Of a stretch of DNA of 30,224 nt, positions 1 through 30,224 are shown one piece after another. Every line of letters begins with the position of its first letter. The first letter of the stretch is position 1. The notes beneath the pieces are model-generated. The model was not told where the DNA came from, ran no database searches, and saw only the letters and a program-made list of their open reading frames with translations. The translations under genes and the position numbers were made by a program. Source of the stretch: a virus (taxonomy: Duplodnaviria > Caudoviricetes). The stretch spans positions 1-30,224 of IMG/VR virus record IMGVR_UViG_3300023105_000124; one strand, given 5' to 3'.

Positions 1-333
1 TTGTATGCTTCTCTTTTCTGACCACATAGGTTCATTAACATTTAGCAACTTGAAATTGTATATTTCACCTATATGTGCAGAAGTAGAATTTTCAGGCTTT
101 ATCGGAAGTCCGACGTAGATATTGTTATTTTTTAAATGTAAATGTTTTCCAAATTGTCTAACATCGGGATCTTTTACAAATAGTTTTTGCCCAAGCAAAA
201 ATCTATCTTCAATTTTTTCGTATATGTAAACTATACCTTGGAATTCGTTAGTATAGTTAAAGTTTGTAAATCCTGCATCAAAACTTGTTAATCCAGCGTC
301 AAAGCTAGTAGGAACTTCAGCACTTGCATTACG
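1..333 (-). CDS. Out-of-frame continuation of the giant baseplate protein (partial, runs off window start)
   Basis: The -1 frame is open from 351 to 1: RNASAEVPTSFDAGLTSFDAGFTNFNYTNEFQGIVYIYEKIEDRFLLGQKLFVKDPDVRQFGKHLHLKNNNIYVGLP... It continues the G-x-V-[FY]-[IV]-Y...Q-x-L...FG propeller repeat of the upstream ORF. It has no start codon of its own near the junction. Confidence 0.85.
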
Positions 334-3300
334 GCACTGACTACTAACTTGTTATCATCAAAGTTTACAACATAACCAAACATTTCGCTGTTACTTTTAT
401 TTGCATTTTCTAAAACTTGTATTAATTCAAAAATACCATTTTTTTGTTGATATATAAATACCTGTCCTTCGTCGTATTGGTAAGTATCCTCTAATGATTT
501 TCCTACAGCAATATACATACCATCATTACTAATACTCACTACCCATTCTTTAGTAACACTAGACTCGTCGCCTACAACTATTGTTTGTCCTAGTTGATAA
601 TTTTCTTGTACATTTCTATAAACTAATATCTTTGATTCATTATTGTAATTAACTTTAACAACTATTACGTCACCATCTTTTGATATATCAAATTCATTAG
701 CAAATGCAATCATATTGTCACTTTCTAATGATCCAGAATACTCCGTTGAATCATTTATTACCGATATGTTAGTAGTATTTGGAATGTAACCTACATAATC
801 TATATAGTCTTCTTGTAATTCCCAGCTGCTTGCAGCAAACGGCGTTCCGCCTGCTATGTTAATTTTTGCTTTATAAAGTTGATCTCTTGCTGTGCTTGTA
901 ACTACTACAATGTCATCTTTTTCATAAGTTAAAGTTTCGTCAAATGGGCCTTTGTATTTTTTGTTTTTACTATATTCCCAGTCATACTGTATATTTTGGT
1001 AGGTGCCTTTGTTTATAAAATGTAACTTGCCTGGTATTGCTGTTGTAGCGTTACCCGCAGCATGAATATAACCTTTATAATTATCACCTTGTTGCCTTAT
1101 TTTTACATCGGATCCTAAATAGTAATTATTTGTAGAATCCGAAGTCACATATGATCCGTATTCTGCATAAAGACTACCGTTAAGCATATATAAAGAATAC
1201 ATTCCTTGATTAGTGTATGCACTAGAAGTACCGTTTTCGTCTGCAGGTATACTAAAAGTTTGTGCCCAGTTTGCATTTAAAATACTAGGAGCACTTAAAG
1301 AAATTGGTTCACCGCTTACTTCTCTTGCAGTATAAAAATAATATTCTGCATTTTCTAATCTAGAAAAACTATTTGCTGATTCTACTAGTTCTATGTCGCT
1401 TTGGGTATCAACTACAATTAACTTACCTATTGTACTCGAACCTAAAGAAATAAACTGTATATCGCCCATTTCTCGGTCAATTTGATATACACCTAACGGA
1501 TCACTTGGATTTCCTAAAAATTCAATTTCAGAAAGATCATTATAATCTTCACCCTTGCTCCAATTTCCTGTAACATTAGATACAAATAATGTTGCATCAA
1601 GATTATCTCTTTGATAATATTCAACTCTAGCGGTTGCACCGGTTCTCATATCTCTAATAGTCTGTCCTATTTTTGGTTCATAAGGAGTACCATTAGTTTG
1701 AAACTTAGTAAAAGATAATTGAATATATCCATCCCATAAATCATCTACAGTTATTAGCCCGTTTACTTCATCTGGTGATAAATTTATTGACGATAATGGA
1801 TTTTCTACGCCATTGTTATAGTTTGGTAATTCATTAACAAATAAGTTTATAGTATCATCGTTGCTTAGAGTATCAGTTAGTAATTTAGGTGCTCTAATTA
1901 CGTATCTAGTACTTAAAATTTCACCATTGACTCCGTTTACATTTGGGAACCCAACATTACTCAACGGTCTAATGTAACTGTTTTTATTATTTTCACTATC
2001 AATTACAGTTGTATTTGTATCAAAAATATTATAATATACATTTGTAAAATCATTTGTTTTTGACATATCTACAAAAACTAGTCCTCGACCGCTATCTGAT
2101 AATCCGCTGGCATAAGTTGGCGTGAACGAAGTAGTAGAAATTTTCCAAAAACCACCATATACAGTGCCGTCGGTGTCTAACTGTTTTTCAAAGTCACCTA
2201 TGAATTCGCCCGAAGCTCTAAAAGCAGAGTCGGTTGTGTTAAAACTACCAGTAACGTTTGTAATATACATAACATATTTTGCATCTTCGTTACCGTAAAC
2301 ATAATCAACAACTCCTGTGCCTGTGCTCGTTTGAATTGTTTCGCCCACTGACGGTACAACAGGTAAAGTATCAAAGAATAGAACAATATCAATACTACTT
2401 TCTATGTCTTTTATTCCTGTTAGCGATGTATTAGAAACACTGGCTGCATATTGATTATTAAACGGTTGTACTTCTACTAATGTATTTTGATCTTGATTGC
2501 CTAAAGTTAGCAAGTTCCACTGCAACTTTACTTGCCAATTTTCAGTATCTGACAAAGTATTATTGTATAGAGCCGCAGGCGCTCTTACTAATATATGATC
2601 AACTGGTTGTTCAAACGGAGTTACAGTTGTGCCAAACGGTATTGAATAATTTCCTACATAAATTATGTCATTTTTATCTGATTGTGTATTTTCTTCATTC
2701 AAATCAAATACATTTTGTACTACACTGTCAAACGTATTGAAATTTACACCCGCCGAACTTGAAAGTAAATCAAATTTTGCTTTCCACAATCTTTCGCTAT
2801 AAAACACTATGTCATCTGCGTTATAAGCAGTATCTACTGAAAAATCACCTTTGTAATTTGATTTTACATTAGATGCAGCAGGCGACCCTATTATTAACCA
2901 TTTCGCATCATCACTAACACTTACTGTTTTACCGAACTCTTGATTAGGATCAGCATAGTTCGAAGGCTCAATTGTTTGTGAAAGATACCATCCTTTTTTA
3001 GAATTTTGACGACGATAAACAAAAACTTTACCGTTTTCGTTAAGATAATCACCAACAACCATTACATTATTAGCAACATTACTAGATATTACACTACCAA
3101 ATGATTTAGAATATTCGTGATCGGTCGGTCCTTTTAAATTTTCAACAAGCGAATAGCTATTTGTATTTTCTAAAACTTTCCATTTGTTATCTACTATGTT
3201 GTCTATCCATAGTTTTGTTGCTGGCTCATAATATTTTTGTAACGCTTTATTTGCGTTATCTACAGTAGTAAACCTAAACGGTTCGAATCTTGTAATAGTT

Positions 3301-6300
3301 GCATTATCAACATCATAGTCTGTGTTAAAACTATCTTGAAGTATTGTTGGAATTTCTAAAGTAATTTTGTTTTTATCAACACTACTAACTTTTAAGAAAT
3401 AAGCAAAATTAGATAGTAAAGTATTAGATTCTAAATATTTCGTAGAATCAGCTAACACTACATTTTCGTTAACTGATGTAAAATATACATTATCTATTCC
3501 AATAATATCACCTTGACTAATATTACTTACTATTTCGGAAAAAATTAAGGTGTTATTAGAAATTTTTTGTAAAGTTAAATTAGCATTTATGTGTTGCAAT
3601 ACACTCCAGCTATCATTATAATCGCCTACCCAAACAAAATTTCCTTGATTAATTTCACTAGTTTTAGTTGCAACTAGCTCATTTAAATTTGATAAGGTTT
3701 TAATTACGTCTGCTTTATGAACATATCCAACATCATTTGTATATATGTTTGTGATTTCTTTAGACGGAAACGGTAGATTATTATAATTAGTAGGCTTAAC
3801 TGAAATATCAAATGGCTTAACTCTATAAACAACTTCAGTATCATTACTGCTATTTGTTGAACTTAAAAGTATAGGCTGCGGATTCACTATAAATTGTGAT
3901 TCATCTAAATTAAATTCAAACTCTTCTACAATATTAGTACCACCATATTGGCCGTTTCTAATTGCCCATTCTTCATAAAATTCTAAGCTATCTTTATCGT
4001 TACTAGAAAGCACATTAAATAATTTATTTAAGGAATTTTTTGTGCCTTTTTCTAATATCATTCCTTGGTAAAACTTATACTGGCTTACACTATTATTGAT
4101 AATATTTTCTAGATAATCTCGTTTTTGATAACCGATTAAATGTTGTGCAAATTTTTGTTGTTCGGTATCTAAATTATCACTATCTAAATCATAAAAATCA
4201 GTAAACTGATTACTTTTATACTCAAAATTAGGTAAAAGGCCTTGTCTAGGTTTATCGCCTATACTTACCCAGTCAGACTCATTAAATAAATTTGATCCCT
4301 CTACATTATCTTTTGCAATATAATAGTACTGTTTATATTTTACTAAATCACCCACTATATAATTTTGGTACTCTTCCCAATTTTTTGCTGTTGAATCATT
4401 GTATATAAAACCAGGTATGTTTATATTTCCTGACCAATTATCAGTTCTATAACCTAGAATTTGTAATCTTTCTTGCCTATATCCAGGCACTGTATCATAA
4501 ATTATATCATTAAACACAGTACTGTTATCTAATAACACAACATGTTCAGTTTGTGTCATTGGTAGTTCAATATAATATATTCCTGCACCATTTTCATCAG
4601 ACAAGTACATCGAAAAATCATTGTTGTATCTTTGAACAAAGACGTTATCAAAATCTTGTATGTTGCCAGTAGCGTTTAACAATGTGTAATCATTAGGTCC
4701 GTCAAGTACATTAGATACTACACTTTTTTCACTTACAAATTGTAATAAGTTTGAACTTGGGCTAAGAGCAATAGCTGATCCTTCGTCTAACTCGTATAAA
4801 GTCCAAAATACAAATTCTTGAATTGAATGATTCCAATCTAAAATTTTACCAACACTATCGTCAAAGTAATCAAAAACAAAACCCTTATTTTTCAAATAAG
4901 ATGCATGGGAAGCAATAAAGTCTACTACTTCTTGAATTGTATAGTAAAGAGTGCCATATGGCACTTCTACTACATTATTTGTGTTAAACACTGTTGGTAT
5001 TTGTACGTTTCTTCCACCGATTACAGGCAAATTAGGCAATTTAACAAAATTAGTATTTAGAAAATCTTCTTCTTTATGATCAACCGTACATCTATAATAA
5101 GAAGAATTATATCTTACAATCACACCTTTGGTGTAGAAATTGTTACTATTCCATTCTAGGAAACTTTCGCTTATGCCTCCTACATTTATATCTATAGTTT
5201 TACTTTTTTGTAAAATAGGATGAGTATTAAAATATCCTTTTTGGTTACTATATCCCTTAATTAAAAAACCTTCTTGCCTGCGTTCGATAATTATGCCGCT
5301 GTAATTAAGTAACTCAATAGGAGAACTCTCATTAACAAATATTTGATAGTTTTCATCAGGTACAAAAACATTTCCTTTGTTAAGAGGTGTCCGGCTATCT
5401 AAAATTAATTTTAATTTGGTCTTATCTGTAAACCCAGCTAGTTTAAAACCTAACTGATTTTTTATAGATTTAACCTTATTCTTGTAATCATTATACGATT
5501 GATCTACATTTGATTTTACAAATTCACCAATTAAGTTTACCAAACCACTTGTATACTGTGTTTGGTTTTCATCAACTGATGTTGGGAATATAATGTCTTG
5601 CAATTCAATACGTTTATTAGAAGGCTTGTAAATAATATTACCTGCTTTATTTCTAACTTGGTTAACCCTATCAAATCCTGTCCCAAATGCTTTACTTGGC
5701 TTATTTAAAACTAGCGCCTTTAATAAAGCAAAAACGAAGTTGCTCGATCGTCTCCATGCTGCTTCAACTGGCCCGCCGTCACCAAAAATCCACGGCTGTT
5801 CTATGAACTCTGAATTGTATTTTGACACTAGGCCTATTTCTAATGGTGATACTAACCCCCCGTGCTCGTCGACTGGCAAAATTTTAGTTAAGCCTTTTCT
5901 AATAAACTCTTTTTTAAATATTACTCTTTGGTTAGGCTGACGTAATACACCATTTTCAATATCTTCCCACATTAAAAAATTATCTTTTGTGTAGGGAGCT
6001 TCGCCGTAGGTATCTCGCCACCAAATTGGTTCTATTGTTTCGCCAAGTATTTCCCATGGATGAGTATGTGGTCTATCTGTATTATAATAATACTTGTAAA
6101 TTTCCCTCCAAAAGCCCGGCAATGATACATTTTGGTCGTTGAAACTAGAGCTATAATTATAAGTAAATCTATTATCTCTTATAAAATCTTGCTTTGTGTA
6201 ATCATACGAAGTATTGGCTGCCCAATGTACAAAATCTGCTAATAACGATTTATTAACTTCGTTAAACGCAAGACTATTTTTATTATAGTAACTAGGACGC

Positions 6301-9300
6301 ACACTATCCATATTAAATAATGAAGGATCGTATTTTACTTTTAAATTGTTAAAAATTCTTTTTTCTAATTCTAAAATTAGATTATCTCTATAATCGCCAA
6401 ACGCTAAAATAATACTTCCATCATGCCCTTGAATTACTGTTTGAGTTTCTAAAAAAGTAGTATCCTCGTACATCATTGGCTCAAATGCTGGATATAATCC
6501 TAATTTAGTCGGTGTTGGCGGTATGTAATTTCCAAATGTATTTTCGTATTCATATATGGTTATTATATCTAATGGTTGTTTAGTAGCTGTTACTACTGCA
6601 TACCCTTCTGTATTGAAAGTGTAGTCTTTGCCATGAATTAATTGTTCGTTATTTTTATAAATTAAAACTGCTTTATAACTAGGATCAGTTAAACTAAAAC
6701 TTGAGCTAAGTGGGAAATAAATTTCGTCAGAATCTTCGACATCATGATCAGTTTTAACATAAGCACTCTGAGGAACCATATCACTAAAATAAAATGAATC
6801 TGTTTCTTTTTTGCTTTTGTTTATTTCTTGTAAAATCTTAGTCACATGTATGTCTACAGGTCCAGAAAAACCTAAATTTTCAGCAATAGATAAAAATTGT
6901 TTTTTGAACATGTAGTATTCATTTTTTGCATATTCAATACTTTTAACTACACTATATTCTTTTTCTGTAAAATGGAATAGTGAAAGGTTAGTAGGTGCAC
7001 TATGTTGCAAGAAGCGTCTGCCATTTTGGCTTAACCCGCCTAAGTCCCGCAAGTTACTTGTGCCCGGAAATGCGCCAATAAAATCTGCTGTATTTTCAGT
7101 AATTGTTTGCACATGATCGTTTATTTCACCTAATGTGCAATCTATAAGATTTTCATTTTGTGGGTTACGTTCTAAGGCATAAGGAAATTCAAAATATCCC
7201 TTACTGTTTTTTTCTGCACTAGATTTTGTCTTGGTTAAAATGATGTCATTTTCTTTCAAGGCAGATGTAAAATTAATTTGTATATGGTTAGTGGAATGTT
7301 GCGATAATGTAAAATCTTTATCTTTAATTAATAACTGATTATTTTTGTAAACAATAATTTCCATTTCGTCTACAAAATCCCAGCTATTATTGTATTCATC
7401 TATTAAAATATTAATAAAAGTACTGTCAAATACTTTTTGTTGTATAACAAATTGTTCACTCGAATCTACTTTTTTCCAATTAGTCTCATGTACATAAGTA
7501 TCCAATGAATTGTATCTATGTAAATATCCATCAGATATGGATAATGTAATAACATCTTCATTATCAGAATAGGAAAAAGTGTCATTACTAATGTCGGAGG
7601 TAAACACAATATCTCCAACATTATTAATATTTCGATAAGTTAGCGGAAATCCTAATTCAACATCGTTTGTGCCGGTGCCTCTTTTATAACTAAAAATTTT
7701 CGTACCAGTAAATGTATTAGACGGATAGATAGTTACATCAGAAAAACTATATTCATTTTCGTCAAACATATCAAATAATGGACTTTGGTTTACTTTGTCC
7801 TTACTTTGTCCTAGTGCCCAGCTATTATTTTTGAAATGAAATACTGTGCCTCCGTGTTTACTGCCTTGCTTTACTAAAACTGTTTCATTATTTTTTGAAA
7901 CACTGTCGTCTTCTTCTTGTAAAGTAATTTGTCTACGGCCGCTTACATTTGCATCATCAGCTATAGTGCCATCGTATGTTATAAACTTAACTTTGAAAAT
8001 TCTATTTTTTACTAAACTATCTTTGTCATTTGTAAAAAGTATTCTTTGTCCGTCTGCAACATCTACTCCGTCTATATTATAACCTATGCTACCTTCAATA
8101 GTAGAAAAAACATCAGTTGTAATATCGTCAAGTAAATCAACAGCTTGTTTTTCTTGAGAGCCAAAGTTATATAACTTTAAACCGCTTTCAAATTCAATAA
8201 TAGGTCTATTAGCTTTAGCTGTTTCATCTATTACTATAGGAAGATTATTGTATTGTGCACTTTGCTCAATTACACTTTTATGGAACCATTTGTTATACTT
8301 TGACCACAAGTTTCCGTCTTTTGCACTTCTGTTAATTACTATATAATCTTTTTGTCCTGCATAACCTAATGCTGTACTAAACGGCAAATTATCAAAATTT
8401 TGAATATCAAAATTATCTACAATTTCTTCTGTAAAACTAGTAGATACATTGAGCAAAGCTTCTTCTATAAGTTGAATTTTATCGCCTACACCCTCTACGT
8501 AAAAATTTCTATTTTTATAAAATGCAGGCTCAACTTCAGCAGCAAAATTTATTTTCATTCCATTACTAAATGTAACGCCATTTCCAGATTTATAAGTCTT
8601 TTTTCCTATAATCTCTTTTTCTACATCTATAAAAGCACTGTCTTGTATATCTTTTACAATTATTTTACCATGAACATTTATATCTGTAGCTGATACATAC
8701 CATAAACTGTCAGGAGCAGACGTACTAAGTTCTAAAGTAACGTTGCCGGTTTCTAGCCCTTGTATATCAACTCCGTCATACAAAAGAATGGTAGAACTAT
8801 CTAGATCAAATTCACTAGAATCAGTAAGTTTTGTTCTAAAAGTAATAGGAAAATTAGGCACATCGACATCAAATTTATACTTTACACCTCTGTATAAAGT
8901 TAAAGTAGGATTAGGTGTACTACCATCCGGAGTGAAAATATAACTGTACGAATCTAAGTTATCGGATAGACGAACCGTATATGTGCTTTCTACTTCTTTA
9001 CTATTGCCAAAAATTGAAATAGCTTGTGGACCTGTTGGTAACCAATAATATTCCCTAAAATTTGTAAATTTATCCCAATCTATATGAGGATTCCATGCGT
9101 AGAACTCTTGCTCGTTAACTATGCCATCATTTTTTACTGCTTTATTAGAATTTGCTAACACATTCATATAATCGTTGTAATCACGATATAATGTAACGTT
9201 GTCTAAGTCATCTTTTATTACACTAGCTGGTTCTAATTGATAATTTTGTCGTTGCGTATTAACATCAGAAATATAAACATCTGCTGCATTATAAGCCTTA

Positions 9301-9494
9301 GCAGTTTTTCTCCCAACAAACCCATTAATTTTATCAATTACCCCAGGTTGTATCATTTGGTCTAAAGTAGCCGAGAGGAATTTATTATTACTAGGAGTTC
9401 TAAAAATCTTAGGTAAATGATTTGCGCTTTTACGGCTATTATTTAAATTTTTATTAGGTAAAATAGGTTCATTTTGTGAATTGTCGTACGCCAT
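288..9494 (-). CDS. Giant virion structural protein, gp7-like baseplate wedge with carbohydrate-binding-like and FG-GAP-like propeller repeats (true C-terminus likely beyond the window)
   Basis: 3068-aa ORF coupled to gp6 by TAATG at 9494. N-terminal IDWDKFTNFREYYWLPTGP motif, a cupredoxin-like segment (NPTLTLYRGVKYKF...APDSLWYV), four [WF]-x4-Y-x2-[GD]-x-[IL]-V repeats and several GKVFVY/GQVFIY...FG repeats. The gp7-like label rests mainly on position. Confidence 0.75.
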   Translation of the reverse strand: MAYDNSQNEPILPNKNLNNSRKSANHLPKIFRTPSNNKFLSATLDQMIQPGVIDKINGFVGRKTAKAYNAADVYISDVNTQRQNYQLEPASVIKDDLDNVTLYRDYNDYMNVLANSNKAVKNDGIVNEQEFYAWNPHIDWDKFTNFREYYWLPTGPQAISIFGNSKEVESTYTVRLSDNLDSYSYIFTPDGSTPNPTLTLYRGVKYKFDVDVPNFPITFRTKLTDSSEFDLDSSTILLYDGVDIQGLETGNVTLELSTSAPDSLWYVSATDINVHGKIIVKDIQDSAFIDVEKEIIGKKTYKSGNGVTFSNGMKINFAAEVEPAFYKNRNFYVEGVGDKIQLIEEALLNVSTSFTEEIVDNFDIQNFDNLPFSTALGYAGQKDYIVINRSAKDGNLWSKYNKWFHKSVIEQSAQYNNLPIVIDETAKANRPIIEFESGLKLYNFGSQEKQAVDLLDDITTDVFSTIEGSIGYNIDGVDVADGQRILFTNDKDSLVKNRIFKVKFITYDGTIADDANVSGRRQITLQEEDDSVSKNNETVLVKQGSKHGGTVFHFKNNSWALGQSKDKVNQSPLFDMFDENEYSFSDVTIYPSNTFTGTKIFSYKRGTGTNDVELGFPLTYRNINNVGDIVFTSDISNDTFSYSDNEDVITLSISDGYLHRYNSLDTYVHETNWKKVDSSEQFVIQQKVFDSTFINILIDEYNNSWDFVDEMEIIVYKNNQLLIKDKDFTLSQHSTNHIQINFTSALKENDIILTKTKSSAEKNSKGYFEFPYALERNPQNENLIDCTLGEINDHVQTITENTADFIGAFPGTSNLRDLGGLSQNGRRFLQHSAPTNLSLFHFTEKEYSVVKSIEYAKNEYYMFKKQFLSIAENLGFSGPVDIHVTKILQEINKSKKETDSFYFSDMVPQSAYVKTDHDVEDSDEIYFPLSSSFSLTDPSYKAVLIYKNNEQLIHGKDYTFNTEGYAVVTATKQPLDIITIYEYENTFGNYIPPTPTKLGLYPAFEPMMYEDTTFLETQTVIQGHDGSIILAFGDYRDNLILELEKRIFNNLKVKYDPSLFNMDSVRPSYYNKNSLAFNEVNKSLLADFVHWAANTSYDYTKQDFIRDNRFTYNYSSSFNDQNVSLPGFWREIYKYYYNTDRPHTHPWEILGETIEPIWWRDTYGEAPYTKDNFLMWEDIENGVLRQPNQRVIFKKEFIRKGLTKILPVDEHGGLVSPLEIGLVSKYNSEFIEQPWIFGDGGPVEAAWRRSSNFVFALLKALVLNKPSKAFGTGFDRVNQVRNKAGNIIYKPSNKRIELQDIIFPTSVDENQTQYTSGLVNLIGEFVKSNVDQSYNDYKNKVKSIKNQLGFKLAGFTDKTKLKLILDSRTPLNKGNVFVPDENYQIFVNESSPIELLNYSGIIIERRQEGFLIKGYSNQKGYFNTHPILQKSKTIDINVGGISESFLEWNSNNFYTKGVIVRYNSSYYRCTVDHKEEDFLNTNFVKLPNLPVIGGRNVQIPTVFNTNNVVEVPYGTLYYTIQEVVDFIASHASYLKNKGFVFDYFDDSVGKILDWNHSIQEFVFWTLYELDEGSAIALSPSSNLLQFVSEKSVVSNVLDGPNDYTLLNATGNIQDFDNVFVQRYNNDFSMYLSDENGAGIYYIELPMTQTEHVVLLDNSTVFNDIIYDTVPGYRQERLQILGYRTDNWSGNINIPGFIYNDSTAKNWEEYQNYIVGDLVKYKQYYYIAKDNVEGSNLFNESDWVSIGDKPRQGLLPNFEYKSNQFTDFYDLDSDNLDTEQQKFAQHLIGYQKRDYLENIINNSVSQYKFYQGMILEKGTKNSLNKLFNVLSSNDKDSLEFYEEWAIRNGQYGGTNIVEEFEFNLDESQFIVNPQPILLSSTNSSNDTEVVYRVKPFDISVKPTNYNNLPFPSKEITNIYTNDVGYVHKADVIKTLSNLNELVATKTSEINQGNFVWVGDYNDSWSVLQHINANLTLQKISNNTLIFSEIVSNISQGDIIGIDNVYFTSVNENVVLADSTKYLESNTLLSNFAYFLKVSSVDKNKITLEIPTILQDSFNTDYDVDNATITRFEPFRFTTVDNANKALQKYYEPATKLWIDNIVDNKWKVLENTNSYSLVENLKGPTDHEYSKSFGSVISSNVANNVMVVGDYLNENGKVFVYRRQNSKKGWYLSQTIEPSNYADPNQEFGKTVSVSDDAKWLIIGSPAASNVKSNYKGDFSVDTAYNADDIVFYSERLWKAKFDLLSSSAGVNFNTFDSVVQNVFDLNEENTQSDKNDIIYVGNYSIPFGTTVTPFEQPVDHILVRAPAALYNNTLSDTENWQVKLQWNLLTLGNQDQNTLVEVQPFNNQYAASVSNTSLTGIKDIESSIDIVLFFDTLPVVPSVGETIQTSTGTGVVDYVYGNEDAKYVMYITNVTGSFNTTDSAFRASGEFIGDFEKQLDTDGTVYGGFWKISTTSFTPTYASGLSDSGRGLVFVDMSKTNDFTNVYYNIFDTNTTVIDSENNKNSYIRPLSNVGFPNVNGVNGEILSTRYVIRAPKLLTDTLSNDDTINLFVNELPNYNNGVENPLSSINLSPDEVNGLITVDDLWDGYIQLSFTKFQTNGTPYEPKIGQTIRDMRTGATARVEYYQRDNLDATLFVSNVTGNWSKGEDYNDLSEIEFLGNPSDPLGVYQIDREMGDIQFISLGSSTIGKLIVVDTQSDIELVESANSFSRLENAEYYFYTAREVSGEPISLSAPSILNANWAQTFSIPADENGTSSAYTNQGMYSLYMLNGSLYAEYGSYVTSDSTNNYYLGSDVKIRQQGDNYKGYIHAAGNATTAIPGKLHFINKGTYQNIQYDWEYSKNKKYKGPFDETLTYEKDDIVVVTSTARDQLYKAKINIAGGTPFAASSWELQEDYIDYVGYIPNTTNISVINDSTEYSGSLESDNMIAFANEFDISKDGDVIVVKVNYNNESKILVYRNVQENYQLGQTIVVGDESSVTKEWVVSISNDGMYIAVGKSLEDTYQYDEGQVFIYQQKNGIFELIQVLENANKSNSEMFGYVVNFDDNKLVVSAVMQVLKFLLALTLD

Positions 9495-12400
9495 TAGTAA
9501 CTATTTCCTCCGCTACTAGTACTTGTGTTATTAATTGTTAGTGTAGAACTTTGAACACCTGAATTTACAGTAGTTGTAGACGTAGAAATTACGCCATTAG
9601 CATTTAGTTTAGATGCTGTAATTTCATCAATTACTTCAATATCTGCAATTCTTGCTCCGCTTATAAAAATCTCATCTGATTCAGCTTTTACTTCAAATAA
9701 ACTACCAAAGACATCGGTAGTATTTGACGGAACGACTACAAATGTAACTAAATTAGGAGTAAGTTCTTGCATTACATAAGCAGATAGTTCTGAAAAATAG
9801 AAAGTATCGCCAAAGTTCCAGTTATCAATCGCAAAAAATCTATCAATTGCAGAAAGAGTTTCAGACTTTAAATCATTTTCATTAATAACAGCTTCAGGAT
9901 TTTTAACAATTTTAAAAGTTGCTTGCAAATTTGTATCAGCTTTATTTCCAAATAAAATTTTATATTTTACCGGATGATAAACAATTTCATCACTTATAGA
10001 TTTTATTTTGTTAAGTTCGTCACTATAATTTAAAAATAGCTGATCACTACTAGGCGGCTTAGGTAATAAAACTTGATCAGCTAGATATAATCTAAATTGC
10101 GTATCATAACTTTTAGTAAGCATGTAAATATCTATTATGTTAGTCAAACTAGGATCTAATCTCTTGTCTGCATCTGCTGCGTGTACATATAAAAACTTTA
10201 AATTATCCCTGCCTTTATTTGCAACATAGTCATTAGATGTCAAAAGAGTGTTAGACTCTTTATTAAGAACTTGGAATAAATCTTCTTTTACAAAATAAAA
10301 TATTTGGCCGTCATCGTACACTGTAGTAGTTTGTAAACTTAATTTTTCGTTAAATACAATTATATTGCTTTGAGAATTATCAAAATACAAATATTGTTCG
10401 CTACCGTCGATATTCACTTGTTTTTTTCTAAAAATAAGTTTACTATTTTCATTAACACTGTCATTTACGATCAAATCAAATAGTTCAGGATTATCAACTA
10501 CTGCATCTTCGTCGCTATCAAAAAAAGTAATTTCTATTTTACTAGCATCTACATAACCGTCAGAATCTCTAACTTTTGCTATAATTTCCCAATCATAATC
10601 TTGAGTAAATTGTTCTAAACTGTCTGGTTTGGTGTTAAAACTTAAAACAGAAATTTTGTCTTTTACAATTTTGCCTGATGTTGAATCAAAAACTTTATCA
10701 GACGAATCATAAAAAAATCTTATTTCATTCGGACTTTCAAAAACAAACTTACTAGACCTGTAGGTAATTTCGTATCTAGAGCCAGTATATTCAAAAAGTA
10801 CTAACCAGCTGTTATCAGCTTGTTGACTAGTTTCATTTCCAGACTTTGATATGGAAAAAGGAGATACTAAATCTATATTATCTAGTGTTACAATTTTCCA
10901 TTGCATTAAATTAACATCGTATCGCAAGGCAAATGTATTTTTATCAAAGCACTGGTCTATTATTTCTGTTTGAACATCTTCTTGTATTATTGAACTTAAT
11001 TTTGTAATAACCCTGTCTACAACTGCTCCTGTAGGAATGAAATCAGTTAATTTTACTGTACTATCATTATTAACAGTGACAATCTTTGTCCAAATAGATG
11101 TTTTTGCGCCTATGTGATTTGCTGTACCCTGCATTAATGAATTATCATTCATAAAATGATATCCATCAGGTGCTGTAAACTTTACTAAAGAATTTGGTGT
11201 TAATACCCTAGTTGAACTTGTTGAAAATGCACCTATCAAAAGCGTTGCATTGCTGCTATCTACAAATGTTCCTACATTTTGATTTGTTTTAGATGTAGAA
11301 CTATTCCAAGTTATATTATTTCCAGATAAATTGTTACTAGGAAATTCGTTGTAATAAAAATTCCGTAAATTATAATCTTTTAATATAGGTAAAATCACAT
11401 TACTAATAGCACCTTCAATATCTGTTTTGGTAGTAAAACTAAAATTGCTTTTTTTGCTATAGTTTTGCTTGTAAATTACACCATCGGTTCCTAATAGATT
11501 TGTTTTAGAATATTTTCCAGAACTGTCGATTAGATCTAAATATCTGCTTATTCCGCTACTTACTCTATTAACACTTTTAGTCTTTATCACTTCTGGGTTT
11601 CGTACTAGCGGAGCAATCTGATAGTCTTCAGCTGTAATCATTCTATTTTGTGTATAGTAATTACTTGGTGCGTTAGATTTTATATCTTCATTAGATTCTG
11701 CCTCAGATGCATTATCAACATTATATCTTAATTTAAATGTTAATGTTAATGTTTCCGCTTTATTTGTGTGACTTATGTACGGAAAACTAATAACTACTGT
11801 ACCTAAATTATTAGGCGTTACTAGTGTAGTAGAAGGATCACTTATCCTATAATAAACTTTGAAATTGCCTTTTGGAATATTTCCAAACACCCCGTCACCG
11901 AATACTAAACTAATTCTGTCTTCGATTCTCGGCAAAATACTGTAAATATTTTTTACACCTTTTTCTATACTATTATAGATTACATTATTTCCTTCAACTG
12001 AGCTTACTTTTGTCCAAAGTTCTTGCTCAATGTCGTTCTCGTCTAACTTATATAACCATACATCTGTTTCATTAATATTTGTTTCGTCGATTGCTACAAC
12101 TTGATTAGATGTAGGATTTTCTAGGTTAAACTTACCGTCAACTAATTCTCCTTGCCTAAAATGTACAAAAAAGCCTGTATTATTACTTGCTTTCCCTTTA
12201 CCGTCATCTCTATATATTATAGAAAACTTGTTAGTAGGATACGGATCTTCTTCGATTACACTGTTTTCTTTTATTCCAGTACTTACCGCTTCAAACTTTT
12301 TGTTCACGCCGTTTACATTTCTAGTAAATGTAAAAATAGGTAAGTCATTATTGTTTGAGTTAAATCTGTATTGTTCTGTATAGATTTTGCTTATTGTACT

Positions 12401-12928
12401 TTTAGCTATTGGATTGCCAATGCCTGCATTTACCGGAAGTGCTGCATTTAAAATTTTTGTAAATTGTTCATTTGCATTATCATTTGTTAAATCGTTCCAT
12501 GTAACTTGTACACCTGCTAAATTAAATCCGTTTGAGTCTACAATATTTTCAGTAGTTGCAACATTAATTAATTTCAAAAGACCATTTGCTGCTTTGTTTC
12601 TACTTGCATTATAGCTTAATAGTCTAGCTAGTCTTAAAACACTTTCTCTTCTTTCTGCAGTTTCAAGAAAGTTTTCTCTAGCATTAAGGTCTGTTCTAAA
12701 TGAAAAAGCCTGTCCCAAATATGCAATTAAATCAACAAGAGCAATATACTCGCTAGATTCAATATAATCATTAAAATCTTCTGGATAATTTTTTCTAAGA
12801 TAAGTTATCATTGTCCGTCTTAGATTATCAAAATCATAAGACAAAAAATCAGCATTTCTAAAACTTTGATAGATACGTTTCCAGTCCTCAGCGACTAGCA
12901 ATCTATTTTGTCTGTCAGTTGTTGACAT
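9494..12928 (-). CDS. gp6: Baseplate wedge subunit, T4 gp6-like (extended, 1144 aa)
   Basis: YDFDNLR...FNDY.ESS...LVDLIAY...ENFLETAERRESVLRLARLLSY, FGDGVFGNIP and ESNEDIKSNAP...QNRMITAEDY are gp6/baseplate-J-type motifs. GAGGA RBS upstream. Confidence 0.9.
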   Translation of the reverse strand: MSTTDRQNRLLVAEDWKRIYQSFRNADFLSYDFDNLRRTMITYLRKNYPEDFNDYIESSEYIALVDLIAYLGQAFSFRTDLNARENFLETAERRESVLRLARLLSYNASRNKAANGLLKLINVATTENIVDSNGFNLAGVQVTWNDLTNDNANEQFTKILNAALPVNAGIGNPIAKSTISKIYTEQYRFNSNNNDLPIFTFTRNVNGVNKKFEAVSTGIKENSVIEEDPYPTNKFSIIYRDDGKGKASNNTGFFVHFRQGELVDGKFNLENPTSNQVVAIDETNINETDVWLYKLDENDIEQELWTKVSSVEGNNVIYNSIEKGVKNIYSILPRIEDRISLVFGDGVFGNIPKGNFKVYYRISDPSTTLVTPNNLGTVVISFPYISHTNKAETLTLTFKLRYNVDNASEAESNEDIKSNAPSNYYTQNRMITAEDYQIAPLVRNPEVIKTKSVNRVSSGISRYLDLIDSSGKYSKTNLLGTDGVIYKQNYSKKSNFSFTTKTDIEGAISNVILPILKDYNLRNFYYNEFPSNNLSGNNITWNSSTSKTNQNVGTFVDSSNATLLIGAFSTSSTRVLTPNSLVKFTAPDGYHFMNDNSLMQGTANHIGAKTSIWTKIVTVNNDSTVKLTDFIPTGAVVDRVITKLSSIIQEDVQTEIIDQCFDKNTFALRYDVNLMQWKIVTLDNIDLVSPFSISKSGNETSQQADNSWLVLFEYTGSRYEITYRSSKFVFESPNEIRFFYDSSDKVFDSTSGKIVKDKISVLSFNTKPDSLEQFTQDYDWEIIAKVRDSDGYVDASKIEITFFDSDEDAVVDNPELFDLIVNDSVNENSKLIFRKKQVNIDGSEQYLYFDNSQSNIIVFNEKLSLQTTTVYDDGQIFYFVKEDLFQVLNKESNTLLTSNDYVANKGRDNLKFLYVHAADADKRLDPSLTNIIDIYMLTKSYDTQFRLYLADQVLLPKPPSSDQLFLNYSDELNKIKSISDEIVYHPVKYKILFGNKADTNLQATFKIVKNPEAVINENDLKSETLSAIDRFFAIDNWNFGDTFYFSELSAYVMQELTPNLVTFVVVPSNTTDVFGSLFEVKAESDEIFISGARIADIEVIDEITASKLNANGVISTSTTTVNSGVQSSTLTINNTSTSSGGNSY

Positions 12929-12949
12929 TACTAGGTCCTCTTAATATAG

Positions 12950-12956
12950 TATTTAT
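12950..12956 (-). promoter_or_regulatory. Late promoter core ATAAATA (gp55-type) for gp6/gp7-like genes
   Basis: Minus strand reads GATAAATACTATATTAAGAGGACCTAGTAATG. T4 late promoters are TATAAATA, and a gp55 gene is in the window. Confidence 0.7.
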
Positions 12957-12976
12957 CTTGCAAAAAACCAGGGTTT

Positions 12977-13477
12977 TTAAACTAGATTTGCAGTACTAGG
13001 TATAGACTCTCTTACAATGTTTTGTGTGGTAGGTGCAATAAATCCTGCTCTATTATCAAATCTAAGTTGTAGAAATTCTGTCAAATTATAAGGCTTATAT
13101 GTTAAATTTGCTTCTATTTGTATACCGTGCTCGTACTGATCGACTATAATTTTGTCGACTGACACTCTAGGATCAAAGTTTATGATTTCAGTAACGTTTT
13201 TTGTAATTGCTTCTTTTAAAACATCAGTTAGCGGATCAAATAGCACGTCCCATATAATAGTACCAAAGGTAGGATCTGATAATTTTTCACCTTGTCTTAT
13301 ATGAAAATGATTTATAATATCTTGTTTTATACACTCTAAATCATATATTGTAGCAGTTTTTCTATTAGGATCAGTTGTACTAAACCCTACATACGTTTTT
13401 CCAGGTAATCCGTAATCAAAGCTACTAGTTGAAGGTACTACAACTTCTTTATATAATTTTTTTTCTAATCTAGGCAT
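12977..13477 (-). CDS. gp25: Baseplate wedge / sheath initiator, gp25 (GPW_gp25 family)
   Basis: IKQDIINHFHIRQGEKLSDPTFGTIIWDVLFDP...FDPRVSV fits the gp25 GE-x4-P-x-FG...[ED]PRV pattern. It lies between the gp5-like and gp6 genes. Confidence 0.92.
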   Translation of the reverse strand: MPRLEKKLYKEVVVPSTSSFDYGLPGKTYVGFSTTDPNRKTATIYDLECIKQDIINHFHIRQGEKLSDPTFGTIIWDVLFDPLTDVLKEAITKNVTEIINFDPRVSVDKIIVDQYEHGIQIEANLTYKPYNLTEFLQLRFDNRAGFIAPTTQNIVRESIPSTANLV

Positions 13478-15162
13478 TAGTATCCTCCTCGTTCTTCATG
13501 AACTTTTTTGGCTGCTATACCAGTATCGCTAATAGAACTTTTTGCGTACACTGGTTCGGAATCTTTAGGTGCAGGACCACCGAACAGAATTTTTTCAGGC
13601 TTATATTGTTCAGGATCTAAATTTTCTTGATGTCGCCAAGGATGTTTTCTTGGCACACGACCAAGAACAGATTTCATTGTTGAATAGTCACCATAAGAAG
13701 TTTTTTCGTCATCGATCAACGAAATGCTTTCTGGCAAATCTTTAACCATCGGAAGCTCGGAATATTGCATTTGTTGAGTCGACGGTATGTCTCCTATCGG
13801 TAATAAATTATCAGTATCTGCTTCTAAGCCGCCGCCAATGGCCATGTTTCCAGTTATTGCAAAATTTTGGCCTGCTACATTCATTTGTGTTTGTGAATTA
13901 GGATTAAAATTAAAAGCACCCGCAGCTTGATCAAATTGTAATTTAAAGTCAGTAGGGCCAGTTACATCGCCTTGTTTGTTTTCGATATCAATCCCTTTAG
14001 TTGATTGAATATCAAATTTTCCATCTTTAATTCTCAAAGCAAAAGTAGGTTCTGCCCCCGGATCAGGTCTTTGCTCTATATTAATTTCGTTTTTAGCGCT
14101 AATATTAAACTCGTTAACTTCTACATTGAATTGATGAGCATGAAAATTAATTGATGCTTTTTCGTCCATTTCTGTACCCATGCTTATTCCTCCTCTAGAA
14201 TAAACATCAATTTTACCATTTGCAGTAAATTCCATCCAACTGTCGCCATTAGAATGAATAATAGTAATAAAGTCTTCACTATTATGTAAAATAATTTTGT
14301 GTCCTGTACGAGTTTCTATCCTAAATTGTTCACTATGAGGTACTGTACGTTCACCGCCAGGTGCTGGTACATATTCTCGTTTGCCATCTTTAGCAAGTGT
14401 AGTTCGATATAAGCCCGGATTTCCGTCATCAAATACAATATTAGTACCTCCGAGGCGACTAAAAGGTAATTCATTAATTACTTGTCCTACCTCTTCTGGA
14501 GTTCTATTTAATTTAGGTCCATCATATTTGTATGGTCCTGGCGAACTCCAACCTTGTACCATAGGTATAGCATCTCTCCTAGGACCACTTGTTTGAGGTC
14601 CACGATCAGGATCAGCCCATAAACCATTGACTTTTTCTAATTTTACTCTATCAGCATATGTTCCGCTTCCTTTAAAAGGAGACATGTTGTTTAACTGACG
14701 TTCATTAGTGTCAGGATCGTATACTGCCGGTGGTCTAATTTTTTTATTGTACTCTGCTTCTAGGTTATTAAACATATTAGCATTCATCATCTCATCTTGA
14801 AAGTATCCTACGATAAATGCTTTACCGTCGCCTCCTTCAGTGACTAGCACAATACAAAATCCTCCAAAGTCAGGAGGTATGCCCCATAAACCGTAACTTT
14901 GTTGATTATAATCATATTGATCGTTTTTTGTAAGACCACTAGATGGTAATTGGCCACCAATAGGTAGTAAAGGTATAGCATTAATTGCTTCTACGTTGCT
15001 ACCACCAGTAGTACCTGATTTACCTGAACTCAGCAGTTGAACACGCATTTCGCCCATTCGCTTACCGTCAATTGGATTTAAAATTCTACCAATGTATATA
15101 CCGGGATCAGTACTACCACTAGTCGGCGCTCTAGCAGATGTAGTGTCTTTTTCTTGTGCCAT
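13477..15162 (-). CDS. gp5: Baseplate central spike, gp5/VgrG-like (no recognisable lysozyme domain)
   Basis: N-terminal OB-fold-like GIYIGRILNPIDGKRMGEMRVQL...WGIPPDFG. Spike-type segment IETRTGHKIILHNSEDFITIIHSNGDSWMEFTANGKIDVYS followed by short beta repeats. Confidence 0.8.
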   Translation of the reverse strand: MAQEKDTTSARAPTSGSTDPGIYIGRILNPIDGKRMGEMRVQLLSSGKSGTTGGSNVEAINAIPLLPIGGQLPSSGLTKNDQYDYNQQSYGLWGIPPDFGGFCIVLVTEGGDGKAFIVGYFQDEMMNANMFNNLEAEYNKKIRPPAVYDPDTNERQLNNMSPFKGSGTYADRVKLEKVNGLWADPDRGPQTSGPRRDAIPMVQGWSSPGPYKYDGPKLNRTPEEVGQVINELPFSRLGGTNIVFDDGNPGLYRTTLAKDGKREYVPAPGGERTVPHSEQFRIETRTGHKIILHNSEDFITIIHSNGDSWMEFTANGKIDVYSRGGISMGTEMDEKASINFHAHQFNVEVNEFNISAKNEINIEQRPDPGAEPTFALRIKDGKFDIQSTKGIDIENKQGDVTGPTDFKLQFDQAAGAFNFNPNSQTQMNVAGQNFAITGNMAIGGGLEADTDNLLPIGDIPSTQQMQYSELPMVKDLPESISLIDDEKTSYGDYSTMKSVLGRVPRKHPWRHQENLDPEQYKPEKILFGGPAPKDSEPVYAKSSISDTGIAAKKVHEERGGY

Positions 15163-17429
15163 TATGGCCCTCCGTGAATATTAGTGCCAGGTTGATCAGC
15201 TATTGTGGTAGAATTAGAAATATCACCTTCTTCTAGCAAAGGTGAACTTGTTCCGTCACCTTGTTGCCTATGTCGTAAACATAATAAATTCTGTCTAAAA
15301 CCTTCACCTTTAGTAAAACTAGAATCTATAGTTAACACTTGATACATTCCCGTAAATTTGTACTGAGACGTGGTCATCCAAGGCACTCCTAGATCATAAG
15401 GCGTTTCAAAATTTATACGTATATCTGCTTCACTTCGTATATATTCTATTTGACCAAGTGATGTTTCATTTACTGATCCGCTGTCAATAAAATTTCCAGC
15501 TCCGGTACTTGTTAAAAAGTATGGATCGCCGTGTACAACTACATTCAGTTTCAACAAGTCAACTTTTGAATTCATCAATGTTTCATGCCAATATCTATTT
15601 AGAGCAGATTCTGGATGTTGAAAAAGCTGTCCGCCTGAACTTCTTGTTGGGCTATCTGATCGTTTTTGAGAACTGGTTAATGAGTCTTCGTCGCCGCCTG
15701 CGCTTCCTTGCTTATATTTTAACAAAGTCATCGGATCCATATCAGTTTGACCCGCTGCAAAACCAGACAATCTAGATTGTTCATTTTGACCTAAATCATG
15801 CCCGACGGGTACATAAAATGTTGCATTAAAATCTAAATCTAGTTTTAAGATATCTGTATTTTTTCCTGTATAGATATAATCATATACCCTAGCTGGTGAG
15901 CCGCCGCCTTTGCCTTTTGAACCTGGAGATGCAATTCTATTAGCTGCGGCTTTATACGGAATGACCCGATAAATGTAAATTTTTCCTTTTCTGCCTGTCT
16001 CGTCTTCCTTAGGTCCGTTAGTAGTTAAAACAAATGCAGTTATTCTAAACCATTCTATCTTGTTATTTCCGTCAGGCGGTTTCCATGCTCCTTCTTCTCT
16101 TCCATACTTACTTGCTAAAATAACTTGTTCAATAACATTAACAATTTTTTGACTATGGCTAATTTGCGTGCCAGCAACATCTAAAGGTACCCTAGAATTT
16201 TTTGTATCATGAACCATTGGATCATCAGTAGATTGTGAGTTATCAAAATTTGTGTTTATAACTATTGCAGGGTCTTCGGGATTTTTCTTTAATTCAGCTA
16301 ACCCTATGTTGTTAACATTTCCGTCATAAAAAGCTCTTATAGTAGGCCCTAGACTGTGTGCCGATTTTGAAACCCCTAATTGGAGTGTTTTAACATCACC
16401 TCCAAAATTTTGAAGATTGTATTGTCCTTCGTCGCCGGTGCTCTCTCCGCCTTTGGTGGATTCCCATTGCTGAATGATGTCAATAGGGTTATCAGTAAGT
16501 CCTGCACTAGCAGTCCCTAATATTGCTGCTTCTTCAGCTGACGTTTCTGTTTTAGGAAACACAATAAAATATTGATCTGCTTCTTTTTGTACACCTTTTT
16601 CAACCTGTTTTAGCTCTTGTTCATTTAATATAGCTTGTAAACTATTATTTCCAGTTGATAATATTTCTTGTACTGTCCTGCCTGCAATAGTTCCAGACGC
16701 CTTTACAGTAGCTACTTCGTCGTTAAACGCTTGATCATTCCAAGCAACTGCTAAACATTGGTAAACTGTGCCAGCTTCTGTTACTGTAAATTTTGCCTGT
16801 ACTAATTTTATAATGAAATTGTAAGGTCCGACTTGTTCATAGCTACCATCATCTTTCCAACCGTCAAATTTAACTGCTAGCATCATTCCGGCTTCAACAT
16901 AGTTTTTAAAACCTTGTCTTTGAGCTGCGGTATCTAAGTCTTTCAAAAAATTACCTAAACTATACGGCTCTACAATGTCAAATGCAAATGTTAAAGCACT
17001 TGTTCCTCTTTGTCCTTTTGTTGCTGATATAATACTTTTTATTTTCACATTATCAAAATGATAATCAGAACCACCCATGTCTTCAGCTACAGTTATACCG
17101 GCTCTAAACATTTTTCCTTTAAAAATAGATTCAGGATTATTTGTTTGCTCAACACTTAAAACATTTAATGACCACATCCAACTATAAGTTGCAAACTTAT
17201 GCAATGGGTTAATCGAAGGACCTCCTCCTCCGCCTCCTCCGCCACCGCCGCCACCGCTAGAAGATGCACCAGTGCTAGTTCTTATATTTCCTGATTCACG
17301 AAGATAGAAAAATTCATCAGGACTAGACGCAGTCCATGATCTCCACGAATCGCCCGAAGTTGAACGTGATACATTGTCTAAACTTGTTGCGCCATCTGTA
17401 ATATTTGCATTTGTTCTAATTTTAGACAT
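15162..17429 (-). CDS. Baseplate hub protein, gp27/Mu gp44-like
   Basis: 755 aa immediately upstream of the spike gene. C-terminal LNVVVHGDP...FTGMYQVLTIDSSF...FRQNLLCLR is typical of hub proteins. Confidence 0.65.
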   Translation of the reverse strand: MSKIRTNANITDGATSLDNVSRSTSGDSWRSWTASSPDEFFYLRESGNIRTSTGASSSGGGGGGGGGGGGPSINPLHKFATYSWMWSLNVLSVEQTNNPESIFKGKMFRAGITVAEDMGGSDYHFDNVKIKSIISATKGQRGTSALTFAFDIVEPYSLGNFLKDLDTAAQRQGFKNYVEAGMMLAVKFDGWKDDGSYEQVGPYNFIIKLVQAKFTVTEAGTVYQCLAVAWNDQAFNDEVATVKASGTIAGRTVQEILSTGNNSLQAILNEQELKQVEKGVQKEADQYFIVFPKTETSAEEAAILGTASAGLTDNPIDIIQQWESTKGGESTGDEGQYNLQNFGGDVKTLQLGVSKSAHSLGPTIRAFYDGNVNNIGLAELKKNPEDPAIVINTNFDNSQSTDDPMVHDTKNSRVPLDVAGTQISHSQKIVNVIEQVILASKYGREEGAWKPPDGNNKIEWFRITAFVLTTNGPKEDETGRKGKIYIYRVIPYKAAANRIASPGSKGKGGGSPARVYDYIYTGKNTDILKLDLDFNATFYVPVGHDLGQNEQSRLSGFAAGQTDMDPMTLLKYKQGSAGGDEDSLTSSQKRSDSPTRSSGGQLFQHPESALNRYWHETLMNSKVDLLKLNVVVHGDPYFLTSTGAGNFIDSGSVNETSLGQIEYIRSEADIRINFETPYDLGVPWMTTSQYKFTGMYQVLTIDSSFTKGEGFRQNLLCLRHRQQGDGTSSPLLEEGDISNSTTIADQPGTNIHGGP
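17220..17255 (-). repeat. GGN x12 tract encoding a poly-glycine linker
   Basis: Minus strand GGT GGC GGC GGT GGC GGA GGA GGC GGA GGA GGA GGT, read directly. Confidence 0.95.
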
Positions 17430-17750
17430 TTATGCTCCGATAGTATCTTTTATAAATTGACTCTGTGGCAAATATATTTGGACTCCTGCTTCTATATCAT
17501 ATATAGGATCTCTTATTACATTTAAATTTCTTTGTGCAAAAACCCACCATAAATCCGGAGTACCATATAAATCATAAGCTAACAAATCTGGTCTATGTGT
17601 ATACTGAACTTCTATTGTGTATAAAACATCGTTTGCCCTTGCAGGCACCGGTCGTATTGTTAAGTAACTTAGATATTCGTTATTTTTAACTTCCGTTTTA
17701 AAATAAGGACTAGTAGTTGTATACTTTACCTTATCATATAGAGTGGTCAT
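17430..17750 (-). CDS. gp53: Baseplate wedge subunit, gp53-like (LysM-like)
   Basis: YTI...RPDLLAYDLYGTPDLWWVFAQRN...DPIYDIEAGVQIYLP is the gp53/LysM signature. Confidence 0.88.
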   Translation of the reverse strand: MTTLYDKVKYTTTSPYFKTEVKNNEYLSYLTIRPVPARANDVLYTIEVQYTHRPDLLAYDLYGTPDLWWVFAQRNLNVIRDPIYDIEAGVQIYLPQSQFIKDTIGA

Positions 17751-18568
17751 AGAAAACCTCCTCCGCCGCTAGCTGCAAAGCTTTGTAAGCTAAATGATTG
17801 TGTTTTGCTTCTGCTGTATGCAACTTTACAATTAGCTTGTATTTCGCATTTAGTTGGTGCATAAGTTCCAACCGTAGATTGTATATAATCAACGTCTTGA
17901 GGTAAATTTATACTCCACGATGTAATTACTACTGGCACATTTTGAAACATAAACTGTCCGTACCCATTTAAAAACACAACAGGCGGCGGTGATCCTTGGA
18001 AAGCACTATTAGCATAAGCACTTTTAGTTACAGTTTTTAAATAATGCTGTGCAGCAATTATATATGTCGCTTCTTCGGCATTCTGACAGGTAAATGTTCC
18101 TGCAATGTTAATATCTTGGACCATGCTGTTCTGATACACAACATACGGATAAAGAGCATGTGTTGGTGTCATTTCTGAATACACAGCACCTGTACCAAAG
18201 TTTATAGTTGGCGTATAAGGCCACATACAACCTCCAGTCTTAGATAATGAACCGTGCAAAGGTCCAAAACTTACGCCAGAAGGAATACTTAATTTCACTC
18301 GCCAGTCCGGAGCACCTGATGCCTTCCATGAAGCAATGTTGTAAGGCAACGGTGTTGGGTTAGCACCAGGAGGTATATTTCTTCGACGAATGTTACTTAC
18401 GAATGTTTTTGAATCATAATTTTCTGTATCTGATAATTCATCTATATTATTTGTATTATCGCCATACGACACAGAACTTCCTGTATATGTATTAGGCGAT
18501 TCAGTAGGATTTCTACCTACTCTACTTTGTGCTTCTGCTGATGGATTTTCTACAAACTCAACTGCCAT
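17747..18568 (-). CDS. Tail-tube initiator / baseplate-tube junction protein (gp48/gp54-like)
   Basis: WPYTPTI...INIAGTFT...SPPPVVFLNGYGQFMFQNVPVVITSWSINLP...PTKCEI; the PP-V...P-V-[IV] pattern is typical of tube-fold baseplate proteins. First gene of the operon, with ATGA overlap into gp53. Confidence 0.7.
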   Translation of the reverse strand: MAVEFVENPSAEAQSRVGRNPTESPNTYTGSSVSYGDNTNNIDELSDTENYDSKTFVSNIRRRNIPPGANPTPLPYNIASWKASGAPDWRVKLSIPSGVSFGPLHGSLSKTGGCMWPYTPTINFGTGAVYSEMTPTHALYPYVVYQNSMVQDINIAGTFTCQNAEEATYIIAAQHYLKTVTKSAYANSAFQGSPPPVVFLNGYGQFMFQNVPVVITSWSINLPQDVDYIQSTVGTYAPTKCEIQANCKVAYSRSKTQSFSLQSFAASGGGGFL

Positions 18569-18590
18569 TTGTTTTCCTTACTTGTAGTAG

Positions 18591-18597
18591 TATTTAG
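18591..18597 (-). promoter_or_regulatory. Late promoter core CTAAATA for the baseplate operon
   Basis: Minus strand CTAAATACTACTACAAGTAAGGAAAACAAATG, with an AAGGA RBS before the ATG at 18568. Confidence 0.65.
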
Positions 18598-18626
18598 TTG
18601 ACAAAAACATACGTATATTTTATAAT
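18598..18626 (+). promoter_or_regulatory. Consensus sigma70 promoter for gp55
   Basis: TTGACA (18598-18603), 17-nt spacer, TATAAT (18621-18626): a perfect consensus 29 nt before the ATG. Confidence 0.9.
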
Positions 18627-18631
18627 AAATA
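18625..18631 (+). promoter_or_regulatory. Late promoter core ATAAATA overlapping the -10 box upstream of gp55
   Basis: TATAATAAATAC. The same heptamer occurs at 12950 and 24078, but it could be chance in AT-rich DNA. Confidence 0.45.
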
Positions 18632-18655
18632 CATTATTAGGAATAAACTTTTTAA

Positions 18656-19501
18656 ATGAGAAAACACAATTATTTAAACAACAAGGATATTTTATCCGAA
18701 ATACACAAATCAAAAAGTAGTTTTTGCAGTTACACTGAAGATGATTTTCATCAATATGATTTGATCATCCCTTTACAAGGTCCGCACGGTACCCTAGACG
18801 AAGGACTGCAAAAAATAAACATTAGAACTATAGCCGAAGCAAAAAGAAATAAAGCAAAAAGAATTCAAAATCAAAACTTTGACGCTGCTAAGGCCCAAGG
18901 ACAAAAAGTTAAGTTAGCTGATTTCGAAGTCAACTGGAAAAAAATAGATAAAAAAGACTTAGTTTTTAGAATAATGACTTATAATCATATACCTGACGAA
19001 CCAGGTCGTAAAAAAACGCCAAAAACAGTTGCTGACACAAAAACAAAATTAAATTTTCCGCCATATCAACATTACAAGTTTAACGAAAACGATGATTTAG
19101 TGTGTGTAGGCAAAAGTCATTGGGAAGGCGGTATGGAAAACGGGTATTTTAACAAACAAAGCGGAAAAGTTACCAATAAGCTTGCTCACATGTGGATGAA
19201 ACTATGTGAAAGATATGCAACTAGAGGAAATGTAAGAGGCTATACATATAATGACGAAATGCGTGGACAAGCGATCTTACAATTAACTCAAATAGGGTTA
19301 CAATTTGACGAATCAAAAAGTCAAAATCCTTTTGCTTACTATACTGCTGCTGTAACAAACTCTTTTGTTCGTGTCATAAACTTAGAAAAACGTAATCAAA
19401 ATATAAGAGATGATATTTTAGAAATGAACGACATGACTCCGAGCTATACTAGGCAAAGCCAACGTGAATGGGATGCAAATAATTCATCACAAAAAAGTTG
19501 A
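18656..19501 (+). CDS. gp55: Late-transcription sigma factor, T4 gp55-like, with large insertion
   Basis: N-terminal HNYLNNKDIL and C-terminal NVRGYTYNDEM...QFDESKSQNPFAYYT...NSFVRVINLEK match gp55 motifs. gp55-47-46 order as in T4-like phages. Confidence 0.88.
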   Translation: MRKHNYLNNKDILSEIHKSKSSFCSYTEDDFHQYDLIIPLQGPHGTLDEGLQKINIRTIAEAKRNKAKRIQNQNFDAAKAQGQKVKLADFEVNWKKIDKKDLVFRIMTYNHIPDEPGRKKTPKTVADTKTKLNFPPYQHYKFNENDDLVCVGKSHWEGGMENGYFNKQSGKVTNKLAHMWMKLCERYATRGNVRGYTYNDEMRGQAILQLTQIGLQFDESKSQNPFAYYTAAVTNSFVRVINLEKRNQNIRDDILEMNDMTPSYTRQSQREWDANNSSQKS

Positions 19502-19526
19502 CCTTTTTTTAAAGTTATTTTATACT
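19498..19526 (+). promoter_or_regulatory. sigma70-type promoter for gp47-SDR-gp46
   Basis: TTGACC (19498-19503), 17 nt, TATACT (19521-19526). GAGG RBS at 19543-19546 precedes the TTG start at 19552. Confidence 0.75.
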
Positions 19527-19551
19527 AAACTATAATTTATATGAGGTAATT

Positions 19552-20562
19552 TTGTTTAAAAAAGCAGCTATCTTTACTGATATACATCTCGGTTTAAAAA
19601 GCAATAGTAAAATACATAATCAAGATTGTGAAGAATTTGTTGATTGGTTTATTGATACAGCAAAAGATAACAATTGCGAAACTGCTATCTTTTGTGGCGA
19701 CTGGCATCATAATCGAAGTAGTGTAAACTTGTCTACACTAGACACAACGGTAAGATGTTTAGAAAAATTAGGCAATTCGTTTGACAATGTAATAATGTTT
19801 GTAGGTAATCACGACTTATATTATAAAGATCGTAGAGATGTTACTTCTACAACCTTTGCAAAACACATTCCAGGCATTACAGTAATAGATGAATTTACCG
19901 AAATAGAAGATGTAGCATTTGTTCCGTGGTTAGTTGGACCTGAATGGAAGAAAATTGAAAAGTCAAAATCAAAATATATGTTTGGTCATTTTGAACTGCC
20001 TACATTTTTAATGAATGCTCATGTTCAAATGCCAGAACACGGTGATTTACGAGCTTCTCATTTTATAAATCAAAAATATGTTTTCAGTGGACACTTTCAT
20101 AAAAGACAAGTTAAAGGTAATATACATTATATCGGCAATGCTTTCCCTCATAATTACTCAGATGCTTGGGACGATGAACGAGGAATGGTTGTTTTAGATA
20201 GAGAAAACAACGGCGAACCGATTTATATTGATTGGCCGAACTGTCCGAAATACAGAACTGTTACTCTTTCTCAGTTACTTGATCCCGAAAACAACATAAT
20301 TCAAGACAAAATGTATCTTAGAGTATCTATTGATATTCCAATTTCTTACGAAGAAGCAAGTTTTATTAAGGACACTTATATAAAACAGCACAATTGTAGA
20401 GAAATTACTCTCATACCACAAAAACAATTAGACGAAATATCTACCGAACTTGATATTAGTAAGTTTGAAAGTGTTGATGAAATTGTTACTAAAGAAATTA
20501 CTGCAATCGATTCTGAAGCATTTAATCAAAAAATGCTTTTAGACATTTACAAGGATTTATAA
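19552..20562 (+). CDS. gp47: Recombination endonuclease subunit (Mre11/SbcD-like)
   Basis: Metallophosphoesterase motifs TDIHLG, GDWHH, GNHD, GHFE and SGHFH. Confidence 0.95.
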   Translation: MFKKAAIFTDIHLGLKSNSKIHNQDCEEFVDWFIDTAKDNNCETAIFCGDWHHNRSSVNLSTLDTTVRCLEKLGNSFDNVIMFVGNHDLYYKDRRDVTSTTFAKHIPGITVIDEFTEIEDVAFVPWLVGPEWKKIEKSKSKYMFGHFELPTFLMNAHVQMPEHGDLRASHFINQKYVFSGHFHKRQVKGNIHYIGNAFPHNYSDAWDDERGMVVLDRENNGEPIYIDWPNCPKYRTVTLSQLLDPENNIIQDKMYLRVSIDIPISYEEASFIKDTYIKQHNCREITLIPQKQLDEISTELDISKFESVDEIVTKEITAIDSEAFNQKMLLDIYKDL

Positions 20563-21101
20563 TGTTAATATCAGGAAATAAAGAGTTTGGCGTAGCTAAA
20601 TCTCTGCACACATTGTACCCCGATGCTGTTTTTTGTAGCAGAACTACCGGTTACGACTTGTGCTCGTATGACGGACAATATAGATTTGCCATAGAATCCC
20701 TCAATCATAGCGTGATAATTATATGTTCAGCTTTGTGGAAATTTCATCAAACAAACTTATTAGACGAAGTTTATAAATCTTGCGTAAAAAATGATCATAA
20801 TCCTCATATTATTACCATAGGCAGTACTACCGATAGAACTAAAAGTGGTAAAGTTTGGAGATACAATGCAGAAAAGAAAGCATTAAGAGACTATTCTAAC
20901 TCTATTTCCCTCGGCGGAGTATGGGATAAAAAACCAAAATTAACATATATAAGCTTTGGCACGTTATCTAACAATCAAAATAAACATCCTGATCGAAAAT
21001 GTCTTGACATTGATAACGCTGTAAGCTATATTAAGTGGATAATCGATCAACCTAAAGACATTTGTATTAATGAAATTAGTATTGATCCGAAACAATTTTA
21101 G
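20562..21101 (+). CDS. Minimal short-chain dehydrogenase/reductase-like (Rossmann) protein
   Basis: LISGNKEFGVAKSL (degenerate TGxxxGxG), IITIGS (catalytic Ser region), YNAEK (YxxxK) and C-terminal INEISI. TAATG coupling to gp47. Confidence 0.75.
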   Translation: MLISGNKEFGVAKSLHTLYPDAVFCSRTTGYDLCSYDGQYRFAIESLNHSVIIICSALWKFHQTNLLDEVYKSCVKNDHNPHIITIGSTTDRTKSGKVWRYNAEKKALRDYSNSISLGGVWDKKPKLTYISFGTLSNNQNKHPDRKCLDIDNAVSYIKWIIDQPKDICINEISIDPKQF

Positions 21102-21104
21102 TAT

Positions 21105-22880
21105 ATGTCAATTATTTTAAAAGATTTAACTGTTAAAAACTTTATGAGCGTCGGAAATCAAACCCAAGCAGTGCGGTTTGATCAAGAACAGCTCACTCTA
21201 GTGCTTGGTGAAAACTTAGACCAAGGAGGTGATGATTCTGGATCACGAAACGGGACGGGCAAAACTACAATAATTAATGCATTGTCTTACGCTCTCTACG
21301 GCCAAGCACTAACTAATATCAAAAGAAACAACCTTATTAACAAAACTAACTCAAAACACATGTTAGTAACGTTGAATTTTGAAAAAAATAATGTTCAATA
21401 CCGTATCGAGCGTGGTAGATCGCCAACATTTACTAAATTTTATGTTAACAACGAAGAACAAGAGCTTACAGACGAGTCACAAGGCGACTCTCGCAAGACT
21501 CAAGAGTCGATTAATGAGCTTTTAGGTATGAGTCACGATATGTTTAAGCATATTGTGGCGCTTAATACCTATTCCGAGCCATTTTTAGCAATGCGTACTA
21601 ACGATCAGCGTGCAATTATTGAACAATTGCTCGGTATTACCATACTTTCTGAAAAAGCTGAAGTTCTAAAAGAAAAAATTAGAGAAACAAAAACTAATAT
21701 TGACTCAGAAACTAACAAAATCCATGCAATTCAGTCAGCAAATGAGAAAATTGAAGAAACAATTGCTAGTTTAGGTGGTACTCAACGTGCTTGGCAAGCA
21801 AAAAGAAAGCAAGATATTGAAAAATTACAAGCTGCTATCGATGAATTAGGCAAACTAGACATTAATACTGAAATTGAGAGTCATGAAAAGCTACAAAATT
21901 GGCAAACAACCAATACTGAACTTGAAAATTTACAAAAAGAACGTGTAGCTTTAGAGTCTGCTCACCAAAGAGCACAAAAAACCGTAGACAAAATAGAAAA
22001 AGATATTCAAGATCTCGAAGACGCAGTATGTTATGCTTGCGATCAACCACTACATGACGACAAAAAACAAGAAATTCTTGCAAAAAAGACCGAAGAGCTA
22101 AACGAATCTGCAAAATATTTGCAAGAAATTATCGAAACGCTTGATAAAACACAAAAAAATATCGCTGATATTGGTGAATTAGCAAGTAAGCCTAAAGTTT
22201 TTTATGAATCTATGAAGGAAGCATACGAACATAGACAAAACATTGATAGTCTTTTGCAAAGTCTTGAAGCAAAACAGGCCGAAACTGACCCTTATAAGGC
22301 TCAGATTGATGAATTAACTAATACGGCACTTCAAGAAATTAATTGGAATACTGTAAACGAACTTACAAACTATCAAGAACACCAAGAATTTCTATTAAAA
22401 CTACTTACAAACAAAGATAGTTTCATAAGAAAGAAGATTATTGATCAAAATTTAGCATATTTAAACAATAGACTAACATCTTATCTTAATAAACTTGGAC
22501 TTCCGCATCAAGTTGCTTTTCAAAATGATCTAAATGTAGAAATTACGCAACTAGGACAGGATTTAGACTTTGATAATTTGAGTCGAGGCGAACGTAATAG
22601 ACTTATACTTGGATTAAGTTTTGCATTTAGAGACGTATGGGAAAATCTATATCAAAATATCAACTTATTGTTTATCGATGAGCTGATAGACAGCGGTATG
22701 GACTCAGCTGGTGTTGAAAATGCACTAGGTGTAATCAAACACATGGGTAGAGAAGGAAGAAAAAATGTTTTTCTTATCTCACACAAAGATGAATTAGTGG
22801 GAAGAGTAAATCATGTTCTCAAAGTGATAAAAGAATCAGGATTTACTTCTTATTCAACAGACTTGGACGTTGTAGAATGA
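21105..22880 (+). CDS. gp46: Recombination ATPase subunit (Rad50/SbcC-like)
   Basis: Walker A GSRNGTGKTT, coiled coil with CYAC zinc hook, signature LSRGE, Walker B LLFIDE and H-loop ISHK. Confidence 0.96.
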   Translation: MSIILKDLTVKNFMSVGNQTQAVRFDQEQLTLVLGENLDQGGDDSGSRNGTGKTTIINALSYALYGQALTNIKRNNLINKTNSKHMLVTLNFEKNNVQYRIERGRSPTFTKFYVNNEEQELTDESQGDSRKTQESINELLGMSHDMFKHIVALNTYSEPFLAMRTNDQRAIIEQLLGITILSEKAEVLKEKIRETKTNIDSETNKIHAIQSANEKIEETIASLGGTQRAWQAKRKQDIEKLQAAIDELGKLDINTEIESHEKLQNWQTTNTELENLQKERVALESAHQRAQKTVDKIEKDIQDLEDAVCYACDQPLHDDKKQEILAKKTEELNESAKYLQEIIETLDKTQKNIADIGELASKPKVFYESMKEAYEHRQNIDSLLQSLEAKQAETDPYKAQIDELTNTALQEINWNTVNELTNYQEHQEFLLKLLTNKDSFIRKKIIDQNLAYLNNRLTSYLNKLGLPHQVAFQNDLNVEITQLGQDLDFDNLSRGERNRLILGLSFAFRDVWENLYQNINLLFIDELIDSGMDSAGVENALGVIKHMGREGRKNVFLISHKDELVGRVNHVLKVIKESGFTSYSTDLDVVE

Positions 22881-23107
22881 CTGAAGACTCAAATAACGAA
22901 GAAGAAACAACGCATGAAAAATTAGTTAAAGAGTATCTAAGATATTACGATACTAATATAAAATTTCAAAGCAGGCACAGTTTTAGAACACACCGATCAA
23001 GCAGAAGGCACTTAAGAAATATTATCAAATTAGCTAGAGAAAGGCAAAAAGAAATACACGAAGAATACGCAAAAAATAAAAAAACCAGAAACAAAGGCAC
23101 TGACTAA
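22877..23107 (+). CDS. Small basic helical protein, resembles phage histone H1-like (Hc1-type) proteins
   Basis: ATGA overlap with gp46. HEKLVKEY..Y...N.KF.......RSSRRHLRNIIKLARERQKEI resembles the Hc1-type R.R..L....KL...R..EI pattern (recalled, not searched). Confidence 0.55.
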   Translation: MTEDSNNEEETTHEKLVKEYLRYYDTNIKFQSRHSFRTHRSSRRHLRNIIKLARERQKEIHEEYAKNKKTRNKGTD

Positions 23108-23571
23108 GGCATGAATATAAACATTATATGGAATGGACCTATAAAGGCAATGTAATCGATAGTTTACCTGATAACTGTGAAGGTTTTGTATATGTGATTA
23201 CAAATACAGTTAACGGTAAGCAATATATAGGCAAGAAATACGCAAAATCTACAAAAACTCGACCACCTCTTAAAGGAAAGAAAAACAAAAGGCGTACAAA
23301 AGTAGAAAGTGATTGGAGAGACTACTGGGGTTCTTCTGATCATTTAACAAAAGACATAGAAAATTTAGGCAAAGAAAAATTTACAAGAGAAATACTTTAC
23401 ATTTGTCCCAGTAGAGGCATTGCAAGTTATTTAGAAGCACGAGAACAATTTGAAAGGCGAGTTTTAGAATCTGACAATTACTATAACGGAATAATAAACG
23501 TTAGGATAGGCAGTTCTAAAATATTAAAGGAGTACCTAGGCAATGAAACAGGTAAAACAAAACTTTAGGCA
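22973..23571 (+). repeat. Dispersed same-strand AGGCA motif cluster (12 exact copies plus 2 AGGCG)
   Basis: AGGCA starts at 22973, 23006, 23042, 23095, 23107, 23145, 23229, 23367, 23415, 23508, 23538 and 23567. AGGCG at 23290 and 23455. Confidence 0.8.
23128..23568 (+). CDS. GIY-YIG (Seg-like) endonuclease, catalytic domain only
   Basis: GFVYVITNTVNGKQYIGKK, YWGSS, FTREIL, EAREQ and YYNG motifs. 146 aa with no C-terminal DNA-binding module. Confidence 0.9.
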   Translation: MEWTYKGNVIDSLPDNCEGFVYVITNTVNGKQYIGKKYAKSTKTRPPLKGKKNKRRTKVESDWRDYWGSSDHLTKDIENLGKEKFTREILYICPSRGIASYLEAREQFERRVLESDNYYNGIINVRIGSSKILKEYLGNETGKTKL

Positions 23572-23589
23572 AGCCATGCAGCACATAAG

Positions 23590-23940
23590 GTTAGCGGGCC
23601 GGATATAAAACCGCTGTGGAAAAGTCAGGGAGCAGACCTGAACACGTAACATGTTAAGCCAACACCCAGAGGTGGTAAGTTAACATAGGTTGATTGCTGT
23701 CAATCACAAACACACTAGTTCATAAAAACTGTGCAAGTAGGAACGAGAGCACAGGTATCGCATTCGTGCGTGATGTCGACGTAGGTTGGGAAAGGTCAGA
23801 GCCCATTGAACGTGTGTATAAAACAAATACCTACTTCCATGTCACGGGTGGTGATACTCACAGGAAAACAAAAATTTTCTTTATGACGGAGCCGTAATAG
23901 GTTCCGTCTGAGCAGCTTAATCTACAGGAATCTTTCTTCC
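23590..23940 (+). ncRNA. Putative structured noncoding RNA, family not recognised (ends approximate)
   Basis: Locally GC-richer intergenic DNA tiled by about ten stems, e.g. AGCGG/CCGCT, TCAGG/CCTGA, ATGTTAA/TTAACAT, TGATTG/CAATCA, CTGTGC/GCACAG, CGCA-TTCG-TGCG, GTAGGT/ACCTAC and GACGGAGCC/GGTTCCGTC. The UUCG loop and G-U pairs favour the + strand. Confidence 0.7.
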
Positions 23941-23948
23941 CGAGTACC

Positions 23949-24074
23949 TAAAAAAATCTAAAAAAGACTTTTTAAAACAATCAAAAAGCGTATTAGTACG
24001 AAGTAAGTTGTTGAGTTTGATTTGCGATAGCGATAGCTGAGCAAACAAACGAAGACATGGATCAACGTAGTTGA
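23949..24074. other. A-tract segment followed by a cluster of GNA/GATA-loop mini-hairpins (origin-like or other ssDNA signal)
   Basis: A-tracts at 23950, 23960, 23974 and 23983. TAC-GAA-GTA (23997-24005), AGC-GATA-GCT (24029-24038) inside GTTTG(A)TTTGC/GCAAACAAAC (24015-24050), and TCAAC-GTA-GTTGA (24062-24074). Confidence 0.45.
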
Positions 24075-24077
24075 GAC

Positions 24078-24084
24078 ATAAATA
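24078..24084 (+). promoter_or_regulatory. Late promoter core ATAAATA for the 24113/25555 gene pair
   Basis: CATAAATACATATAAATTATGATATAAGGAATACCCATG, with an AAGGA RBS. Confidence 0.7.
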
Positions 24085-24112
24085 CATATAAATTATGATA
24101 TAAGGAATACCC

Positions 24113-25555
24113 ATGAAAGCACAAGAATTTGTAGTAATTGTTGAACAAGACGAACCAACAACATTAGCAAAGAATATGTTTAAACAAATTTCTAGTAGAT
24201 TTCCTGAAATAGACCCCAATTCTCCTGGTGCTGAACAACAATATTATAAAGCTAATACTAAATTTTATGATAAAAAAATTAAAAAAATAAAAAAACAACT
24301 GCGTGATCCAAAATTTCGTATAATGTGGGGGTCATTACAAAACCAGCTTGAATCTTATTTAGAGCGTCAAAATAAGGATGCTGATTACATAAGACGATTC
24401 TACGGTAAACCTAGTATGGTTTACAGCGATCCTATAAAAAAGACGCCGTCAACAGGTAGCAGCAGTACTACAGCTAGGAGTACTCCGGAGCCTCAACCTA
24501 AACCAACTACATATGAACCGCAAACGCCACAAGAAGCTAAACAAATTCAGCAACAAGTAGTAACAGCAAAAAGACGACAGTCAAAACTAAGTAAACTAAT
24601 GGACTTTACTAATAAAAAACTAGACAACATGGGTGCACGAAACCCATTGTTTACTATCATAGCTGTACCGGCAGTGGTTGGTAATTATGCAAGAATACTC
24701 GAAGATTGGCACTCATATCTATTAGGTGTTCACCAAATAAAAAATAGTAAAAATCCAGTGCCGTGTGATAATCCTAGCTATAGTATAAATCGAGATGGAT
24801 TTGTTGACTTAAACTTTAATAACAAAGGTAGACAAGCAGAATTAATAAAAGCAGACGTAAAGATAAATGATCGTTGGTTTATGTTACCTGGCCAAACCGC
24901 TATTAGCGATCCAATGAGTTCTTTAAGAGATAAATTAACACCTGATGGTATATCTATACCAATTGGTACCGGTATTGAGCCGATATATTTGATTCCTGCA
25001 CGTAGTGATACAATAACAAGATCACCATTTACAGAAAGAATAAGCGAAGAATTATTTGCTACTATACCTACTTTACTTGTAGGTACAATAGTAGGTATAT
25101 CAATTATACGAGGGATTGCACTAGCAGTAAGCGGCATTATAGCAGGTTCTGGTGTAGGGTTCTTTGCTGGAGTAGTAAGCGCAATTGTGTCTGTTGGCGT
25201 CGGCTGGTTGTTGACTATGTTAATTAACAAATTTATCAAAGAGTTCCAAGCAGACGAAAAAGGAAAAATGATAACCGAACCAATGGCAGTAATGATTATG
25301 AAAGAGTTTGGTAGTAATGAATACATTGATTTTGTATGTAGTACAAAGACAAACGAAGCTGCTGAACCTGATGCAGATATAATCGATAATGAAACCGGCG
25401 ACAAAGTTCAAAACATGGATTTTTCTAGTGTGATAGATCAAAGTACTGCTATAGAAATAGAAAGTATGTTTGAAAACGTTATTACAAGTCTTCAAAAAGA
25501 ATTAACAGGAAAAAAATTACGCACATTAGAACAAATTATGAAAAAGGCTGCATAA
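24113..25555 (+). CDS. Hypothetical membrane protein, candidate internal head (ejected) protein
   Basis: 480 aa. Starts MKAQEFVVIVE, has a P/T/S-rich linker and a long Gly-rich hydrophobic stretch (LLVGTIVGISIIRGIALAVSGIIAGSGVGFFAGVVSAIVSVGVGWLLTMLI). Late promoter upstream. Confidence 0.75.
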   Translation: MKAQEFVVIVEQDEPTTLAKNMFKQISSRFPEIDPNSPGAEQQYYKANTKFYDKKIKKIKKQLRDPKFRIMWGSLQNQLESYLERQNKDADYIRRFYGKPSMVYSDPIKKTPSTGSSSTTARSTPEPQPKPTTYEPQTPQEAKQIQQQVVTAKRRQSKLSKLMDFTNKKLDNMGARNPLFTIIAVPAVVGNYARILEDWHSYLLGVHQIKNSKNPVPCDNPSYSINRDGFVDLNFNNKGRQAELIKADVKINDRWFMLPGQTAISDPMSSLRDKLTPDGISIPIGTGIEPIYLIPARSDTITRSPFTERISEELFATIPTLLVGTIVGISIIRGIALAVSGIIAGSGVGFFAGVVSAIVSVGVGWLLTMLINKFIKEFQADEKGKMITEPMAVMIMKEFGSNEYIDFVCSTKTNEAAEPDADIIDNETGDKVQNMDFSSVIDQSTAIEIESMFENVITSLQKELTGKKLRTLEQIMKKAA

Positions 25556-26619
25556 TGAAAGCTACTGAATTTTTAGCAGAAGATATAACAACAGTTGAAA
25601 AGGTGCCTGGTGGTTTTCAAATATTTGGACCTGACGGTAAAGCTGTATCTGATAAAATTTACAAAAATAGAGCATTAGCTAATCAAGATAGAATAAAGAT
25701 TGATGCTGATTTAAGAACACAAGCAACTACTACTTCTAGTAACACCAAACCTGATCCTGATAACACTTCAACTGCTACAGACACAGATAGAAATAAGCCA
25801 GCTGATAAAGAGCCAAAAAAACCTAATAAAATTCAGAGACTATTACGTCTTGGTTATCGAATAGTAGCAGGGCCAGGGCACTTTTTCCAAAGACTTGTAG
25901 CACTTGGTTTTTTTCAAGGGTGGTTAATACGATTTATAGCGTATGTTACACAAACTAGTTTTTCAGGTGTTGTTAAATATCCCAACTCGAGACTAGGTAA
26001 AGATATAGTGCCTGTAAGAGATTATAAACGTAGAGATTGGTATGAGGATCCTTATATTGATTATTATCTAGATAATCCAGATAGAATTAATACTTTCACT
26101 GGTCAACTTTATTTAGAAATAAAAACCTATCTGTATACTTGGTTAATCATGATGGCTGGCGGTGCAAGAGTAACTAAATTTATAAGTAGAATATTGTTAA
26201 GAATATCTGGACTAGGTGGTCCGGGAGGTCGATTAGTAGGAATAGCTCAGTTTGTAGTTGGCGCAGCTGGTTACATTGCAGTAAGAACAGCAGTTCAAAA
26301 TTATGCCACATGGAGTGATCCAGTAGCAAAATATCTTGCAAAATGGATTATGAATCGCTTACTAAGAAAAAAAACACTTAGTCAATTTGCAAGAGTTGCA
26401 GGGATCCAAGTTGCTAGTATAGAAGGCATGGGAGAAGATGATAGCATCCTTTCACAAGAAGAAGTTGCATCGTTAGAAATTACATGGAGTGAATTTGTTA
26501 AAGTAGCAGCAGACGAAATACGTTCTAATCCAGACGAATATGCAGTAGAATATCAAGCTTTAAAAGCATGGGAAAGACAGCAAGTAATGCAGCACTACCA
26601 AGATACTAATTCTGTTTAG
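25555..26619 (+). CDS. Hypothetical membrane protein, candidate internal head (ejected) protein
   Basis: 354 aa, TAATG-coupled. Starts MKATEFLAE, has a T/D/P-rich linker and hydrophobic segments LVALGFFQGWLIRFIAYV and LVGIAQFVVGAAGYIAV. Confidence 0.75.
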   Translation: MKATEFLAEDITTVEKVPGGFQIFGPDGKAVSDKIYKNRALANQDRIKIDADLRTQATTTSSNTKPDPDNTSTATDTDRNKPADKEPKKPNKIQRLLRLGYRIVAGPGHFFQRLVALGFFQGWLIRFIAYVTQTSFSGVVKYPNSRLGKDIVPVRDYKRRDWYEDPYIDYYLDNPDRINTFTGQLYLEIKTYLYTWLIMMAGGARVTKFISRILLRISGLGGPGGRLVGIAQFVVGAAGYIAVRTAVQNYATWSDPVAKYLAKWIMNRLLRKKTLSQFARVAGIQVASIEGMGEDDSILSQEEVASLEITWSEFVKVAADEIRSNPDEYAVEYQALKAWERQQVMQHYQDTNSV

Positions 26620-26849
26620 ATAAAAGGTAATTTTGTTTCTTTTGTAATATCCATATTTTCTTTTATTATATCATTAAATATTGTTAAATCTTCGCTAGAT
26701 ATTACATGCATAGCATCAGTATAAGTTATAAAACCTCGCATAAACCAGCCTATTTTATAAACATTATATTTTAATTCTTTTATTTGATTTTCATATTTTT
26801 TAATCAATTCTTGTAACTCAGAATCAGAGAGTCTTAAGATGTACGATCG
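26616..26849 (-). CDS. Small tail/baseplate assembly chaperone domain, probably the -1 frameshift extension of the gp26-like gene (ORF track starts at TTG 26807)
   Basis: The frame is open from 26864 and overlaps the gp26 end; from 26849 it reads RSYILRLSDSELQELIKKYENQ...IGWFMRGFITY.... It has only a TTG start with no clear SD. Confidence 0.65.
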   Translation of the reverse strand, partial: RSYILRLSDSELQELIKKYENQIKELKYNVYKIGWFMRGFITYTDAMHVISSEDLTIFNDIIKENMDITKETKLPFI

Positions 26850-27679
26850 AAAAAAGCCGAGTAATCACTATTGTATTTTACAGAAAAAATATGTTCGCAT
26901 TCTTCGTTTTCACATTGAATATTTTGCTCAGGATAATTAATTGATTCTGTATATTTTTGAATATGGGCACTGTAACTTTTTAAAATTTTACTGTCATTGT
27001 TTTTAATAAACTCAAATATTTTATTATTATCATTTTCTTCTTCGGATGAATTTATTTCTTCGATATTTTTTATATACCTAATTAAAGTTTTTAAATTTTC
27101 ATTAGTTAACATGTTGTTAAGTTCAGCTAGTTTAGACATTTTTTCATCTTCGGATAAATCAGAAGTTGTTATTTGATATAATTGACGTTGCACACTATAG
27201 GAAGCTAAACCTAATTCGGTAAGATTTTTATAATTTACTGGAGCAAGTGTAATTTTAAAGTTGTCAATTTCAAAGTCATAATGATGTTCTATGCTATCAT
27301 AAAAATTTAAAATATTTTGTAATTCTAATTCTACATGACTTTCAGTACTGCATTTAGGACATGTTGTACTAATTGTTGTTTTATCGCCTATTGAAGCTAT
27401 TTTGATAGCAGTTAATATATATTCAAGATCTGTTTTAATTAATGACCATGGTGTGGTAATTAGCGGAACACAACTTTTAATCACATCAGCAACTGCATGT
27501 CCTGAAAACAAAGCATCAGGAGTCTTTGTTGTTATCTCGTCAGCAGTGGTCATGGCAAATACAGGTATGTGCACAAATTGATTGTCTTCAATAACTCCGT
27601 CTTTGTAGTACTTGCCACTAGACGGAAGGTCAATATACAGCTTAGGTTGTCGACTGTGTTTGTTTAGAAATGTAGACAT
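26834..27679 (-). CDS. gp26: Baseplate hub assembly protein, T4 gp26-like
   Basis: YIDLPSSG, MTTADEI, DLEYILTAIKIASIG, CPKC, a second C-x4-C near the end and a terminal AFF match the gp26-type pattern. Confidence 0.82.
   Translation of the reverse strand: MSTFLNKHSRQPKLYIDLPSSGKYYKDGVIEDNQFVHIPVFAMTTADEITTKTPDALFSGHAVADVIKSCVPLITTPWSLIKTDLEYILTAIKIASIGDKTTISTTCPKCSTESHVELELQNILNFYDSIEHHYDFEIDNFKITLAPVNYKNLTELGLASYSVQRQLYQITTSDLSEDEKMSKLAELNNMLTNENLKTLIRYIKNIEEINSSEEENDNNKIFEFIKNNDSKILKSYSAHIQKYTESINYPEQNIQCENEECEHIFSVKYNSDYSAFFDRTS
26849..26855 (-). other. Candidate -1 ribosomal slippery heptamer U-UUU-UUC
   Basis: gp26 frame GCT TTT TTC GAT CGT ACA TCT TAA. The heptamer is in X-XXY-YYZ phase, and the -1 frame is that of the downstream ORF. 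Confidence 0.65.
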
Positions 27680-27690
27680 ATTTTATCCAA

Positions 27691-27709
27691 CTAAATATAT
27701 TATATTTAA
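27691..27709. promoter_or_regulatory. Two overlapping, oppositely oriented late promoter cores forming a palindrome
   Basis: CTAAATA on + (27691-27697) and TTAAATA on - (27709-27703). TAAATATA-T-TATATTTA is an 8-bp inverted repeat in the 56-nt gap between divergent genes. Confidence 0.65.
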
Positions 27710-27735
27710 CCTTGTAAAACATATGGAAAAAAATA

Positions 27736-29901
27736 ATGGATGAAGAACTACTAAGGCAGCTAACCGAAGCAATTACTACCCTTAATTCAGCTTTAGGTGT
27801 TTCTAGTGATGGTTTATATACGTTTAATAGTGCTACAGCCGGTGCAACAACTTCAATTAATCAATTACAAGATGCTAATTTAAGTTTAGTTAATAAAACG
27901 ATCGGAGCTATACAGACTGCTTCTACAATATTAAATACAGCAAATAGAGCAGCTAGTAATGCACAAGGTTCAATAGAAGCAATGGCTGGTTTAGATCCAA
28001 CTGGACTTGCTAACATAGGAACTGCACCAGCTCTATTAGCTGAACAACAGCTAACAGTCTCGCAACAACTTGCACAGCAAGGAACTATGTTTACAAATAT
28101 AGAGCAATTGTTTAGAGATCAAGCTAATTTAAATATTACAAACCAACAACTGCAACAAATAGGATCAAATCCAGATATACTTAGAGCACAAGGAGGACTA
28201 GCTACTGATGTTTTAGGTAATATGGCACTGTTTAAACAAGCAGTTGAAAATATTCCGGAAGCAGGCGAAGATGGCCAGTTAATTGACGGTAGTCGAAATC
28301 TAGTGCAAGAAATGGATGCATTAGGTTTTAACACTTCTCAACTATCTGAAATGTTTATTCAATTAGGCAGTGTATTAGGACCATCCGTAGCAGTAGATTT
28401 AAAAGAATTACTAGATGAAAATAACCAGTCTACGCCGGAAAGTAGACAAGCTGTTCTTGATTTTATAAGCGTACAAGAAGACCTAATTACAAATATGGTA
28501 GAGCTTTCGCAAACTACTGGCATGTCTGTAGATGAACAAGTAAAGGCAACAAAGGCAATAGCAGAAACACCGGGTATGTTATCTCAACAACTTAGAAATA
28601 TTAACAACCCGCAATTTAATCAAAATCTTACAAGGTTTGCAACTACTTTACAAGCAATCGGAGCATCAGATCTAGGCGAAGGATTTATAAGCGGGTTAGG
28701 TCTACCTATCGGTAATGAAATAGAAGCGGCCTTGAAACCACAATCATTTGCAATGATGCAACAAATTAGCCAAATGATTGCATCAGGTGCAGATCCTGAG
28801 GAAATTAGAGCTGCTGAACGGCAATTACAGCAAATTTATAATCAAGAAACTACTAATCTAGTAGGAGAACTAGGTGCATTCGCGGGTGTATTGGGTGAAG
28901 AATTTGGGTTTTTATCTAGAGATTCCCAAAACTTGAGAGCATCAATTCTTCAAACAGGAGCAGATCCTAATGCCACAGCAGCAAACCAAGCAGCAGCACA
29001 AGATGTAATGAATGCTAGAATGGATGATGAAATTATAGGTACATTAACTGAAACTAGACAAAAAATTGCAGGACAAACAGAACAACTTGTTAATGCACAA
29101 GCAGATATAGTTGCAAATTTAGGACTTGTAAGTGTAGCTGCTGGAACAATTGGCGCAGCAGCTGAAACTTTAGCAAACAGTATAGAATTGCTGCGTCCTG
29201 ATTCTGAAGCAACAGACATAAGAGCAGAGCAAATAAATGCTGCTGTCGAAAGTATAGTAGCAGAAATAAAAACCGGCACATTTACATTTAAAAGTGACCC
29301 TGAAAGGCAAATTACAAGCTCAGAGCAAGTTATGTTAGATGATTTTGTAAAATTATACGATTTACAACAAGCAGGAATTGAATTAACTGAGGGGCAGCAG
29401 CAAGTATTGAATGATATACTACAAGCGCTTAGGTCAGAAACAGGTAAGCGAATATTAGACGCACAATTAAATGGTACACCGGCAGACCTTTCAGAGCAAT
29501 CGGGATTTAACTTTAGTGCAGCACCTAACGCAGTAAGAGACGCTTTAGGCAATTTAGTAGAGGGTGCAGGCACTTTAGTTGAGGGTGTATTAGGCGGAAA
29601 TGACGACACAGATATATCCCGCCGACGTCGACTTCAAACAAGAGACGGAGCTTATTTTAAATCTGATGCTGATTTAGGTTTAGAAAGCACTATTGGCTCA
29701 AAAGACGAAGGCGGAGTGCCACAAATGTTGATTGATAACTTTCAAACTTTTATAACTGAGCTAAGAAACATTAAATTAGCAATCGATAGCGGAGCTGATC
29801 GTCAAGCAGGTGCTACAACACAAGCTGCTATAACAACTTCATATTCTAACCAAAACCTCCAAAAAGAAGTACAATTAAACAGTTTAACTGGAGTAAATTA
29901 A
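27736..29901 (+). CDS. Tape-measure-like protein (T4 gp29 analogue)
   Basis: 721 aa, rich in A/Q/L/G, with no Cys, Trp or His seen and a helical character. Adjacent to the gp26-like chaperone gene, with a late promoter core upstream. Assignment is by composition and context. Confidence 0.55.
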   Translation: MDEELLRQLTEAITTLNSALGVSSDGLYTFNSATAGATTSINQLQDANLSLVNKTIGAIQTASTILNTANRAASNAQGSIEAMAGLDPTGLANIGTAPALLAEQQLTVSQQLAQQGTMFTNIEQLFRDQANLNITNQQLQQIGSNPDILRAQGGLATDVLGNMALFKQAVENIPEAGEDGQLIDGSRNLVQEMDALGFNTSQLSEMFIQLGSVLGPSVAVDLKELLDENNQSTPESRQAVLDFISVQEDLITNMVELSQTTGMSVDEQVKATKAIAETPGMLSQQLRNINNPQFNQNLTRFATTLQAIGASDLGEGFISGLGLPIGNEIEAALKPQSFAMMQQISQMIASGADPEEIRAAERQLQQIYNQETTNLVGELGAFAGVLGEEFGFLSRDSQNLRASILQTGADPNATAANQAAAQDVMNARMDDEIIGTLTETRQKIAGQTEQLVNAQADIVANLGLVSVAAGTIGAAAETLANSIELLRPDSEATDIRAEQINAAVESIVAEIKTGTFTFKSDPERQITSSEQVMLDDFVKLYDLQQAGIELTEGQQQVLNDILQALRSETGKRILDAQLNGTPADLSEQSGFNFSAAPNAVRDALGNLVEGAGTLVEGVLGGNDDTDISRRRRLQTRDGAYFKSDADLGLESTIGSKDEGGVPQMLIDNFQTFITELRNIKLAIDSGADRQAGATTQAAITTSYSNQNLQKEVQLNSLTGVN

Positions 29902-29903
29902 AT

Positions 29904-30224
29904 TCAATGAATTGTGATTAATTCTTCGTCGTCATACTCTTCATCAGTGTATGCACCTGATTCTAATTCTTCCATAGCTGTAGTTAAGCTACTGTCATAT
30001 TTTTGATAAGAATCAGCAAATCTTATATCTGTTTCTGCAGATAAAAATACTTTGTCTTTTTCAATACAGATAGGCTTAGTAATGTCTATAGAATAAATCC
30101 AAGGTACAAGACTAATACTACCGGCTTCGGCTGATTCTATCATAGTAACAGGACGTAAAATTGTAATTTCATATTCGTCTTGTGATATAACATCACCTAT
30201 GATTTCTTCGCCAGTTATCAATTT
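29904..30224 (-). CDS. Sm/Lsm-like fold phage protein (5' partial)
   Basis: The frame is open to the window edge: KLITGEEIIGDV...ITILRPVTM...SLVPWI...ICIEKDKV, a pattern common in T4-like phage Sm-like proteins. Acidic tail. Confidence 0.65.
   Translation of the reverse strand, partial: KLITGEEIIGDVISQDEYEITILRPVTMIESAEAGSISLVPWIYSIDITKPICIEKDKVFLSAETDIRFADSYQKYDSSLTTAMEELESGAYTDEEYDDEELITIH

What the first reader, a model, noticed from the sequence alone, without database searches (positions are those of the whole stretch)
23128..23940. Minimal GIY-YIG nuclease followed directly by a large unnamed structured RNA: candidate nuclease-RNA system
Seen: a 146-aa GIY-YIG protein with no C-terminal DNA-binding module but a very basic insert (KKYAKSTKTRPPLKGKKNKRRTK). 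About 25 nt after its stop begin ~350 nt of noncoding, GC-richer DNA in an otherwise gene-packed genome, tiled with stems: 23593-97/23611-15, 23625-29/23637-41, 23651-57/23680-86 (inner CACC/GGTG), 23691-96/23701-06, 23729-34/23749-54, 23759-70 (UUCG loop), 23781-86/23829-34 (inner TGGG/CCCA), 23840-45/23851-56, 23862-68/23875-81 and 23885-93/23900-08. A possible long-range closure is CTGTGGA 23614-20 with TCTACAG 23921-27. Known: GIY-YIG homing enzymes such as I-TevI get specificity from appended DNA-binding domains, while OMEGA nucleases (IscB, TnpB) get it from an adjacent structured RNA. I could not match this RNA to tRNA, tmRNA, RNase P or group I/II introns. Inference: the RNA may be the nuclease's partner (scaffold, guide or inhibitor) or a ribozyme, with the basic insert binding it.
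Basis: partly seen in the sequence, partly recalled or inferred. Interest (0 to 1): 0.85.

Follow-up and report, generated by a model that had tools for sequence, protein, structure and literature searches.

The report
Knotted jumbo-phage RNA with twin repeats
The gap after the nuclease gene holds a conserved, predicted triple-knotted RNA of giant aquatic phages that ends in two short, always-matching repeats and a DNA-hairpin tail; it also occurs without this nuclease, and it most likely helps start phage DNA copying rather than guiding the nuclease.

Summary
The structured element is real and more elaborate than reported. It spans about 350 nt (23579-23930), has 12 helices including three pseudoknots backed by compensatory changes, and belongs to a family with about 2,300 estimated IMG/VR stretches.

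It is not a dedicated partner of the GIY-YIG protein. The same genomic slot holds either this GIY-YIG or a RusA-like resolvase (both in 0 of 199 loci). The RNA follows either gene, has its own sigma70-like promoter in some relatives, and occurs with neither. Cultured phages carry the basic insert without the RNA.

Two features were missed. A 6-7-nt word occurs twice around the last hairpin; it varies between lineages but matches in both copies (110 of 110; chance 36 of 110). A tail of DNA-type mini-hairpins follows.

The window's subtype has no Rfam hit, but relatives' 5' module is Polynucleobacter-1 (RF01718). This scan met the family before on another genome (e1-5684341). My best, unproven reading is an RNA-primed replication-origin cassette (0.4).

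The parts
18656..19501 (+). gp55-like late sigma factor, first gene of the conserved block
   Evidence: PHROG 12791, E 2.5e-75
19552..22880 (+). gp47 (SbcD-like, 19552-20562), a 179-aa gene, and gp46 (SbcC-like, 21105-22880); they mark the conserved slot
   Evidence: PHROG 100 and 77; same order in PA5oct; Phosso has the same three genes with inserted genes
23128..23568 (+). SegE-type minimal GIY-YIG nuclease; the basic stretch is the tip of a predicted beta-hairpin; it occupies the slot that holds a RusA-like resolvase in relatives
   Evidence: PF19835; model pLDDT 80; best fold match I-TevI catalytic domain, Z 7.9, rmsd 2.7, 81 aligned; exclusion with the resolvase
23579..23930 (+). Structured RNA body, subtype A; ends inferred from conservation, not from transcript mapping
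   Evidence: 65 pairs in 12 helices, 96.4% of cells paired, 34 pairs with double changes, 0 of 500 shuffles as high, slid controls 36-40%
23579..23699 (+). Pseudoknot 1: 5' end 23579-83 pairs with loop 23695-99
   Evidence: 100% paired; GC/AU swap in 15 and CG/UA swap in 3 of 32 sequences
23718..23811 (+). Pseudoknot 2: 23718-22 with 23807-11, crossing helix 23781-86/23829-34
   Evidence: all 5 pairs show double changes, in 6-17 of 32 sequences each
23776..23800 (+). Pseudoknot 3: 23776-80 with loop 23795-800 (one bulged base); the counterpart in subtypes B and C covaries more strongly
   Evidence: 98.8% paired, 3 pairs with few double changes; B and C counterparts 95-100% paired with 5-15 double changes per variable pair
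23856..23866 (+). Repeat 1: CTC followed by the word ACAGGAA (23860-66)
23885..23908 (+). Last hairpin between the repeats; varies by G-U wobble only in subtype A
   Evidence: 98.3% paired, one-sided changes
23920..23930 (+). Repeat 2: TCT followed by the same word ACAGGAA (23924-30)
23931..24075 (.). Tail with DNA-type C(GNA)G and GC(GNNA)GC mini-hairpins at 23997, 24029 and 24064
   Evidence: across 91 tails 132 such hairpins against 9.2 in shuffles and 5 in 88 upstream coding stretches

Best explanation
The element is a conserved, predicted triple-pseudoknotted phage RNA with twin repeats and a DNA mini-hairpin tail that occurs with or without the GIY-YIG gene, and it likely acts in cis as an RNA-primed replication-origin cassette. 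Shown by comparison: the structure, the twin repeats that always match, the tail, independence from the nuclease, and own promoter-like sites in relatives. Inferred steps: (1) the RNA is transcribed by read-through or from its own promoter and folds into a scaffold; (2) its 3' part stays hybridised to the template DNA strand as an R-loop, and because one complementary strand must be able to pair with either copy of the word across the last hairpin, the two words must match while their sequence is free; (3) the RNA end primes DNA synthesis, and the mini-hairpins, once single-stranded, serve as primase or helicase loading marks. The GIY-YIG is likely a branch-cutting nuclease that replaces the RusA-like resolvase; it is a neighbour, not the RNA's effector.
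For: Covariation and G-U-rich stems mark the body as a single-stranded + strand fold. G-T pairs make up 104 of 907 pairs in the last body hairpin against 12 of 685 in tail stems. The tail is enriched about 14-fold in GNA/GNNA mini-hairpins, a motif more stable in DNA than RNA and reported at phage G4, ssiA and N4 initiation sites (PMC13037366, passages). The tail accompanies a non-syntenic copy (G001 166 kb) and three of five copies on MAG contigs, as expected of a cis-acting cassette. The twin words match in 110 of 110, 35 of 35 and 40 of 40 distinct loci against 36 of 110 chance hits. No internal Watson-Crick partner was found and the words show no consistent genome-wide enrichment. L406, L427 and L422 have TTGACA-17-(-10) sites upstream. 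T4 uses several R-loop origins made of a promoter plus downstream element, three of them near strand-switch points (PMC3016281, passages); this element lies within about 10 kb of such a switch in 6 of 6 metagenomic records. Phosso has RNase H beside the syntenic gap.
Against: No experiment or read-level data show an R-loop, priming or even a discrete transcript; the RNA runs were contigs only. Third-position skew shows no consistent switch at the element. Tail GC of 33% is no lower than the genome, so no distinct unwinding element is shown. T4 R-loop origins need no elaborate RNA fold, so three pseudoknots are unexplained by priming alone. No convincing promoter lies just upstream in the window itself. 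One resolvase subclade has other, shorter structured elements or none in this slot. Homology to the PA5oct copies is not statistically significant.
Confidence: 0.4

Rival explanations
1. It is a free, trans-acting ornate RNA like GOLLD or ROOL, an RNA oligomer or scaffold for a phage or host protein; the twin words are two copies of one contact site and the tail ends transcription.
For: Size, multiple pseudoknots and conserved A-rich loops. Own promoters in relatives. Several copies per genome. Copies on bacterial MAG contigs with phage late-promoter-like words upstream. A possible PA5oct relative is a detected transcript (PMC7318152).
Against: A protein site rarely demands exact identity of two freely varying words. 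The DNA-type tail travels with the RNA. PA5oct ncRNA004 is only 0.02-0.08% of phage reads.
Confidence: 0.25
2. The repeat-hairpin-repeat segment is a template: a polymerase copies from repeat 2 to repeat 1 and realigns, as in telomerase, DRT2 or DRT10, making tandem-repeat nucleic acid; the pseudoknotted part is its scaffold.
For: It explains identity with free sequence most simply. DRT2 binds a pseudoknotted RNA (PMC12039810, listing only). DRT10 makes tandem repeats from an RNA template (10.1101/2025.10.16.682844, passages).
Against: No PF00078 reverse transcriptase in 5 of 5 records, including complete PA5oct and the 85% complete G001, while 3 of 14 controls rang. No concatemer of the unit in viral contigs or metagenome contigs; the 2 hits were unrelated. 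Unit lengths of 49-66 nt are not multiples of three.
Confidence: 0.13
3. The RNA is a ribozyme with a group I-like core that cuts or splices at the two matching words.
For: Pseudoknot 2 crossing 23781-86/23829-34 has the P3-P7-P7.1 order of group IA introns (topology recalled; pairs).
Against: No RF00028 hit at E<=10. The bases that would form the bulged G-site are paired in pseudoknot 3. The P7-like helix differs in sequence between subtypes. No internal guide covaries with the words. No interrupted gene flanks the element.
Confidence: 0.1
4. One reading: the RNA is scaffold, guide or inhibitor of the adjacent GIY-YIG, bound through the basic hairpin.
For: Adjacent in 122 of 136 motif-found loci and in all 69 nuclease-anchored loci with enough sequence. 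In L088 the pair is kept in reverse order in a different gene context.
Against: It occurs with a resolvase or with neither nuclease. Subtype is incongruent with the nuclease tree. The same basic insert occurs in RNA-less Melnitz and phiN3. No segment matching elsewhere in the genome was found.
Confidence: 0.07

Closest known systems
Polynucleobacter-1 RNA motif (Rfam RF01718; Weinberg et al. 2010, PMC2864571)
   Same: It is the 5' module of subtype C members of this family (8 of 20 and 2 of 13 loci tested, 59-115 bits), which share the 3' core, twin repeats and tail with the window's element.
   Different: The model covers 141 nt of a 300-420-nt element. The window's subtype A has a different 5' half and no hit. 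The paper lists it as a possible cis-regulatory RNA of Burkholderiales and fresh water; in the passages I saw it is not tied to phages.
GOLLD and ROOL large ornate phage RNAs (PMC12286853, search listing only)
   Same: Large, pseudoknot-rich, phage-borne non-coding RNAs of unknown function.
   Different: No Rfam match. It is smaller, sits beside gp46 rather than tRNAs, and has twin repeats and a DNA-hairpin tail.
R-loop origins: T4 oriF/oriG (PMC3016281, passages) and ColE1 RNA II (recalled)
   Same: Transcript followed by a downstream DNA element, more than one copy in some genomes, near strand-switch points.
   Different: T4 origins are about 100 bp and sequence-independent, with no ornate RNA. 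No R-loop or priming is shown here.
OMEGA systems (IscB/TnpB with omega-RNA; recalled)
   Same: A small nuclease gene next to a large structured RNA.
   Different: The linkage is not obligate, the nuclease is exchangeable for an unrelated fold, and no guide with a target was found.
SegE-type GIY-YIG, PF19835 / PHROG 447
   Same: Full-length family match; widespread in T4-like phages (785 records).
   Different: Here it replaces a RusA-like resolvase in a fixed slot. The family label 'NAD synthetase' is not supported by the Pfam or fold results.

Membership tests
SegE-type GIY-YIG nuclease (PF19835) | Profile match over cut-off and GIY-YIG fold | tested here: met
   123 bits against cut-off 25; top fold matches I-TevI Z 7.9, UvrC 5.3, T4 EndoII 4.9
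OMEGA-like RNA-guided nuclease system | Obligate linkage of nuclease and RNA | tested here: not met
   RNA with resolvase or neither in 14 of 136 motif-found loci and 23 of 43 resolvase loci; nuclease without RNA in Melnitz and P-SSM2
OMEGA-like RNA-guided nuclease system | RNA and nuclease co-diversify | tested here: not met
   Subtypes A, B and C all occur in both main parts of an 82-protein quick tree with many weak branches
OMEGA-like RNA-guided nuclease system | Variable guide with targets elsewhere | tested here: inconclusive
   The only freely variable word matches its twin 50-65 nt away; no consistent genome-wide enrichment; host and competitor genomes not searched
OMEGA-like RNA-guided nuclease system | Protein binds the RNA and needs it to cut | not testable with these tools
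   needs biochemistry
Polynucleobacter-1 (RF01718) | Covariance-model score above gathering in the window | tested here: not met
   no hit
Polynucleobacter-1 (RF01718) | Family relatives carry the motif upstream of the same 3' core | tested here: met
   8 of 20 and 2 of 13 loci; shared core
Group I intron | P3/P7 pseudoknot order | tested here: met
   crossing helices 23718-22/23807-11 and 23781-86/23829-34; intron topology recalled
Group I intron | Conserved P7 guanosine site and P/Q/R/S sequences | tested here: not met
   would-be bulge is paired in pseudoknot 3; helix sequence differs among subtypes; no RF00028 hit
Group I intron | Interrupts a host gene | tested here: not met
   flanking genes are complete and vary between loci
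R-loop replication origin | Promoter upstream | tested here: inconclusive
   consensus-like sites in L406, L427, L422; none convincing in the window
R-loop replication origin | Downstream single-strand initiation marks | tested here: met
   132 mini-hairpins in 91 tails against 9.2 shuffled; resemblance to known marks only, function untested
R-loop replication origin | Strand-composition switch at the site | tested here: inconclusive
   raw skew follows gene strand; third-position skew has no consistent switch in 7 records
R-loop replication origin | Persistent RNA-DNA hybrid and autonomous replication | not testable with these tools
   needs experiment
Telomerase / DRT2 / DRT10-type template RNA | Template flanked by matching short repeats | tested here: met
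Telomerase / DRT2 / DRT10-type template RNA | Associated reverse transcriptase | tested here: not met
   0 of 5 records with PF00078; controls rang; four of the records are partial
Telomerase / DRT2 / DRT10-type template RNA | Concatemeric product | tested here: inconclusive
   none in assemblies, which would rarely hold such products
Holliday-junction resolvase (for the GIY-YIG) | Complementary distribution with known resolvases | tested here: met
   0 of 199 and 0 of 43 loci with both; Melnitz and P-SSM2 lack EndoVII and PHROG 244; exception B23 has EndoVII, phiN3 a weak hit
Holliday-junction resolvase (for the GIY-YIG) | Cleavage of four-way junctions | not testable with these tools
   needs biochemistry

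The most novel reading that the evidence does not exclude
A new class of phage RNA machine: a triple-pseudoknotted scaffold presents a repeat-hairpin-repeat module on which a complementary strand (template DNA in an R-loop, or a strand newly made by a non-RT polymerase) jumps from one copy of the word to the other, telomerase-style, to start jumbo-phage replication. Bacterial islands have captured the cassette to ride on or block these phages.
Probability: 0.15. Interest if true: 0.9.

Novelty: new variant of a known kind. Interest (0 to 1): 0.62.

Why it matters
How PA5oct-related jumbo phages start DNA replication was not stated in the papers I read. A conserved RNA-plus-hairpin cassette gives a direct handle on that question, and the twin-repeat rule yields a clean single-versus-double mutant test. 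The finding also places an orphan Rfam motif from 2010 inside a much larger phage RNA. It suggests a job, resolvase replacement, for a very common T4-like protein still labelled 'NAD synthetase'.

Tried and rejected
Rfam, ARAGORN and blastn against cultured phages found nothing for the window's element. A GGTCAGA/TCTGAC pseudoknot that I first proposed lacks compensatory change and was dropped. RNase P, tmRNA, SRP, box C/D and TIGR resemblances rested on recalled motifs and failed on conservation in the alignments. Metatranscriptome runs are stored as contigs; relatives' pieces lie on both the RNA and the genes, so expression, ends and level could not be judged. GC-skew and mini-hairpin-density scans did not single out the site in whole records. 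PA5oct, Phosso and Atu_ph07 were not detected by my HMMs or by two covariance models; the PA5oct copies scored 12.3 and 11.9 bits beside a 12.1-bit chance hit. There is no sequence match in the PDB and Foldseek gave no E<=0.001 hit. The concatemer search gave 0, 0 and 2 unrelated hits. Rows dropped before counts: L152, L204 and L255 as chance pattern hits; 76 of 225 motif loci with too little upstream sequence. One census regex mis-parsed 6 of 18 resolvase loci; the five other than L397 were read as matching, as was L397. The nuclease tree is the quick version; the careful search did not finish.

Full report
Observation. The ORF at 23128-23568 is a 146-aa SegE-type GIY-YIG (PF19835; PHROG 447). 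It closes the block gp55-gp47-X-gp46-76 aa of a T4-like jumbo phage whose nearest cultured relatives are PA5oct/Paride, Phosso and Atu_ph07. All ten paired stems checked are complementary. The + strand folds better than shuffles (z -2.3) and the - strand does not. Rfam and ARAGORN find nothing in the window.

Conservation. Of the window plus 80 nuclease-anchored viral loci, 69 carry the conserved 3' end. The other 12 contigs stop within 374 nt of the gene. A DNA motif from that end matches an estimated 2,300 IMG/VR stretches. Three subtypes share the 3' core and differ in the 5' half. For 32 sequences of the window's subtype, a 65-pair structure is 96.4% paired and 34 pairs show double changes. 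No shuffle of 500 reaches this and slid controls give 36-40%. I derived the structure from this same alignment, which favours it.

Relation to the nuclease. Among 199 element loci with at least 1.5 kb upstream, 185 have the GIY-YIG, 11 a RusA-like resolvase (PHROG 244), 3 neither and 0 both. For the 136 loci found by the RNA motif alone the figures are 122, 11, 3 and 0. Of 43 loci fetched with a resolvase, none has the GIY-YIG within 3 kb and 23 carry the element. Five such records of 107-199 kb lack PF19835, though they are only 29-57% complete. G001 (302 kb, 85% complete) has two copies and no PF19835. L406, a copy of the window's own subtype (259 bits), points away from the resolvase and has a TTGACA-17-TATTAT site upstream; L427 and L422 are similar. 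Conversely, Melnitz has a 66% identical nuclease with the same basic stretch, nests inside the nuclease tree, and shows no element beside the gene or elsewhere. P-SSM2 and phiN3 are gene-packed after the gene. RNA subtypes are mixed across the nuclease tree, which is a quick tree with weak support. The model folds as a GIY-YIG with the basic stretch at a beta-hairpin tip. I infer that it replaces the resolvase as a branch-cutting nuclease. B23, which has both it and EndoVII, is an exception.

Twin repeats. The last hairpin is flanked by CTC+word and TCT+word (here ACAGGAA at 23860 and 23924). The scan pattern let the two copies differ at two positions, yet they matched in 110 of 110 distinct loci. 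They matched in 35 of 35 with a second pattern and in 40 of 40 nuclease-anchored loci. The seventh letter agreed in 165 of 172. In bacterial contigs, 10 of 10 true elements matched against 36 of 110 chance hits. Resolvase loci add AGATCAA, AAATGAG, AGTTGAA, GAATGAT and AACAAAA, and two 6-of-7 matches. These loci are related, so the counts are not independent events, but at least a dozen words occur and several recur in separate branches. No column pairs with the words in a complementary way, and they show no consistent genome-wide enrichment or depletion. A word that is free in sequence but must match its twin is most simply explained by one complementary strand pairing with either copy. This is inference.

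Tail. The 200 nt after repeat 2 hold 132 C(GNA)G or C(GNNA)G mini-hairpins in 91 representatives, against 9.2 in shuffles, 26 in the RNA body and 5 in 88 coding stretches. Tail stems have 1.8% G-T pairs against 11.5% in the last body hairpin. Such hairpins are more stable as DNA and occur at G4, ssiA and N4 initiation sites (PMC13037366, passages). The tail accompanies a non-syntenic copy and three of five copies on MAG contigs of Methylococcales and other proteobacteria; one lacks it and one is cut off. Those contigs may be islands or mis-binned phage DNA.

Cultured phages. PA5oct has a 1.5-kb gap in the same slot, beside its resolvase, with a near-consensus sigma70 site. It holds that genome's only match to the subtype-B loop motif, and it is paralogous (82.5% over 126 nt, E 2e-31, plus an identical 32-nt tail piece) to ncRNA004. 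RNA-seq detected ncRNA004 at 0.02-0.08% of phage reads, highest early (PMC7318152, passages). My models do not score either copy above chance, so this homology is a lead only.

Mechanism. I favour a cis-acting, RNA-primed origin cassette (0.4), by analogy with T4's several R-loop origins (PMC3016281, passages). Against it, skew gives no signal, the tail is no more AT-rich than the genome, and no transcript-level data exist. Rivals are a trans-acting ornate RNA (0.25), a telomerase/DRT-type template (0.13; no RT in 5 records and no concatemers), a ribozyme (0.1) and a nuclease partner (0.07).

Known and new. The 5' module of subtype C is Rfam Polynucleobacter-1. In my library search only the 2010 paper names it (I saw table rows and supplement hits). 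Searches combining GIY-YIG, jumbo phage, pseudoknot and structured-RNA terms returned no description of the full element, the repeats or the tail. The library omits most subscription papers. I saw only passages of PMC10690425; its 8,495 IMG/VR candidates of 29-151 nt are in supplements I did not search and may include pieces of this RNA. Group I, ColE1, OMEGA and SLX1 details are recalled unless a call is cited.

Verdict. This is a real, widespread, ornate phage RNA with an unusual twin-repeat rule. It is partly catalogued, not a GIY-YIG-specific system, and its function is open. Interest 0.62; new variant of a known kind.

Noticed in passing
L404, L405, L412, L416: first ~130 nt after the resolvase stop: A different, shorter conserved hairpin-rich element follows the resolvase in this subclade; no Rfam hit for L404 at gathering.
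   Followed up: partly
L413, L418 after the resolvase stop; L407, L415, L419 after the next gene: A second short conserved structured element (~120 nt) recurs here; no Rfam hit for L413 or L418.
   Followed up: partly
G001:275,560-275,680 and L107, upstream of the element: Tandem expansions of an AGGCA-containing word lie just 5' of the element; the word peaks within 40 nt of the 5' end (54 of 78 loci, control 37).
   Followed up: partly
L452, L464, L467, L469, L480: Element copies on MAG contigs (mostly Methylococcales and other Gammaproteobacteria) without either nuclease, next to recombinase-like or toxin-antitoxin-like genes and a divergent phage-like small gene; possible satellites or defence islands. 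Gene labels are by eye.
   Followed up: partly
window 23112-23127: A TAA(G/A)(T/C)A-type word sits 4-8 nt before the GIY-YIG start in many relatives, possibly a late promoter giving a leaderless mRNA.
   Followed up: no
L553:401-481 and L554:401-465: Unrelated GC-rich loci from one metagenome with two or three tandem GGGTTCCGTCTGACCC repeats inside a conserved non-coding frame.
   Followed up: no
L088:2500-3100: Element followed, not preceded, by the GIY-YIG in a small-gene phage context unlike the jumbo block.
   Followed up: no
L311:7750-9180 and L329:6116-6734 (PA5oct): The syntenic gap and ncRNA004 are paralogous; four tiny ORFs annotated in the gap may be misannotations of an RNA gene.
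   Followed up: partly
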